A DNA stretch of 64,000 nt from an uncultured Spirochaetota bacterium (GCA_963835575.1 CAWIGG010000003.1:1-64000); one strand, 5' to 3'. Counted from the first letter of the stretch, positions 1 through 64,000 are shown. Numbers and translations are program-made. Notes: generated from the sequence alone by a model not told the origin.

Positions 1-299
1 ACGGTATTCCCGGACAGGGCTTTGAAGATGACATTCACCCGGCAAGCTTCCTCAATCCTGCGTGATGTAGTAATACCTTTCGAATAGGCAAAAAGGATTA
101 TTTTCAGAAGAATTGCCGGAGAAATCGCTTTCGAGCCTGTTTTATCATTTTTATAATTTGCATCAAAACAGGAAAGGTCAGCCTTTTCCTCGATTAGGAA
201 ATTGAGTGTGTGTTCATATGTTCCTTCGATCAGCTGATCTGAAAAACTGAGCGGTATCATTTCCATCTGCTCATAATTAACTGTCTTGTATCTTGCCAT
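1..299 (-). CDS. IS1182-family transposase, N-terminal part
   Basis: Manual translation MARYKTVNYEQMEMIPLSFSDQLIEGTYEHTLNFLI...PAILLKIILFAYSKGITTSRRIE, homologous to the 1785..3278 transposase. Confidence 0.9.
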   Translation of the reverse strand, partial: MARYKTVNYEQMEMIPLSFSDQLIEGTYEHTLNFLIEEKADLSCFDANYKNDKTGSKAISPAILLKIILFAYSKGITTSRRIEEACRVNVIFKALSGNT

Positions 300-387
300 A
301 TAACCTTCCGCTATTGATTTATTTCATTCATTATTTTAAGCTATATCGATAATAATTTACATTAAATATCACTTTTTCGACAGACTC
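1..387 (-). mobile_element. IS1182-family element #1 (left part only; runs off the window)
   Basis: Terminal ...TTTTTCGACAGACTC ends at 387, resembling the IRs of the IS at 5073-6751; followed by AAC and an attC-like site. Confidence 0.85.
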
Positions 388-551
388 AACAGCGGCTAAA
401 ACGCTGCGGTGCTCGGCGTTGCGACGCCTGCGCTCCTCGTCCGGCGGGAAGTAGGACGAAGAAGAAGACGCCGGACTCACCACATTTGCTCGCTAAGAAA
501 ACGTAAACGTTTTCTAAAGCTCGCAAACGTCGCCAACTCGTACCGTTGTGC
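384..551 (+). repeat. attC-like recombination site 1
   Basis: Begins ACTCAAC, ends GTTGTGC (545-551); GC-rich internal hairpins; shares CTCACCACATTTGC...GCAAACGTCG with site 2. Confidence 0.75.
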
Positions 552-788
552 GAAATAAACCAGGCAAAAATTAATTTTAGGCGCGCGCGAAAGGAGATAA
601 TTCGAAGTATCTGGAACAGCAACCAATCGCAATAAGGCTTCTGATAACGATAACTGAGAGTGAGAGGTGAAAAAATGCAAACAGAATAAAACCATTTTTA
701 TATTAGGTGCAGGGGCAAGGATTAATGCTTGAATCTTCATTCAAGATTCGGCAGTCACGGTGTACTGTTTGATTGGCAGGAGGGAATC

Positions 789-1520
789 ATGACAAATAGC
801 GTACTGAAATCCAAACCGGATTATGGTTTTGATGGTTCGCCTTTCGGCGTCACCATTGTTTGTTTTGCGGGAGTAGTTTGTTTTGGTGGGGGAGTTGCTT
901 TAATCACTTTTCCCAGTCTCAGCCTGAAGATTGTGGCCTTTGTTCTTATGCTTTGCGGTTTGTTAATGGTTCTTGTTTGTGGTTCATATCTTTATTACAT
1001 TAAGCTCGGCAAACTACACCGCAGGGACAAGATGATTTCCATGATTGATTGGAAAGGAAATGAAAAAGTCCTTGATATCGGCACTGGACGGGGACTTTTA
1101 ATGATTGGTGCTGCCAAAAAATTGACTCTGGGAAAGAGCATCGGCATTGATATTTGGAATTCGGAAGATATGCACAGCAATACTTATCAAAATACCATGA
1201 GAAATGCCGAGCTTGAGGGGGTCCTTGAAAAAGTTGAAGTAAGAAATGAGGATGTGCGAAGCATGTCCTTTCCCAATGATACCTTTGACGTGGTTCTTTC
1301 CAACCTTTGTATCCACAACATCCCTACCAAAGATGGACGAGAGAAAGCCTGCCGGGAAATAGCGAGAGTCTTGAAACCGAATGGAACAGCGATCATTACC
1401 GACAAATCACACACAAAAAAATACGGTGAAATTTTCGCAATGGAAGGGTTAACAGTGGAGTTTTTTCGTCCTTCTTTTGACGGTTCACTCCGCGGGATTG
1501 TAAAGGCGGTCAAAAAGTGA
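789..1520 (+). CDS. Class I SAM-dependent methyltransferase with N-terminal TM helices (cassette 1)
   Basis: VLDIGTGRG motif I, FDVVLSNLCIHN; ATG at 789 after GGAGGG. Confidence 0.88.
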   Translation: MTNSVLKSKPDYGFDGSPFGVTIVCFAGVVCFGGGVALITFPSLSLKIVAFVLMLCGLLMVLVCGSYLYYIKLGKLHRRDKMISMIDWKGNEKVLDIGTGRGLLMIGAAKKLTLGKSIGIDIWNSEDMHSNTYQNTMRNAELEGVLEKVEVRNEDVRSMSFPNDTFDVVLSNLCIHNIPTKDGREKACREIARVLKPNGTAIITDKSHTKKYGEIFAMEGLTVEFFRPSFDGSLRGIVKAVKK

Positions 1521-1651
1521 AGCTTATATTTGATACAAAACTCTTCAAAACTATTGGGGATTGGTGATTTTTGCAATAGGAGAATATTAAAGAAATGCGC
1601 GCGCAAGAAATTGATATATAATAGTAGTTTGCCTGGTTTACTTCGCACAAC

Positions 1652-3368
1652 GAATCTGTAGAATAACCCAATATTGAGAAAAAACCGTCTTCTTTAAACG
1701 TCTGAGAAATTGTTTTTCAGGCCTAGTATTTTTCAAAAGTATATTCTATGGCATTTTATGCTCGCAGCTCTTTTTTATGATTCCTTATATCCCTCCGAAT
1801 ACCTGGATTTTCCCGATATTGTGTACTATGTTAAATAATACCCACTGTATATTGACTTTACTTTTACCCCTGAGCGTAAACCTGTCCATACCTTTGCAAT
1901 GAGTTGTGTTTGAAAAGACCGGCTCCACAATCCCCATCCGCCTGCTGTATAAATCCCTGCCTTCAGGTGTGTCGATGAATTTTTTCATTTCATCCGAATA
2001 ATTCCTATTGTCCGCGTATAGCGGTTTTTGCAGTGTCCTGTATTTAGTGTTTTCCTTTTTCAGGCAATCCTTACGGAACGGGCAATCCCGGCAGACCGAA
2101 AGCCGGCCGATATATTTAGCATAGGTTATGTTTTTCATCTTGAACACATGGCGGAAGCGCAGTTCCTGATTATTCCTGCAGATATAAACATCGCGGCCGG
2201 CATCGTAACGAAAATCTTCTATGGTATATTTCCCTTTCTTTTCCGGTTTAAACCGGTCTCTCTCCGCAAAACGGACATCCCGTTTGCGGAACTGCTGGTC
2301 CGGAATGACGCTCCGGATTCCCGCTCCGGCAAGGTATTTTAAGTTGGCCTCGCTGAAATAGTTGGTGTCAGCCGCAAGCGGTTTTCCTTTTATTGACAAT
2401 CCGGCTTTCTTCAATAGTATATTTGTCTTCCTCGTCATCAGCTTCAGGAATTCCCCCTCCTGATTATTGCCGAACGCTTCCGGATAGACTACAACCTGAC
2501 ATTTTTCGTCGACGACAGCCAGATCGTCATACCCCTGTATCACTCCGTGTGAACTTTTTATTTTCGCGCTTTCATTGTCGGTAATATTCGACTGGACCTC
2601 ATTGTATCGCTTGCCGGGACAAGGTTTTTCCTTTTCAAGAAACCGGCCGATCTTAGCAATCTTTTTCTCGATCTTTTCAACTTGTTTTTGCTCTTTTTCT
2701 TTCCGCAGAGGCAGCCCATTGTCCAATGAATCATTCCGTTTATGCTTCTCAAGAAGCTCTTCCAGATGCGTCTGAAGTTTTTCTTTCTTCTTCTTTAAAT
2801 CCTTGAAAGTCCCGCTCCATTCTTTAGACGCGTTGGATGGAAGCTTGCATCCGTCCAGGGCGAACATACTCCCGCTGATAAGACCCAGTTCCATACAGAC
2901 CATGAGTAGATTGACAAATAGCGGAAGGATTTCATCTTTCATGGATGACACAAAATCCGCTATAGTTGTAAAATCGGGGATTGTGTTGGCAGAAAGGGCT
3001 TTTACGGTAATATTTGTCTCGCAGGCATATTCTATTTCACGGGAAGATATGAGACCGTTCCGGTAACAGTAGAGGATAACTTTCAGCAATACGGCAGGAT
3101 TGTAAGCCGAGGCTCCTGTCTCATCGTTATGATAGCGTTGATTAAATATGGAAAGATCCAGCTTATGATCGACAATATAATTCAACGTATATTCAAAAGT
3201 ACCAGTAAGTATCTGGTCGTCGAAAGCGACAGGTATAAGCTCCATCTGTTCATAGTTGACCTTTTTAAATCTCGGCATTTTTTTTCTCCCGGAATTGAAA
3301 TATTTGACCATTAATTATAAAGTATATAGGTAGATTAAACCATGATGACATGCTTTTTCTACAGATTC
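1652..3368 (-). mobile_element. IS1182-family element #2 inserted in attC site 2
   Basis: Perfect 12-bp IRs GAATCTGTAGAA/TTCTACAGATTC; AAC duplicated at 1649-1651 and 3369-3371. Confidence 0.92.
1785..3278 (-). CDS. IS1182-family DDE transposase
   Basis: DUF772-like N-terminus (AYNPAVLLKVILY), ALDGCK, ADTNY, Cys cluster, RMGIVEPVF; likely start MPRF at 3278. Confidence 0.93.
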   Translation of the reverse strand: MPRFKKVNYEQMELIPVAFDDQILTGTFEYTLNYIVDHKLDLSIFNQRYHNDETGASAYNPAVLLKVILYCYRNGLISSREIEYACETNITVKALSANTIPDFTTIADFVSSMKDEILPLFVNLLMVCMELGLISGSMFALDGCKLPSNASKEWSGTFKDLKKKKEKLQTHLEELLEKHKRNDSLDNGLPLRKEKEQKQVEKIEKKIAKIGRFLEKEKPCPGKRYNEVQSNITDNESAKIKSSHGVIQGYDDLAVVDEKCQVVVYPEAFGNNQEGEFLKLMTRKTNILLKKAGLSIKGKPLAADTNYFSEANLKYLAGAGIRSVIPDQQFRKRDVRFAERDRFKPEKKGKYTIEDFRYDAGRDVYICRNNQELRFRHVFKMKNITYAKYIGRLSVCRDCPFRKDCLKKENTKYRTLQKPLYADNRNYSDEMKKFIDTPEGRDLYSRRMGIVEPVFSNTTHCKGMDRFTLRGKSKVNIQWVLFNIVHNIGKIQVFGGI

Positions 3369-3540
3369 AACAGCGCGTAGACGCTCCGCTCCGTGCTCGC
3401 AAGTTGCGCGCGAGGCTCGGTCTCACCTTTTGTCGGGTAGGTCGGAGAAGAATGACAAAAGGTTCACCACATTTGCAAGCCTAAGAGCGGCAAGCCTGAC
3501 TCTAAGGCTTGCAAACGTCGTTTGTCCGCAACCGTTAGGC
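3365..3540 (+). repeat. attC-like site 2 (original R'' GCACAAC at 1645-1651 separated by the IS)
   Basis: ATTCAAC...GTTAGGC (3534-3540); internal sequence similar to sites 1 and 3. Confidence 0.8.
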
Positions 3541-3581
3541 GAAACGGACTGCCGGCTTTTAATTTATAAATAAGAAATAGC

Positions 3582-3610
3582 TTGACATATAGCATTATTA
3601 TTAGTACTAT
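3582..3610 (+). promoter_or_regulatory. sigma70 promoter of TA cassette 2 with overlapping near-palindromic operator
   Basis: TTGACA-N17-TACTAT; AGTACTATATATAATACT overlaps the -10 box. Confidence 0.75.
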
Positions 3611-3640
3611 ATATAATACTATTAATAAGGAGGTAATTTT

Positions 3641-3898
3641 ATGGTCCATACTATTACAGCGAATGATCTTAAAACAAAAGGGGTAAATGCTATCGATGAA
3701 GCAACACATGAAGGAAGCGAAGCATTTATTTCAATTCGTGGTAAAAATAAATTTGTCGTGTTATCTCTTGATAAATATAACTACTTAAGAGAATGCGAAT
3801 TGGAAGCCGCATTATTTGAAGCAAGGAATGATATAAAAAATGATAAATTTTTTATAGAATCCGTTGATGAACATATCAAGAGAATTAAAAATGCCTAA
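3641..3898 (+). CDS. Phd/YefM-family antitoxin
   Basis: TITANDLK...ISIRGKNKFVVLSLDKY pattern; strong RBS; overlaps toxin gene. Confidence 0.85.
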   Translation: MVHTITANDLKTKGVNAIDEATHEGSEAFISIRGKNKFVVLSLDKYNYLRECELEAALFEARNDIKNDKFFIESVDEHIKRIKNA

Positions 3899-4163
3899 GA
3901 TTATTTATACTGAAAGTTATAATAAAAGAGCTTCAAAATTCATAAAAAAACATCCTGAGCTAATAGGACAATATGAAAAAACATTAAAATTAATGGAAAT
4001 TGATCCAAAACATCCATCACTTAGATTACATAAGCTAAAAGGAAAATTATCTGAATTATATTCAATTTCTATAAGTATTTCTTATCGGATCACAATTGAT
4101 TTTATAATAGAGAACGACATCATTATTCCGATTGATGTTGGATCTCACGACGATGTGTATTAA
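3891..4163 (+). CDS. RelE/ParE-superfamily toxin (YafQ/HigB-like)
   Basis: HPSLRLHKLKG...SISISYRI...DVGSHDDVY. Confidence 0.87.
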   Translation: MPKIIYTESYNKRASKFIKKHPELIGQYEKTLKLMEIDPKHPSLRLHKLKGKLSELYSISISISYRITIDFIIENDIIIPIDVGSHDDVY

Positions 4164-4183
4164 TTAAATCGGCAGTCCGCATC

Positions 4184-4353
4184 GTCCAACACGGCGTTTG
4201 CGCTGCGGTGCGTGCTCGTAAACTGCGCGCGCTCCTCGGTCTCACCAGCTGCCGCAGGTAGGCCGGAAGAAGCGCAACGCAGGGCTCACCAAACCGGCTC
4301 GGCAAGAGCGAAGCTCTAAGCCTCGCCGGCTTCGCAAACGCCGACCGTTAGGC
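4184..4353 (+). repeat. attC-like site 3 (intact, no IS)
   Basis: R'' GTCCAAC, perfect 11-bp arms CGGCGTTTGCG/CGCAAACGCCG, R' GTTAGGC (4347-4353). Confidence 0.85.
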
Positions 4354-4395
4354 GAAACGGACGGCCACAGCTTTTGTTAAACCCCCAAAATACTA

Positions 4396-4440
4396 TTGAC
4401 AAGTTATATAATAACACATATAATTATACTATAATAGTAT
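4396..4440 (+). promoter_or_regulatory. Consensus sigma70 promoter and probable operator of TA cassette 3
   Basis: TTGACA-N17-TATAAT, then near-palindrome ATACTATAATAGTAT. Confidence 0.8.
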
Positions 4441-4458
4441 GAGAGGTTTAAAAATATT

Positions 4459-4743
4459 ATGTTAGTTGATACAGAAAGAATGATTCCTATCACTAAACTT
4501 CAAAAAGAATTAACTCAAAGGATCAGAGAAATTTCAAATGATGGAAATCCATTATATGTTCTAAAAAATAATGAAATGGAAGCTGTGATTTTATCTCCTT
4601 CAGATTATGAATATCTAATGACTTTGAATGACCTTATTGAATATTATGAAATCGATAATGTTATCAAAAAAAGAATGAAAAATTATAATCGGTCTAAAAA
4701 TATTAAATGGGAAGATTTAAAAAATCATGAATCATCAAATTGA
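4459..4743 (+). CDS. Phd/YefM-family antitoxin
   Basis: MIPITKLQ...PLYVLKNNEMEAVILSPSDYE. Confidence 0.87.
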   Translation: MLVDTERMIPITKLQKELTQRIREISNDGNPLYVLKNNEMEAVILSPSDYEYLMTLNDLIEYYEIDNVIKKRMKNYNRSKNIKWEDLKNHESSN

Positions 4744-5038
4744 ATTCATACTTGAAGCTTCTGAAGATTATAAGAGTCTAGATGGAAGTGTAAAAAAGAA
4801 AGTCAACAAAAAACTTGATGACTTATCAGATAATCCATTTCTAGGTGAGCATTTAGGAAATAAATTCAATATTGATTTAACCGGATTTTATAAAATATAT
4901 GTTGATAATAAAAAAATAAGAATTGTTTATCGTTTAATTGATGAAGAGATTGAAATTATTGAAATTTGGGGAATTGGTAAAAGAGACAAAGAAGAAATTT
5001 ATAAATTAATTGGTCAAAGGTTAAACAAGAGGAAATAG
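4727..5038 (+). CDS. RelE/StbE-family toxin
   Basis: EASEDYKSLDGSV...NPFLGEHL...KIRIVY...IWGIGKR. Confidence 0.88.
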   Translation: MNHQIEFILEASEDYKSLDGSVKKKVNKKLDDLSDNPFLGEHLGNKFNIDLTGFYKIYVDNKKIRIVYRLIDEEIEIIEIWGIGKRDKEEIYKLIGQRLNKRK

Positions 5039-5072
5039 TTAAATATGTGGCCGTCCGCATCGCCTAACAGCG

Positions 5073-6751
5073 GAGTCTGTCGCAAAAGCTGCCGAATGAA
5101 TCAGCGATGTCATATTGAAAATGGCTTATTTAATAATTTTATAACTTTCTCGGGTAATATGATCATTCAGTCCGGATTTTAACTGTATCTCCTGCCCCTA
5201 ATCCTACAATTTAATCCCCAAAGCCGCCATTTTCCTGAAATTGTACGCAATGCAGACCATATGCCAGATAGTGTTTACACTATCCAGACCGCGGTAGTAA
5301 AACCTTCCGAAGTTGAAGTATTCTTTTATCGTCCCGAAAATGTGCTCGATCAGGCAGGCACGCTCATTGTAAGTTCTTTTACCTTCAATACTCCTAAGCT
5401 TTTCCTTCATCTTGCGCCTTAATTCAACCGTTTCAAAATATTCATACTTTACATTAAACCGTTTGTTTTTTAATGCTTCCAGCTTACCGGCGCAATTTGA
5501 AAGCAGCTTGCACTTCCTGCACAACTCACGCTTTGGATAGAAACGGTAATTCTTGACTCCCCGATCATTATAAGCTCTTTCCGCGCACATAATCTGGCCT
5601 CCGGGGCATTTGATTTTCCTGATATTACCGTCAATTATTAATTCACAGTCTTTGGATGTTATTTTATCCTTGTTCTTTCTCTTTTTCGGACTTCCGTCTT
5701 CTTCTTTTCCTTCGGGGATATAAAGGTCGATCTTTTTATCTTCACCGTATTGGATATTATCCGATGTGAAATATCCGGCGTCCAGCGTGAACTTTGTGTC
5801 TTCCTTCGGCTCTTCCTGGTGATCCATTACTTCCTCTATCATCGGGACAGCAAGGTTACGGTCGCTTGCGCAGTCTGATACCATCGCGCCGGTCAGAAAT
5901 TCATTTTTACTGTCAACGGCGGCCTGGCAATTATACCCGGGGCCGATTGATCCGTTATTCATTTTCATTAACCTGGCGTCTTTGTCTGTCAGGTTTACGC
6001 TTTCCGTTTCGTCTAAATTCCTGTCCTCAACTGTTTTCAGAAATTTGTCTATCCCGGATTTCTGCTGTTGAAACTTCTTGAGTTTATTTGCCATCCTTTT
6101 TGAATATTTATCATCGGTATTGCTGTTCACCGTTTCCTGGAGGATTTTTAAGATCTTTTCCTCGATTTTATCCTTTTTATCCCGGAATTCCTTCGCATTC
6201 CCCGTGAAATTCCTGTTGGCCGATGCCTTTATCTTTGTACCGTCTATAGCTTCCAGTTCATAACTGATAAAACCCGATTTCGCCAGAATGTATACCATTT
6301 TCCCGAAAATACTAACGATTTCATCCAGGTATTTATTGATAAATCTACAGATATTACTGTGGTCAACGGTGGTATTTCCCGCGAGATAAATCGTGTTCAG
6401 GTCGTTTTTCATCCTTTTTTCTATTTTACGTGAAGTGTAAATACCGGACGCGAAGCTGTAAAAAAGGACTTTCAGCATCATTGTAGGGTTGACCGCTTTT
6501 GCTCCCGTTGTTTGATTCCGCAGTTTAACGGCAAATTCAGCGGGGGAAATATAGCTCTCAACATAATCGTCAATGACTTTGACCAGCAGATTGTTTTCCC
6601 TGATTTTGTCGGGATCGACGGTCAGCCAGTAGATTTGATCGCGAATATATTTTTTGAATTTCCCCAGCATTTGACACCTCTTAAATATGGTTTTATTATA
6701 TTCTATCGTAAGTTATGAAAAATGTACATGAAGAGCTTTTGCGACAGACTC
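5073..6751 (-). mobile_element. IS1182-family element #3 inserted in attC site 4
   Basis: Perfect 18-bp IRs GAGTCTGTCGCAAAAGCT/AGCTTTTGCGACAGACTC; 4-bp duplication AGCG (5069-5072, 6752-6755). Confidence 0.93.
5204..6670 (-). CDS. IS1182-family DDE transposase
   Basis: AIDGTKIKASA, NLTDKDAR, GYNCQ, LDAGY, IEHIFGTIK. Confidence 0.94.
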   Translation of the reverse strand: MLGKFKKYIRDQIYWLTVDPDKIRENNLLVKVIDDYVESYISPAEFAVKLRNQTTGAKAVNPTMMLKVLFYSFASGIYTSRKIEKRMKNDLNTIYLAGNTTVDHSNICRFINKYLDEIVSIFGKMVYILAKSGFISYELEAIDGTKIKASANRNFTGNAKEFRDKKDKIEEKILKILQETVNSNTDDKYSKRMANKLKKFQQQKSGIDKFLKTVEDRNLDETESVNLTDKDARLMKMNNGSIGPGYNCQAAVDSKNEFLTGAMVSDCASDRNLAVPMIEEVMDHQEEPKEDTKFTLDAGYFTSDNIQYGEDKKIDLYIPEGKEEDGSPKKRKNKDKITSKDCELIIDGNIRKIKCPGGQIMCAERAYNDRGVKNYRFYPKRELCRKCKLLSNCAGKLEALKNKRFNVKYEYFETVELRRKMKEKLRSIEGKRTYNERACLIEHIFGTIKEYFNFGRFYYRGLDSVNTIWHMVCIAYNFRKMAALGIKL

Positions 6752-6941
6752 AGCGGGCAAACGTTCCGCTCCTCGGCTGCTGCGGCAGCCTGCGGTGCTC
6801 AGGATCGCCCGGCCGCCTACAGATCGACTTCGCCGTTGATCTGCCTGTAAGTTTTCAGGCCCGGCCTCCGCATATCTGCACAATTAACATTAAGTAAGAT
6901 GTGAAATCAGATATTTATTATAGTTTTTATGGGGGTTTCAA

Positions 6942-7367
6942 ATGAAAGAAATACTCAAAATAATACCCATTGTGTTATATTTGATTATTGGCTTAATCAG
7001 TTTAGTTATGGCATATAAAAATTTATTTTCCGATAAATTTTTACCCTTTCATGAAAAAGCTGTTGACAAACCATGGAATAAAATTGAAAATCCGCTAAAA
7101 CTTGTAATCCTGTCATTTATGAGGCTTACCGGTCTTGGATTTCTCATTTTATCAATTTTATTGATAGTTTGTCCAATTGTTAATTTTTTTAATCCAAACA
7201 CATTCTACAAATTTGCGATTCCTGCCATCGCTTTGATATTTTGTACTGGACTTTTTATTAATAATTTTTTATTATACAAAAAAACAAAAGCGGACACACC
7301 CTGGAAAGGGTCTCTTTATGCAATATTTATCATCATAACCGGGATCATTATTTCCATGTTTTATTAA
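6942..7367 (+). CDS. Hypothetical membrane protein (~4 TM)
   Basis: 141-aa hydrophobic ORF with RBS. Confidence 0.75.
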   Translation: MKEILKIIPIVLYLIIGLISLVMAYKNLFSDKFLPFHEKAVDKPWNKIENPLKLVILSFMRLTGLGFLILSILLIVCPIVNFFNPNTFYKFAIPAIALIFCTGLFINNFLLYKKTKADTPWKGSLYAIFIIITGIIISMFY

Positions 7368-7801
7368 ATAATATCAAGCCTCATTAAATCCGGCATTTAG
7401 CGTTTCTCTGAAACCGGTTCAGGAAATTGCCTCAACATTTACCTTTTCTGTACAGCCAAGAGTATACCGGTTCAGGAGAAAATTCATTCAGGATTCGCCA
7501 GGCTTAAACTGAGCCGGACAGAGCTTTCAGTTCGGTTATTGATATTTTTCTTACCTGAAAAGCATTTTTTTATTATATTTATATTGTAATAATCATTTTG
7601 AAAATTTATCTCATCGTTTTTTATGATATCTTTCTTTGTCCATTTTTCATCATTCTATTGTAATATATTTGTTTTTGGTGTAAAATCCTTTACAGGGGAT
7701 TATGGAATATTTCCCATATTTTTGTCTTGATTTAATGCGGGGCACCGGGAGTACCGGCAATTATCATAAGTTTATAATATTACAGCATAATCAGGTGTTT
7801 T

Positions 7802-10800
7802 ATGAAAAAAAAATGTTATACAATCGGCTTCCTTTTCGGGGATTTTTACGGAGCTTATACGGCGAATTTGTTTTTCAATATCGTTAAAGCCTGCAGGGAG
7901 TCCGGCCAGAACATCATAGGATTCGGAGGCGGCTTTTTAAAAAGTCCCGGCGGAAGCGTCCTGGGAGAGAACTGTAATTATATTTTCGATCTGGCGAATA
8001 AAGGAAATATCGACGGGATCATACTGGAAGGGTCCATCGGCAATTTTATTTCTAAAAATGAGATGAAAGACTTCCTGAAAAAATATTCCGGCATTCCAAT
8101 AATCAATATCGGGACTAATATCGAAGGCGTATACAACATACTTATCGATAATAAAAAAAGGAATGGAAGATCTAGTCACGCACCTGGTTGAGTATCACAA
8201 TTATAAAAAAATCGCTTTTATCGCCGGGACGGAAGGCAATTTCGACGCGGCGCAGCGGTTTGAAGCATATGAAAATGTCCTCCGGCGGCATAATATCGCC
8301 CTGGATAAGAATTTAATAGCTAACGGAAATTTCAGCTACCGTGAAGGCATAATGGCTTTTGAGACCCTGGAAAAAAGAAAAGTGGAATATGACGCCGTTG
8401 TCTGCGCGAATGATTATATGGCTATCAGCGCCATGCTGGAAATGCAGAAGCGAGGCTTAAAAATTCCCGATGACGCGGCTGTTACCGGATTTGACGATAC
8501 GGAGGAATGCTGGACGGTAAAACCGGCGCTGACAACCGTCAAACAGCCGTTTTATGAAATCGGCCAGGAAAGCGTAAAATTGCTTGTTTCGATACTGGAC
8601 GAGGAAAAGGCGCCCAAAAGCATCACACTGCCGACCCAATTGATCATCAGGGAATCATGCGGCTGCAAAGCCATGGATAAATTGAACCATATCATGGGTG
8701 ATAGATTCAGAAAGAATGAATCGGATAAGAAACACTATATCATCAATGATAATAAAGAATTTATAGAAAAGGCGGCGGCAAATATCGATAATGAGCTTCA
8801 GCTCCTTAAAAATAAATATAACTTGAAAAAATGGATAAAAGATCTGATCGATTCCTATTGCGCCGTTAAAGCCGGGGAAAATAAAAACCAGTTATTTGAT
8901 AAATTTCCTGGGATTTTTCACAAACTGATGGACGGCAGCGAAGAAATAATAACCATCTATAAATTTATTTCTATTTTTTACCATAATCTCTTAAACCGGT
9001 TTGTCAGGCCAGATGAAAAGGAAGAAGTATCACATTTACTGAATGAGACTCTTGCTTTATTCGTTTTGATGGTAAAGGAAGACGAATAAGAAAAAAAGGC
9101 GAAATTGAAGCTGGAATCCCATGTCGTTGTCGAGTTTAACGAGAATTTTATATACACTTTCGATATTGAAAAGCTCAAGGACGTGGTTTTAAACAATCTT
9201 CCGCTCTTTCAATTCAAAAACTTTTTCGCATGTCTATTTGAGGACCAGACCCGGGAAAAATCAAGGATCCTCATGGCCTATGATAAAAATAATATCGAGA
9301 AAATCAGTTATGAGGCTTTCCCGTCAAAATATTTACTGCCGTCTAAAATAAATAAAGACAAACCTTTTGAATATATTGTCATGGCGCTGAATTATATAGA
9401 CGAATATTTCGGCTACGCGATATATGATATCCAGACATTAACGACTTTTATCTATGAATCCCTTTCCGTTCAGATCAGCGGCGCGATTAAAGGTGCGCGG
9501 CTGACAAACGAACCGAATAAATATATGACCCAGCTGGAAAACAAAGTTAAAGAAAGAACGACAGAACTGGAAAGGGCCAACACCAAATTAAAGGAACTCG
9601 ACGCTTTAAAAAACGATTTCATCGCGAATATAACTCATGATTTCAGATCGCCGCTGACAGTCATCCTGAACGCCGCCGATCTGGCCATCCGTTTTGACAC
9701 CGATATAAATAAAGAAGTTAAAGACCAATTCAATATGATCTATAAATCTTCCCTGCGGCTTAAAAACACCATAGACAAGCTTCTGGAACTCGCGAAAATA
9801 GACGCCAAAGGCATTAAACTGAGAATTGAAAGAGTGGACATTGTGTCCTGTCTTTTATCAATAGTTGATTATTATAGATCATCTGTTATATCGAGCGGTA
9901 TTAAAATCGAGAAACTTTTTCCTGATCATAAAATAGAATATTTTTATACGGATATGGAGAAACTTGAGGAGATTCTCGATAACGTTCTATCAAACGCGAT
10001 CAAATTCATCGATCCGAATACCGGGGTGATTAAAGTCGAGCTGGCGGAACTGGAAAAAGACATAATGATCGCTGTTTCGGACAACGGGATCGGAATACAC
10101 GGTGATAAATTAAAAGTCGTTTTCAACAGGTTTGAGCAGCTCCAAGAGGGAAGAAACAGCCAGTACCGGGGCACAGGCATAGGCCTGGCTTTCTCGAAAC
10201 AGCTGACTGATTATTTGAAAGGGAAAATATGGGCGGAATCGGAGGGGGGAAGGAAAAGGATCGAAATTCACCCTCCTTCTGAAAAAAGGGAGAGAACATT
10301 TTAACGAACATGATATAAGCGGAGAAAAAGAAGAAAGATATAAAAACGCTTATTGAAGCCGAACTGGAAGAAAAACTGCATAACGATAATATGCAGACAT
10401 TGTTTGAGGATTTAAATAAGGAAAATGAATCGGATTATAGAAAAGGCGTCATCCTGATCATAGATGATGATAAGAATATCTGCGGGATTATTTATAAATA
10501 CCTTTATGAAAACGGCTTCAAAAATTTTATTTTGGCGCCGGACGGGATGCAGGGCCTCGAAGCCGTGTATGAGTACTCGCCGGACATCATCATCTGTGAT
10601 TTCAATATGCCGAATATGAAAGGGGACGACCTTCATAACAGGCTGGCCGGCAATCCGGAATACAGGGAAATTCCATTTTTATTTCTGTCCGCCGTCGCGG
10701 ATGACAGGCTGATGTACGAAAGAAGGGAGCTGGGGGCCGCCGCCTATCTGAAGAAACCGATTGAGGAAAAATTGCTGGTCATAACGGTTGACGAACAGCT

Positions 10801-11515
10801 GAAGAAATATTATGAATTAAAAACAATAAAGCGGCTGGCCACAATGGACGAACTGACCGGGCTGAACAACCGGAGATCAATCCTGGAGAACTTAAAGCGG
10901 GAACTATCCATAAGAAAATACCGCGATCTGTCGGTCCTTTTTATTGATATTGACAATTTCAAGGAAATAAATGAGGGTTACGGCCATCAGGCGGGGGACC
11001 TGGCTATTTTGATGACCGGCAAAACAATAAAAACGGCAATCAGGAAATACGATACGGCAGGGAGATACGGAGGCGACGAATTTATGGTCATTCTTCCCGG
11101 TGCCGGCTTGGACAACGCGGTATCTGCGGCGGAAGTTCTGAGAAAGGCAATTATGGACAAAAAATTAAAATATCAGAATAAAGAAGTGTCGGTTACCTCA
11201 AGCTTCGGAGCGGCATCGTTAAGGGATAACGCGGAATATATAGAAAAAACCCTCGGTATTGAAAATTTGAAGGAACTCTATGCGGTCCGGAACAGGGAAG
11301 AAGCAGACTGGAATAAAATCGAAAAACAGAAAGAGCGTGTCTCCGAACTCATTTTAAAAATGGCCGTTGAAGCGCTCTGTCAGGCAAATAAAACCGGCTT
11401 CAATAAATGCGGGTTTAATTCCGGAAAGAGAAAAACCTTTCCCGGCGATAAATGCCCGGAATGCGGAAGCGGTGATTTAACAGCAGGGCGCAACAGGATT
11501 GTAAAATTCGGATAG
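7802..11515 (+). pseudogene. Disrupted hybrid sensor: LacI-type ligand-binding domain, HisKA/HATPase, REC, GGDEF (split in 4 ORFs)
   Basis: VCANDYMA/VTGFDD, ITHDFRSPL, GTGIGL, DFNMP, RKYD...GGDEF; frameshifts near 8155, 10245 and 10320, in-frame TAA at 9087. Confidence 0.8.
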
Positions 11516-11749
11516 AACATTCCTGGTTTGAATACGGCCGCCTCCATTCTAAAATTCATAATCCAATCAAAATTCAGCTTTTTTTGATTAAAGGCTTACA
11601 GTTAATAAAAAGGCAAATTATTTATTTGCCTGTTATGGAAAAATGTTCGCAAATGAAAATAATAAGCCGCCGGCATAGACAAAAAATTGAATAATGACCT
11701 GTGAACTTTTATAATATAAACAGTAAAAAGTTAATATTAAGAGGATATT

Positions 11750-12673
11750 TTGAAACATATCGATATTTTAATTCATGTCATATGCCTGTTATCCGGCATT
11801 ATAACCGCGCTATTGGGCTTTCTGCTCTATTTGAAATATAAAATAAAAGCCATCTGGAATTATGCTTTGTTTATTTTAACCACAACATTTACAGTGGCCG
11901 CCACGACTTTTTACAGTTATGTATCTTATTATGTGAATTTAAGCCAGAATTCACTTGTTCAAGCCGCGGGGACCCTGATATTCGGTATATTATTAGCGCT
12001 GATTAATTACGCTTTTACATTATTCGCCCTGGGAATCATGAACAAACCGCTTGGTATTTTCAATAAAGTTACCATCGGTATTCCATGGCTTATTACTATT
12101 ATATCGTTTTTTACGCTGTTATATCATTATATCGGGAAAAAAGGCGTCCAGATGCCGCCGGTCCTTAATATTTGTACCGGGTTGATATTGATCATTCTAT
12201 TCTTTTCCTTTGTTATCTACAGTATTCAAATCGCCTTTAATTTAAAATATATAGATAACCTGGACCTCAAAAGGGCATTAAAAGTCCTTGCGTTATTAAT
12301 CATCATTGTTATACCGCTCCAGATGCTCATCATTATTTTCTTAAAACAGACTGTGATCATATTTCTTACGCGCAACCTCTTCTATTTCGCGATCAATATT
12401 ACCAGTATTATTTTTGCCGCCAAATATTTTTTCATAGAAACACCCTCTATTACCGGCCCGATAGAAATCAGCGGTCATTTTATCAATAAATTCGCCATTA
12501 CCGGCCGCGAAAAAGAAGTGATAGAGCTTCTCCTCTCCGGGCTTTTCATCAAGGAAATCAGCGCAAAGCTTGGCCGTTCCTTCAAGACTGTCAATAACCA
12601 CATCTATAATATATACAGGAAGACCAGCGTCAGCAGCAAGCTGGAACTCCTGAATTTAATCAAAGAAAAGTAA
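11750..12673 (+). CDS. Membrane-embedded LuxR-family transcriptional regulator
   Basis: Multiple TM helices then ITGREKEVIELL...KTVNNHIYNIYRK HTH. Confidence 0.9.
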   Translation: MKHIDILIHVICLLSGIITALLGFLLYLKYKIKAIWNYALFILTTTFTVAATTFYSYVSYYVNLSQNSLVQAAGTLIFGILLALINYAFTLFALGIMNKPLGIFNKVTIGIPWLITIISFFTLLYHYIGKKGVQMPPVLNICTGLILIILFFSFVIYSIQIAFNLKYIDNLDLKRALKVLALLIIIVIPLQMLIIIFLKQTVIIFLTRNLFYFAINITSIIFAAKYFFIETPSITGPIEISGHFINKFAITGREKEVIELLLSGLFIKEISAKLGRSFKTVNNHIYNIYRKTSVSSKLELLNLIKEK

Positions 12674-14189
12674 CTATCCAGCCGCATATTTAATAGCGGA
12701 GCCGTTCAACGCGTCAATAAGGGCTTGATAAACACTGACGCCCATCTTTTTTACTGTAGATATATAACCCCTGATTCTGCAAAAGGCAGCCGCTCCATTC
12801 CAGCTTCTGAATGTACCTGATATTTTCTGCTGGACTTTTATCATTCTGATATCCCGTTCCGCCAAATTGTTGCTGAATGGAACATCTTTTTCCCGCATAA
12901 ATAAAAGGACAGATTCTTTATATTTTCTTAATCGGTCTAATAGGCATAAAACCTTGCCCCGCTTTTTTCTGCCGCGTTTAACAAGTCCTTCCGGCTTTTC
13001 AGGCGTTGGATTTACAGCAAATCCTTTCGCGATGATCCGGTCATATTCCGTATCATATTCTATAATCCTTTCCGCCGGTATTGGAAAACTTGCCTCTTTA
13101 TCATTCTTAATCCTTATAAGAAGATTACCCATCTCCTTAGCCCATTCCTGACCCATTTCCTCATGTATCCAGATTAGCTCTCTCAAATGGTGTACATTAC
13201 ACAATCCATGACGGCATAAGAATTCCAGATAACTTTTCCATCCATCGTGGATAATAATACCGGTAAATCTTGTGAGAATGTCCATCGCACGCATCGCCTC
13301 TGTGCCGCGTTTGTCATGAGAAAAATAATAGGTAAAACGTTCATTCGAGGCAACATGGAGCCATTTTAATAACCCTTTTATCCGAATACCGGTTTCATCA
13401 CAGTGAAGAACCACTTCTTTTAGTATCAGTTCTATGACTTTCTGTTCATACTCTTCTAATTTATTGTAGGTCTCCCGGATAAATCCTTCAATCGTTGCCT
13501 TGCTGAGCGGCACTCCCAATAAACATTCGGCGTATTCCGAAAGCCTTTCATAGGGTATCAACCCATATGTTTTCATATAGACCAGATGCGCTTTAATGTT
13601 TTTTCCATACTGTGCCTTATTGGTTATGCCTTCCGGAAACTCCGCCGTTACTCTCGCACCGCAATGCGGACAATCTTTTACTTCCGAGCGATGTTCGGTA
13701 ACTTCCACTTTTATCGGAGGTATATCGAACACCTGCCTTCTTTCCGTCCGCTTAACTGATTCGGAACTTAAATCAATTCCACAACAGGAACATTTTTCAA
13801 CCTGATGTTCTATGATCTTATCAGGGCTTTCTACTTTCTTCAGAGTATTTCCCTTATGTCCAAACTGGCCGCCTTGTTTTTTACCGCTCTTTTTCCGTAA
13901 ATTCTTTACTGTATTTTGGAATGGATTATCGGAAGACGGCGGTTTATTGCTGTTATGGCTGTCCTTATTAAGCTGTTCTTCCAATTTCTTAATCTTTTCC
14001 GCTTGTCTTTGAATGATTAAACCCTGCTCCTTTATCTGGTTTTGTAAATCAGCAATGATGCCTTCAAATCGTTTTAAGCAGGCCGCACAGTCTTTTTCTC
14101 TTCTATCTTCATTCATGCTATAGAATAGCATGGTTTCATGCTCAATGCAAATATTTCATGTGACTATTTTTTAGTGGCTGGATAGTTAC
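12670..14189 (-). mobile_element. IS66-family element, single-ORF (ISBst12-like) type
   Basis: 14-bp IRs GTAACTATCCAGCC/GGCTGGATAGTTAC; 8-bp duplication AAAGAAAA (12662-12669, 14190-14197). Confidence 0.93.
12674..14131 (-). CDS. IS66-family transposase
   Basis: SHNSNKPPSSD, GGQFGHKG, Zn finger, HCDETG, CNVHHLREL, SNNLAERDIR. Confidence 0.95.
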   Translation of the reverse strand: MLFYSMNEDRREKDCAACLKRFEGIIADLQNQIKEQGLIIQRQAEKIKKLEEQLNKDSHNSNKPPSSDNPFQNTVKNLRKKSGKKQGGQFGHKGNTLKKVESPDKIIEHQVEKCSCCGIDLSSESVKRTERRQVFDIPPIKVEVTEHRSEVKDCPHCGARVTAEFPEGITNKAQYGKNIKAHLVYMKTYGLIPYERLSEYAECLLGVPLSKATIEGFIRETYNKLEEYEQKVIELILKEVVLHCDETGIRIKGLLKWLHVASNERFTYYFSHDKRGTEAMRAMDILTRFTGIIIHDGWKSYLEFLCRHGLCNVHHLRELIWIHEEMGQEWAKEMGNLLIRIKNDKEASFPIPAERIIEYDTEYDRIIAKGFAVNPTPEKPEGLVKRGRKKRGKVLCLLDRLRKYKESVLLFMREKDVPFSNNLAERDIRMIKVQQKISGTFRSWNGAAAFCRIRGYISTVKKMGVSVYQALIDALNGSAIKYAAG

Positions 14190-14385
14190 AAAGAAAATAA
14201 GATATAGCATAATATTGCAATAGAAATACAGTACTTTTTTAAATATTTATGCGGCATCATCTTTTATTTTTCAGGCTTTTCCCTTTAATAATAAAACGCC
14301 TGATTTTTTTAATGCGCCTTCCTGCAGATTATTTCTTCCCGATCAAACCCGGCTTTAGCCGCATAAATCCGGCTTTCCGATTCAT

Positions 14386-14398
14386 GGGATAAAATCCC
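14386..14398. promoter_or_regulatory. Palindromic candidate operator upstream of the redox gene run
   Basis: GGGAT-AAA-ATCCC between the luxR-type gene and 14511. Confidence 0.35.
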
Positions 14399-14510
14399 TA
14401 TTGTTTTTCATCTTAAGATGCGGTAAGATAATGCCGGTTTATATCAGAATAGAACAGTGAATTTTAAAAAGGGGATCATGCAAAGGTTTTAATAATAGAA
14501 GGAGGACACA

Positions 14511-15269
14511 ATGCCTGAATTAAAAGAAAATAGAATGAGTGTTGATAAGACCGCGGACGGCGGTTTGAAAAGTCTCTTTATCATCGGCGCGGCTGCTCCA
14601 TTGGCAACAATAGCTTCATACCTGACGGAGTCTTTATTCATGATTTTCGGGGGAGAACCGTACCCGGGTACCGTAGAAGCCTGGTTCTCTCTTTTTAACC
14701 GCCATAAGATCCTAGGACTGTTTTACCTTAACGCCCCGGACATTCTTTCTATATCACTTTTAGGCCTGATGTTTCTCGCGCTGTACAGGGCGCTCAGGCA
14801 TATCAATAAAACCGGGATGACAATCGCGTCGTTCTTCGCGTTCCTGGGTATAGGGGTCTTCGTAACGACGCGCTCAATGATGCTCTCCGTGCTTGCCTTA
14901 AGCGGCCAGTACGCATCCGCCGCTTCGGACGCGCAGAGGGCGCTTATTCTTGCCGCCGGACAGACTCTCGGCGACCTGGGCAATCCGACGCCCCAGACAA
15001 CAGGGTTCTTTTTTATGGCGGCTGCAGTAATCATTATTTCAATTGTAATGTTCCGGAGCAAAGACTTCGGAAAAATAACCGCCTTTGCGGGAATTCTGGC
15101 CGGGAGCTTAACCGTTGCCGATGACTTGGGCCTGGTCCTTATTCCGTCCGTCTCCGGCATACTTATGGGTATCGCGGGCGGATTCTGGCTTTTGTGGTGG
15201 ATTATGGTAAGTATAGGGTTATTCCGGCTGGGCCGTATTGAAAAAAATGAAATTTCTCCAGCAAGGTGA
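14511..15269 (+). CDS. DUF4386-like multi-pass membrane protein
   Basis: ~6-7 TM; LSGQYASAASDAQRA loop pattern; RBS AGGAGG. Confidence 0.7.
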   Translation: MPELKENRMSVDKTADGGLKSLFIIGAAAPLATIASYLTESLFMIFGGEPYPGTVEAWFSLFNRHKILGLFYLNAPDILSISLLGLMFLALYRALRHINKTGMTIASFFAFLGIGVFVTTRSMMLSVLALSGQYASAASDAQRALILAAGQTLGDLGNPTPQTTGFFFMAAAVIIISIVMFRSKDFGKITAFAGILAGSLTVADDLGLVLIPSVSGILMGIAGGFWLLWWIMVSIGLFRLGRIEKNEISPAR

Positions 15270-15292
15270 AAAATATCAGAAGGAGAGTAAAT

Positions 15293-15781
15293 ATGAAAGG
15301 TCTTATTTTGTACAGAAGTTATTATGGTAATACGAAGAAGGTCGCGGAAGCCATAGCCGGGCAGATAAGGACATCAGGCCACGAACCAATTGTTCAGGAC
15401 CTGCGCATAAAATTGCCCGATCTGAACGGCATTGATTTTATCATCATCGGCGCACCGACAAGGATCGCTGGAGTCACTTCAAAGGCTAAAGGCGTATTGA
15501 AACGGCTGAAGAAAAGATTTGCAGGCAAACCGGTAGCAGTATTCGATTTAATGGGCCCCATTCCGGAGAATTCTGAAGAGGAGGAAAAAATAAATAAATG
15601 GCTGTACCCGGGCGCCGCTGGAATTATGCATAAAATAGCTGAAAAATACGGCTTGAATGTATATGAAAAAACGCTCCGCTGCCGGGTTAAGGGAATGCAG
15701 GGCCCGCTGGCGGAAAATGAGCTGGAAAAAGCAATTTCTTTCACACAAGAGTTCATGTCTTATATCATTAAGAAATATTAA
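15293..15781 (+). CDS. Flavodoxin-family protein
   Basis: YRSYYGNTKKVAEAI; IGAPT. Confidence 0.88.
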   Translation: MKGLILYRSYYGNTKKVAEAIAGQIRTSGHEPIVQDLRIKLPDLNGIDFIIIGAPTRIAGVTSKAKGVLKRLKKRFAGKPVAVFDLMGPIPENSEEEEKINKWLYPGAAGIMHKIAEKYGLNVYEKTLRCRVKGMQGPLAENELEKAISFTQEFMSYIIKKY

Positions 15782-15791
15782 GGAGGATTTT

Positions 15792-16313
15792 ATGGCCTTA
15801 TTCGCTCATATCGGCGTCGGATTCGCGGCCAAGCCCGCGGCGCCGAAAGTACCGCTCTTCATTTTGTTAATAGCGGCGATATTTCTCGATATACTTTGCC
15901 TTTGTGTTTTTCTGCCCCTGGGCATTGAAAACATCTCGCCGGAACATTTTTCCATTTACTGGTCCCATGGCCTGTTCATGTCTATAGTCTGGTCCGCGGC
16001 GGCAGGCATCCTGGGCGCGGTCATTTTCCATAAAAAACGGGCCGGCATTGTCATCGGACTTGTCGTTTTCAGTCACTGGGTTCTGGACTTTATCAGCCAT
16101 CCGATGCTGAACTTCATCAGCCATCCGATGGTTTTATCAAAACCCGACATTCCGCTTCTCTTCAACGGGTCGCCGAAAGTCGGACTCGGTTTGTACAGTA
16201 CTATAACGGGAGAATTGATTACCGAGTTCGGGGTATTGATCCTGGGGATAATTATCTATGCAATATATAAAATAAAAAACAGAGATAAAAAGACTGAAAA
16301 ATATATTTCTTAA
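15792..16313 (+). CDS. Membrane metal-dependent hydrolase-like protein (YdjM-like)
   Basis: AH...LD...WSHGL...SHWVLD motifs; ATG after AGGAGG. Confidence 0.78.
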   Translation: MALFAHIGVGFAAKPAAPKVPLFILLIAAIFLDILCLCVFLPLGIENISPEHFSIYWSHGLFMSIVWSAAAGILGAVIFHKKRAGIVIGLVVFSHWVLDFISHPMLNFISHPMVLSKPDIPLLFNGSPKVGLGLYSTITGELITEFGVLILGIIIYAIYKIKNRDKKTEKYIS

Positions 16314-16331
16314 ATCTATAAGGAGGATCAA

Positions 16332-16553
16332 ATGCCTGAAGACAATATGACACAGGTACAAAATATTAAAGGGAGGAAAAATGTGAACAACAATGGATTT
16401 TTAGGCGGGGTTTATTTTTTAACACTCATCGGCGCCGCGATTTATTTCATCCAGCATTCGACAACTTTCTGGGGCGGTGTGCTCGGTCTTTTGAAGGCCC
16501 TGATATGGCCCCTGCTGGTGACATATAAGATGCTGGAAATGCTGAAAATGTAG
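16332..16553 (+). CDS. Small membrane protein
   Basis: GGVYFLTLIGAAIYFIQHSTTFWGGVLGLLKALIWP; RBS. Confidence 0.7.
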   Translation: MPEDNMTQVQNIKGRKNVNNNGFLGGVYFLTLIGAAIYFIQHSTTFWGGVLGLLKALIWPLLVTYKMLEMLKM

Positions 16554-16626
16554 ACGTTTAAAGAGTAATAACGGATTATTTGCAGAACAATTTTTTGTCT
16601 GAATTTTTAATTCAAGAGGAGAAAAC

Positions 16627-17040
16627 ATGAACATCAGGGTAATTTATCATTCCAGGACGGGCAACACAAAAAAACTTGCGGAAGCGATCGCGGACTCGGT
16701 AAACTGCACAGCCGAACCAGCCGAATCAAATTCCATAAGCGGGCAGATAGATCTGCTTTTTATCGGCGGCGCTATTTACGGCGGACAAATCCAAAAGTCC
16801 ATAAAAAAGTTCATAGATAGTCTTGACCCTGGAAAGATCAAACTGGCGGCGGTATTCAGCACCTATTTTCTGGGTAAAACAAAAGCTGTTTCAATAATAA
16901 GAAAACTTTTGACAGACCGGGGAATTACAGTAGCGGAAAAAAGTATTGTCTGCAGGGGGAAATATTTGTTTTTTTACAGCAGGCACCCTGATGCCGAAGA
17001 ACTGTCGCAAGCCGGAGAGTCGGCAAAAAGGATAAAATAA
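16627..17040 (+). CDS. Flavodoxin-family protein
   Basis: YHSRTGNTKKLAEAI. Confidence 0.88.
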   Translation: MNIRVIYHSRTGNTKKLAEAIADSVNCTAEPAESNSISGQIDLLFIGGAIYGGQIQKSIKKFIDSLDPGKIKLAAVFSTYFLGKTKAVSIIRKLLTDRGITVAEKSIVCRGKYLFFYSRHPDAEELSQAGESAKRIK

Positions 17041-17071
17041 AACCAGCATTTTATTTCCTGAGGAGAACAAT

Positions 17072-17875
17072 ATGAATAAGCCCTTGCTGCTTCCGTTAAT
17101 ACTGGGAATTTTACTGCAGGGTTGCGGTTTGATCGCGATCATTCCCAGCGCAAAAAGGGACACTGTCCCGCAGAACGTCCGTCTGCCGGGCGGCGTTATC
17201 CTGACATCGACAGGAGCGGTGAATATCAATGTTTTTCTTCTTGTCGATCATAAGGATTTTTTCCCTTCCGGCTTCAGGATCGAGGCGCCTGGAAAGACCA
17301 TTTATATTGACCCGATTGCGGTCAATGACCCGAAACCGGCGGATTATATTTTCATCACCCACTCCCACGGCGATCATCTTTCCCTGCCGGATATAAAAAA
17401 GCTGTCAGACAAAAAAACACTGATCATATGCCCGAAAACGGCGGCCGCCCAGATTTCCGGTTTTTCTGTAAAAGAAGTCAAGCCCGGCGATAGACTTATG
17501 TTAAACGGCATTAAATGCGAGGCAGTTGCGTCATATAATATAAAAACCGGAGCTTTAGGGATGGTTGCCCATCCCGCGTCGGATATGAATGTAGGTTATA
17601 TTATTACAATAAACGGGACGAGGATCTATCATGCGGGGGACACGGATTTTATTCCGGAGATGAAGGAGATAAAGGATATTACAATCGCTCTGGTCCCGAT
17701 AGACGGCGGAAGTCTGACCATGAGCACGGAGGAAGCGGCCGGATTTATCAATACGCTGAGGCCAAAGATCGCGGTCCCCATGCACTACCTGATGGGGACA
17801 AATAATACGGAAATATTTAAAAATTTGGTTAATAAGGATATACAGGTTAAAATAATGCAGAAAGAAGGATTGTAA
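17072..17875 (+). CDS. MBL-fold metallo-hydrolase, probable lipoprotein
   Basis: THSHGDH, YHAGDT, VPMHY; lipobox-like LLQGC. Confidence 0.88.
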   Translation: MNKPLLLPLILGILLQGCGLIAIIPSAKRDTVPQNVRLPGGVILTSTGAVNINVFLLVDHKDFFPSGFRIEAPGKTIYIDPIAVNDPKPADYIFITHSHGDHLSLPDIKKLSDKKTLIICPKTAAAQISGFSVKEVKPGDRLMLNGIKCEAVASYNIKTGALGMVAHPASDMNVGYIITINGTRIYHAGDTDFIPEMKEIKDITIALVPIDGGSLTMSTEEAAGFINTLRPKIAVPMHYLMGTNNTEIFKNLVNKDIQVKIMQKEGL

Positions 17876-17876
17876 A

Positions 17877-18413
17877 ATGAATATACTCTTCATCCTTGAT
17901 AAAGACCACCCGTCAAAAATAGCGGATGATTTCAGGGCCAGAATCATGGCCGCGGCCAAGAAAAAAGGGCACAGAATCGAGTTTATTGATTTGAGCAGGA
18001 ACAACATCTTGCCTTGCCTGGGCTGCCTTAAATGCCTGACAGTACACCCAGGCGTCTGCGTAAATAAAGACATCATGGCGGAATTGAAAAAGAAGGCAAG
18101 GGAAAGCGGAATGATAATACTTTTATCTCCTGCCGTCTTCGGCCAATGTTCTTCCGCCATTAAAAATGTCCTGGACAGGGGCCTTACGTCGCGGGTCGGC
18201 GAAGAAAGAAAAACGCCGCCGCAGTTCATTATCGGCTACGGGACCGATATTGACAGGGAAGAAAAGAGCACATTCATCGATATCACGGCTAGGCATACAG
18301 GCAAAGCGGATATTTGCCATCCCGAATTTAAAAATAATCTAATCGAATCCTTTGTGACAAAATCCATTAAAGAGAACAGCGCGGTCTGCGGAAAGATCGC
18401 CGGCTTATTTTAA
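17877..18413 (+). CDS. Iron-sulfur flavoprotein / FMN-reductase-like flavodoxin
   Basis: PCLGCLKC-x6-C; LSPAVFG; KNVLDR. Confidence 0.8.
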   Translation: MNILFILDKDHPSKIADDFRARIMAAAKKKGHRIEFIDLSRNNILPCLGCLKCLTVHPGVCVNKDIMAELKKKARESGMIILLSPAVFGQCSSAIKNVLDRGLTSRVGEERKTPPQFIIGYGTDIDREEKSTFIDITARHTGKADICHPEFKNNLIESFVTKSIKENSAVCGKIAGLF

Positions 18414-18427
18414 ACGGAGTGTAAATT

Positions 18428-19069
18428 ATGAAAAGGATCTGTTTTATCAACGGAAGCCTCAGGGGCAGCGCCGCCACATCGAAGACTTTTTTGAATGATA
18501 TCAGCCGTAAAATAGAGGGCCCGGACTTCGCAAAGGATTTCATTGCCGTCAGGGCAAGGGCCGGCGGAGGATACCCTCAAGACACTTTAAGAAAAATAGC
18601 GCAAGCCGATGCTGTCGTCATAGCGTTCCCCCTTTTCAACTACAGCCTGCCGGGAGCGCTCATGAGACTTCTTGAAGATTATTATGAATTTATAAAAAAG
18701 AGAAGCAGTTATAATAAAAACGCCGGATTTTATGCTGTGGTCAATTCCGGGTTCCCGGTGCCGGAAGTTAATATCGAGGCCGCCCGGGTCATGAAGAATT
18801 TCTGCCGGAGGCTCGGCCTCCACTGGAGGTTCGCTGTCTGCGTCGGCGGCGGGCTGGCCGTCGCCCTGACAAAGAAAGTCCCCTTCCTGGACCTTAAATT
18901 AAAGAAGGCGTTTTCTCTAATCGCCGCTGACATCATCCGCGGCGGCAGGGAAAAAGAAAAAGATATTCTGATCAAGCCCGTTATTCCAAAAGCGATTATG
19001 CTCGCGATAAAAAACATGGTGGAGAAGAAAAGCAGGGACCATTATAAAAAACAGCCTGTTTGTTCCTGA
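18428..19069 (+). CDS. Flavodoxin-fold NAD(P)H-dependent oxidoreductase-like protein
   Basis: FINGSLRG; AFPLFNYSLPG; NSGFP. Confidence 0.8.
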   Translation: MKRICFINGSLRGSAATSKTFLNDISRKIEGPDFAKDFIAVRARAGGGYPQDTLRKIAQADAVVIAFPLFNYSLPGALMRLLEDYYEFIKKRSSYNKNAGFYAVVNSGFPVPEVNIEAARVMKNFCRRLGLHWRFAVCVGGGLAVALTKKVPFLDLKLKKAFSLIAADIIRGGREKEKDILIKPVIPKAIMLAIKNMVEKKSRDHYKKQPVCS

Positions 19070-19111
19070 TTTTGAATGAATTCCGGTCAATAAAAATAAA
19101 GGAGCGTCATC

Positions 19112-19813
19112 ATGTTCAAGGCGATAATGGCAATAACCGTCATATTGATTTCCATTGGATCAGGCTGGGGAGAACAAAAACTCATCATTTCAATCAAGCC
19201 CGGGAAAAATTACAACACCATCCGCAATATGGGTTTTCTGAAAATAATCATGATCCCGCAGATGGCCGTCTGGCTTGAGGACGGCAATGGAAAATTCGTT
19301 GCCAATATTTTTGTGACTCATAAAAGCGCGAAAAGCGACTGGTTCGGCGGCGATAAAATCCGCAGGCCGGACGCTCTTCCGGTCTGGTCGCACAGGATGG
19401 GCGTACAGTATTCCGACGGCCTTTATATGCCTGATAAAAAGCACCCGCTTCCGGACGCCGTTACCGGGGCCACTCCCAAGGCCGCATACACAATTGATTG
19501 GAAAGTCCCCGCAGATCTTCCCGCCGGTAAATACAATCTATATGCCGAAGTCAATAACGCCTTTGATTATAATTCGGCATACCGGGAAAAACTTCCCCAA
19601 ACAAATCTTTATTACAACGCTTACAACGGCCAGCCATCGGTTGTTTACAAGTCCGGGATTACTTTTGTTTCAAACCTGTCCGGGCTTAAATTGAGCCTGA
19701 CCGGCCATGGCGAAGTCCTAGGCCGCGGCGGATCGATTAGCACCAATCTGGCGGAGGTAAAGGAAGCGGCGCAGATGATTGATTCCATAACAGTATCCAT
19801 TGAATCAAAATGA
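19112..19813 (+). CDS. Secreted DUF2271-like protein
   Basis: Signal peptide; PQMAVWLED...G; LPVW; PDAVTGATP. Confidence 0.75.
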   Translation: MFKAIMAITVILISIGSGWGEQKLIISIKPGKNYNTIRNMGFLKIIMIPQMAVWLEDGNGKFVANIFVTHKSAKSDWFGGDKIRRPDALPVWSHRMGVQYSDGLYMPDKKHPLPDAVTGATPKAAYTIDWKVPADLPAGKYNLYAEVNNAFDYNSAYREKLPQTNLYYNAYNGQPSVVYKSGITFVSNLSGLKLSLTGHGEVLGRGGSISTNLAEVKEAAQMIDSITVSIESK

Positions 19814-19858
19814 AGGACTTAAAACTTATTGAACTGTTTTAGAAAAAAGGAGGATTTT

Positions 19859-20371
19859 ATGCCGGGTATTAAAAAGTTATTGCTAACAATCGCGGCTGCA
19901 TTTTCATTTATTTTAGCGAGTGTACTGATTTTTGGCGAAACATATCCGGTCAAGAATCCAAAGGCAAATGTTTGTATTCTCAATTATGAAACCGGATTCA
20001 AGAAAAACCTGACCGCCGCCCTTGTACATGAATTTAACGCGGAAAAAATAAGTGTTACGGTCGACACCGTTTCAAACGGCTCTCAATACAGCGCAACAAA
20101 TTATGACGCTGTGATACTGCTTTCGGCGGTCCAGGCCTGGAATCCCTTACCGAAGACTTCCGAGTATATCATCAGGAATAATTATTCCAGCAACATTATC
20201 TATTTTTCCACATATAAAGCGTTTAATTTTCCTTACGGCTTTTCATTAAACAGCAAAAAAATCGACGCCATCACGTCCGCTTCAGTTACAAACGATCAAA
20301 AGGTTTTTGATGAAGCGACAAACAGGATAATCGCAAAAACAATGAGTATTTTAAACAAAAAAATAAAATAA
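19859..20371 (+). CDS. Secreted hypothetical protein, possibly flavodoxin-like fold
   Basis: Signal peptide; YDAVILLSAVQAW; C-terminal IDAITSAS. Confidence 0.65.
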   Translation: MPGIKKLLLTIAAAFSFILASVLIFGETYPVKNPKANVCILNYETGFKKNLTAALVHEFNAEKISVTVDTVSNGSQYSATNYDAVILLSAVQAWNPLPKTSEYIIRNNYSSNIIYFSTYKAFNFPYGFSLNSKKIDAITSASVTNDQKVFDEATNRIIAKTMSILNKKIK

Positions 20372-20381
20372 GGGGAAAAAT

Positions 20382-20849
20382 ATGAAAGTCGGCATCATCG
20401 TTTATTCCCATACCGGGAATACAAAATCCGTCGCCCAGAAGCTTCAGGATAAACTTGCCAAGGCCGGGCATTCCGTTAAGCTGGAGCAGATCAAAGTTTC
20501 CGGCGAAATCCGCCCGGGTATGACCGACATTCATTTCGAGTCGCTCCCCGATGCCGGGAATTACGAGGCGCTTGTGTTCGGCGCGCCTGTGATGGCATTT
20601 TCCCTCTCGCCGGTCATGACAGCATATATAAAGAAGCTTGAGCCTTTAAAGAAAATGAAAATCGCCTGTTTTGTGACCCATCATTTTCCTTTTAAATGGA
20701 TGGGCGGTAAACAGGCCATAAGGCAGATGAAAAAGTTCTGCGAAGCGAAGGGAGCGGCTGTCTGCGGAACAGGTATAGTGAGCTGGTCGGGCAGGAACCG
20801 TAATGAGCAGATCAATGAATTGGCGGAAAGTATATCAGGATTATTCTAA
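20382..20849 (+). CDS. Flavodoxin-family protein
   Basis: VYSHTGNTKSVA; FGAPV. Confidence 0.88.
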   Translation: MKVGIIVYSHTGNTKSVAQKLQDKLAKAGHSVKLEQIKVSGEIRPGMTDIHFESLPDAGNYEALVFGAPVMAFSLSPVMTAYIKKLEPLKKMKIACFVTHHFPFKWMGGKQAIRQMKKFCEAKGAAVCGTGIVSWSGRNRNEQINELAESISGLF

Positions 20850-20946
20850 AGACAGAAGATTTTGCTAATAAAATAATTATTGGTTCCTTAAGCATAAATA
20901 GATTATAAAACTCAATTTCATTATCATCATAAATAAGAGGTCTAAA

Positions 20947-21651
20947 ATGGGACCGGAAATTAAAACCATCAGTTTATCATTCCCTCATAATTTAGGCGCC
21001 GCGAATTGCTACCTTATAAAAACCGGCGCCGGTTATATTTTGATTGATACCGGATTCGCGAATAAGCGCGCCGAACTCGAGAAAGAGCTTGAAAGCGCGG
21101 GCTGCCGTCCGGGAAACCTGAATCTTATCGTACTCACGCATGGCGACGGGGACCATTCCGGTAATTGCGCCTATCTGCGGGAAAAATACGGCGCGAAAAC
21201 AGCAATTCATCCCGGCGAATCGGGAATGGTTGAAAGCGGAAATGCCTTTCTCAGCAGAAAAAAAAAGAACCTCCTCAAAAGAATATTTGACAGGATAATC
21301 CTTGGTATATTATCTCCCCTGGTCAATTTAGGCAGGTTCGAAACTTTCAAGCCCGATCTGACCATCGGGGAAGGATACGATCTGTCTCCTTACGGATTGG
21401 CCGCTGAAATCATTCATATCCCGGGACACTCAAAGGGTTCCATAGGAATTCTGACTTCCGGCGGAGAGCTATTCTACGGCGATCTATTATGGAACAACGG
21501 TAAACCTTCAGTTTTTCCTAATATCGATGAAATTGTGGAAGTGAATGCCAGTATTGAGAAATTGAAGACATTAAACATAAAAACCGTCTATCCGGGGCAT
21601 GGCAGGCCGTTCGCTTTGAAAGAATTTTTAATAGCCCGGATGCGGCGCTGA
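20947..21651 (+). CDS. MBL-fold metallo-hydrolase
   Basis: LIDTG, THGDGDH, PGHSKGS, YPGHG. Confidence 0.9.
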   Translation: MGPEIKTISLSFPHNLGAANCYLIKTGAGYILIDTGFANKRAELEKELESAGCRPGNLNLIVLTHGDGDHSGNCAYLREKYGAKTAIHPGESGMVESGNAFLSRKKKNLLKRIFDRIILGILSPLVNLGRFETFKPDLTIGEGYDLSPYGLAAEIIHIPGHSKGSIGILTSGGELFYGDLLWNNGKPSVFPNIDEIVEVNASIEKLKTLNIKTVYPGHGRPFALKEFLIARMRR

Positions 21652-21674
21652 CCATCATTTCGGGAGGTAATAAT

Positions 21675-21755
21675 ATGAAACAAGATGTTGTCCTCATAAC
21701 AGGCTGTTCGACCGGGATCGGCCCGAAGCCGCGGCGAAAACAATTAATCCAATAA
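21675..21755 (+). pseudogene. Truncated SDR oxidoreductase stub
   Basis: GGAGGT RBS then MKQDVVLITGCSTGIG, which ends after 26 codons. Confidence 0.7.
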
Positions 21756-21909
21756 ATAAGATATAAGAGGATATCCCATGTTAAATAATAAGGATCTTAC
21801 CATTGCCGATGGAGTTGCGGCTGTCGATATTAAGATAAAAGTGAAGGGACGTAAAGTAATGGACCGGCAGGACTGGACGGAATATATAAAAACTCTGTCG
21901 GGAGGCCGG

Positions 21910-22548
21910 ATGAGAATCATTATATTCGGGGCTTCGGGCCGTACAGGCAGGCCTCTTGTCAAACAGGCGCTGGATGAAGGACATGAAGTCATTGCGTTTG
22001 TCCGTGATCCGGCAAAGCTCAATATCGAGCATGAACACCTTACAGTAGTTCAGGGAGACGCGACCGACCCAGATCTTGTCGAACGCGCAGTCCATGGTGT
22101 AAACGCGGTAATAAGCGTTATGGCCACAGCGGCGTCCCAAAAAATCGCCGGAACCATGCCTCTTACAAGGTCAACACAGAATATCCTTGCCGCCATGGAA
22201 AAACACGGCGTTCGCCGGCTGATTATATCTTCCGCGGGCATCCCGCAGCCGGAAGATTTGCCTGATATACGCTTCAAGTTACTGATGGGTCTGGTTAAAT
22301 TCATTGCCCCCTATTCCTATAAAGATACAGCCGGTTCCGTTCAGGCTATCCGGGAATCCGAAACCGATTGGACCGTCGTTCGGATGCCGGCGCCCAGTAA
22401 TTCTCCGGGAACATATAAAGTGAATGCGGGGCATGTGTCCAAAAAAGCCCTGTTGCGTATCTCGCGCTCTGACGCGGCCGCATTTATACTGAACGAATTA
22501 AAGGAACCGAAATATATAAAACAATCACCGGTTATATTCAATATTTAA
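21910..22548 (+). CDS. NAD(P)H-binding oxidoreductase (flavin reductase/BVR-B-like)
   Basis: IFGASGRTG; FVRDPAK; WTVVR; ISRSDAA; ATG after GGAGG. Confidence 0.88.
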   Translation: MRIIIFGASGRTGRPLVKQALDEGHEVIAFVRDPAKLNIEHEHLTVVQGDATDPDLVERAVHGVNAVISVMATAASQKIAGTMPLTRSTQNILAAMEKHGVRRLIISSAGIPQPEDLPDIRFKLLMGLVKFIAPYSYKDTAGSVQAIRESETDWTVVRMPAPSNSPGTYKVNAGHVSKKALLRISRSDAAAFILNELKEPKYIKQSPVIFNI

Positions 22549-22677
22549 AGAGGTTTTTATGACTATAGTTTTTCCTGCCTGTTTCCGGAAAATCCAGCCT
22601 ATCCTAAGGAGGTTTACGGAAAACCCGGATTTGTTATTTCCCTGCTAGCAGAATATTTTAATTATAGGAGAATAAAT

Positions 22678-23487
22678 ATGAACCCGTTCAAGGATAAAGT
22701 AGCTATAGTAACCGGGGCCGCTTCCGGAATAGGAAGGGAAATTTGCTTCTTTCTTGCCCGCAGCGACGCTAAAGTCGTCATTGCCGATAAAGATTACAAA
22801 GGGGCCAGGGAGGTGGAAAAAACCATCCATTTGGAAGGAGGCCGGGGAAAGGCAGTGAAAACCGATGTCACAAAAGCGGAAGAAGTGGAGACCTTGATAA
22901 AAGAAACGGTGGAACGGGACAAAAAAATCGACTTAATGATTAACAACGCCGGGATAGGCATTAACGGGGAATTCAAGGACATGAACCTCGGCCAGTGGAG
23001 AAAAATCTTTGATGTGAATTTCTGGGGAGTTCTTTATGGGAATTATTATGTATACCCCGTCATGATCAAGCAGGGATTCGGACAGATAGTCAATGTGTCG
23101 TCTCTGGCCGGATTGATGCCCGGCGGTCTCATGACAAGTTATAACGCCAGCAAGCATTCCGTCGTGGGATTTACGCTTTCCCTGCGTTCCGAAGCCAGAC
23201 AATACGGGATAAAAGTCAACGCGCTCTGCCCCGGGTTTATTGAAACCCCGATCCATGACGCCTCGCCCAATGTATCTGCTTATTTAAATTCAGAAAAAAA
23301 TAAAAGGCCTCCCAATAAATACCCGACCGCCGAGAAATGCGTTCCCGGTATGATGAAAGGAATTAAAAAGGATAAAACAATTATCGTCGCGCCTTATTAT
23401 CACAAAATATTCTGGTGGCTGTACAGATTGTTTCCAGGCCTTATCATATTTATGTGGAAGATGATCATCGCACACCTGAAGAAATGA
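22678..23487 (+). CDS. SDR-family oxidoreductase
   Basis: TGAASGIG, NNAG, YNASK. Confidence 0.93.
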   Translation: MNPFKDKVAIVTGAASGIGREICFFLARSDAKVVIADKDYKGAREVEKTIHLEGGRGKAVKTDVTKAEEVETLIKETVERDKKIDLMINNAGIGINGEFKDMNLGQWRKIFDVNFWGVLYGNYYVYPVMIKQGFGQIVNVSSLAGLMPGGLMTSYNASKHSVVGFTLSLRSEARQYGIKVNALCPGFIETPIHDASPNVSAYLNSEKNKRPPNKYPTAEKCVPGMMKGIKKDKTIIVAPYYHKIFWWLYRLFPGLIIFMWKMIIAHLKK

Positions 23488-23566
23488 AAAGAGCTGGAAA
23501 TTGACGAATAATGAACTCAGGGAACATGAATATAATGACAGATATGTATAGATCTATGAGGTCAGT

Positions 23567-24400
23567 ATGAATATGTCCGGAATTAAATCTGAAGGAAGAA
23601 CCGTCATGCCCGGCGAATATGTGATCAAAAAACCGTCAATAAACAGGCGGCTTACCATGGAGACATTCGACGCTTTACCGGCCGGGCACAATATGACGGC
23701 ACTGATCGAATTTGATGTCACGAAGGCAAAAAAACTTGTCAGGACCTGGAGGCTGAAGGGCATGAAGGTTTCTTTTTTTGCCTTTATTATTAAATCAATC
23801 GCGGCGGCCCTCGCTGAAAAGAGGGAATTGAATGCCGTCCGCGGAGGAAACCGTATTGTCGAGTTCAGGGATGTTGATGTCAATATACCCGTTGAAATGG
23901 AATCCAAGGACGGTAAAGCCCCCCGTCAAATTGTCGTCAGAAACGCGGCGGAAAAAACCGTTGAAGAGATCTGCATGGAAATTGAAGCGGATAAAAATCA
24001 GCACCGGCTGTCCGGAAACGCGGGTAGAGAGGATAAATGGGCTTTGAGCCTGATGAAAATATTGACCCTGCTGCCGAAATTTATAATGAAATTTGTTTTA
24101 ATTAATCTGGTCGGTAATCCCCTGTCTGTAAAAAAAATGTCCGGAACGACATTTGTTACCGCCGTGGGAATGTTCGGCAGTATAAATGGTTTTGCCGTAC
24201 CATATATTATCGGCCCCCGCGCTGTTTCGTTTGCACTGGGAAGCATTGTCAAAAAACCCGCCGCTGCGGGCCGGGAGATTAAAGTCAGGGAATTTCTGAA
24301 TATGACCGTTGTTTTTAATCATGATATTGTGGACGGCGCGCCGGCCGCCCGTTTTATTAACCGTCTTAAAAAAATAATTGAGAAAGCGGATGTACTTTAA
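23567..24400 (+). CDS. Stand-alone 2-oxoacid dehydrogenase E2-type acyltransferase domain
   Basis: NHDIVDGAPAARF catalytic motif; no lipoyl domain. Confidence 0.87.
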   Translation: MNMSGIKSEGRTVMPGEYVIKKPSINRRLTMETFDALPAGHNMTALIEFDVTKAKKLVRTWRLKGMKVSFFAFIIKSIAAALAEKRELNAVRGGNRIVEFRDVDVNIPVEMESKDGKAPRQIVVRNAAEKTVEEICMEIEADKNQHRLSGNAGREDKWALSLMKILTLLPKFIMKFVLINLVGNPLSVKKMSGTTFVTAVGMFGSINGFAVPYIIGPRAVSFALGSIVKKPAAAGREIKVREFLNMTVVFNHDIVDGAPAARFINRLKKIIEKADVL

Positions 24401-24498
24401 ATCCCATTGGCAACAGCTGCCGCAGTATTTATTCAGAACAAATTAAAGGAAGCAGAATATATTATCACCGGTTATATTCAATATTTAAAGAGGTTTTT

Positions 24499-25335
24499 AT
24501 GAGTACAGAGATCTATTATTTTTCAGGCACGGGTAATTCCCTGGCCGCGGCGAGAGATATCGCCCGGAAGACTGGAGGAAAACTCATACCCATTGCCCCT
24601 CTGATGGACCGGAAATCTATAAAATTAAATGCCGATATGATCGGGATTGTTTTTCCCGCCTGTTTCTGGGGCCTTCGGCCCATCATCAAGAGATTAGCGG
24701 AAAAGCTGGAAGACACCGGCTCAAAATACATTTTCGCGGTCTGTACATGCGGAGGAATGGCCGGAAAGGCAGTCAGGATTTTAGATGATGTTCTAAAACG
24801 GCGCGGTGGAAAACTCTCTGCCGGTTTTATTGCCGCGATGCCGGGCAATTATATTTTTGAGTACGAGGCATTGCCCGCCGGTTTGCAGAAGATGGAATTC
24901 GACGGCTGGAAGAAAAAACTGGAATTCATTGACCGGTACATTACTGCCCGGAAAAGCGGCAGGCTGGAAACGGTCAATTTCGTCAGCGTGCTTTTCGCGC
25001 CGTTATTGCCGCTTTTCAAAGCCCTGGATTTAATAAAGCTGAATAAACTGGCCGGTACGAGGCGACTTTCATTTATAGAACTCATTCCTCTGCTGGACAG
25101 AGGTTTTTATCCGGATGAGAAATGCGACGGCTGCGGCATCTGCGCCAAGGTCTGCCCCGTAAAAGACATTAAAATGAAAGGCGGCAGGCCCTTGTGGCTT
25201 CATCACTGCGAGCAGTGCTTCGCGTGCCTTCAGTGGTGCCCGAAAGAGGCAATACAGTACGGCGGGAATACGGCAAAAAGAAAAAGATACCATCATCCCG
25301 GTGTAAAAATATCAGATTTCATAAATAGGGACTAA
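24499..25335 (+). CDS. EFR1-family flavodoxin-ferredoxin fusion
   Basis: YYFSGTGNS plus two CxxCxxCxxxCP motifs. Confidence 0.92.
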   Translation: MSTEIYYFSGTGNSLAAARDIARKTGGKLIPIAPLMDRKSIKLNADMIGIVFPACFWGLRPIIKRLAEKLEDTGSKYIFAVCTCGGMAGKAVRILDDVLKRRGGKLSAGFIAAMPGNYIFEYEALPAGLQKMEFDGWKKKLEFIDRYITARKSGRLETVNFVSVLFAPLLPLFKALDLIKLNKLAGTRRLSFIELIPLLDRGFYPDEKCDGCGICAKVCPVKDIKMKGGRPLWLHHCEQCFACLQWCPKEAIQYGGNTAKRKRYHHPGVKISDFINRD

Positions 25336-25353
25336 TCTGAGAGGAAATTTTTT

Positions 25354-26184
25354 ATGAGTACCGAAATCTATTATTTTTCCGGTACAGGCAATTCATTATT
25401 TGTCGCGAAAGAACTTCAGAAACGGATTGCCGGCGTGAAACTGATACCAATGCTCAGCCTTCTCAATAGAAATGTCATCAAAGTAAAGGGAGAAACGGCC
25501 GGTTTTGTTTTCCCTGTCTATTGCCATACGGTCCCGAATATTGTAAAAGAATTTATCCGTAAGCTCGATCTGGAATCCGCCTATATATTTGCTGCGGCGA
25601 CAACCGCCGGCTCCCAATACAGCGCCTATACCGGGATCGATAAAATGTTGAAGAAAAAAGGAAAGGGCCTGGATTCCTGGTTTACAATCAAAATGCCGAC
25701 CAACATGCCTTTTTATATCGATTACGGCGAAATGACCGATAAGACAAAAACGGCAAAGATGGAATCCGGTGCCCGGGCCAGGATTGAATCGATTGCCGGA
25801 ATTATTGCCGCTAAAAAGAAACACCGGAAAAAGGAGCCTCAATTTACCCGGCCGATACCTTCCTTAATACTGCCTTTTATGCCGGTCCTTATTCCATTGA
25901 CACGCCTTATAGTGAAAAAGATATCGGTTTTTTATTCCGATTCAAAATGTACCGGCTGCGGAATATGTGAAAAGGTATGCCTGTCCGGTAAGATAAAGAT
26001 GATCCGTAAAAAACCAGTCTGGCAGAAAGACATAGAGTGCTACCAGTGCCAGGCCTGCATCAATTACTGCCCCTCGCAATCCATCCAGCAGAAATCCGCC
26101 TGGTTCATGAAATCCTACTCCGAAAAAAACGGCAGGAGGCATCATACGGAGATAACGGCAAACGACATTGCCGGGCAGAAGTGA
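25354..26184 (+). CDS. EFR1-family flavodoxin-ferredoxin fusion
   Basis: YYFSGTGNS; CTGCGICEKVC; CYQCQACINYCP. Confidence 0.92.
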   Translation: MSTEIYYFSGTGNSLFVAKELQKRIAGVKLIPMLSLLNRNVIKVKGETAGFVFPVYCHTVPNIVKEFIRKLDLESAYIFAAATTAGSQYSAYTGIDKMLKKKGKGLDSWFTIKMPTNMPFYIDYGEMTDKTKTAKMESGARARIESIAGIIAAKKKHRKKEPQFTRPIPSLILPFMPVLIPLTRLIVKKISVFYSDSKCTGCGICEKVCLSGKIKMIRKKPVWQKDIECYQCQACINYCPSQSIQQKSAWFMKSYSEKNGRRHHTEITANDIAGQK

Positions 26185-26298
26185 TTCTCATCAAAACAGG
26201 CCTGTCTTCAAAAACTCATTATACCGGTTATTGAATGACAATGCTTGAATAATTTTTACTTTTTCATTATGATATTTATTTATCGGTTTTATTAGGAA

Positions 26299-26799
26299 AT
26301 GAAATGCATGGAAAATATATTTAAAAAATATAATCAGAAAGAACTTTCAAAAGTCGAAAAAGTCCCGGAAGAAATATTAAAGCGGCTGCCTTTAAGAACT
26401 GAATATTCGTTTAAAAAATGCAGTATATATTTTTTTGATAGAAATTCGATTCAGGAAATGCAGGTCGAATATTCTATAAAAAAGGGTTTTATATTCAGAC
26501 ACAAAAAATCCTGGAAAGGCAGAATTATCATCGGGCAGCTGCCTGACAGTTCGGCCATATATATTGATTTAATTAAGCCGGATTTTCCGGTTTTTATAGA
26601 GCATCATGGTTCGGGAACAATAGATCAATTATCTGGATCTATTGACAGACTGGATAAAATATTCTCTTCATTCAATGAAAAGGAATCAATCGGCGATATG
26701 CTTAATAATATTAAAAAGCTGGAACCGGGGCTTGATCTCAGCTTCTGGGAAAGCTTTCTCAATAATAATTTCGCTGATCCGGTATTTTTCCCGATATAA
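26299..26799 (+). CDS. Hypothetical protein, possibly SMI1/KNR4 (SUKH) superfamily
   Basis: IIIGQ...AIYIDL...PVFIEHHGSG pattern; next to a SUKH-4-like gene. Confidence 0.5.
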   Translation: MKCMENIFKKYNQKELSKVEKVPEEILKRLPLRTEYSFKKCSIYFFDRNSIQEMQVEYSIKKGFIFRHKKSWKGRIIIGQLPDSSAIYIDLIKPDFPVFIEHHGSGTIDQLSGSIDRLDKIFSSFNEKESIGDMLNNIKKLEPGLDLSFWESFLNNNFADPVFFPI

Positions 26800-26850
26800 G
26801 ATATAACATTTTCAGTCCCCGTGCGCCCCTGCATTTTTTAAGAGGAATAA

Positions 26851-27363
26851 ATGGATATTGAAAATGAAATTGTCAAATACTGGAACGGACGGCTGAAGAA
26901 ACTTGATATCGGAAAAAAGGAAGACTACAATCTTTCCTGTGATACATTTGATTATTTAAACAGGATCGGAATGCCGGTTGATGATGATGATTTACAATGG
27001 TTTAATATCACTCTTTATGATCCTGATGAATATAAAATATGTAAATTCCGAAATGAAGCCTTTTTAGTTATCGGCGATGACTATGGAACAAAAATCTGCA
27101 TCGGCTATGACGACAAACTCTATTCGTCCGGTTTTGAAAAGCCGTTTAAAAGATTGATCAATAAAAATATAGCATGTTTCGTTGTTTTCCTAAAATTAAT
27201 ATTTGAAAAGAGACGGTTTTTAATTGAATCGGATGATCAAGCCTCAGAGAATTCCCTCCATGACATCAGGGATAAAATGGAATTGATAGATGGCTCTGCG
27301 CTCTCCGATCCCGATAATTGGTGGAGCATCTTCCTGGAACAGATTTCCGCAGGCTTACTTTGA
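26851..27363 (+). CDS. SUKH-4-like immunity protein
   Basis: YLNRIGMP, VIGDDYGTKICI, INKNIACF, IDGSAL...WWSIFLEQ. Confidence 0.75.
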   Translation: MDIENEIVKYWNGRLKKLDIGKKEDYNLSCDTFDYLNRIGMPVDDDDLQWFNITLYDPDEYKICKFRNEAFLVIGDDYGTKICIGYDDKLYSSGFEKPFKRLINKNIACFVVFLKLIFEKRRFLIESDDQASENSLHDIRDKMELIDGSALSDPDNWWSIFLEQISAGLL

Positions 27364-27385
27364 AGGCGGACAGAAAGGATTTATC

Positions 27386-27943
27386 TTGTTATATAAATAT
27401 TTGAAACTCCTCGGCCTCGGCCCAGGCGCTGAACTGAAAGATGTCAAAAAAGCATACAGAATCCTCGCGAAAGAGAACCATCCCGACCGCTTCACCGATG
27501 AAGTGACGAAAAAGAGACAGGCGGAAAAGATGGCGCAGATCAATGAGGCCTACCGTGCCATCCTTTCGGATTTCGACAGCCGGAAAAAGGAAACCCGGCC
27601 GGATATAAGAGACATGTCAAATCCAGAAAGTGATTATACCATTTATAAGAAGGGTGTGGAGTATTTCAATAAATACAGCGGCTCCATTTCCCTGAAATTC
27701 AAGAATAATACTTACGACCTGGACCAGCTTCTGGAAAAGAAAAAAAACATAGAATCGGCAAAAGAGTGTTTTGAGAGGGTGCTGAGGGAATACCCGGCAA
27801 GCGACTGGGCTTACGACTCGGAAGAAAGATTAAAAAAAATCAAAAAAAGCATTGTTCATCTGGATCAAAATATTGAAACCGGCAAGACCCATTCTCTGGG
27901 CTGGACGAAAAAAGGCACACCTTACTGGAGAAAAAATTCTTAA
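27386..27943 (+). CDS. J-domain (DnaJ-like) protein with TPR-like C-terminus
   Basis: VKKAYRILAKENHPD...INEAY; probable TTG start. Confidence 0.85.
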   Translation: MLYKYLKLLGLGPGAELKDVKKAYRILAKENHPDRFTDEVTKKRQAEKMAQINEAYRAILSDFDSRKKETRPDIRDMSNPESDYTIYKKGVEYFNKYSGSISLKFKNNTYDLDQLLEKKKNIESAKECFERVLREYPASDWAYDSEERLKKIKKSIVHLDQNIETGKTHSLGWTKKGTPYWRKNS

Positions 27944-28038
27944 TAATAGAGGAGCTTCAGGCCGGGAGACTTCAATTAATATTAAATTTAAACTTGACTT
28001 GCCGCAATTGTCCTTTAAAATCGTTATAGGATGCTTTA

Positions 28039-28812
28039 ATGAAAGAAGAATTATCAGCCGTTCTCAGAACCCCGGACAGCCATGAAACACTGCAGTATAT
28101 AAAAAAAAATAACCGGGAATTCCTGAAGCGGAATAACGGTGCACTATATGAAATTGACCATGACATTATCCGGTTCCTGAAAAATAAAATCCTCACGGGA
28201 AATAACCGTTTTTATCAGAAGCTCTATGACAATTTCGCGCCCTTCTATAATACAGCCACACGCGTCTTCGCGCTTATCAAAAGCGGCGGAGAAGAGAAAA
28301 GAGTGATGCAGTACCTTTCGGAGCTTGAAATTAAAAACGGAAATAAAGTCTTGGAAATATCAATAGGGACAGGCCGTAATATCCGCTATTTAAACCCGAA
28401 CGCCGTCTATTACGGCGCGGATATATCCATCAATATGCTCGGGAAATGCCGCAGTACACTGCGGGCATTAAAGCGGGATTTTGTCCTTATTGAAGCCGAG
28501 GCAGAGCGTCTGCCCCTAAAAGACGATACATTTGATGCCGTTTTTTCCTCCGGCGGATTTAATTTTTTTAATGATAAAACTAAAGCAGTACTCGAGATGC
28601 TGCGCATAGCAAAAAGCGGAACAAAGCTTCTTATTTCGGATGAAACGGAAAAGATCAGAACAAAGTATAAAAAAACGCCTGTTGCCGGCTGGTTCTATAA
28701 TCAGGAGCAAATCATCAACCCGATTGAATTCATACCGGGCTGGTGCCGGAATATTCAATACAAGGAAATCTGCGGCGGCGAGCTTTATGTTCTGACTTTC
28801 CGGAAGCCTTAA
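28039..28812 (+). CDS. Class I SAM-dependent methyltransferase (UbiE-like)
   Basis: VLEISIGTG, AERLP...FDAVF. Confidence 0.88.
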   Translation: MKEELSAVLRTPDSHETLQYIKKNNREFLKRNNGALYEIDHDIIRFLKNKILTGNNRFYQKLYDNFAPFYNTATRVFALIKSGGEEKRVMQYLSELEIKNGNKVLEISIGTGRNIRYLNPNAVYYGADISINMLGKCRSTLRALKRDFVLIEAEAERLPLKDDTFDAVFSSGGFNFFNDKTKAVLEMLRIAKSGTKLLISDETEKIRTKYKKTPVAGWFYNQEQIINPIEFIPGWCRNIQYKEICGGELYVLTFRKP

Positions 28813-28875
28813 TAAACGGAATTCAATCCAATCATACGTAAATTCCAAGTTAAAGATTAAATACTGGAGACGCTC

Positions 28876-29706
28876 ATGACGGAGTTAAAGAAAATATTGA
28901 TTTTTAACAACATGGTCGAGGCAAATTTGATGGAAAAGATTTTAAAGGAAAATAATATCCCTCACTTGATAAGAAGCTTTCATGACACTGCTTATGACGG
29001 GATTTATCAGGACCAATACGGATGGGGAGTTGTAGAAGCACCGGAAGAATACCGGAATGAAATAATGAAATTATATACCAAAATGCTCAAGGACATAAAT
29101 ACCAATGTTTACCAGGATAAAAACAATGAAGATGAAAATTATGCGGAATCCGATAATGCCGGCGGCCCGGGCATCAGTAAAAAAAGAAAAGGGGAGTCTT
29201 TCAAAACCGCCCGGATGATTGTCATATTCTGCATTATAGCAATTGAGACAATAACAATAATTTATCTTTTCAATAGATTAAACCAATTGTCCGAAAGCAG
29301 ATTTTATAAGAATCAATGGGACCAAAAAACCATGACATTAACAAGAATTAATAATATAAACGGAAATAAACTGGTCCTTGAAGATATAAATGAAAACTTC
29401 ATTTATGAGCTGGAAAATAAATACAATGATAAAGGAATATTAATCAGCCGATATATCGACTCGAACGAAAATTTCATTGATGAGAAGATAATCAAATTTA
29501 ATGATGCCGGACAAATCATACAAGAAGATTATGATGATAATGAGGATTTAAGGTTTGAAAAAATCATCCTGTATTATCCCGATGGGACCAGGCTCTATCT
29601 TATAGATACGAATTTCGATGGAACATATGATATATTAAAAGCGGAAAATGCCGAAGGGAAAATGAAAACTTTTATGCTTCCGAAAGACCTGTTTAAAACA
29701 AAATAA
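28876..29706 (+). CDS. Membrane protein with DUF2007-like N-terminus and DxNxD/N repeats
   Basis: EANLMEKILKENNIP; one TM; four ~24-aa repeats. Confidence 0.65.
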   Translation: MTELKKILIFNNMVEANLMEKILKENNIPHLIRSFHDTAYDGIYQDQYGWGVVEAPEEYRNEIMKLYTKMLKDINTNVYQDKNNEDENYAESDNAGGPGISKKRKGESFKTARMIVIFCIIAIETITIIYLFNRLNQLSESRFYKNQWDQKTMTLTRINNINGNKLVLEDINENFIYELENKYNDKGILISRYIDSNENFIDEKIIKFNDAGQIIQEDYDDNEDLRFEKIILYYPDGTRLYLIDTNFDGTYDILKAENAEGKMKTFMLPKDLFKTK

Positions 29707-29816
29707 AAAATATTGATCATAATTTAAATCATCCTTATTATTATAAGAAGTGGTTTTTTAAACTTACTTCCGCACAAAAACCGATATTATGTATAAAAAT
29801 CATAAGGAATATCATA

Positions 29817-32102
29817 ATGCTGGAATTCAGATTCAACATCGGGCTCTTTATTGACAGCCTTTCAGGAATGGGAAGCTACCAGGCTTCCGTCTGGCATGGC
29901 GTCAATAAAGCCGCGGAGGAAAGGAATGTCAATCTCTTCTGCGCGGCCGGGGGCTCTATTAATTTTTCACCTGATAACAAATACGAGAAGTCCAGGAACC
30001 TGATCTATGATTTTATCAATGAAAAATCCATAGACGGCCTGATCATTACAGGCGGCGCAATCGGCAATTACATTTCGAAAGAAGAACTGCTTCAGTTCTG
30101 CGGCCGTTATAAAGGGCTTCCGATGGTCAGCGTCGGCGGGCCTGTCGAGGGAATACCCGGCGTTCTTATCGATAATCAATCGGGATTAAAAAACCTGATA
30201 TCCCATCTGATCGAAAAGCACCGCTATAAAAAAATCGCTTTTATCCGCGGTCCGGAAGGCAATGCGGACGCTGCCGAGAGATACAAAGTTTATCTGGATA
30301 TGCTCGAAAAATATAATATCCCGCTCGATCCCGTCCTTGTCGCGGCCGGCAATTATCTCGAATCCTCCGGCGCCGAAGCCGTGCGTATGTGGCTGGACGA
30401 AAAAGAAGCCGACATTCAGGCCATTATCGGCTCCAATGACAATATGGCACTGGGCGCCATGAAAGAACTGCAGAGAAGGGGCATCCAGGTCCCTTATGAA
30501 ATCGCCGTCGCAGGTTTTGACGATATAGAAGACGCCGCGGCCATTACTCCCTCTCTCTCAACTGTCCGCCAGCCGGTATTTGAACAGGCAAAAAGGGCGG
30601 CCATGATCCTGATCGACATGCTGGAGGGAAAGCCGGCCGATACGCAGAATGAGTATCTGCCGACCGAAATCATTATCCGTCAGTCTTGCGGATGCCAGCC
30701 CATTTCAATCCAGCAGTCCAGATCCATTAAATTCGAGAAAACAAAAGAGGATTACCGGAGCGTTCTCTCATCCGCAAAAATGAAAATACTTGCCGGGCTG
30801 ACCAACGTTATAAAAAGCGGTTCGGATTACTCTCATGCCGATCTTGTTCAGAGGCTTCTCGATGCATTCTACAGAGACATAATCGATAATCAGGAACAAA
30901 ACTTTTTCCCGGCGCTGGATTCTGTACTCGCCGAAGTCATATCTGAAGGAGAAGATATAACGATCTGGCAGAATGTCATTTCAGAACTCCGCAATAGAAT
31001 TCTTCCTCTTCTCAATCAGGAGATGTTATTTTCCAAAGCCGAAAGCATCTTTCAGAAGGCCTTTCTTTTTATCGGCGAGATGGCCCTGAGGACAGTTTCC
31101 TCAAAAAAAATGTACTCTGAAAAGCAGAGTTATCAGCTCAGCATGCTGGGACAGGCCCTTTCCACAACTTTCGATCTGAATGAACTGGAGGCGACCGTAA
31201 TCAGGGAACTTCCAAACCTCAATATACCCAGTTTTTTTATATCCCTCTTTGACGGCCCGGACGCGGAAAAATGCCGTATTTTTGCGGCGTATAAAGGAGG
31301 GCAGAAACTGGCACTCCGGGATGAAGAAGTTCATTATCCATGCAGAATTCTCATCCCGAAAAACATTTTACCGGCAGAAAGAAGATTTACAATGGTTTTA
31401 TTACCTCTGTATTTTAAAACAGATCAGCTGGGATTTATGCTGATGGAAGCAGGCCCGCTTGAAGGAATTATTTATGAAACGACTTTTATACAGATTTCCA
31501 GTTCCCTCGAAGGCGGGCTTCTTTTGAATAAAAGCAGGCAGGCTGAAAGCGATCTCGTTAAGCGAAACCGGAATATTGAAGCCCTGGTCCTGCCGATGAT
31601 CGAATCGATCAAGCAGGTGGCTGTCATTTCCGCCGAGAGAATGAAGCTTATCCAGGCGCTCTTTGAAAAAACCCGGGGCAGTTATCAGAAAATCAGTGAA
31701 ACTAATGTCATCATCGAAAAAGCCGCGGCCAATATTCATAAAATACTGCAGATCATCAACATCATCAACGGGATTTCCTCGACTGTCAATTTAATGGCCC
31801 TTAACGCTTCGATTGAAGCGACACATGCCGGCGAATACGGCTCGGGTTTTGCCATCATCGCGAAGGAAATAAAAAAACTTTCGGCCTCGACAAAAAAGAA
31901 TTCCGAGGAAATCAGCCAGACATTAAAAGATGTCGTTCAGAACGTTCAGGACTCGGCCAGATACGGCCAGGAAAGCCTGCAGTCATTTGAAGAACAGAGG
32001 AAGGGCGTGGAAAGCATTCTTCAGTCGCTGGAAATCATATCAAAAAACATGGACAGCCTTTCAGACGGCAGCAAAAAAATCCTTTCGGTCATGAACCGCT
32101 AA
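29817..32102 (+). CDS. Soluble chemoreceptor: LacI-type ligand-binding domain plus MCP signalling domain
   Basis: GSNDNMA/AGFDD; NLMALNASIEATHAGEYGSGFAIIAKEIKKLS; no TM helices. Confidence 0.88.
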   Translation: MLEFRFNIGLFIDSLSGMGSYQASVWHGVNKAAEERNVNLFCAAGGSINFSPDNKYEKSRNLIYDFINEKSIDGLIITGGAIGNYISKEELLQFCGRYKGLPMVSVGGPVEGIPGVLIDNQSGLKNLISHLIEKHRYKKIAFIRGPEGNADAAERYKVYLDMLEKYNIPLDPVLVAAGNYLESSGAEAVRMWLDEKEADIQAIIGSNDNMALGAMKELQRRGIQVPYEIAVAGFDDIEDAAAITPSLSTVRQPVFEQAKRAAMILIDMLEGKPADTQNEYLPTEIIIRQSCGCQPISIQQSRSIKFEKTKEDYRSVLSSAKMKILAGLTNVIKSGSDYSHADLVQRLLDAFYRDIIDNQEQNFFPALDSVLAEVISEGEDITIWQNVISELRNRILPLLNQEMLFSKAESIFQKAFLFIGEMALRTVSSKKMYSEKQSYQLSMLGQALSTTFDLNELEATVIRELPNLNIPSFFISLFDGPDAEKCRIFAAYKGGQKLALRDEEVHYPCRILIPKNILPAERRFTMVLLPLYFKTDQLGFMLMEAGPLEGIIYETTFIQISSSLEGGLLLNKSRQAESDLVKRNRNIEALVLPMIESIKQVAVISAERMKLIQALFEKTRGSYQKISETNVIIEKAAANIHKILQIINIINGISSTVNLMALNASIEATHAGEYGSGFAIIAKEIKKLSASTKKNSEEISQTLKDVVQNVQDSARYGQESLQSFEEQRKGVESILQSLEIISKNMDSLSDGSKKILSVMNR

Positions 32103-32105
32103 AAC

Positions 32106-32570
32106 CTATAATGGTGAAAAAGATACTTGAGCGCTGGAATTGGTGATCACCATCTGGTCGTTGTACGCCCAGACTGCCCAGTAATAAGTAACACCTGATG
32201 ATAATGAAGGAGCCGCAGAGGATGTTAATACCCCGCCGCTGACCAGTTTAAAATTAGCGTAATCAACATTGCCGGCCGAACCGGTCAATCCGGTCGTCCA
32301 CATGGCAAAACAGTCGTTCTTATTCTGGATCTGCTTGCCGTTAACGACAATGCTGTTTTTGAATACTCCGACCACTTCATAACTGAGCCCTGTCGCCTTC
32401 CAGACAAATGTCGGCGATAAAGATGCACTGGAACCGGACGGGCCGGTTGTCTCTATCAATACCGTCCCTGAAAAGATCGGGTTTTCCGGTTCAAACGGGG
32501 AATTCTGACAGGAAATTAATAAAGCGATAATTGAAATCAATAATAAATATAATAAAATCTTTGTTTTCAT
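32106..32570 (-). CDS. Lipoprotein with fibronectin-III-like fold
   Basis: Lipobox LLISC; PTFVW...TYYWAVWAY. Confidence 0.7.
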   Translation of the reverse strand: MKTKILLYLLLISIIALLISCQNSPFEPENPIFSGTVLIETTGPSGSSASLSPTFVWKATGLSYEVVGVFKNSIVVNGKQIQNKNDCFAMWTTGLTGSAGNVDYANFKLVSGGVLTSSAAPSLSSGVTYYWAVWAYNDQMVITNSSAQVSFSPL

Positions 32571-32594
32571 ATTATTCCTCCTTATAACCGTCCT

Positions 32595-33878
32595 TTAGAA
32601 TCCGATGCGGATCCCGCAGCCGATCAGTATATTTTGAAGCGACATCTGTTTGGGCGCAAGAGTATAATCACCGAATAAATTAAATTGCTTTTCATTTAAT
32701 GTCACATTTCCCATATTGTGATAGATCGCCTCTATAAAAATAGAAAACCGGTTGACCGGGAAAAAGTTAAATCCGATGATGCCCTTCCAGTAAAAGGCGG
32801 TTTGGTTCAGTTGATAGTCCGGATTACTGATAATAGTAAACCCCAGCCCCGCGCCGGCATAAGGCGAGACAAAGGTCGAAGCGGGGAAAAGATAATACTT
32901 TAATAAAACGTCCGCCCGGTGGTAATAAAGGACCATATTCTGCTCAAAAACCTTGCCGGGCGCTGTTTTATCCTGATAATTATGAAAAAATATTATCGCG
33001 CCGTATTCCAATCCGAAAGCGAAATTGCCGAAGAACCGTTCATAACCGAGCGCCCAGTCCAGCTGGTAATCGGGACTCAGGAGTTCAATCATGCGGGAAG
33101 AAGCATCGATCCTGTTCATGAATATTTTTTCCGCTTTTTTCTCAAGGATTATATTAAGGGAAGTATTTTGATTTTCATTGATATCAAAATCCGCTGACCT
33201 TATTTCATAATTTTCTTTAACAATTGTCGCGGAATATTTCCCTGTTCTCATTTTTTTCTCGCTGATTGGAGTCGTTCCCAGCGATTTATCCCCTATTTTC
33301 ACTTCCGCGCCCTGAGGCGTCGTGTCCAGGTTCAGAAACCCCGCTTTTTCCCCGGCAAGCCTGAGAATAATCGCGTCGGCCAGATCATTGATCCGGGCAA
33401 AAAGCTTATCCCCCACATCTTCGACAATCTTTTCAGCCATAATAACCTCACCGGTATCGATCCTGACAAGCCGCGCGTTCACTTCAATTTTGTTGTTCAA
33501 GGCCGAAAAGCTCCCCAGGATCAGATTGTCCGCCTTTGTCAGAAGCCCGATTGTTTTGCTGTCGTTTAAATCTTCTTCCACAAGTCCGGAAAGGCTGAGT
33601 TTTTTCTCTTCCATAATGTCCAGAAGCCTCTGCCTCTCCACGATATTGAATTTACCGCTTTTCTGCAGGCTTGTGGTCAGCGATTCGGCGATTGTCTTTT
33701 CCAGAAAATCATAGCCTGGATTTTTAGAAATGTTTTTAAAATCGGGAATCGCTATTGATATTTTATTGGTCGCGGCTGCGGATATTTTATTAGCTGATGC
33801 TGCCGCTGAATAAGCTGAGCTTTCATATAAAAGAAATAAAACGGCAATGTACAAAATATGTTTTATGTTCATAATCAA
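32595..33878 (-). CDS. CsgG/FlgO-like, PEGA and outer-membrane beta-barrel domain protein
   Basis: IAIPDF...IVERQRL; TTPQGAEV...LGTTP; terminal GIRIGF. Confidence 0.8.
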   Translation of the reverse strand: MIMNIKHILYIAVLFLLYESSAYSAAASANKISAAATNKISIAIPDFKNISKNPGYDFLEKTIAESLTTSLQKSGKFNIVERQRLLDIMEEKKLSLSGLVEEDLNDSKTIGLLTKADNLILGSFSALNNKIEVNARLVRIDTGEVIMAEKIVEDVGDKLFARINDLADAIILRLAGEKAGFLNLDTTPQGAEVKIGDKSLGTTPISEKKMRTGKYSATIVKENYEIRSADFDINENQNTSLNIILEKKAEKIFMNRIDASSRMIELLSPDYQLDWALGYERFFGNFAFGLEYGAIIFFHNYQDKTAPGKVFEQNMVLYYHRADVLLKYYLFPASTFVSPYAGAGLGFTIISNPDYQLNQTAFYWKGIIGFNFFPVNRFSIFIEAIYHNMGNVTLNEKQFNLFGDYTLAPKQMSLQNILIGCGIRIGF

Positions 33879-34130
33879 TCTCCTGATAATATTTAATCGA
33901 TTTATTATATTGCACAGACATGGCTCTTAAACGGCAACGGCAGCGATTTAATATTATTTTAACATTTAATTTCTTTATTTTAAAGTAATAATTAAAAATA
34001 TCATTAATAAAATCCCGGTCTCATAATAATCCCGGCTTTATAAATAGTCAAGGGAAATACTGTTGCCAATATAAATAATCATAAGACCGTTATTTTTTAA
34101 TTAATATAAGACAAACCGAACGATTTTTTA

Positions 34131-34649
34131 TTATAACCGCTTCTCGATGATCATAAAAGACGCCATCCGGCAGAACGTATGACAGCCGGCCCTCTTTCCG
34201 ATGACAAAAGAACAGACAAGGAACAGCCCGATGATTGAATAATATATTCTGTAAACCCAGGGCTCCGAAACGGACACTCCCGAAGCCGTCAGAAAAAGAG
34301 GATCGATTTTTTTATTCCCCCGGCCAGGACATAAAATGTAATAATTGAGCCGAGTCATGGGACCCGGATCGGGTATTTTATCCAATTTACTTTTTTAATG
34401 GCCGGCTTAGCGTTAACCGCGAAACACCATTCCTGCAGCGCCCCGGTTGGGCAGGCAAACCCGCAGTATGCCCTGCCGGACACAAGGGAAAAAACAAAAA
34501 GAAGAATAAACACAATACTGCTCCCGATCAGCATTCCCTGCGAAGCCGCGTAGACCGAAAGAATGGGAGAAAAGAAGTAAAGCGTAACCGGAAGAAGCAG
34601 AAAAGAAATCATCCCCCGCCGCTTTTCTTATTCTTTGCCTCATATTCAT
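34131..34649 (-). pseudogene. Degraded 4Fe-4S-binding membrane protein (NapH/YccM-like)
   Basis: GRAYCGFACPTGALQE and GKRAGCHTFC lie in different frames; truncated. Confidence 0.78.
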
Positions 34650-34762
34650 CTCTTATTTTATAGAAACGGCAGAAACCGTTTTATGCAAGATTTCAAATTC
34701 TTTACCGCATCAATCGAAATAAGACCCACGAGTTGAAACGATATATATCAATTTGCATTTAT

Positions 34763-35578
34763 TCATTTTTTTATTCCGACTATTAAATAACCATAACTGT
34801 TATAGACTTTATAATCTTTTACATCATCCAAACTATCCGGTATAGGAGGCCTTGGCTTTAAATACCCTGGATTCATCTTAATTAAAAATTTCTTTTTCCA
34901 TCCGTCGGGAATTTTATCTGAGGGAGCTTCATCGCCCCACGAAACAATACCTTTTTTCCTGACCACACGGATAAATTCATGTATTGCCTTTTCCGGTTCA
35001 TTATAAAGATTAACACTTCCGAAATGAAATATTGCATCGAAGCTGTTGTCATCAAAAGGCAGGTAGCTTCCATTCCCCTGAATTAAAAATGTATTTAATT
35101 GTTTTTGTTTTTTTCTGCATTGCCGCAGCATGCCCAGTGATAAATCTAATGCCACAAAATCCCCTTTGTCAGTAATAAGTTCTCTGAGATATGGCTGAAA
35201 AACCCCGGGGCCGGGAGATACTTCCAATATTCTCATGCCCGGTTTTAGCCCTAAGTAGGATACTGTTTCTTTCCAAGTTTTCCGCATATCCAGGCCGACT
35301 AAAAGTTTTCCGAAAAACCTCTCATTGATGTTATATAAGGGAGCAAACAAATCATAGAACTTGTTCCACTTTTTATCTTCCCCGGTTAGATTATGGGGAT
35401 ATGCTAATGATAATATTCCATCAATAATTGGATATTTGAATCCATCATTTCTTACAAGATATTTATTTTCAATTCTTAACGCTTCTTTTGTTTCCGGACA
35501 TCTTATTATTTCCAATAACCAGCCTGGATAATTTACTTTATTATCATCTTTATTTCTGATTCTTTGCTGCATATTCAC
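34763..35578 (-). CDS. Class I SAM methyltransferase with Trm112-like N-terminus
   Basis: IRCPETK...YPIIDGI; ILEVSPGPG; LPFDDNSFD. Confidence 0.87.
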   Translation of the reverse strand: MNMQQRIRNKDDNKVNYPGWLLEIIRCPETKEALRIENKYLVRNDGFKYPIIDGILSLAYPHNLTGEDKKWNKFYDLFAPLYNINERFFGKLLVGLDMRKTWKETVSYLGLKPGMRILEVSPGPGVFQPYLRELITDKGDFVALDLSLGMLRQCRKKQKQLNTFLIQGNGSYLPFDDNSFDAIFHFGSVNLYNEPEKAIHEFIRVVRKKGIVSWGDEAPSDKIPDGWKKKFLIKMNPGYLKPRPPIPDSLDDVKDYKVYNSYGYLIVGIKK

Positions 35579-35581
35579 CTC

Positions 35582-36130
35582 TTATTTGTATTTTGTATTC
35601 AGAATTTTTTCCGCTTCATCGCACCAGTCCAGATAAGCCTGATAGACTTTTTCACCGAACAAAATCGTCATCAAAATATAAAGGTGGCTTTCATCCTTAT
35701 CAAGAATAGCTTTTAAGTCATTGCGGAATAAATTAAGAACGCTCAAGTTCTGCCTGTACCTATCACGGAAATCATGTATATAATTCAGAATATTATTTTT
35801 GTCCGTCAGGCTGCCAAAGTATATTTTCAGCAGTATTTCATACCTGGCCATCTCTTTAACCGGCGGGATGGAAAGCCATTTTTCCAATTCCAGACGCCCT
35901 GTCTGAGTTAAATCGTAGATAGTCTTCTGCCTTTTATTATTCTGTTTTGTTTTTTTACATATAATCAGCCCTTCATTCATGAGCTTTTTCAATTCCGGGT
36001 AAATCTGGCCGTAGCTTTCCTGCCAGAAATACTGGAACCGGATTTGAATATACTTTTTTATGTCATAGCCGGTTAAACCGCTTTCGCTTAAAAGCCCGAG
36101 GATCACATAACGCGTTTTTCTTTCATTCAT
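35582..36130 (-). CDS. PadR-family transcriptional regulator
   Basis: ILGLL...TGYDIKK...SYGQIYPELKKL...YDLTQTG. Confidence 0.93.
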   Translation of the reverse strand: MNERKTRYVILGLLSESGLTGYDIKKYIQIRFQYFWQESYGQIYPELKKLMNEGLIICKKTKQNNKRQKTIYDLTQTGRLELEKWLSIPPVKEMARYEILLKIYFGSLTDKNNILNYIHDFRDRYRQNLSVLNLFRNDLKAILDKDESHLYILMTILFGEKVYQAYLDWCDEAEKILNTKYK

Positions 36131-36926
36131 AAACCGGCCGCCCTTCCTCAGCCTGATAGGAAGGTAAACGGTCTATGCTTTTCCCGGCATGAACATCGGG
36201 CCTGCCTTTTACAAAAACTGCCTGCCCGGGACAGAATGCCGTACAGCGCATGCAGAATTCACAATAAGTTCCATGGACAGGCCAGTCTTCCATCCAGATA
36301 TTCTTGACCGGGCATTGCGCGATGCAGAGCCCGCATTGTTCACACTTATCTTTATCAACTTTCAATTTAAAGATCAGCCTCATGGAAACCCAGAGTAACG
36401 GCGTGTTCCTGGATAGCCATGAAACAAAAACCGGGCCTGAATTACGGCCTTCCCATTTTGTTTTCCCTTCAATAATGTCCGCGGCGAACTGCCTGACCCG
36501 GTTTGCGGCTTTTTTCAATCTTTCATTCCTCTGATTCTCATCATCAGGACCAATAATAAGATTGTTCGGCATACTGACCTCGCATGCCCCGGCAGGATCA
36601 TAGCCCTTTCTTTTTAATATTCTGTACAGAGGCTTTAAAAGCCCGCCTGATTCATTACATGTAACAATCAGAAATACCGGGGTCCCGTTTGATTTCGGAA
36701 GCGATTTAATGAACCTGTAGATAAAGGGCAGTGTGGACTGCGTATTCGCCGGTATCGCCAGACCGAGAATTTTTCCCTTCATTTCATCCGGATAGAGGGA
36801 TTGTTCTATGGGCAGTAAATTAACGGAAATCCCCTTTTCACTGAAAACTTCACGCATCTCATTGACAGCCGTCAGGGTATTGCCCGTTCCTGTAAAATAA
36901 TAAAACTCGATTAAATTTCCCTTCAT
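36123..36926 (-). CDS. EFR1-family flavodoxin-ferredoxin fusion
   Basis: YYFTGTGNT; CEQCGLCIAQCP; CEFCMRCTAFCP. Confidence 0.92.
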   Translation of the reverse strand: MKGNLIEFYYFTGTGNTLTAVNEMREVFSEKGISVNLLPIEQSLYPDEMKGKILGLAIPANTQSTLPFIYRFIKSLPKSNGTPVFLIVTCNESGGLLKPLYRILKRKGYDPAGACEVSMPNNLIIGPDDENQRNERLKKAANRVRQFAADIIEGKTKWEGRNSGPVFVSWLSRNTPLLWVSMRLIFKLKVDKDKCEQCGLCIAQCPVKNIWMEDWPVHGTYCEFCMRCTAFCPGQAVFVKGRPDVHAGKSIDRLPSYQAEEGRPVYE

Positions 36927-37047
36927 TTATTGATCTCCTAATAAATTTGTTTAACATGGCGCAAAATCGCGACCGGCACGGGTTGACGATGTTTTACGTG
37001 CCAATGGCCCGGCGTTTTTTTACCTCCCGAACGGCAAAAAAGACAAA

Positions 37048-37437
37048 TCATTTGATAATCTTCTTAATTATATAAGGGGTGATTAAATGAGATAACAATA
37101 CCAGAGTCCAGATATTTCCTCTCCATATTTTCCATCCCTCAAAAAGTTCACTTAAGCTCTTTTTTTGAATAACCAGAACCCCGATAAATTCAAAATTCAA
37201 TAAAAGTACAAGCCAGATTATTCCTAAAACAAGAAAAGAATTTATATCAAAGCTTCTAAATATAATAACAAGTATGTAAGAATAAATAATAATCAAAATA
37301 ATTTGCGGAACAAGATAAATCCAATGACCGTTTGAAAGATTGATTTTTAGCCCGTAGGCCAGAAAAGAATGAACGGCAATTCTCAATAAGGTTAAAATAA
37401 TCCAGGAGATAATTGAAACAATGATTATGATCCACAT
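37048..37437 (-). CDS. Hypothetical membrane protein
   Basis: 4 TM; GIIWLVLLLNFEF. Confidence 0.7.
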   Translation of the reverse strand: MWIIIIVSIISWIILTLLRIAVHSFLAYGLKINLSNGHWIYLVPQIILIIIYSYILVIIFRSFDINSFLVLGIIWLVLLLNFEFIGVLVIQKKSLSELFEGWKIWRGNIWTLVLLSHLITPYIIKKIIK

Positions 37438-37462
37438 ATATAATATTCCTTCAAAATTCTAT

Positions 37463-37508
37463 ATATATCTAATAGATATATTATACCAATAAATATTCAA
37501 TTTGTCAA
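37463..37508 (-). promoter_or_regulatory. Consensus sigma70 promoter with overlapping palindromic operator (probable PadR site)
   Basis: Minus-strand TTGACA-N17-TATAAT (37508-37480); ATATATCTA-A-TAGATATAT at 37463-37481. Confidence 0.75.
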
Positions 37509-37716
37509 CACAATTCCGATATTTTTTCCTGCCTGAAAAATATTTCTGTCCCGGGTTTAGAAACCGAATAGAATAAAATTAAAATTTATTTTCACTCCTC
37601 TTGATAAATTCTTCAGACTTCTTTATAATTTCTCATTATATAATTTCAATTCACAATTAAGGAGGTATAAAAACTGCTATATCTGCAATACAACAAAGAT
37701 ATAGAAGAAATATTCT

Positions 37717-38349
37717 ATGAATGAGGTTTGGCTATTTAAGACCCATGAAGATTTGCTTGGGGAGGGTGAGTCTTTTTATAATCTCTACGGGGATTATACC
37801 TATCTGCTGGAAGGGTATTACGAAACCCTTCAAAGTCAATTAAGCGGCGTTAATATCCACCCCACCGCCGAAGAATGCCTGGACGCCTACATTATCGCTC
37901 TGGCTATGGAAAAGGCAAACATCAATAAAGTTCCCGTCCCGGAATATAAAATCGTAACGGATAAAACAAAAGTCGAATCTTTCCCGGTATTGGGCTACGC
38001 AATGAACCCCTTCTCCAACAATTCCTATATCATTGACAACCTGAAGTTTTACGACCATAAAATAAAATCTCTTACGCTGTCCGGAAAATATTTCGCGCTG
38101 CTGCAGAAAATCCCATCCGAGGACTACCGTCTCGATACGATCCGCTGCATACTTGGCAAAACAACAGTAAAGGAATACCAGGATTTCTCGATGGCGGCCT
38201 TCAAAGTATTCAAGGTACCGCTGATGAAAATAAAAGTGATTGTCACCCTGGAAAACTACTTTATGAGCGCTATCGAGCCGCTGGATTATGATACCCTGAC
38301 AATTAACGAAAAGAAAATGCTGGAGGGAATGGGACAATGGCAAAAATAG
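37717..38349 (+). CDS. RimK-like ATP-grasp N-terminal (RLAN) domain protein
   Basis: NLYGDYTYLLEGYYETL...HPT motif; upstream of an ATP-grasp gene; true start may lie ~45 nt upstream across a frameshift. Confidence 0.72.
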   Translation: MNEVWLFKTHEDLLGEGESFYNLYGDYTYLLEGYYETLQSQLSGVNIHPTAEECLDAYIIALAMEKANINKVPVPEYKIVTDKTKVESFPVLGYAMNPFSNNSYIIDNLKFYDHKIKSLTLSGKYFALLQKIPSEDYRLDTIRCILGKTTVKEYQDFSMAAFKVFKVPLMKIKVIVTLENYFMSAIEPLDYDTLTINEKKMLEGMGQWQK

Positions 38350-39230
38350 CGATTTTTACGGAAAGAAGCACACTCAGGATGGCGGCCGAGCTCAATTCAC
38401 TTTTTAATTTCAGGGAAGTCGCTTTTGAACTGGGGCATGATCTGGATTTTATTTTTAAAGATGATATCAAATATCTCAAGAATTACGACGCCATATTCAT
38501 CCGGGCTCTCACCGACCCTCTGAACAACAGCTATGTTGTCTCAAGGATGGCGGAACTGAATAAAATTCATGTGCTGGACAAATCATCGGACATCCGCATC
38601 TGCTCCGACAAGGTCAATATGTACCTTCACCTTCAGAAAGACAGCGTGCCGCACCCCTCAACGGTCTTTCTAAAAAACGACGAGGTAACGGTCGAAAACG
38701 CCCGCGATTTCTTCGAGGACATGGGCATTCCGCTGGTGCTGAAAGCGCCGAACTCCAGTTTTTCGGCTTATGTTGAGAAAGTGTCCTCTCCCGACGAGTT
38801 TGTCAGGATCGGAAAGAAATTCCTTCGGCGTTCCGACATCATCATTGTCCAGCAGTATCTTCCCAGCCGGTTCGACTGGCGCGTCGTTCTTCTGGACGGG
38901 AAGGTCATTTCAGTCGTGAAATACATTATGAACGCCAACGCCTGGAAGATCGTCGACCATGACCATGAAGGGAAACTCCTCGACTGCTCTGTCGAGGGAA
39001 TGGAGATCGGTCAGGTGAACCCGAAACTCATCGATACCGCTTTAAAGGCCGGCAATTCCATCGGCAAGGGTTTATACGGGGTTGATCTGAAGGAAGTTGA
39101 CAATGAGTTTTTCGTCATCGAGGTCAACGATAATCCGAATATAGATCAGGGACTTGAGGACCAGAAATCACCCTTAATATATGAATGGATCATCAAATAC
39201 CTGGTAGGAGAGCCGTTTGAAGGTCTATGA
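38337..39230 (+). CDS. RimK-family ATP-grasp ligase
   Basis: PLVLKAPNSSFS, QQYLP, DWRV, YGVDLK, IEVNDNP. Confidence 0.92.
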   Translation: MAKIAIFTERSTLRMAAELNSLFNFREVAFELGHDLDFIFKDDIKYLKNYDAIFIRALTDPLNNSYVVSRMAELNKIHVLDKSSDIRICSDKVNMYLHLQKDSVPHPSTVFLKNDEVTVENARDFFEDMGIPLVLKAPNSSFSAYVEKVSSPDEFVRIGKKFLRRSDIIIVQQYLPSRFDWRVVLLDGKVISVVKYIMNANAWKIVDHDHEGKLLDCSVEGMEIGQVNPKLIDTALKAGNSIGKGLYGVDLKEVDNEFFVIEVNDNPNIDQGLEDQKSPLIYEWIIKYLVGEPFEGL

Positions 39231-39696
39231 GACGCTTTCATTCAGAGCGGCCGGAACAAAAGACTTTCATCTGATCTCCGAGATGGAAAAGAGATGCTTC
39301 AATCAGTACGATCTTTTTAAACCTCACCAGGTCCGCCGTTTTCTAAGCGATCCCGGCCGTTCCATCATCACTGACATCATTCTTTTAGATAATACGCCCA
39401 TCGGATGGGCGGCCTATTTTACCAGAAAGAATTCCAGGCTCATCCGTATGTATTCCATCTGCGTCCACCCGGACCATTCCGGAAAAGGTTATGCCCGAGA
39501 ATATCTTAATAAAAGACTTCTCTTATTTGAAAAAAAATACAGCGCCATGATCCTTGAAGTGCGCGCGTCAAACGGGAGGGCCATCCGCCTTTACGAAGGG
39601 CTCGGCTTTAAAGTCAAAAAAAAACTGCCCGGCTACTACCCCGATGATGAGGACGGCTTAAAAATGATAAAATATTTTAAGGAAAAATACCGATAA
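39217..39696 (+). CDS. GNAT N-acetyltransferase (RimI-like)
   Basis: YSICVHPDHSGKG; LEVRASNGRAIRLYEGLGF. Confidence 0.9.
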   Translation: MKVYETLSFRAAGTKDFHLISEMEKRCFNQYDLFKPHQVRRFLSDPGRSIITDIILLDNTPIGWAAYFTRKNSRLIRMYSICVHPDHSGKGYAREYLNKRLLLFEKKYSAMILEVRASNGRAIRLYEGLGFKVKKKLPGYYPDDEDGLKMIKYFKEKYR

Positions 39697-39704
39697 GCTT
39701 ATCT

Positions 39705-41549
39705 ATGAAAAAGATAAAAACCGGACCGGTTCCTTTGAACGAGGAAAAAGGATACTATCTGCCATCCGAGGTCAGCCGTATTCCCGAGGACCCCGGCGTC
39801 TACCTGATGAAGAATAAAGAAGGAACCATCATATACATCGGGAAAGCCAAGAATTTAAAAAAAAGAGTTTCTTCCTACTTTCAAAAAAGACTTGATTCGG
39901 AATACAGCCTGAAAACCAAATTTCTTGTGGATAATATCGCCATCATAGATACCGTTTCCGTCAGGAATGAGTCCGAAGCACTGATACTGGAAGCCAATCT
40001 GATCAAACAGTTCCAGCCGAGATACAACATAGACTTTAAAGATAATAAATTCTATCCTTTTATCGCCGTCACTATTAAAGACGCGTTTCCCAGGATTGTC
40101 TTCACAAGAGAACCCCGGAAGGACGGAACGCTCTATTTCGGTCCCTATACCAGCGCCCGGTCGGTGCGCCAGTATATCGACCTGGTACAGCGGCTTTTTA
40201 AGATCAGGACATGCGTGATCATGCCGAAAAAAGAATGCCTGAATTTTTATATCAACCGCTGTACGGCCCCCTGCACTAAAAGAATTTCACAAGAGGATTA
40301 CCATAAGAACGTGACGGACGCCGTGGAGCTTTTGTCCGGTAATTCCCATACCCTGATCAGAAAGCTCGAAAAGCAGATGAAGGAATCGGCGTCCCTCCTT
40401 CAATTTGAAAAAGCCCAGGTTTTCAAAGAAAAAATCGAGGCAATCCGGATATTTGACGAGAGCCAGAACGTTTTTCTCGAATCCGGGATCAACGCCGATT
40501 TTATCGGGCTGTTCACCCATATGGGCCGGATTGTGTTTGTTGTTACCCATATCCGCAATGGAAAGATGATCGGGAAAAGAAGCTACAGCGCCTCCATGCA
40601 GGTTGAAGAAGAAATGGCGGACATCCTGTTTAATTTCTTAACGGAATATGACAAACAGTCGGATAAAAAGCAGTCGTATTATATCATTGATGAAAAATAT
40701 AAAAATATAATCGCAGGCGCAAACCTCTACCTGAAAAATAATAACAGGACGGCGCGCGTCATTATCCCGCGGGATGAAAAACAGAAAGCCCTTCTCAGAA
40801 TGGCCATGGAAAACGCGAGCCTCCATCTGACCCAGATCCTGAGCAAAGTCGACTCGTCGGAAGGCCTCAAACTTCTGCAGGAAGTTCTCCGGCTGGATAC
40901 TCTGCCGATGCGTATTGAGGGTTTTGATATCGCCAATATTCTCGGTCAGAACGCGGCGGCCTCTCTCGTGTCCTTTTATGCCGGCAAACCGGATAAACAG
41001 AACTACCGTATTTTCAAGATCCGGTCCAAAACGACCGCGGATGATTTCGCCATGATCAACGAGGCTGTTTCCAGAAGATATAAACGTCTCAAGGAAGAAG
41101 ATAAAGACCTGCCGGACCTGATCCTCATAGACGGCGGCAAAGGCCAGCTGAATGCCGCGCTCGAGGCCCTGGCCGGGTTAAACCTGAACCTTAATGTCGT
41201 ATCGCTGGCTAAAAAGAATGAGGAGATCTATACCCCCTATCAGGAGAAACCCATTATCCTCAGCAGGAATTCTCCCGCCCTTCATATTCTCCAGCAGGTC
41301 AGGGATGAGACCCACCGTTTCGCCAATACGTTTTACAACCGGTCTAAAACTAAAAAAGACATGGAATCTGTTTTCAACGGCATAAAAGGGATCGGGAAAA
41401 AAAGAAAAGAAATTATACTGAAAAATTTTTTAAACTATGATATAATAAAAACTCTGAGTTTAGACGAATTAATAAACAAAGGAATACCTCCAGCCGCAGC
41501 GCCGGCCGTTTATAAGAAAATGAAAAGCATCATGAAGGACAAGGAGTAA
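39705..41549 (+). CDS. uvrC: Excinuclease ABC subunit C
   Basis: GIY-YIG (PGVYLM...IYIGKAKNL), RIEGFDI, LIDGGKGQ, RDETHRFA. Confidence 0.97.
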   Translation: MKKIKTGPVPLNEEKGYYLPSEVSRIPEDPGVYLMKNKEGTIIYIGKAKNLKKRVSSYFQKRLDSEYSLKTKFLVDNIAIIDTVSVRNESEALILEANLIKQFQPRYNIDFKDNKFYPFIAVTIKDAFPRIVFTREPRKDGTLYFGPYTSARSVRQYIDLVQRLFKIRTCVIMPKKECLNFYINRCTAPCTKRISQEDYHKNVTDAVELLSGNSHTLIRKLEKQMKESASLLQFEKAQVFKEKIEAIRIFDESQNVFLESGINADFIGLFTHMGRIVFVVTHIRNGKMIGKRSYSASMQVEEEMADILFNFLTEYDKQSDKKQSYYIIDEKYKNIIAGANLYLKNNNRTARVIIPRDEKQKALLRMAMENASLHLTQILSKVDSSEGLKLLQEVLRLDTLPMRIEGFDIANILGQNAAASLVSFYAGKPDKQNYRIFKIRSKTTADDFAMINEAVSRRYKRLKEEDKDLPDLILIDGGKGQLNAALEALAGLNLNLNVVSLAKKNEEIYTPYQEKPIILSRNSPALHILQQVRDETHRFANTFYNRSKTKKDMESVFNGIKGIGKKRKEIILKNFLNYDIIKTLSLDELINKGIPPAAAPAVYKKMKSIMKDKE

Positions 41550-41551
41550 GC

Positions 41552-42286
41552 ATGAATGCCTGCATTTATACTCAATCAAATTTTATCCGTAATACTTATA
41601 TCAATGCCCTTATACCCCGCGGCATATCGCTTTATCATGTCGAGCACGGCGATGAGTTGATCAGTAAAATCCTTTATACAAAAGCCGAAATTGCCATTCT
41701 GGATGTTATCCAGGAAGATTATGACGGCGCTTTTGCGTTATTAAAGCAGATCAAGAATCATGAATCGGAAGTTGTAAAAAAAACAGCCGTTATACTGATA
41801 ATAGGCGCCATTGATAAAACCCAGGTGACAGCCGCCATTCAACTGGGCGTGATCGGCTTTATTAAAAGCAATGCGGCAGAAGATTTCGTCGGCAACTATA
41901 TAATCGATATTTACAAGAAGGAAAAAGGCACTCCTCCCGAGAGAAAGTTTGTCCGGGTCTCATTCGATACAAGCAACACAAATGAAAGAATCGGTATTAA
42001 ACTCCGTTCTCCTATTAATTCGCAATTGATCATGGGGGTCATAAAAGACATAAGTTTTGGAGGAGTTGCCGTTGAACTTGTCGGCACTTATCCTCTGGAA
42101 TCATTATCCCCGGGACTGACAATTAAAAACATGCAGTTTATACTGGATGGGAAAGACGTTTATATTGACGGCGTTGTTGTGGCCTATCAAAAGGGTTTCT
42201 GCGCTTTCCGCTTTAACGATATGTCAGAAACCGTTCGTGAAACCATCAGCCATTTTGTTTTCCAGAAAATCTCATCTTTAGCGTAA
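41552..42286 (+). CDS. Receiver-like domain plus PilZ domain protein
   Basis: ERKFVRV and DISFGG PilZ motifs. Confidence 0.82.
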   Translation: MNACIYTQSNFIRNTYINALIPRGISLYHVEHGDELISKILYTKAEIAILDVIQEDYDGAFALLKQIKNHESEVVKKTAVILIIGAIDKTQVTAAIQLGVIGFIKSNAAEDFVGNYIIDIYKKEKGTPPERKFVRVSFDTSNTNERIGIKLRSPINSQLIMGVIKDISFGGVAVELVGTYPLESLSPGLTIKNMQFILDGKDVYIDGVVVAYQKGFCAFRFNDMSETVRETISHFVFQKISSLA

Positions 42287-42311
42287 ATTTATTTTATATA
42301 AGGAACTTTCT

Positions 42312-43187
42312 GTGCTGAGAAAAAAAATCTCCTTTCCTAAAAGAATTAAAAGCATTCCGCAGGAGATTATCAATAAATCCGTCCTTTCCGCCCTTGAAGA
42401 AGACCTCGGTGTTGAAGGCGACATAACAAGCCTTTCCACATTATCAGGAAACAATAAAAAAGTTCAGTCAAAAGCTGTGGCCAGGGAGAATGGCGTTATT
42501 TGCGGAGCGGCTGTATTCCGTTCAGTATATAAGGTTCTTGACCCTTCCCTTAAAGTTAAAATTTTAAAAAAAGACGGGGAAACAGTCAAAAAAGGGGATA
42601 AGATCATTGAAATCACAGGAAATGCGGCATCAATAACAACCGGGGAACGCACCGCGATGAATTTTCTGGGATTGATGTCAGGAATTTCGACAAAAGTCAG
42701 GCATCTTGTTTCATCTTTAAAAAATTATCCGGTAAAGCTTCTTGACACACGGAAGACCCTGCCTGGACTGCGATATTTTCAAAAATACGCCGTCGCGGTC
42801 GGCGGCGGTTATAATCACAGGATTGGCCTTTTTGATATGATATTAATTAAGGAAAACCATATAGCTGCCGCCGGCGGGATCACGCCTGCAGTAAAAAAAG
42901 CAAGAGATTCTTATCCAGGCTCTATTATAGAAATAGAGATACAAAATCTAAAAGAAGCCGAAGAAGTTCTTTATACAGAGGCGGATATTGTCATGCTGGA
43001 TAATATGGATGATGCCACAGTCAAAAAAGCGCTTATCATCCTTAAAAAAGACAAATATATTGAAGTTTCCGGAAATATCGATGAAGCCAGACTTTTAAAG
43101 TTAGCCGGGCTTGGAGTGGATTTCATTTCCATGGGATCTCTTACCCATACTGTCAAACCGCTTGATTTAAGCCTTCTTATATTATAA
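42312..43187 (+). CDS. nadC: Quinolinate phosphoribosyltransferase
   Basis: EEDL...DITS, LDTRKTLPG, HRIGLFD, IKENH, MLDN. Confidence 0.97.
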   Translation: MLRKKISFPKRIKSIPQEIINKSVLSALEEDLGVEGDITSLSTLSGNNKKVQSKAVARENGVICGAAVFRSVYKVLDPSLKVKILKKDGETVKKGDKIIEITGNAASITTGERTAMNFLGLMSGISTKVRHLVSSLKNYPVKLLDTRKTLPGLRYFQKYAVAVGGGYNHRIGLFDMILIKENHIAAAGGITPAVKKARDSYPGSIIEIEIQNLKEAEEVLYTEADIVMLDNMDDATVKKALIILKKDKYIEVSGNIDEARLLKLAGLGVDFISMGSLTHTVKPLDLSLLIL

Positions 43188-43606
43188 TTTTTAAAACTAT
43201 TTTTTAAAAAGCTCAATATCAGGAAACAATAAATGATAATTTGATATAAGGACAGCTTATATTCAAATAATTGAACATATTTATATCTAATAATTAATCA
43301 CAGTATTTTTAATAAAATTTACATTTATAAGTTCAAAATTTGATAACGCGCTTGAAATTCCTTAATATTGCCTGTTTTATCATCAAATCAGAAAATATTA
43401 TTTAGTAAATATATTAATGTTATACACTATTTTTCCGATAATAGAAAAGGCTAACTCTTTCTACAGAAGGGGATTATTGCTTATTTGACTTCATTTTTGC
43501 GTAATTAAAAAGAGGTCATTAAAAAAAACGTGTTTTTTTAGAGGTTTTTTAATGGCAAAAAACCTTGATTTTTATTTAAAAATAAGCTATATTAGTTTTT
43601 ACTTCA

Positions 43607-43954
43607 GGGGGCGTCTGGCTTTCGACTGAGACAGCGGGATTTTTAAACTTCAGGCAGGGCTTGAGTAACCCTTTAAACTGCTCAACAAACATAAACGCAG
43701 AAGAAAATTATTCTTATGCAATGGCAGCCTAGTGCTGCTAACTGCTGGTAGCGCTCTCCTTCAGAGCTATAAGCGGGTAAGAAACGAAGGATAAGTTCTG
43801 CAATGCCGGGTTGCAGGGTCGAAAACAAACGGCTTTGAAACAGTCTCGTTTTGTTCCGTTCGCGGCTGTTTCGAGAAAAACAATGGAACTAAGCCTGTGA
43901 ATAAGGTTTTTTAGTTCTGGTTTCAGGACGTGGGTTCGATTCCCACCGCCTCCA
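43607..43954 (+). ncRNA. ssrA: tmRNA
   Basis: 5' GGGGGCG pairs with 3' CGCCTCC-A (G3.U); T-arm GTGGGTTCGATTCCCAC; tag ORF AEENYSYAMAA* at 43697-43732. Confidence 0.95.
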
Positions 43955-44011
43955 ATTAAAGAGGCTGCCGGATGAAAAAGGATTTTATACTCCCTAACAG
44001 GAGGTTACATT

Positions 44012-44332
44012 ATGAAGATTGACGGTGTCAACATTTTACCTCATACAAATAATGTTAAGGCTGTTTCATCACCTAGAATGACAGAGAGAGATTTTTCTTC
44101 CATTATAAAAATCCGTGAAGCGAATGCTCAAAGCGTCAATATTCCCAAAAACACAAATAAAGAGCTTGTACAGGATTTTGCCGAATGGTATTTTAAACAG
44201 GGCAGAACATACGAGACAACAAAAAGCTACAAACAGGCCATTTCAGCTTACGAAAAATCTAATTCTGTCGAACCGGACATTAATAAAACAAGTTCTATAG
44301 ATCAGGTCAGAAAAAAAGAATACGGCAAATAA
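44012..44332 (+). CDS. Small protein with a TPR-like helix pair
   Basis: AEWYFKQG...YKQAISAYEKS; RBS AGGAGG. Confidence 0.7.
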   Translation: MKIDGVNILPHTNNVKAVSSPRMTERDFSSIIKIREANAQSVNIPKNTNKELVQDFAEWYFKQGRTYETTKSYKQAISAYEKSNSVEPDINKTSSIDQVRKKEYGK

Positions 44333-44585
44333 ATGTATTCTCATTCAAAGAACCACTTATCATATTAAATAGTACCGGTTTTAACTCATTTTCACCCTAA
44401 AAGTATCTTTCATTATTGAACATTTTTTTTATTTATATTATAATTTAAATTAATTTACTTTTAAAATAGGACTTACTGCTCATGAGTTCCGATTATAATA
44501 ATGAATATAAATATTGATTTATAGACTATCTTATTTTATATATGCCGTTTTTGATTGTATATTATATTGAAAAAGAGAGGGAAAA

Positions 44586-45284
44586 ATGCAGATATTTAAA
44601 AAAACAGCTATTATTTTAATGCTTTTTTATATAGCGGCATCATGCGCGCAGGACGCTGCAATAAACTCAAGCATATCTGTCTGCACAATTGGTAATTGGG
44701 TAAATTTTAACGGCACTCCGATCAAAGCAGCTCTATTAGATAAGAAAAAGGAGCCGGTAACCTCTGACGTTATTTTAAGCCCCTCTGAATTTTACATTGA
44801 CATCCGTACAATAAAGATGAAAACCGATTCCGGTCAATGGTTCACTATACTTGAAAACGGCACTTTTCTAAAAAAGGAAATTGTTCATTCCGTTAACACT
44901 ACCCCGCCGATGCTTGTGCCTCCCGGCTTTTATACGGCTTTTTTGATCGGATATGGCGCTAATTGGCAATTGAACTGCGTATATACAAATACAAACGGTA
45001 TTATCACTAATATGACCATTGCCAATACCGGATCCACAAATACATATTACTGCCTTTTAGGGACAATGCTGTCAATTTCATCAATAACAAATTCAGAAAA
45101 AATTCAGCCTGACACAGTTATTTCTTTACTCAATATAAGCGGTTATCCTCTAGAAAATGATGAATTCAAGCAATTCTATCTCTATTTTGACACAATGGAT
45201 ATGATTCGATTATTGACCAATTCCAGCGGTAATATTACAAATATTAAAATGACGCAGCCGACTCTCGAAATTGATTTAAAATAA
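44586..45284 (+). CDS. Lipoprotein (possibly DUF4382-like)
   Basis: Lipobox IAASC; beta-rich sequence. Confidence 0.65.
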   Translation: MQIFKKTAIILMLFYIAASCAQDAAINSSISVCTIGNWVNFNGTPIKAALLDKKKEPVTSDVILSPSEFYIDIRTIKMKTDSGQWFTILENGTFLKKEIVHSVNTTPPMLVPPGFYTAFLIGYGANWQLNCVYTNTNGIITNMTIANTGSTNTYYCLLGTMLSISSITNSEKIQPDTVISLLNISGYPLENDEFKQFYLYFDTMDMIRLLTNSSGNITNIKMTQPTLEIDLK

Positions 45285-45297
45285 AAAAGGGGACCCT

Positions 45298-45702
45298 GTG
45301 AAATTAAAAAGATTAACCCTTCTTAATACCGGTATTGATATGATTCCTGTTATTAATATCGCTTTTCTGCTCTTAATGTTTTTTATGCTTTCTTCCGTTT
45401 ATATGAATAAGCCGGCAATCAATATAGATTTACCGGATAGTAAAATATCCGATATTCAGCCTGCCTGGAAAGCCGTAATCACTATTAATAAATCAGGATT
45501 AATAACCCTTAATGAAAACATAATTTCATCAGACAGACTTGGGATTAAGATAAAGGAACTTTGTAATAAAGACGATCATCTTAATGTAACAATAAGAGCA
45601 GATAAGGGAGTTCCCTATGGTAAAATGGTTGAAATAATGGATACAGCCAGACTGGCCGGAGTAAAAAAAATCAGTCTGGCCACATTCGCAAGGGAAGAGT
45701 AA
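45298..45702 (+). CDS. exbD: Biopolymer transport protein ExbD/TolR
   Basis: IDMIPVINIAFLLLMFFM; IRADKGVPYG. Confidence 0.9.
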   Translation: MKLKRLTLLNTGIDMIPVINIAFLLLMFFMLSSVYMNKPAINIDLPDSKISDIQPAWKAVITINKSGLITLNENIISSDRLGIKIKELCNKDDHLNVTIRADKGVPYGKMVEIMDTARLAGVKKISLATFAREE

Positions 45703-45705
45703 TAT

Positions 45706-46506
45706 ATGAAGGTTCTCAGCATTCAAAAAAGTTTTCTTGTCTCCCTCAGTATACATCTGTTCTTTATTATTTTTTTCAGTTTGTTATTAATCACGAACCG
45801 TTTTCAATCAAAAAACGAACCTGTCAGCATCAGCATTGAATCGGAATCAGAGAGCATTTCGAAAGGTCTCGGTGATAATATCTATGAACCGATAAAAAAA
45901 CCGGCTCCTCAGCTTAAAGAAAGAAAAACAAAGCCTGTTGAAAAAAATGCCGTGACTGAAAAAATCGCTCCGAAAAAAGAGAATCTGAAAAAAGAACTTG
46001 CTCTCAATTCAAAAAACGATCTGCAGAAAGACAGCAGTCAAAACGATAACTTGAATCAGATACAAAATCAGATCAGCAATAATATGGCAAAGGAAGCAGA
46101 AAATAAAAAAGTCAAACAGGAAATGGACCAGATTTTCGGCAACATTGAACAGGCATTGAAGGAAGGAAATTCCAGGACGGGGAAAGACGGTAAAGGCACG
46201 CTTTCTTCGGGCGATCCTCTCAGCGACGCGACATGGAGTTCAAAACCCAGGAAAACAATCTATTTCCCCAATATTCAATCCAGAATCCCTGATAAATACA
46301 AAAAAAAGGGGATGAGCTATTCGATTACCATGAGGCTTTCTTTCGATAAAAACGGACTGGCTACCAAAGCGGAGATAATTTCATCATCAGGAGATCCTTC
46401 CATAGACAGCATTTTTAATACTGAACTCCGCAAAATCCGCGTCGAACCCATTGAAATCGACCGTGTGGACGAGATTACTAAAGTATTTACAATCTCCCTC
46501 AAATAA
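45706..46506 (+). CDS. TonB/TolA-like energy transducer
   Basis: SLSIH TM motif, Lys-rich linker, SSGDPSID C-terminal domain. Confidence 0.8.
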   Translation: MKVLSIQKSFLVSLSIHLFFIIFFSLLLITNRFQSKNEPVSISIESESESISKGLGDNIYEPIKKPAPQLKERKTKPVEKNAVTEKIAPKKENLKKELALNSKNDLQKDSSQNDNLNQIQNQISNNMAKEAENKKVKQEMDQIFGNIEQALKEGNSRTGKDGKGTLSSGDPLSDATWSSKPRKTIYFPNIQSRIPDKYKKKGMSYSITMRLSFDKNGLATKAEIISSSGDPSIDSIFNTELRKIRVEPIEIDRVDEITKVFTISLK

Positions 46507-46598
46507 ATCAGCAGTCAACACAGTCAACAGTCAGCAGCATTTCGTGTATAGTTTATCTGTCTGATGCCGGCTGACAACAGAATAAAAGGTACTTAACC

Positions 46599-47495
46599 AT
46601 GGCATCTTTTCAGAAAATCATTATCCCTCGATTGATCAGAAAAAGAATACTTCAGAATTATCCCGAGCGCCCTCCTGTCATCGCGCACCGCGGCGGGGGC
46701 GGCCTGGCGCCGGAGAATACCCTGGCCGCGTTCCGGAACGCCGCCGGGCTGGGCGTTGACGGTATTGAATTTGATGTCCAGAGGTCAAAGGACGGGTACC
46801 TTGTCGTTTTTCATGATCCCGATGTGAAACGAGCGACCAACGGCCGGGGTATGATCAAGGACCTGACGCTTGCTCAAATCAATGAACTCGACGCCGGAAT
46901 AAAATTCGGAAGGGGGTTTTCAGGCGAACGCGTGCCGGCATTAAAAAGCGCTCTTGAATTTTTAGCTCCGCTTTCTCTCCAATTAATAATAGAATTAAAG
47001 CATCCGGAATATTATCCGGGCATTGAAAAACAGGTTCTGGACATGATTGATTCTTTCGGTATGAAATCCAGAGTAAAAATTGCCTCTTTTTGCGCCGGTT
47101 CACTCTCACGCGTCCATGAATTAGACAGAACGGTCCCTTTAGTCAGGAATTACCGGGTTAATCTTCCCCTCATAAATGAGAAATATGATGCCGCCAGCGT
47201 CAATTATCTCAATCTGCGTCTATTCCCATGGAGAATCAAAGATTACAGAAAACATTGCCGGGAAGTGATGGTCTGGAAAGCCGACAAATTATGCGATATG
47301 ATATTTTTCCTGAGAAAAGGCATTGACGCCGTCATTACGGACTACCCTGATAGAATGATAAGACTTCCTGGACTTGATTTACAAGGAATAATAACAAACA
47401 TTGGTTGTTTTGATAAACACGCCGCAAGTTTTGGAACTGTCATTAATTTAGTACTTCTGTTGTATTGTTTAAGACGCGTTTTTGGTTTAAAATGA
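46599..47495 (+). CDS. Glycerophosphodiester phosphodiesterase family protein
   Basis: IAHRG...PENTLAAF...IEFDV...HD; ITDYPD. Confidence 0.93.
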   Translation: MASFQKIIIPRLIRKRILQNYPERPPVIAHRGGGGLAPENTLAAFRNAAGLGVDGIEFDVQRSKDGYLVVFHDPDVKRATNGRGMIKDLTLAQINELDAGIKFGRGFSGERVPALKSALEFLAPLSLQLIIELKHPEYYPGIEKQVLDMIDSFGMKSRVKIASFCAGSLSRVHELDRTVPLVRNYRVNLPLINEKYDAASVNYLNLRLFPWRIKDYRKHCREVMVWKADKLCDMIFFLRKGIDAVITDYPDRMIRLPGLDLQGIITNIGCFDKHAASFGTVINLVLLLYCLRRVFGLK

Positions 47496-47523
47496 TGCTG
47501 TTAAAATATAAAGATGGAATTGC

Positions 47524-47711
47524 ATGATTAATTTTTACGTATTTTTTTCAATCATTTCGTACAGTCTCGGATTTCTTGTTATTGTTCTTTCTTTATTATT
47601 TTTTCTGAAATGGAAGAACAGACTGTTGAAAAACACCTTCAGAATATCTATAAAAAAACGGATTTGAGCGACAGTAACAGACTGGCGGCGCTAATCTATG
47701 TCAATCATTGA
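47524..47711 (+). pseudogene. Internally deleted membrane LuxR-type regulator
   Basis: First TM helix in one frame joined to TVEKHLQNIYKK (LuxR HTH tail) in another frame. Confidence 0.65.
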
Positions 47712-47951
47712 AAAACCGGGGAAAGATTTAATAAAAACCTCATGCCGGCTGATAATCATAATAATAAAAAAGTAAAAAATAATTTAACAATACGCATAAC
47801 CTATGCTCTTATTCAGAATGAACTCCGGCTTATCCGGGTAAAGTATTTCCTTTGACTTGCAATAAAAAACGCGTTATCCGTCAATATTGATTGTATTATA
47901 TTTGTCAAAAGCCATGAAATTTATTATTTTTAAAGGAAATAAGGATTTATT

Positions 47952-48911
47952 ATGGACGCCATCAAAGTCAATGATCTGACAAAGAAATTCAAGGATGTGC
48001 TGGCTGTCGACCGTGTCTCTTTTACTGTGGAAAAAGGAGAGCTTTTCGGTTTTTTAGGGCCGAACGGCGCCGGGAAAACAACAACGATCAATATGCTCTC
48101 CACTCTCATAAAGCCGACATCCGGCCTGGCTGAGGTGATGGGATTTAATATTAAGAGCCAGCGCGACAGCGTCAGGAAGAGCATCGGCGTTGTTTTTCAG
48201 GAACCGGCACTGGACAGCCGGCTGACGGGAAAAGAAAACCTGGAATTCCACGCGATGATGTACAAAATGCCCAGGGTAAAAAGGACGGAGAGGATCAAGG
48301 AAGTTCTTGAACTGGTCGAGCTTTCCGATAAGGCAAACAAAAAAGTGGAGACCTATTCCGGCGGTATGAAGCGCCGTCTTGAGATCGCCCGCGGGCTGAT
48401 GCATTATCCCGATATCCTTTTTCTGGACGAGCCGACAATCGGCCTGGATTCGCAGACCCGAAGGCATATCTGGGATTATGTTAAAAAGCTCAATAAGGAA
48501 ACCGGCATCACGATGATGCTGACGACCCACTATATGGAAGAAGCGGACTACCTCTGCGACCGGGTTCTCATCATCGATTACGGAAAAATTGTCGCGCTTG
48601 ATACTCCGAAAAATTTGAAAAACATCCTCGGCGGCGATGTCGTCGACCTGGAAATAGACGGCAGCTGTACCGATCTAATGAATGAATTAAAAAAACTGGA
48701 GTGGATAAAAACCGTGAAAGAACATGACTGCCGCTTGAGCCTGACAATGGAAAGGGGCGATAAAAGAATTCCTCAGTTAGTCACACTGGCCCAGCAGAAG
48801 GGCGCTCATATCGCTTCCATTAACCTGCATAAGCCCAGCCTGGCCGATGTCTTTATTCACTTTACCGGCAAGACGATCCGGGAACAGGAATCAAAACAAA
48901 AAGGGGAATAG
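47952..48911 (+). CDS. ABC-2 exporter ATP-binding subunit (DrrA-like)
   Basis: GPNGAGKTT, YSGGMKRRL, FLDEPT, TTHYMEEA. Confidence 0.95.
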   Translation: MDAIKVNDLTKKFKDVLAVDRVSFTVEKGELFGFLGPNGAGKTTTINMLSTLIKPTSGLAEVMGFNIKSQRDSVRKSIGVVFQEPALDSRLTGKENLEFHAMMYKMPRVKRTERIKEVLELVELSDKANKKVETYSGGMKRRLEIARGLMHYPDILFLDEPTIGLDSQTRRHIWDYVKKLNKETGITMMLTTHYMEEADYLCDRVLIIDYGKIVALDTPKNLKNILGGDVVDLEIDGSCTDLMNELKKLEWIKTVKEHDCRLSLTMERGDKRIPQLVTLAQQKGAHIASINLHKPSLADVFIHFTGKTIREQESKQKGE

Positions 48912-48912
48912 C

Positions 48913-49678
48913 ATGATAAATTTGACTGTGATCTATGTCATGTGGCTGCGCGACATGAAGCGTTTTGTCCGGTCGCCTTCGCGGCTGATCGGGAACCTGA
49001 TCATTCCTTTTCTATTATTGATATCACTGGGCACGGGATTCGGAAAAATGGCCATCCCCGGCATTTCCGGAAATATCGGTTATTTCGGCTTTCTGGTGCC
49101 CGGTATGGCGGCTATGACAATCCTTTTTACAGGAATGTTCTCAGGCCTTTCCGTTCTCTGGGACAGACAGTACGGCTTTTTAAAAGAGGATCATGGTGGC
49201 GCCGGTTTCCAGGGTCTCAATCGTTCTCGGCCGCATCGTCAGCGGAGCCACAACAGGGGTCGCCCAGTCATTTCTTCTGATATTCATCTCGCTCTTCATC
49301 GGGTTCAAACTGCCTTCACCCATGTCGCTTCTCTATGCCTTTGTTTTTATGGTGCTGATCGCTTTTATATTCACCAGCATCGGACTTATTTTCGCGTCGA
49401 GGATGAAAGATGAACAGGGCTTCGGCCTGATCATGAACTTTCTTGTTCTACCCATGCTTTTTTTATCCGGTGCTTTCGCGCCGCTGGACAACTTCCCGGT
49501 CTGGGTAAAAATCGTCTCTTATCTGAACCCTCTGACCTACGGAGTGGACGGACTGCGGAATGTGCTCCTCGGTTCTTCTTCCATGCCGTTATTGATCAGC
49601 TTCACCGTTTCCGGCGCGCTTGCCGTTCTGCTGATCATACTCGGGGCTTTCTTTTTTGAAACGAGTGAAGTTGTGTAA
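48913..49678 (+). pseudogene. ABC-2 permease (DrrB-like) with a +1 frameshift near 49188 (possible assembly error)
   Basis: WDRQYGFLKE continues IMVAPVSR in another frame; NPLTYGVDGLR. Confidence 0.85.
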
Positions 49679-49711
49679 CCCTTTCTTTAAGTTAATTTTC
49701 TATTATAAAAG

Positions 49712-49857
49712 CCGTCATTGCGAGAGGCCGTTTTCTTCCACGCCACTAACCGTAGCACGAAGCAATCTATAAATTATCTACAGTTCCTTTGAAAGCAGAC
49801 AGATTGCTTCGTACGATGAATAGTGGCAAAGTTCAATCAAGTGACTCGCAATGACGG
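49712..49857. repeat. Nested palindromic element between convergent genes
   Basis: Outer CCGTCATTGCGAG/CTCGCAATGACGG, inner CGAAGCAATCT/AGATTGCTTCG; second copy at 63901. Confidence 0.85.
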
Positions 49858-49867
49858 TCTTTGTATT

Positions 49868-50416
49868 TCAATTCTTTCTCTCCAGCAGCTTCTCCACGAG
49901 CTTTTTCAGTTCAATGATTTCATTCTGCAAAGAAGCGATTTTTTCCTCCAGAACCGATTGAGAAACAATGATCGAGACCGCGTTGGCTGAAGTCTGCCAG
50001 CCTTCCCCTTTTTCCGATAAAACCAGGTCCAGGATGGCAGGCTCGCCTCCTTTAACCGCAATGTTCTGGATATAGCTCGGTTTATAACCGGTATAACCCA
50101 TGGGAACGATCATCAGGTCATAATTCCCGGGTTCCAGATTATCTAAATTAAAAATGCTTTTATCCCATCTGGCGCTTTCACCGCCGACCTTTTTCCCTTT
50201 ATAAAAAAGAGTCAGATTTGCTGTAACGGTGCCGACGGATTTTCTCTCGCTGTAAAGAGAGACTTTTTCCCCGTCCATTCCTTTGCCGTAAATAGTCCCG
50301 ACGATCAAACCCCTATCCTTCCGGGAAGATTCTTCGCAGAAAAGCCGTGCGGAAAAAAGAAATAAAACCATTAAAAAACAACCAACCGCTTTTTTAAACA
50401 TTAGTTTAACCTCCAT
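49868..50416 (-). CDS. Secreted protein with carboxypeptidase-regulatory-like beta-sandwich and C-terminal coiled coil
   Basis: Signal peptide; FNLDNLEPGNYDL. Confidence 0.65.
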   Translation of the reverse strand: MEVKLMFKKAVGCFLMVLFLFSARLFCEESSRKDRGLIVGTIYGKGMDGEKVSLYSERKSVGTVTANLTLFYKGKKVGGESARWDKSIFNLDNLEPGNYDLMIVPMGYTGYKPSYIQNIAVKGGEPAILDLVLSEKGEGWQTSANAVSIIVSQSVLEEKIASLQNEIIELKKLVEKLLERKN

Positions 50417-50677
50417 TTTTCATATTATTACCATTAAAAAACATAAATAATTAAGAATTAACCGGGGATATTTTACATCCCGCCGGAAAATGCCGCGAAT
50501 TTTCCATTAATATAAATAAGGATAAATTCAAAAACCTGCTCTTGATTTATTTTTCAATAACAGTTAATATAAATCGAGGCTTATAATTAAATTTTAACAA
50601 TATTTTCTTTTTAGAGGAATTTATTTTATAATATAATAACTAATAATGTAATTTTATGATAATTTAGGGAGGTCTTT

Positions 50678-51184
50678 ATGAAAATTTGGATAGTCGGTTT
50701 AATTTTATTCTGTTTAAGCATGACGGCTTTTGCGCGGTCTTTTGACAACCTTACGCCTGTCCAGCGAAAATCTTTCGCTTCCGACTGGCTTGATACCGGC
50801 AAGGCGTATTATGCGAGCCATAAGAATACCAAAGCCAAGAATTGTTTTTTATACGTAAATGATCTCTATCCGATGGGCAAAGACGCGGAGGAAGCCCGGG
50901 CGCTCCTGAAAGATAACTTTAAAATTACCGTCAATTATAATCCTGAAACACAATTCAAGGCTTATATTAAAAGGGCTGACACCGCAGCCGGCAATAATTA
51001 TAAACTCAACAATCTTCTGATGGCCCTGGAAATAAAAACTGATAAGGATATCCTTCATAAAACCGCGGTTGTTTATAACTCACTGGGCGATAAAGACAAA
51101 GCCTCTGAATACCTGAAGAAAGCCCTGGACGCGGGACTTTCCCCCGATTCTGTTGACCCAAGCCTTAAAGACCTGAATAAATAA
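50678..51184 (+). CDS. Secreted TPR-like protein
   Basis: Signal peptide; AVVYNSLGDKDKASEYLKKAL. Confidence 0.75.
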   Translation: MKIWIVGLILFCLSMTAFARSFDNLTPVQRKSFASDWLDTGKAYYASHKNTKAKNCFLYVNDLYPMGKDAEEARALLKDNFKITVNYNPETQFKAYIKRADTAAGNNYKLNNLLMALEIKTDKDILHKTAVVYNSLGDKDKASEYLKKALDAGLSPDSVDPSLKDLNK

Positions 51185-51215
51185 GGCGGGCTTTATCTCA
51201 TAGACGGGGGAGATT

Positions 51216-52931
51216 GTGGAATTTGTTTTTGTCGGCGCAGGGCTGTTATTTTTAATCGGTTATTATTTGTTCTATTCAATGCAGGACCGGAAGATCAGGC
51301 AGGCTGAAAAAGCGGTTCAGGCCGGCGATCTTGATACTGCCCTTTCCATTTTCATGAATTCTTTAAGAAAGAATCCCAATGATATCGAATCGCTCTGGCA
51401 CCTGGGCAATATTAATGAAGAAAAAAAACAATACCCGGAAGCCATCGGCTATTATACGAAGCTTCTGGAGATCGGAAAAGAAAGCCGTCTCTTCACTTCA
51501 TATGAGCTTTACAGAAGGGTCGGGCTTCTCTATCATATTATTGACAGGGACCAGGAAGCCCTCGATTTTCTAATGCAGGCTTACAATATGATCCAGTCTT
51601 CCAAGGAAGTGCTGGAGACTATCGCCATCATTATTTATTCCCAGAAGTTTTTTCACAGGGCCGTCGCTTTCTTTGAAAGGGCCTATCAGTTCTTGAAGCG
51701 AAAGCCGCCTTTTCTTAAATATTTCGGCCTCTGCCTTGTCATGACCGACCGCCTCAATGAATCGGCCGGCCTGCTGGAAGAATCCTCGCGGCTGGACCCG
51801 CGGGATTTTCAGACGCGCTTTATCCTCGCGTATGTCTATTTTAAGATCGGCGCTATCCAAAAGGCGAGGGAACTGGTGGAAGATATTGTCAATTCAGAAA
51901 GAACATCCCTGAACAGCGAACAGCTCTATTACTCGATCAAGATACTTTTCCTTATCTATCTCAATGAAAAAAATTATGATATCGCCAGGGAGCTGGCCGG
52001 CCAGCTGAAAAAAATAAATGACGGCCTCAAAAGCAAAACTTTTGAGGAAGAAACCAATATGGCCTATATTTTTTTCCGGATCAAACAGGGCTATTTTGAT
52101 GTGGCCCTTGAAAGCATCAGTAAAAATATCGATATAAAAGAAAGTATGGAAGGAATGGATGATGAGGAAAAACAGCAATTGAGGGAAACCCGCAGCTATA
52201 TCTATGAAATGGTTTCAACGCTGGATAAATATAAAAAAGAAAGCGAAAAATCGCTTTACACGGGGAATAAGCCCCTAAAGCTGGATGTTGATTTTGCGCT
52301 GCTGGAATCAAGAGCGCAGGACGCGGGCAAAGAGCTCGCGAAAATGTATGATGAATGGCAGGGCAAATTTGTGTCTTCGGAAACCCTCTGGGAGTTTTTT
52401 AAACCAAAGGCCAAGAGCCAGTTTGATCCCACAATTATTCTTGATAAATACGCCGAAGATACTTTCCGGTCATTAAAGAAAAAAACTTCGCCTTCATTAA
52501 AGGAAACCATAGACAAAGAAAGAAAGGATGATACGGCCCAGATTGACCCCTGCAAGGTCTTTATGGAGGCCGACCTTCCAACATTTCTGGAAATGTCGGC
52601 AAAATTGGTGGAAAATATGGGCCTAAAGGTCATCAATCAGGCCGTTAAAATCGACCCTCTCGCCTATTCAGAGGGCAGGGCCGTTGATATGCTCTGCGAA
52701 GAAAAATATCAGAAGGATTCCAGGGTCCTTTTCTGCATAAGAAGATGGACGGAACCTATTGGTTATCTCAGCGTCAGCTCGATCATCCAGGCCCTTAAAA
52801 CACTGCAGGCCGGAAAGCTGATCCTCGTATCGACATCTTCTCTTTCCCTGGAAGCCAGCCGGGCTTTCGAGGACAACCCCGACATTCAATTTTTCCCCTG
52901 CGAGGAAGTGGCCAATAATTTCAGCGAATAA
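51216..52931 (+). CDS. Membrane-anchored TPR protein with C-terminal Mrr-like domain
   Basis: N-terminal TM, several TPRs, FLEMSAKLVENMG...VDML...RRW...LVSTSSLS. Confidence 0.75.
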   Translation: MEFVFVGAGLLFLIGYYLFYSMQDRKIRQAEKAVQAGDLDTALSIFMNSLRKNPNDIESLWHLGNINEEKKQYPEAIGYYTKLLEIGKESRLFTSYELYRRVGLLYHIIDRDQEALDFLMQAYNMIQSSKEVLETIAIIIYSQKFFHRAVAFFERAYQFLKRKPPFLKYFGLCLVMTDRLNESAGLLEESSRLDPRDFQTRFILAYVYFKIGAIQKARELVEDIVNSERTSLNSEQLYYSIKILFLIYLNEKNYDIARELAGQLKKINDGLKSKTFEEETNMAYIFFRIKQGYFDVALESISKNIDIKESMEGMDDEEKQQLRETRSYIYEMVSTLDKYKKESEKSLYTGNKPLKLDVDFALLESRAQDAGKELAKMYDEWQGKFVSSETLWEFFKPKAKSQFDPTIILDKYAEDTFRSLKKKTSPSLKETIDKERKDDTAQIDPCKVFMEADLPTFLEMSAKLVENMGLKVINQAVKIDPLAYSEGRAVDMLCEEKYQKDSRVLFCIRRWTEPIGYLSVSSIIQALKTLQAGKLILVSTSSLSLEASRAFEDNPDIQFFPCEEVANNFSE

Positions 52932-52945
52932 GGGAGGCTTGTTTT

Positions 52946-53832
52946 ATGAATTGGACAAAGAAGGCCTTAAACCTTATAGCAAGCGGTCTGATCGTACTGA
53001 TAATCATCGTCTGGGCTTACTTTCTCTATCAGGATTTTAAAGACCTGCCCGTATCCGGAGAAAATTTAAAATTTACTGTTTTTAATGTTAAAATCCTTCT
53101 TTTCTCCCTGTTTCTCATCACGTCATTAACCACCGCTTTTTACCTGAACTCGATGGATAAAAGAGAAATAAAACAGCAGCCGGGGGATCATGACCATTCT
53201 TTCCTGGTACAGAAAATAAATGACGCTATAAATTTAATAAAAAACCTGCCGAAGGCAGTGGAAGAAAAAAAGGCGCCTGAAAAAGCGCCGGCGGCGGATC
53301 CCGTCGACGCGAAAGACCTGGAAAAAATTCAAAAGTATTCATCCGTCAGGAGTAAAGACGATCTTTTTCCCCCCTTCATCGAAGCGGCCGCGAACTCACC
53401 CGGGCCGGAAGAATATCCGTCTATCTTTATGATTTTCAAAATAAAAAGCTGACAATGATGAAAAATACCGGGTTCAAAACCAATTATACTTTTGATGAAA
53501 AAGAAGAAGACCTGGAACGGAGCATCGCATGGCAGGCTTTTCAAAACAGCAAGAGGATTTTCGCGACAAATATTGAAACGCATCCCGGGATCAGCAGAAA
53601 GAACAAATCACAGTACAGTAAAAAATCCCTGATGATCCTGCCCATAAGGATTCTTGAAGACGAAACGGTCGGGGTCGTCAATATGACCGAGAAAAATACT
53701 GAAGACGGCGTTTTTTCGAAAAAGGACCTTGAACTAATGGGCATACTTTTGGGCCTTCTGGAAGCGAAGCTTGAAAACCAGATCCTCTTAGATTCCCTCG
53801 AGGGGTTCATATCAAAAAAAGAAAAAGCCTGA
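52946..53832 (+). pseudogene. Two-TM protein with GAF domain, frameshifted near 53393 (possible assembly error)
   Basis: SLMILPI...VGVVNM...FSKKDLELM; adding one A joins the two ORFs. Confidence 0.72.
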
Positions 53833-53897
53833 AAATATATTCAAGAAAAGCTTAAACATTAATACCTGAAATTTTTTTTCACCACAGAGTGCACAGA

Positions 53898-55598
53898 CAG
53901 ACTGTGTGAAAAAGGCGGTGTAAGACAATAAAGGCGGAGAAAAATCCTCAAATTTATTTTAATAAGGTATAATATGTAATCAAATTTGAGGTGTGTAAGA
54001 TGAACCATATAACAGGAGAGCCAAGAGACCAGATAGTACTTTACGCGGAAACTATTGATGGTTTGATAGAAGAGAAGAACCCTGTAAGAATTATAGACGC
54101 ATATGTGAGCAGACTAAACATCAGGAGGTTGGGATTCAAAATTAAAGAGGCGAAAAAAGGGCGTCCATCCTACACAGCGGATGTATTGTTGAAAATATAT
54201 ATTTACGGATATTTGAACAAAGTCAGGACCACGAGGAAATTAGAAAACGAATGTAAAAGGAATACGGAACTGATATGGCTGACCTGCCGCTTAGCGCCTG
54301 ATTTTAAGACCATAGCGGATTTCAGAAGGGATAATATTAAGGGCATAAAAAACATTTTCAAAGAGTTTTTGAAAGTATGCCGCAAATTAGAACTGCTGAC
54401 ATTTAAATTAACAGCGACAGATGGAACGAAAATAAGTGGGCAAAACAGTCTGGGTAATATTTATAGGCGGGAAAGCATTGAAGGAGTTGAGAAAAAGATT
54501 AATGAAAAAATAGACAAATATCTTTTGGAATTGGATAAAAATGATAAATCGGAAGAAAACGAGTTTGAGTTTTTATCCAGCAACATTGAAAAAAAGCTGG
54601 ACAGCCTCAAGACAAGAAAAGAAAAAGTAGAAGCGATAAAAAAAATGTTTGAGGCCGATCCGGAACTTGAAATCGTTTACGGGAATGATCCCGACGGCAG
54701 AATTGGGAAAGATAAAGGGAAAACGGATGTTTTGTACAACGCGCAGATAGCAGTGGACGAAAAGAATAAATTGATTGTCGCGGTGGATGTAACCAATGAA
54801 AGTAATGATGTTCATCAAGCGGGAAATATGGTTAATAAAGTTGAAGAAATAAAGAAAGAACTTGAAGCCGAACCGGGATTAAAAACCATACATGTCCTGG
54901 ATGCCGGATATTATTGCGAAAGTGAGATATTACCGCTTACAGACGGGGGTCATGAAATCTATATTCCAAGCCCGCGCGATGAAAAAGAAAAAAAGTCCAG
55001 GTACAAAGAGCAGCAGAAAGAAAGTATCCCGGCAAAAGGATATCTGGCAGAAGATTTCAAGATTGATAAAGAGAAGAACCAGTTGATTTGTCCGCAAGGA
55101 TTACGATTAAATAATCAAAGTGTATATCAGGATAAAAACACGGGGATTACTGTAGCGGAATTCAAGTGCAGGAACAAGAATTGTGAGAAGAAGCATTTAT
55201 GCACAAAAAGCAAAGAAGGCAGGACGGTAAAGTTATCGGTGCGAAAGGAAGATATGGATAAATTCGATGAGAAGGTCCGAAGTGAATTGGGGCAAAAGAT
55301 TGTTGCAATCAGAAAAGAGTTGGCAGAACATCCATTTGGAACAATAAAAGGAAATTTTGGTTATAATAATTTCTTGCTGAAGGGGATTGATAAAGTAAAA
55401 AGCGAGTTTAATTTCACGGCATTTATCTATAATTTTAAAAGAGTTCTGAATATTGCTGGTTTTGATAAGTTATTAGCCGCAATATAGTCTGAATTTCAAT
55501 GATTATCAGTAATTTTTTATTCAGGCTCTTCTTTAAAGTAAGCAGGAACCTTTAGATGCCTGATCTTATAAATGTATTCTCTTTTTTCACACAGTCTG
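53898..55598 (+). mobile_element. IS1182-family element #4 inserted in a hairpin
   Basis: IRs CAGACTGTGTGAAAAA/TTTTTCACACAGTCTG; flanks form an inverted repeat; no direct repeat seen. Confidence 0.88.
53991..55487 (+). CDS. IS1182-family DDE transposase
   Basis: GRPSY, PDFKTIADFR, TDGTKI, YNAQ, LDAGY, AEHPFGTIK. Confidence 0.95.
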   Translation: MCKMNHITGEPRDQIVLYAETIDGLIEEKNPVRIIDAYVSRLNIRRLGFKIKEAKKGRPSYTADVLLKIYIYGYLNKVRTTRKLENECKRNTELIWLTCRLAPDFKTIADFRRDNIKGIKNIFKEFLKVCRKLELLTFKLTATDGTKISGQNSLGNIYRRESIEGVEKKINEKIDKYLLELDKNDKSEENEFEFLSSNIEKKLDSLKTRKEKVEAIKKMFEADPELEIVYGNDPDGRIGKDKGKTDVLYNAQIAVDEKNKLIVAVDVTNESNDVHQAGNMVNKVEEIKKELEAEPGLKTIHVLDAGYYCESEILPLTDGGHEIYIPSPRDEKEKKSRYKEQQKESIPAKGYLAEDFKIDKEKNQLICPQGLRLNNQSVYQDKNTGITVAEFKCRNKNCEKKHLCTKSKEGRTVKLSVRKEDMDKFDEKVRSELGQKIVAIRKELAEHPFGTIKGNFGYNNFLLKGIDKVKSEFNFTAFIYNFKRVLNIAGFDKLLAAI

Positions 55599-55725
55599 TC
55601 CGTGATCTCTGTGGTTAATTTATGGCTTTTATAAAGATTTCAATAAATCCTTATTATCAATGAAATATTTTTCCCCGGCCGCAATATTCCTTAAACTGCT
55701 TCGTCAATATGAGTGAGAGAAGATT

Positions 55726-56331
55726 ATGGATATGACAATATCAGCGGCCCCGGCATATGAATACGGCTTTAAAGAGAGGTCTATGAAAGAAGGACATAAT
55801 TTGACCGTGCGGATTGTCGACTTTTTTAAATCGCAGAGAGGCAAGCTTATCCACTACATCCGCGGCAGGCTCCGCGACGCTGCCGACAGGGACGCGGAAG
55901 ATATCCTTCAGGACGTGATGCTTAATATACTGGAATCTGTCGATCCTGCCTCTCCGATTGAAAACCTGGGCGCTTATGTTTATAGATCAGTGCAGAACAG
56001 GATCACCGATAATTACAGGAAGCCGAAAAACCAGGTATACCTGGATGAGCCGGCCGATAAGGAGAACGGACTGACCCTTTCCGAAATCCTTTCGGACGTC
56101 CGCTATGACACGCATAATATGATTGAAAAGAGGGAAATCATGGAAAGGATTTACAAAGCCCTGGACAGTCTTTCATCAGAACAGAAGGCGGTCTGGATCG
56201 CGACCGAACTGGAAGACCATCATTTTGAAGAGCTTGCCGTCCTCTGGGACGAGCCGATGGGCACGCTTCTGGCAAGGAAGCACAGGGCTTCAGCGGTTTT
56301 AAGAAAAAAGCTGAAAGACCTGATGTTATAA
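55726..56331 (+). CDS. ECF-type sigma-70 factor
   Basis: DAEDILQDV; region 4 FEELA...PMGTLLARKHRA. Confidence 0.9.
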   Translation: MDMTISAAPAYEYGFKERSMKEGHNLTVRIVDFFKSQRGKLIHYIRGRLRDAADRDAEDILQDVMLNILESVDPASPIENLGAYVYRSVQNRITDNYRKPKNQVYLDEPADKENGLTLSEILSDVRYDTHNMIEKREIMERIYKALDSLSSEQKAVWIATELEDHHFEELAVLWDEPMGTLLARKHRASAVLRKKLKDLML

Positions 56332-56342
56332 ATTTTTAAATA

Positions 56343-56795
56343 GTGGAGGATCATATGAATAGATGGAGAAGTTCTTTTTGGAGGCGGGGACCCGGAATAT
56401 TTACCGCTACGATAATGGGCCTGGTATTTATCACCCTGTTTGCTTTTCTTTTCGGGTTTATCGTACAGCAGCTCTGGAACGCGCTCATGCCGTCGCTTTT
56501 TAATCTTAAAACCATCACATACTGGCAGGGTTTCGGGCTTGTGATTCTGGCGAGGATCCTGATCGGCACCTTCGGCTCCGGTATGGGGAAGCGCAGCCAT
56601 TACCACAAAATGAAACACTACGGGCCCGGCTACGACGAGGACAGCGACAACCAGTGGTATGTCAGAGGCGGATGGAATAAATGGAAATACTACAATAAAT
56701 ACTGGAAGGAAGAAGGCAAAGAGGCCTTTGAGAAGTACATTGAAAAACTTGAAAACGAGCGTCAGGATAAAGACACTCAGGAACCCGGAAAATAA
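56343..56795 (+). CDS. Membrane protein downstream of the ECF sigma factor
   Basis: LWNALMPSLFNLKTITYWQGFGLVILARIL. Confidence 0.75.
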   Translation: MEDHMNRWRSSFWRRGPGIFTATIMGLVFITLFAFLFGFIVQQLWNALMPSLFNLKTITYWQGFGLVILARILIGTFGSGMGKRSHYHKMKHYGPGYDEDSDNQWYVRGGWNKWKYYNKYWKEEGKEAFEKYIEKLENERQDKDTQEPGK

Positions 56796-56797
56796 AC

Positions 56798-56839
56798 GGC
56801 ACGGGTAGAGACGCAGCATGCTTCGCCTCTACCCGTGCC
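56798..56839. terminator. Hairpin between convergent genes (GTAG-type REP-like)
   Basis: GGCACGGGTAGAG/CTCTACCCGTGCC 13-bp stem. Confidence 0.7.
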
Positions 56840-57133
56840 CTATTCGTACATGAGAAAATCGGTTTTATAAGAAACAATCTTTTCAGGATGAAAACTCTCT
56901 ATTAAATTAAAAACATTCGACAGAATACTCTGCAGATATCCCGAATCGCCGGAAACGGCCGCGACGGCGATTTTAGCCCTGGGCGTCACATCTTCCGTTT
57001 CGGTAATTTCAGAGATGCTCACATTAAACTTTTTCCTCACCATGTCTTTTATACTGCGGAGAACATTCCGTCTCTCTTTTATCGTCTCATGGAAGGGAAT
57101 TGACAGGTCGATTGATAAAACCCCGATAACCAT
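56840..57133 (-). CDS. DUF503 (YlxP-like) protein
   Basis: MVIGVLSIDL...IKERRNVL...KKFNVSISE. Confidence 0.85.
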   Translation of the reverse strand: MVIGVLSIDLSIPFHETIKERRNVLRSIKDMVRKKFNVSISEITETEDVTPRAKIAVAAVSGDSGYLQSILSNVFNLIESFHPEKIVSYKTDFLMYE

Positions 57134-57220
57134 TATCCGCCTCCTTTTTTTAAGGTCAGTTCTAAAAACTAATGTTTTTAGAACTGCGATTGCAGCGCAG
57201 AATCATGCTGTCCTAAGCCG

Positions 57221-58551
57221 CTATTTATAACAGCGGACCATATCCAGAACCGCTTCCCATTTTTCGCATTTCTCAAAGCGGAACAACTCTGGATATTTAA
57301 TAAATTCCTTAAATGGGATTTTTGACAATATATTCTTATAGTTTTCAGCCAATATCATCTGGTAGTTGCAGAGGACGCGGTAGAGTATTTTCCTTTTCAT
57401 GATATAAGGTATTTCGATGCCGTATCTTTTAATAATCCGTTCTGTTTCTTTATTGCAGAAATCCTGGTCCGGCCAGAATTCCCAGCCGTTACAGGCCTTT
57501 AGAGCGAACTTCATCCAGGGGGAATTTTCGGCCGGGTGCAGGCTCCCCATAGCGCGGGCATCCTTATAGGACCACATCGACCACGAAATCCCCTCTTCCT
57601 CCAGGATCTCAAGAAAATCGCAGAGTAGTTTTTCCTGAAATTTTCTATTTCCTTTCTTCATTGAAACCCCTGTCTCTCCGCACCAGACAGGTCTTTTAAG
57701 CCTGTTCCTGATATCCTTGAGCGTGACAACATGGTTCAATACTTTACGGATACTTTCCTTTTGATGTTTTAGATCTTTACTGATATGATCTGTAAAAAAG
57801 AGCGGGTAAAAATGGAATGTGCATGCCGTATTCTTATCCCGGATTGTTTTGAAATGACTGAAATCTGTTGTATACGCATCGCCTTCAATAAACAGAAGAT
57901 GGTTTTTATCGACTTTGCGTATTTCTTTGATCAATTTATCGAAAAAGCCGTCGATGACGCTTTTATCGGAAACAAAAAGTACGGGTTCATTCAGAAGGTC
58001 ATAAGCGGCGATCCATGGATTGTTTTTATAATGCCCGGCGATATATTTCCAGAGGGCTATCACCCTTTCCCGGTAGTCCGCGGTTTCCCAGAAGAGGCTT
58101 TCCCCGACGGCGTTATCGCAGTGCCAGTCGGGATTCTGGCCGCCCGGCGCCGCGTGCAGGTCGAGAACGGCGTAAATCCCGTATTTTTTACAGTATGACA
58201 GAATACGGTCGATCTGCTCGAACCCTTTTTTATCATAAACATACGGGGCCTGGTCCGACTCGAAATGATGGTAATTGAAAGGGATCCTGACGGCGTTCAC
58301 TCCCAGTTCCTTCATAAACGCGAAGTCGCTTTCTCCAATATAACATTCATAATATTTCCGCCAGAACTCTTCCGCTTTCTCTTTTCCATAAACCCGGATT
58401 ATCTGACTTCGGACCTGGGACTCGGGACCGGGATCCCCAGCATGAAATGCTCCAGGTTCAGCCAGTTCCCGATACCATAACCGCGGAAAATAATCTTTTC
58501 CCCGTTTACCGAAAAATCCAGCCCTTTTACGCAGACGAAATTATTCTTCAC
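57221..58551 (-). CDS. Glycoside hydrolase family 5; one frameshift near 58430 (possible assembly error)
   Basis: GNWLNLE, VRIPFNY, DLHAAPGGQ, LLNEP, WCGETG, WSYK; GTG start at 58551. Confidence 0.88.
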
Positions 58552-58567
58552 ATTTTCCCCCGATATG

Positions 58568-59974
58568 CTACGCGTCTTTTAAGAAAGCTTTATAACCCTT
58601 GAAAGTCTCATAAAGATCGGCTTTGCTGACCACTTCAAAGGGGGAATGCATACCGTCAACACCGACGCCGCAGTCCAGTACGGGAATGCCCCAATCAGCG
58701 AGATAGAGCGCGACGGTCCCGCCGCCGCCTTCGTCCACTTTGCCGAGGATGCTCGGCTGCCAGATCACTTTATTATCATTGAATATCTTTCTCACTTTGC
58801 CGACTATTTCGGCTGAGGCGTCGCTTGCCCCGGACTTGCCCCTGGAGCCCGTGTATTTCTCCAGAAGGATGCCGTATCCCATTTTCGGCGCGTTTGTCGC
58901 ATCAAACACGTCCTTGAACATGGGATTGATGACCGCCCCGACATCTCCGGATATGCAGAAGGATTTCTCCAGAAGGCCGCGGAGGTCCGACTCCTTGTAA
59001 TCCGGGTATTTCAGGCCGAGAATATTCCCGATGGAATTATAGAGGAACATGGAGCGGATGCCCGTAACGCCGTATGAGCCTATTTCCTCTTTTTCAACCA
59101 GAAGGGCTATGATCGTCCTGTCCGGCGTGCCGTTAAAATCGACAACGGCGCGGAAGGCCGCGTAGCTGCATGAACGGTCGTCATGCCCGTAAGCCCCGAC
59201 CATGCTCCTGTCGAAACCGACATCGCGGGCCTTATGGGCGGGCACGATCTCAAGCTCGGCCGATATAAAATCCTCTTCCGTTATCCCGTACAGCTCATTG
59301 AGCTTCTTAAGCGTCATCTCCTTCACTTTTTCCTGCATATCCTTATCATTAACCGGTATGTTCCCGATGAGGACCTTCAGGTTCTCGCCCTCAATGCCTT
59401 CCAGGAGCTTTTTCTCGCCCTGGACCTTTCCGGCAAGATGCGGCAGTATATCGTTGATCGTAAAGACAGGGTCCTTATCATCCTCGCCGACGCTGATATC
59501 AACAGACGTCCCGTCTGATTTCATTATTGTCCCATGAATCGCCAGGGGTATGTTCACCCACTGGTATTTCTTGATCCCGCCGTAATAGTGCGTCTTGAGA
59601 AGCGCCATATCGCTGTCCTCTATGAGCGGCAGGGGCTTTAAATCCAGCCGGGGGGCGTCTAAATGCGAAGCGATCATATTGATCCCTTCTTTCATATCTT
59701 TTTTTCCGATGATGACAAGCATGATGTTACGGCTGCCGTTCTTGATGATGATCTTCTCGCCCGGCGCGTATTTCGCGGCCGATATATCCTTAAAGCCCAT
59801 TTTTTTCGCTTCATCGTCCAGAAAACGGACGCATTCCCTTTCTGTTTTGCCCGCGTTCATGAACTTCTTATAGTCTTCCGCAAAATCGGAAATGAGGTTC
59901 ATTTCCGTCTTGCTGGCGCAGAGCCAGACGCTCTTTCTTTCATAGGCATAAGCCGACTTTTTTGTTTCCGCCAT
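58568..59974 (-). CDS. apeA: M18-family aminopeptidase
   Basis: SHLDAPRLDLK, HYYGGIKKYQW, GHDDR, KEEIGS, MHSPFE. Confidence 0.9.
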   Translation of the reverse strand: MAETKKSAYAYERKSVWLCASKTEMNLISDFAEDYKKFMNAGKTERECVRFLDDEAKKMGFKDISAAKYAPGEKIIIKNGSRNIMLVIIGKKDMKEGINMIASHLDAPRLDLKPLPLIEDSDMALLKTHYYGGIKKYQWVNIPLAIHGTIMKSDGTSVDISVGEDDKDPVFTINDILPHLAGKVQGEKKLLEGIEGENLKVLIGNIPVNDKDMQEKVKEMTLKKLNELYGITEEDFISAELEIVPAHKARDVGFDRSMVGAYGHDDRSCSYAAFRAVVDFNGTPDRTIIALLVEKEEIGSYGVTGIRSMFLYNSIGNILGLKYPDYKESDLRGLLEKSFCISGDVGAVINPMFKDVFDATNAPKMGYGILLEKYTGSRGKSGASDASAEIVGKVRKIFNDNKVIWQPSILGKVDEGGGGTVALYLADWGIPVLDCGVGVDGMHSPFEVVSKADLYETFKGYKAFLKDA

Positions 59975-60217
59975 TTTAATACTCCTGTTCTTTTTAAACT
60001 GTAAAGATTTATTTTAAAAGAAAATAGGTGAAAATGCAAGGAGAGACGTTTTGACCGGCAGCCTGTCGGAATAAAAATTCCCGATAATTTAATTGAAAGA
60101 AAAGACTTTGACCCCCGGCTCACTGTAAACGGTTGTTGAAAATGCCCCTTTATGTTATAATCTAAAATAATTGATTTGTGTCTTTTAATGCAAACAAAGA
60201 TATGTTGGAGGTTATTT

Positions 60218-60526
60218 ATGAATGAAGCCGTAAAAAACAAGATCGCGGATTTAAAAAAGAAATATGAATCCGAAGGCTTTATCATTCTCGGCATATTCGG
60301 CTCCTATGCGCGCGGCGAGGAAAAAAAAGACAGCGATATTGACATCCTTTATGAGACTACCGCTGAATTCAAAAACAGATATTCCGGGTTTGAATATTTC
60401 GGCAGGATTTACGATATAAAAGAAGAATTAAAAAATGAGTTCCATCAGGAAGTGGATTTGGCAAGCAGGAACGCTTTAAATAAGATCGGGAGAAAATACA
60501 TACTGCCGGGGGTTTTATATGTTTAA
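60218..60526 (+). CDS. Minimal nucleotidyltransferase (MNT) antitoxin
   Basis: GIFGSYARGE...SDIDIL...VDL. Confidence 0.9.
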   Translation: MNEAVKNKIADLKKKYESEGFIILGIFGSYARGEEKKDSDIDILYETTAEFKNRYSGFEYFGRIYDIKEELKNEFHQEVDLASRNALNKIGRKYILPGVLYV

Positions 60527-60863
60527 TGAAACTACTCTGGCCAAGCTTGAGTTTACTTTACAGATGATAGAAGATATTGAAAAAATTACGGAAAGGCATA
60601 AAGGTATTGACGACGCTCTTGATGATGTGGAGGGATACCATGCACTTTTAATGTGCCTGATGCAAATTGGCGAAAGTCTGGTTAAAATAAAGGAAGAAAA
60701 AGCCGCTTCAGCCCTTCCTGTTGGTTTAGCTTATAAAATGCGTAACATTATTGCTCATAGCTATGAAGGCGTTGATATCGACATGGTAAAGCTGACCTTA
60801 AAAACAGATGTCCCAAAATTAAAAAAAGACATAAATAAATTATTGGGAAAACCTACCCTATAA
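60519..60863 (+). CDS. HEPN (DUF86/HepT-like) RNase toxin
   Basis: QIGE and RNIIAHSY (Rx4HxY). Confidence 0.9.
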   Translation: MFNETTLAKLEFTLQMIEDIEKITERHKGIDDALDDVEGYHALLMCLMQIGESLVKIKEEKAASALPVGLAYKMRNIIAHSYEGVDIDMVKLTLKTDVPKLKKDINKLLGKPTL

Positions 60864-60989
60864 AGTCCCTGGATACAAAAAGGCTGTTCCCCGTTCCTTC
60901 GTTCCCCGTTCCCGAGGCCATTTTCCTCTTGGCCATAATCAGCACATAAAATATCTCGAAATAATGATGTGTCATCCGTTAATATAATA

Positions 60990-62566
60990 CCTAAATTCCC
61001 AGAGTTCCGCGATTTCCGCTTGAAATCAGCCTTGCGCGGCACTGCTTGGCATCGGTTTATCATCCCAGTCTCGCGGCTGTTGCAATTACAAGCCTTGGCG
61101 ATGCCTGAATACTCGTAAATCCACAAATTCCGCTGCTCCGGGCGCAACACACCCTTGTGGCGGCCTTCACATCATCCGGTTGGGAACTCGCTATATCTGC
61201 AGCTCACATAAGTGGCAGTAAAATTTCCGCCACCGGTCCTTATCCGCAAAATAACGGCTCAACACCAGTTTTTACCTGATGGCCCTGTCTCACGATTTTC
61301 CCCGCAACCCGAATAAACCACGCCCGGAATGTTTCCGGTTCTTCCCGGTGACTTTTCCGGTCAACCAGATACCGCATCCAGATTCCAACGTTATACGCCA
61401 GCACGCTGCAGCTCCACAGAAAATCATTCACCCAGAAATCTTGCGTCAGAAGCATCCCGGCGAACATCTGCTGCTTCACGGCTTCGATCCAGTTTTCACA
61501 CGTACCCCGGTCACCGTAAAATTTATGGCCCTGCCAAGGTTTCAAACGCATATTCGTACAATAGCAAAAATAGTCATAAACCGCTTTCGGGAATACCAGC
61601 CCTTCCGTTTCTATCCGGATCAGCTTTCTGACAGCTATGAACCGCCTCGCATGTTTCCATCCATGCGCCCGGTACTCAAATTCCGCCTGTTCCCAGCCGC
61701 TTCGATCCGGAACCGCTGTCCAACCCCTGTTTTCCAGAAACGCCGCGAGGTTTTTCATTTTGGCTTTGACCAGAAAAAAAGCCCCTTTCATTTCTTCGAT
61801 GACATCGAAAATCCTTCCGTCGAAAAATCCGCTGTCCATCCGGAACACAAGTTTTTTCCAGCCGGTATGGAGTATTCCGTAAATGTGCCGGATAAATTCA
61901 GGCGCGTTATTCGCTGTGTAAGCGTCGCCCGGCCTGAAATAGGAGAGAATACATTCCCTTGTGCTGTTCAGGAATGCCAGAAGCGGATGATAGCTCTTCG
62001 CTCCCTTTTTATGCGGATTGTAGCCTACCGCCGCTCCTTCCTGGCTTCCGTAAACCGTCTTGACGGTCGAATCGCAGTCCACGATTTTCGTTTTTACCCG
62101 GAACTTCGCGTGGACTTTGCGGGAAAGCTTTCCGTTCAACTCATTCATCGCGTAAGATTCTTTCATACCAACGTTTTCAATCCGCTTGATGATCGTAGAA
62201 TCACTGATCGGCCCTTTCAAGCCCAGAGCTGCCCGGAACAATGGATCTTCAGTAAAATTCTCGACCTTCTTGATCCGGTTATACCCTGCCATCAGCGCGC
62301 ACACGATTCCCGTAATAATTTGCTCGAACGAGAATTTCTGGTTACAATATTCCCGCACTGGAATAAATTTTTTGAGCAACTGATTGAACCCAATCTTTTT
62401 CAAAAATACCAGCACGGGATAAATCCCGCTCACGCTGCTCAAATCCTGCGCCGTAAAACCAACTTTGATGTTTTTTACCATTTGGGTGCTCCTTCTGTTG
62501 TTTTGTAAAGCAATATATTATAACAGATTGGGGCCCCATTTGGTATTTTTACTTTGGGAATTTAGG
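60990..62566 (-). mobile_element. IS1380-family element
   Basis: IRs CCTAAATTCCCAGAGT/ACTTTGGGAATTTAGG (15/16 match); target duplication unclear (TAATA/TGATA). Confidence 0.88.
61240..62481 (-). CDS. IS1380-family transposase (C-terminus probably frameshifted in an A-run)
   Basis: DCDST, YGSQEGAAVGYN, SYHPL, RMDSGF, YGDRGTCENWI. Confidence 0.92.
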   Translation of the reverse strand: MVKNIKVGFTAQDLSSVSGIYPVLVFLKKIGFNQLLKKFIPVREYCNQKFSFEQIITGIVCALMAGYNRIKKVENFTEDPLFRAALGLKGPISDSTIIKRIENVGMKESYAMNELNGKLSRKVHAKFRVKTKIVDCDSTVKTVYGSQEGAAVGYNPHKKGAKSYHPLLAFLNSTRECILSYFRPGDAYTANNAPEFIRHIYGILHTGWKKLVFRMDSGFFDGRIFDVIEEMKGAFFLVKAKMKNLAAFLENRGWTAVPDRSGWEQAEFEYRAHGWKHARRFIAVRKLIRIETEGLVFPKAVYDYFCYCTNMRLKPWQGHKFYGDRGTCENWIEAVKQQMFAGMLLTQDFWVNDFLWSCSVLAYNVGIWMRYLVDRKSHREEPETFRAWFIRVAGKIVRQGHQVKTGVEPLFCG

Positions 62567-63013
62567 TGATAATAGAAGAGAGGTACAAGTTTTTGACAGG
62601 ATGTCAAAACCGACGCATAAAGCTATGGACAGCGTAATAAGGAGGCTATTAAAATACTGAATCGTTATTTAATAGCCGGATGACACTCCTCTATACCATC
62701 CGATTGCTCCGTATGAAAATGGCCTCGACCTGTTTTCTTTCTTTAGCGCGATATTTCTTTCTTTTCGAAAAGAAAGAAATATCGCAAATCCCCCGACAGC
62801 CTGTCGGGACAAAATCCCAATTAAATTTAATAAAAAAGAAAAGACTTTGATCCCCGGCATCACTGCCGCCCACCCCCTTCCCCTCCGGCTGGCCGGATAA
62901 TTGATAAAAATAATTCTGTTTTCTATTATCAATTTCCCGGAAAATGATTATATTTATCATAGGCCGTTTGGCAAAACCAAGTTTTTAAAGAACATTCTGT
63001 AGGAGGAAAAAAG

Positions 63014-63205
63014 ATGAAAGAAGTTCAATACACCTGCAAATCCTGCGGTAAAACCGCCATGGCCCCCGAAGGCCAGGCACCGACATGCTGCGGCTTGCCG
63101 ATGGAGCCGATGAACGTCTGCACGACGGCCGATACCGCAGAGCATGCGCGTCCCTTCAATGAAGACGAACCCTGCGACGACGGCCGGGCCGGGAAACGGG
63201 TTTAG
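63014..63205 (+). CDS. Small Cys-rich putative metal-binding protein
   Basis: RBS AGGAGG; CKSCG...PTCCGLPM...C...EH...PCDDGR. Confidence 0.75.
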   Translation: MKEVQYTCKSCGKTAMAPEGQAPTCCGLPMEPMNVCTTADTAEHARPFNEDEPCDDGRAGKRV

Positions 63206-63367
63206 TGATATTAAAGCTTTTCAAAACTTCAAATAATTATAAATTAACCTCGGAGGATGCACTAGACAGAGAAATTATTAATAATAATTATCAGATAATT
63301 TATTATTTAGTTTCTTCGTGCTCTTCGTGAACTTCGTGGTGAAAAAAACCTTATAAGGAGCATTATC

Positions 63368-63886
63368 ATGGAATTTAAAGAATTGATAAAAGCCCGCGAG
63401 TCCGTCCGGAGTTATGACCCGCAAAAAGTCGTCCCGCAGGAAGTACTTCTTCGAATCTTGGAAGCGGGCAGGCTTGCCCCTTCGGCCGCCAACCGCCAGC
63501 CATTGCAATTCATCGTCGTTTCTTCAAAAGAAATGCTGGACAAAGTCCGTCCCTGCTACCAGAGGCCATGGTTCCAGCAGGCCCCGCATATCCTGATAGT
63601 AAAAGGCTTCAGGAATAAGGCCTGGGTCCGTTCCCAGGACGGCTATAACGCTATCGAGACCGACCTGACGATCGCCATGTCGTACATCACGCTCGCGTCC
63701 GCGGACAAAGGCATCGGCTCATACTGGATCGCGGCATACGACCCGGCTGTCATAAAGAGGGCGCTGGAATTAAAAGACGATGAAGTTGTCTTTTCACTGA
63801 CCCCGCTGGGATATCCGGGGAAGGATTATGTAAAATCCGGCGGTAAAGACAGGAAAAAGCTTGAAGAAATAGCGGTTTTTATTTAA
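63368..63886 (+). CDS. Nitroreductase-family protein
   Basis: RESVRSY, LAPSAANRQP, PLGYP. Confidence 0.93.
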   Translation: MEFKELIKARESVRSYDPQKVVPQEVLLRILEAGRLAPSAANRQPLQFIVVSSKEMLDKVRPCYQRPWFQQAPHILIVKGFRNKAWVRSQDGYNAIETDLTIAMSYITLASADKGIGSYWIAAYDPAVIKRALELKDDEVVFSLTPLGYPGKDYVKSGGKDRKKLEEIAVFI

Positions 63887-63900
63887 ATAAATATGGGAAG

Positions 63901-64000
63901 CCGTCATTGCGAGCATCCTGCGCTCTATTCCGGTACTGATTATAGCGCGAAGCAATCTGTCAACTCATTAAGATTTCTTTATTTGCAGACAGATTGCTTC
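63901..64000. repeat. Second copy of the nested palindromic element (cut by window end)
   Basis: CCGTCATTGCGAG...CGAAGCAATCTGTC...GACAGATTGCTTC. Confidence 0.82.

Follow-up and report, generated by a model that had tools for sequence, protein, structure and literature searches.

IS1182-family insertion sequences at attC-like sites of a spirochaete cassette array and in canonical integrons

Three different IS1182-family insertion sequences, labelled IS1, IS2 and IS3 from left to right, occupy three of the four attC-like sites that lie in a row at positions 1-6755 of the window, i.e., of the whole 64,000-nt stretch of DNA that was analysed (GCA_963835575.1 CAWIGG010000003.1:1-64000, from an uncultured Spirochaetota bacterium whose genome is labelled G000, with C2, C5 and C6 as contigs within it). 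The family, ends, duplications, positions and orientation of these elements, their enrichment at such sites and the location of relatives inside canonical arrays are established, and it is likely that transposases of two deep IS1182 lineages choose the foot of attC-type hairpins. The features of the array are as follows.

1..387 (-): IS1, 387 bp at the right end of a 1722-bp IS1182-family element, ending with terminal repeat CTTTTTCGACAGACTC at 387
388..551 (+): attC-like site 1, part right of IS1 (nhmmer hit 385-557, E = 1.1e-20)
729..1520 (+): cassette gene for a class I SAM-dependent methyltransferase (Methyltransf_11 and Methyltransf_25, E ~1e-15)
1645..1651 (+): attC-like site 2, ORF-proximal core box (R'') GCACAAC, as read in the sequence
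1652..3368 (-): IS2, complete 1717-bp IS1182-family element; transposase 1785-3311 (-), 508 aa
3369..3540 (+): attC-like site 2, part right of IS2 (nhmmer hit 3365-3548, E = 8.6e-39)
3641..4163 (+): toxin-antitoxin-like two-gene cassette; Phd/YefM-like antitoxin 3641-3898, second ORF 3864-4163
4184..4353 (+): attC-like site 3, unoccupied, GTCCAAC (4184-4190) ... GTTAGGC (4347-4353) (nhmmer hit 4179-4360, E = 7.9e-37)
4459..5038 (+): cassette with Phd/YefM-like antitoxin 4459-4743 and ParE/YoeB-like toxin 4727-5038 (Pfam)
5062..5072 (+): attC-like site 4, left part; R'' box GCCTAAC 5062-5068, AGCG 5069-5072
5073..6751 (-): IS3, complete 1679-bp IS1182-family element; transposase 5204-6670 (-), 488 aa
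6752..6810 (+): attC-like site 4, right part (nhmmer hit 6751-6810, E = 0.002)

Because the window begins at a contig end, it does not include the left terminus of IS1; the remaining piece is 99.2% identical to positions 1336-1722 of full copies elsewhere in G000, and its transposase gene (3-299, -) comprises the first 99 codons, truncated by the contig start. Its right end at 387 is followed by the duplicated AAC of site 1 (388-390), the site body and the distal box GTTGTGC (545-551). IS2, which has its sole G000 copy here, is bounded by inverted repeats GAATCTGTAGAA and TTCTACAGATTC and flanked by AAC at 1649-1651 and 3369-3371, the left copy of this duplication lying within the R'' box of site 2 and the right one preceding the body and the distal box GTTAGGC (3534-3540). 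IS3 has inverted repeats GAGTCTGTCGCAAAAGCT and is inserted 4 nt past the AAC of GCCTAAC (5062-5068) in the final array site within the window; AGCG at 5069-5072 is the left copy of its 4-bp duplication, and the second copy (6752-6755) is followed by a partial body. For the antitoxin at 3641-3898, the match (PhdYeFM_antitox, E = 2.5e-4) is below the Pfam cut-off, and the Pfam profile search gave no match for the ORF at 3864-4163. All cassette ORFs lie on the plus strand and all three transposase genes on the minus strand, and none of the ORFs is interrupted. A first-pass annotation of this DNA had described three different IS1182 elements in three of four consecutive attC-like sites, antisense to the cassettes and sparing every cassette gene, with IS1 and IS2 ending directly before the AAC of R'' (duplicated at 1649/3369 for IS2) and IS3 lying 4 nt further in with AGCG duplicated. 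Profile matches, transposase identities of 22-56% and the boundaries and ORFs given above bear this out; all four sites are present, though the distal half of the fourth (after 6755) is degenerate.

Against the NCBIfam profile NF033551 (IS1182 family; cut-off 270 bits), IS3 scored 307.2 bits, IS2 259.7 bits (full length but 10 bits short) and the 99-aa IS1 piece 46.8 bits. The transposases of IS2 and IS3 each carry DUF772, DDE_Tnp_1 and DDE_Tnp_1_6, all over the Pfam cut-offs, and identity between transposases is 56% for IS1 and IS2, 26% for IS1 and IS3 and 22% for IS2 and IS3. Terminal inverted repeats measure 12-18 bp across the elements, and duplications 3 bp for IS1, IS2, a related element (IS1b) and a MITE, and 4 bp for IS3. 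By profile, DDE architecture, inverted repeats and duplications, IS1, IS2 and IS3 belong to the IS1182 family. They resemble ISPse1, an IS1182-family element of 1653 bp with inverted repeats of 16/16 and a 4-bp duplication according to the available part of its description (PMC3281130), in size (here 1.68-1.72 kb), single transposase ORF, terminal repeats of about 16 bp and short duplication; no attC preference is reported for ordinary IS1182 elements such as ISPse1. On plasmids, the closest relatives of the IS3 transposase share less than 32% identity with it.

The targets of these elements have the standard cassette geometry. Boxes of the form RYYYAAC ... GTTRRRY (e.g., GTCCAAC...GTTAGGC and GCACAAC...GTTAGGC) surround an imperfect palindrome whose arms are complementary with one additional base in the proximal arm, and one such site follows every co-oriented cassette ORF. 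In more than 25 pairs of identical attC bodies within G000, which are not independent of one another, identity was 0.98-1.0 in the upstream flank and 0.5-0.65 in the flank after the distal GTT; recurring cassettes thus join at the distal GTT. Canonical IntI is absent from G000, where the best TIGR02249 scores are 212-213 bits versus a cut-off of 265 and profile positions about 172-237 (the IntI-specific insertion) are unmatched, and the recombinases adjoining the arrays (C2:46687-47781 and C6:427150-428208) match NF040815. The sites are therefore attC-like by architecture and behaviour, not by IntI association. The unmatched IntI profile region, together with the length of the repeats (150-240 nt) and their spacers of 1 nt and 3-5 nt (classically about 5 and 5), would also suit a non-attC hairpin family belonging to another recombinase, with the insertion sequences targeting any hairpin, like IS1272, which selects hairpins irrespective of sequence (PMC4923244 and PMC5678879, available parts). 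We consider this very improbable, because every co-oriented ORF is followed by a repeat with attC boxes, cassettes reappear in differing contexts joined at the distal GTT, and relatives of the transposases occupy classical 57-130-nt attC sites adjoining true intI genes (see below). IS1272 and TnSha1 from staphylococci do share with the present elements the IS1182 family and a target that is a DNA hairpin or inverted repeat, and structure-directed targeting therefore exists in this family. However, as far as these two sources describe it in their available parts, IS1272 accepts hairpins of every kind and in both orientations, produces no duplication and removes the stem-loop partly or wholly, whereas the window elements sit at one fixed position at the hairpin foot by TAAC, in one orientation, with 3-4-bp duplications and the hairpin intact. 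Stem-loop replacement of the IS1272 type was rejected, since duplications are present and the hairpin body is retained beside the element.

Insertions across G000 also point to attC-like repeats as the preferred target. Five of the six full-length IS1 copies are 100% identical and one 99.9%, which indicates recent transposition; IS1 junctions end in YAAC on the left and start with AAC on the right in 8/8 cases each. Eleven independent insertions of the IS1/IS2 group were counted (seven of IS1 and one each of IS1b, IS2, an end fragment of IS2 and a MITE of 110 bp), seven of which adjoin an attC-like repeat with nhmmer support. IS1b is an eighth case, its more divergent repeat being recognised by eye; two of the remaining insertions have an R''-like left flank alone, and one is not at attC. 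IS3 has five more full-length copies in G000 (98.5-99.3% identical), and its eight insertions comprise three in nhmmer-supported repeats, three with an R''-like left flank alone and two not at attC. Taken together, 4/19 insertions are off-target or unclear, including copies with intact duplications in ordinary sequence (IS1 at C2:1831104; IS3 at C5:344049 and C5:160683). The attC-like repeats cover 8801 of 4,386,260 bases (0.20%) of G000, and the binomial tail for 8/11 IS1/IS2-group insertions in them is 4e-20. Chance placement is excluded by the genome-wide counts and by those across genomes given below. Seen from the repeats, 10 of 55 hits adjoin an attC-targeting insertion sequence, and four contig ends lie inside such copies.

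Relatives of the transposases, 41-59% identical, are found in many phyla; they have the same termini, duplicate 3 bp and use TAAC^G as target. In a sister genus, nine junctions at eight loci have the form CTACAGGCTC/AAC-A- and continue into an attC-like arm, and the transposase is antisense to the adjacent ORFs at 6/6 loci. For other phyla, 78 loci were retrieved, with both flanks available for 37 different AAC-duplication sites; setting aside one Nitrospirota genome leaves 27 sites, in which T-A-A-C is present in 27/27 and G at +1 in 26/27, and positions +2 to +5 are not conserved. A strong AAC/GTT-closed hairpin lies to the right of YAAC^ in 17/26 sites versus 3/26 in the mirror control, by a home-made test calibrated on a genome of 42% G+C, with its threshold set at the 5% tail of a random sample of 400 TAAC sites; two loci that are attC by context (L106 and L109) score below this threshold. 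In the omitted Nitrospirota genome, 10 different TAAC^G sites lie within a MITE-like repeat of about 190 bp, and none of the 10 gave an attC-like hairpin score (z -1.6 to +0.2). A sister clade of transposases uses another sharp target word, ATAGC^AGTNATC.

These data could be read as plain short-word specificity (TAAC^G, or YAAC^A in spirochaetes) with some tolerance, cassette arrays being merely harmless landing places. Such a reading accounts for the near-invariance of T-A-A-C^G in 26-27 of 27 sites, for the off-target copies and Nitrospirota sites that carry the word without a hairpin, and for the equally sharp word of the sister clade. It is nevertheless unlikely: YAACA occurs 13,199 times in G000, YAACA[GC][CG]G 1,006 times and TAACG 5,330 times, yet 7-8 of 11 insertions fall in about 50 repeats, and the word alone is therefore insufficient. 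In addition, the hairpin is one-sided, positions +2 to +5 are not conserved, the arms differ among phyla, and tolerance would not explain the identical nucleotide position at every site. With regard to targeting of attC-type hairpins, the first-pass annotation had proposed a DDE lineage specialised on attC hairpins. The specialisation is supported by the locations of other copies in G000 and of homologues in the sister genus, in many phyla and in 8/8 canonical integrons; however, there are two lineages (22-26% identical, cutting 4 nt apart) rather than one, and specificity is not absolute, since 1/11 IS1-group and 2/8 IS3 sites are clearly non-attC and targets differ in the sister clade and in one Nitrospirota genome.

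An intI gene over the TIGR02249 cut-off is present in 13/16 hosts of AAC-type elements and in 0/4 hosts of other-target elements. In all eight canonical arrays inspected, the insertion sequence is found 0.6-14 kb from intI, on the side of the cassettes, with the transposase gene on the cassette strand and flanks of the form ...C-GTT/IS/GTTRRRY, so that the element sits at the crossover triplet, GTT, of R'; the intI scores are 267.7-488 bits, the lowest (G408) being split in two pieces. R'' in antisense is chosen in the spirochaete subclade only, and R', co-oriented with the cassettes, in canonical integrons. Because these elements sit exactly at the G/TT crossover, and the terminus joined to GTT reads GTTGAG., a sequence near GTTRRRY, one might suppose that the integron integrase captures the insertion sequence as a pseudo-cassette, the abutted inverted repeats of a circular form acting as substitute attC and GTT...GTT being cassette boundaries. 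This is extremely unlikely, as 3-bp duplications also occur at non-attC sites and with AGC, AAA and ATG (on the YAAC-reading strand), the box used in G000 is R'' and not the crossover box, G000 is without canonical IntI, and the junction of a circularised element would be without a RYYYAAC partner.

If transposition directed to attC-type hairpins is accepted, the three elements would be active or recently active DDE insertion sequences of the IS1182 family. The IS1/IS2 clade would make cuts staggered by 3 nt around the AAC/GTT triplet of the inverse core box, and IS3 cuts staggered by 4 nt immediately inside this triplet, the transposase gene being always antisense relative to the strand carrying 5'-YAAC^hairpin body-3'. 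This strand corresponds to the cassette-sense strand in the spirochaete subclade, where the box is therefore R'' (YAAC^A), and to the bottom strand in the multi-phylum clade, where the box is therefore R' (top strand C-GTT^GTTRRRY), the integron crossover triplet. The invariant TAAC^G shows that sequence contributes to targeting. As the short word alone is conserved across phyla, with the hairpin on a constant side of it, the transposase appears to read a structural feature besides TAAC^G/A, candidates being a cruciform, single-stranded DNA in folded form and a bound protein; the attC-like repeats of G000 themselves share too much sequence for effects of sequence and structure to be separated. 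The terminus (GAG.C / G.CTC) plus the duplicated triplet would rebuild a near-consensus core box (GTTGAG., ACTCAAC), and an occupied site may therefore still recombine and the insertion sequence travel within a cassette. GAG.C termini are also common to the sister clade without attC targeting, so that core-box mimicry may characterise the family rather than represent an adaptation. We tentatively propose, as a possibility that is itself somewhat doubtful, that the phylum-spanning clade reads folded or cruciform attC anchored by TAAC/GTTA, that the rebuilt box keeps the site recombinogenic, that the elements are carried in cassettes from array to array and host to host, and that the spirochaete elements were re-tuned to the other box of a system whose recombinase is without the IntI insertion.

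According to the first-pass annotation, such targeting is not known to have been described, and no description of attC-targeting IS1182 or other DDE elements was found in the full-text literature searched, where the attC-targeting elements described are limited to an RNA-guided IS group of DEDD type and a lineage of retro-introns. Since attC sites are the sole fixed points of cassette arrays, whatever lands there affects array evolution, and DDE insertion sequences on attC would provide a third, mechanistically independent route to array splitting, rearrangement and integrase-less clusters. They also offer a natural case of a DDE transposase apparently combining a 5-nt word with DNA structure, and they provide an independent means of marking attC-like sites of unusual type, for example in the spirochaete system with its insertion-less recombinase. 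The findings suggest that insertion sequences can pass between hosts as cassette passengers; if such hitch-hiking is true, this would be a DNA transposon riding on integron recombination.

IS1111-attC elements of the IS110/IS1111 families were reportedly described by Tetu and Holmes in 2008 and by Post and Hall in 2009 (both cited in PMC3971601). They have a DEDD transposase and subterminal repeats and are not known to make a target duplication, whereas the present elements have a DDE transposase, 12-18-bp terminal repeats and 3-4-bp duplications; membership in that group was rejected, the matches being solely to IS1182 and DDE_Tnp_1 profiles with no DEDD transposase. The likeness lies in a fixed attC position, one orientation, sparing of cassette genes and presence in many arrays, and these elements choose their targets by an RNA guide, the seekRNA or bridge RNA (Siddiquee et al. 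2024, PMC11187229, available part). Group IIC-attC introns are likewise mobile, attC-specific colonisers of cassette arrays with fixed orientation (PMC3001079, available part). They differ in using a ribozyme and reverse transcriptase without a transposase cut, the present elements being DNA transposons, and membership was rejected because the element ORFs are DDE transposases with no RT domain in the profile search. In one of the arrays (G410), a group II intron reverse transcriptase adjoins two IS copies.

Positions 1-6900 of the window, which is the first 64 kb of contig C3 in the 4.39-Mb, seven-contig genome G000, represent the distal end of a gene-cassette array, where each small cassette ORF or ORF pair is followed by a long imperfect palindrome with RYYYAAC and GTTRRRY at its ends (the ORF-proximal box R'' and the distal box R' of an attC-type site). 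Three of the four palindromes in this array contain an insertion (IS1, IS2, and IS3 below).

Ending at 387, AAC next; transposase gene on - strand; IS1, IS1182 match
729-1520, + strand; methyltransferase cassette ORF (small ORF)
1652-3368, AAC copy on each side; transposase gene on - strand; IS2, IS1182 match
3641-4163, + strand; toxin-antitoxin-like pair (Phd/YefM-like antitoxin, partner ORF without Pfam match)
4459-5038, + strand; toxin-antitoxin-like pair (Phd/YefM-like antitoxin, ParE/YoeB-like toxin)
5073-6751, AGCG copy on each side, 4 bases past the AAC of GCCTAAC; transposase gene on - strand; IS3, IS1182 match

The two full transposase ORFs (IS2 and IS3) both contain Pfam domains DUF772, DDE_Tnp_1, and DDE_Tnp_1_6, and against NF033551 (cut-off 270 bits), IS3 scores 307 bits, IS2 260 bits, and the truncated 99-aa ORF of IS1 47 bits. 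Transposase identity is 56% between IS1 and IS2, 26% between IS1 and IS3, and 22% between IS2 and IS3. The first-pass annotation had described three different IS1182 elements in three of four consecutive attC-like sites, and this description proved correct with only small corrections, as the ends, duplications, minus-strand orientation, NF033551/Pfam matches, and identities all agree. An AT-rich promoter-like stretch precedes each toxin-antitoxin-like pair (window 3641-4163 and 4459-5038), and these two cassettes are adjacent.

The repeats of G000 are attC sites by architecture and behaviour, not by association with an integrase. Their alignment reveals inverse core boxes, complementary arms, and an extra base in the proximal arm, and a repeat body together with its upstream ORF recurs at different places in the genome. 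Similarity in more than 25 repeat pairs, which are not independent, is 0.98-1.0 in the upstream flank and 0.5-0.65 past the distal GTT; such divergence right after the distal GTT marks an exchange of cassettes at the distal box. In G000, no gene for an integron integrase scored above the TIGR02249 cut-off (265 bits). Tyrosine recombinases located at array heads reach 212-213 bits versus these 265 and leave profile positions ~172-237, the stretch of the IntI-specific insertion, unmatched.

C2:46687-47781, - strand; array-head tyrosine recombinase, TIGR02249 / NF040815
C6:427150-428208, - strand; array-head tyrosine recombinase, TIGR02249 / NF040815
C7:4728-5786, - strand; near-copy of the C6 recombinase, array head
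C1:10005-10973, + strand; near-copy of the C6 recombinase, array head

These recombinases (353-365 aa) have the same orientation as the cassettes, possess an extra N-terminal region of ~85 aa, and find their best NCBIfam match in NF040815 (216-238 bits). At 150-240 nt, the repeats are unusually long as well, and their spacers measure 1 nt on the proximal and 3-5 nt on the distal side. On the basis of their architecture, the lack of a canonical integrase, and their length and spacers, they are termed attC-like sites here and assigned to a non-canonical integron-like system.

By BLAST searches of G000, we identified six full-length copies of IS1 (1722 bp; five identical and one 99.9%) plus contig-end pieces, six full-length copies of IS3 (98.5-100% identical) plus fragments, and a single copy of IS2. 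Since its copies are identical, IS1 has been recently active. An IS1 relative (IS1b; the two transposases are 81% identical) occupies the same spot, with flanks gcctaac/.../aacacggcgtaggag (slashes mark element ends), as does a miniature with inverted repeats of the IS1/IS2 group (flanks gtacaac/.../aacagcgcgtagacg), which shows the AAC duplication in the same box of an attC-like repeat as the IS1/IS2 group.

C5:~1327-1436, same sequence near C2:2045110-2045218; 110-bp transposase-less miniature of the IS1/IS2 group, inverted repeats GAGACTGTAGAAAAAG / CTTTTTCTACAGATTC

A 30-bp remnant of the IS2 left end lies directly after gctcaac. Copies of IS3 are flanked by AGCG, ACGT, or ACGG, usually directly after AAC, and the copy on C7 has the opposite orientation. 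Another IS3 copy (C6:417250-421527) is split by an insertion of ~2.6 kb (C6:418302-420892). Four contig ends lie inside IS1 or IS3 copies within arrays (C2:1-604, C3:1-387 at the window start, C5:1-160, and C7:1-1678), implying that the arrays were fragmented in assembly by these repeats; the end of C2 overlaps the start of C5.

To define sites, twelve repeats were aligned and converted into an nhmmer profile, which gave 55 matches covering 8801 bases (0.20% of G000), most of them in a few arrays. This profile was used instead of genome hairpin scans, which yielded 227 'strong' hairpins scattered over genes; genome scans for attC based on regular expressions plus complementarity or on constrained minimum free energy were noisy and gave equal counts in a reversed-sequence control. 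Among 11 independent insertions of the IS1/IS2 group, seven adjoin a profile match, one (IS1b) lies in a more divergent repeat recognised by eye, two lie in rearranged sequence and show an R''-like flank on the left side only, and one (C2:1831104) is in ordinary sequence. Three of the eight IS3 insertions adjoin a profile match, three have only an R''-like left flank, and two are in ordinary sequence. Assuming uniform insertion, the binomial tail is 4e-20 for 8/11 (IS1/IS2 group) and 4e-7 for 3/8 (IS3). All eight left junctions of IS1 end in YAAC and all eight right junctions begin with AAC. We rank pure sequence specificity low as an explanation, and short words do not explain the insertion bias: YAACA occurs 13,199 times in G000 and the 8-mer YAACA[GC][CG]G 1,006 times versus ~50 repeats.

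Within the same order, close relatives (54-57% identical) are present in only 2 of 34 other genomes, both from a sister genus. Nine junctions at eight loci there show CTACAGGCTC/AAC-A- and then an arm resembling those of G000, and the transposase is antisense to adjacent ORFs at 6/6 loci. A wider scan, in which an alignment of five transposases was run against prokaryotic genomes (one for each species), detected at least 616 matching stretches, at least 571 of which encode relatives, and 78 loci with 41-59% identity were kept. Relatives among the matches listed come from Nitrospirota, Thermodesulfobacteriota and other 'delta' groups, Gammaproteobacteria, Planctomycetota, Omnitrophota, Acidobacteriota, and others, and nearly all of them share termini GAG.CTGTAGAAAAA and a 3-bp duplication. 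Among these matches, 37 distinct AAC-duplication sites with both flanks were found, 10 of which are from one Nitrospirota genome. The 27 remaining sites read T-A-A-C in all cases, followed by G in 26; positions -7 to -5 are R-Y-M and +2 to +5 are unconserved. Many of these 27 are textbook attC sites of 57-130 nt (e.g., L049, L064, L070, L072, L074, and L110). We then compared length-normalised energies of hairpins closed by AAC and a downstream GTT, with a 5% threshold from 400 random TAAC sites: 17/26 sites among the matches listed passed, as against 3/26 in a mirror search with AAC as the 3' foot, the test being insensitive in that two sites that are attC by context fail. Hairpin energy with the mirror control took the place of two home-made attC scores that lacked power: with the first, 14% of random TAAC sites scored at least 13, and the second missed sites plainly attC by eye. 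In the Nitrospirota genome (L075-L091), at least 15 copies of one element are present at GGGCGAGTAAC^GCCGAGCCCAC (^ marks the insertion point), inside a ~190-bp MITE-like repeat that has terminal inverted repeats of its own (CTGCAATTCAGACAGTAC...); the element may target this repeat again and again, or both may move together.

In a quick phylogenetic tree of the transposases, IS3 groups with a 78%-identical relative from a metagenome, very far from all others, and the other 52 rows split into a clade of 8 versus a clade of 44. The smaller clade (L053, L054, L058, L066, L094, L095, and L101-L104; records of 'delta proteobacterium', Syntrophales, and Acidobacteriota) has the same termini as the AAC clade but duplicates AGC at ATAGC^AGTNATC, which is not attC and shows no hairpin signal. 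The larger one contains the spirochaete subclade (AAC^A) as well as a multi-phylum clade of 38 rows, almost all of them AAC^G, and the mixing of phyla within it points to horizontal spread. The only close relatives of IS3 are on two metagenome contigs, inserted at the proximal-arm start of G000-type repeats. We found one 33%-identical match in 400 other Spirochaetota genomes and none at E <= 1e-70 in 401 Thermodesulfobacteriota genomes; given this scarcity, the IS3 lineage rests mostly on G000. A plasmid search with the IS3 transposase gave 1559 records, all below 60% identity (best ~30%); nothing close to it turned up on plasmids, and nothing ties it to clinical class 1 integrons.

An intI gene over the cut-off is present in 13 of 16 hosts of AAC-type elements (a fragment only in one, none in two) and in 0/4 hosts of other-target elements. 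In the eight contigs where both IS and intI could be placed (from G035, G036, G037, G406, G408, G409, G410, and G413), the IS and intI are always 0.6-14 kb apart, with the IS on the side where the cassettes lie. In each case, intI points away from the cassettes, whose strand also carries the transposase gene. Read in the cassette sense, all eight show ...distal arm-spacer-C-GTT/IS/GTTRRRY and then the next cassette, and uninterrupted attC sites of the same arrays confirm their polarity. Because these arrays agree and their polarity is confirmed, we conclude that the target of the clade in true integrons is R', that insertion there duplicates GTT, the crossover triplet, and that element and cassettes share one orientation; in G000 and the sister genus, the subclade lies at R'' and is antisense. 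One rule covers both arrangements: the transposase gene is antisense on the strand reading 5'-YAAC^hairpin-3'. The cut is followed by G in the large clade and by A in the spirochaete subclade, which matches the box chosen: in classical sites, R'' has the form YAAC-A/C and R' the form C-GTT. Covariance seeds made of uninterrupted canonical attC sites, in sets of 21 and 8, left the distal arms unaligned (MAFFT) and yielded 6 pairs only (RNAalifold).

Capture of the elements by IntI is an explanation that we rank low. They have DDE-type IS1182 transposases, terminal inverted repeats, and staggered-cut duplications of 3 or 4 bp, and their position and orientation are fixed relative to the hairpin. 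Insertion by their own transposases would require a short word plus a structural cue, considering that nothing but the short word is conserved between phyla, that the side on which the hairpin lies never changes, and that the IS1182 family already has a structure-directed member, IS1272, described in PMC4923244 and PMC5678879 as targeting hairpins with no sequence preference. IS1272 deletes its target hairpin and makes no duplication, whereas the elements here make 3-4-bp duplications. Terminus and duplication together rebuild a core box: in G000, ..GACTC/AAC and ..GATTC/AAC give ACTCAAC and ATTCAAC, both of which fit RYYYAAC, and in canonical arrays GTT/GAG.C gives GTTGAGG, GTTGAGC, GTTGAAC, and similar boxes, always with three purines and only in some with a pyrimidine as seventh base. 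With such a box, an occupied site could remain open to recombination and the IS could become part of a cassette: the one downstream in canonical arrays, the same one in G000. This match may be a family trait because the non-attC sister clade has the same termini.

The earlier proposal of IS1182 elements specialised on attC hairpins is supported and widened by the genome-wide enrichment, the sister genus, the multi-phylum TAAC^G sites, and the 8/8 canonical arrays. The IS family, hairpin targeting within IS1182 (some members target palindromes according to Siguier et al. 2015, as quoted by PMC4923244 and PMC5678879), and attC targeting by other elements were known before. Targeted full-text searches retrieved no report linking IS1182 to attC: both terms occur, unrelated, in the passages retrieved from PMC9137128, the tmexCD preprint, PMC3971601, and PMC9374279; the passage from PMC4889954 states that 23% of complete integrons hold an IS, families unnamed, and that from PMC3607928 mentions transposases in a Treponema array, family unnamed. 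Targeting of attC by IS1182 elements is widespread, sharply defined, and easy to test. In one Sedimentisphaerales canonical array (L126; contig C14 of G410; 8199-9728 and 10723-11892, both on the - strand), two copies of the IS1182-clade element are accompanied by an IS4-family transposase and, antisense to the cassettes, by the reverse transcriptase of a group II intron (TIGR04416, 426 bits).
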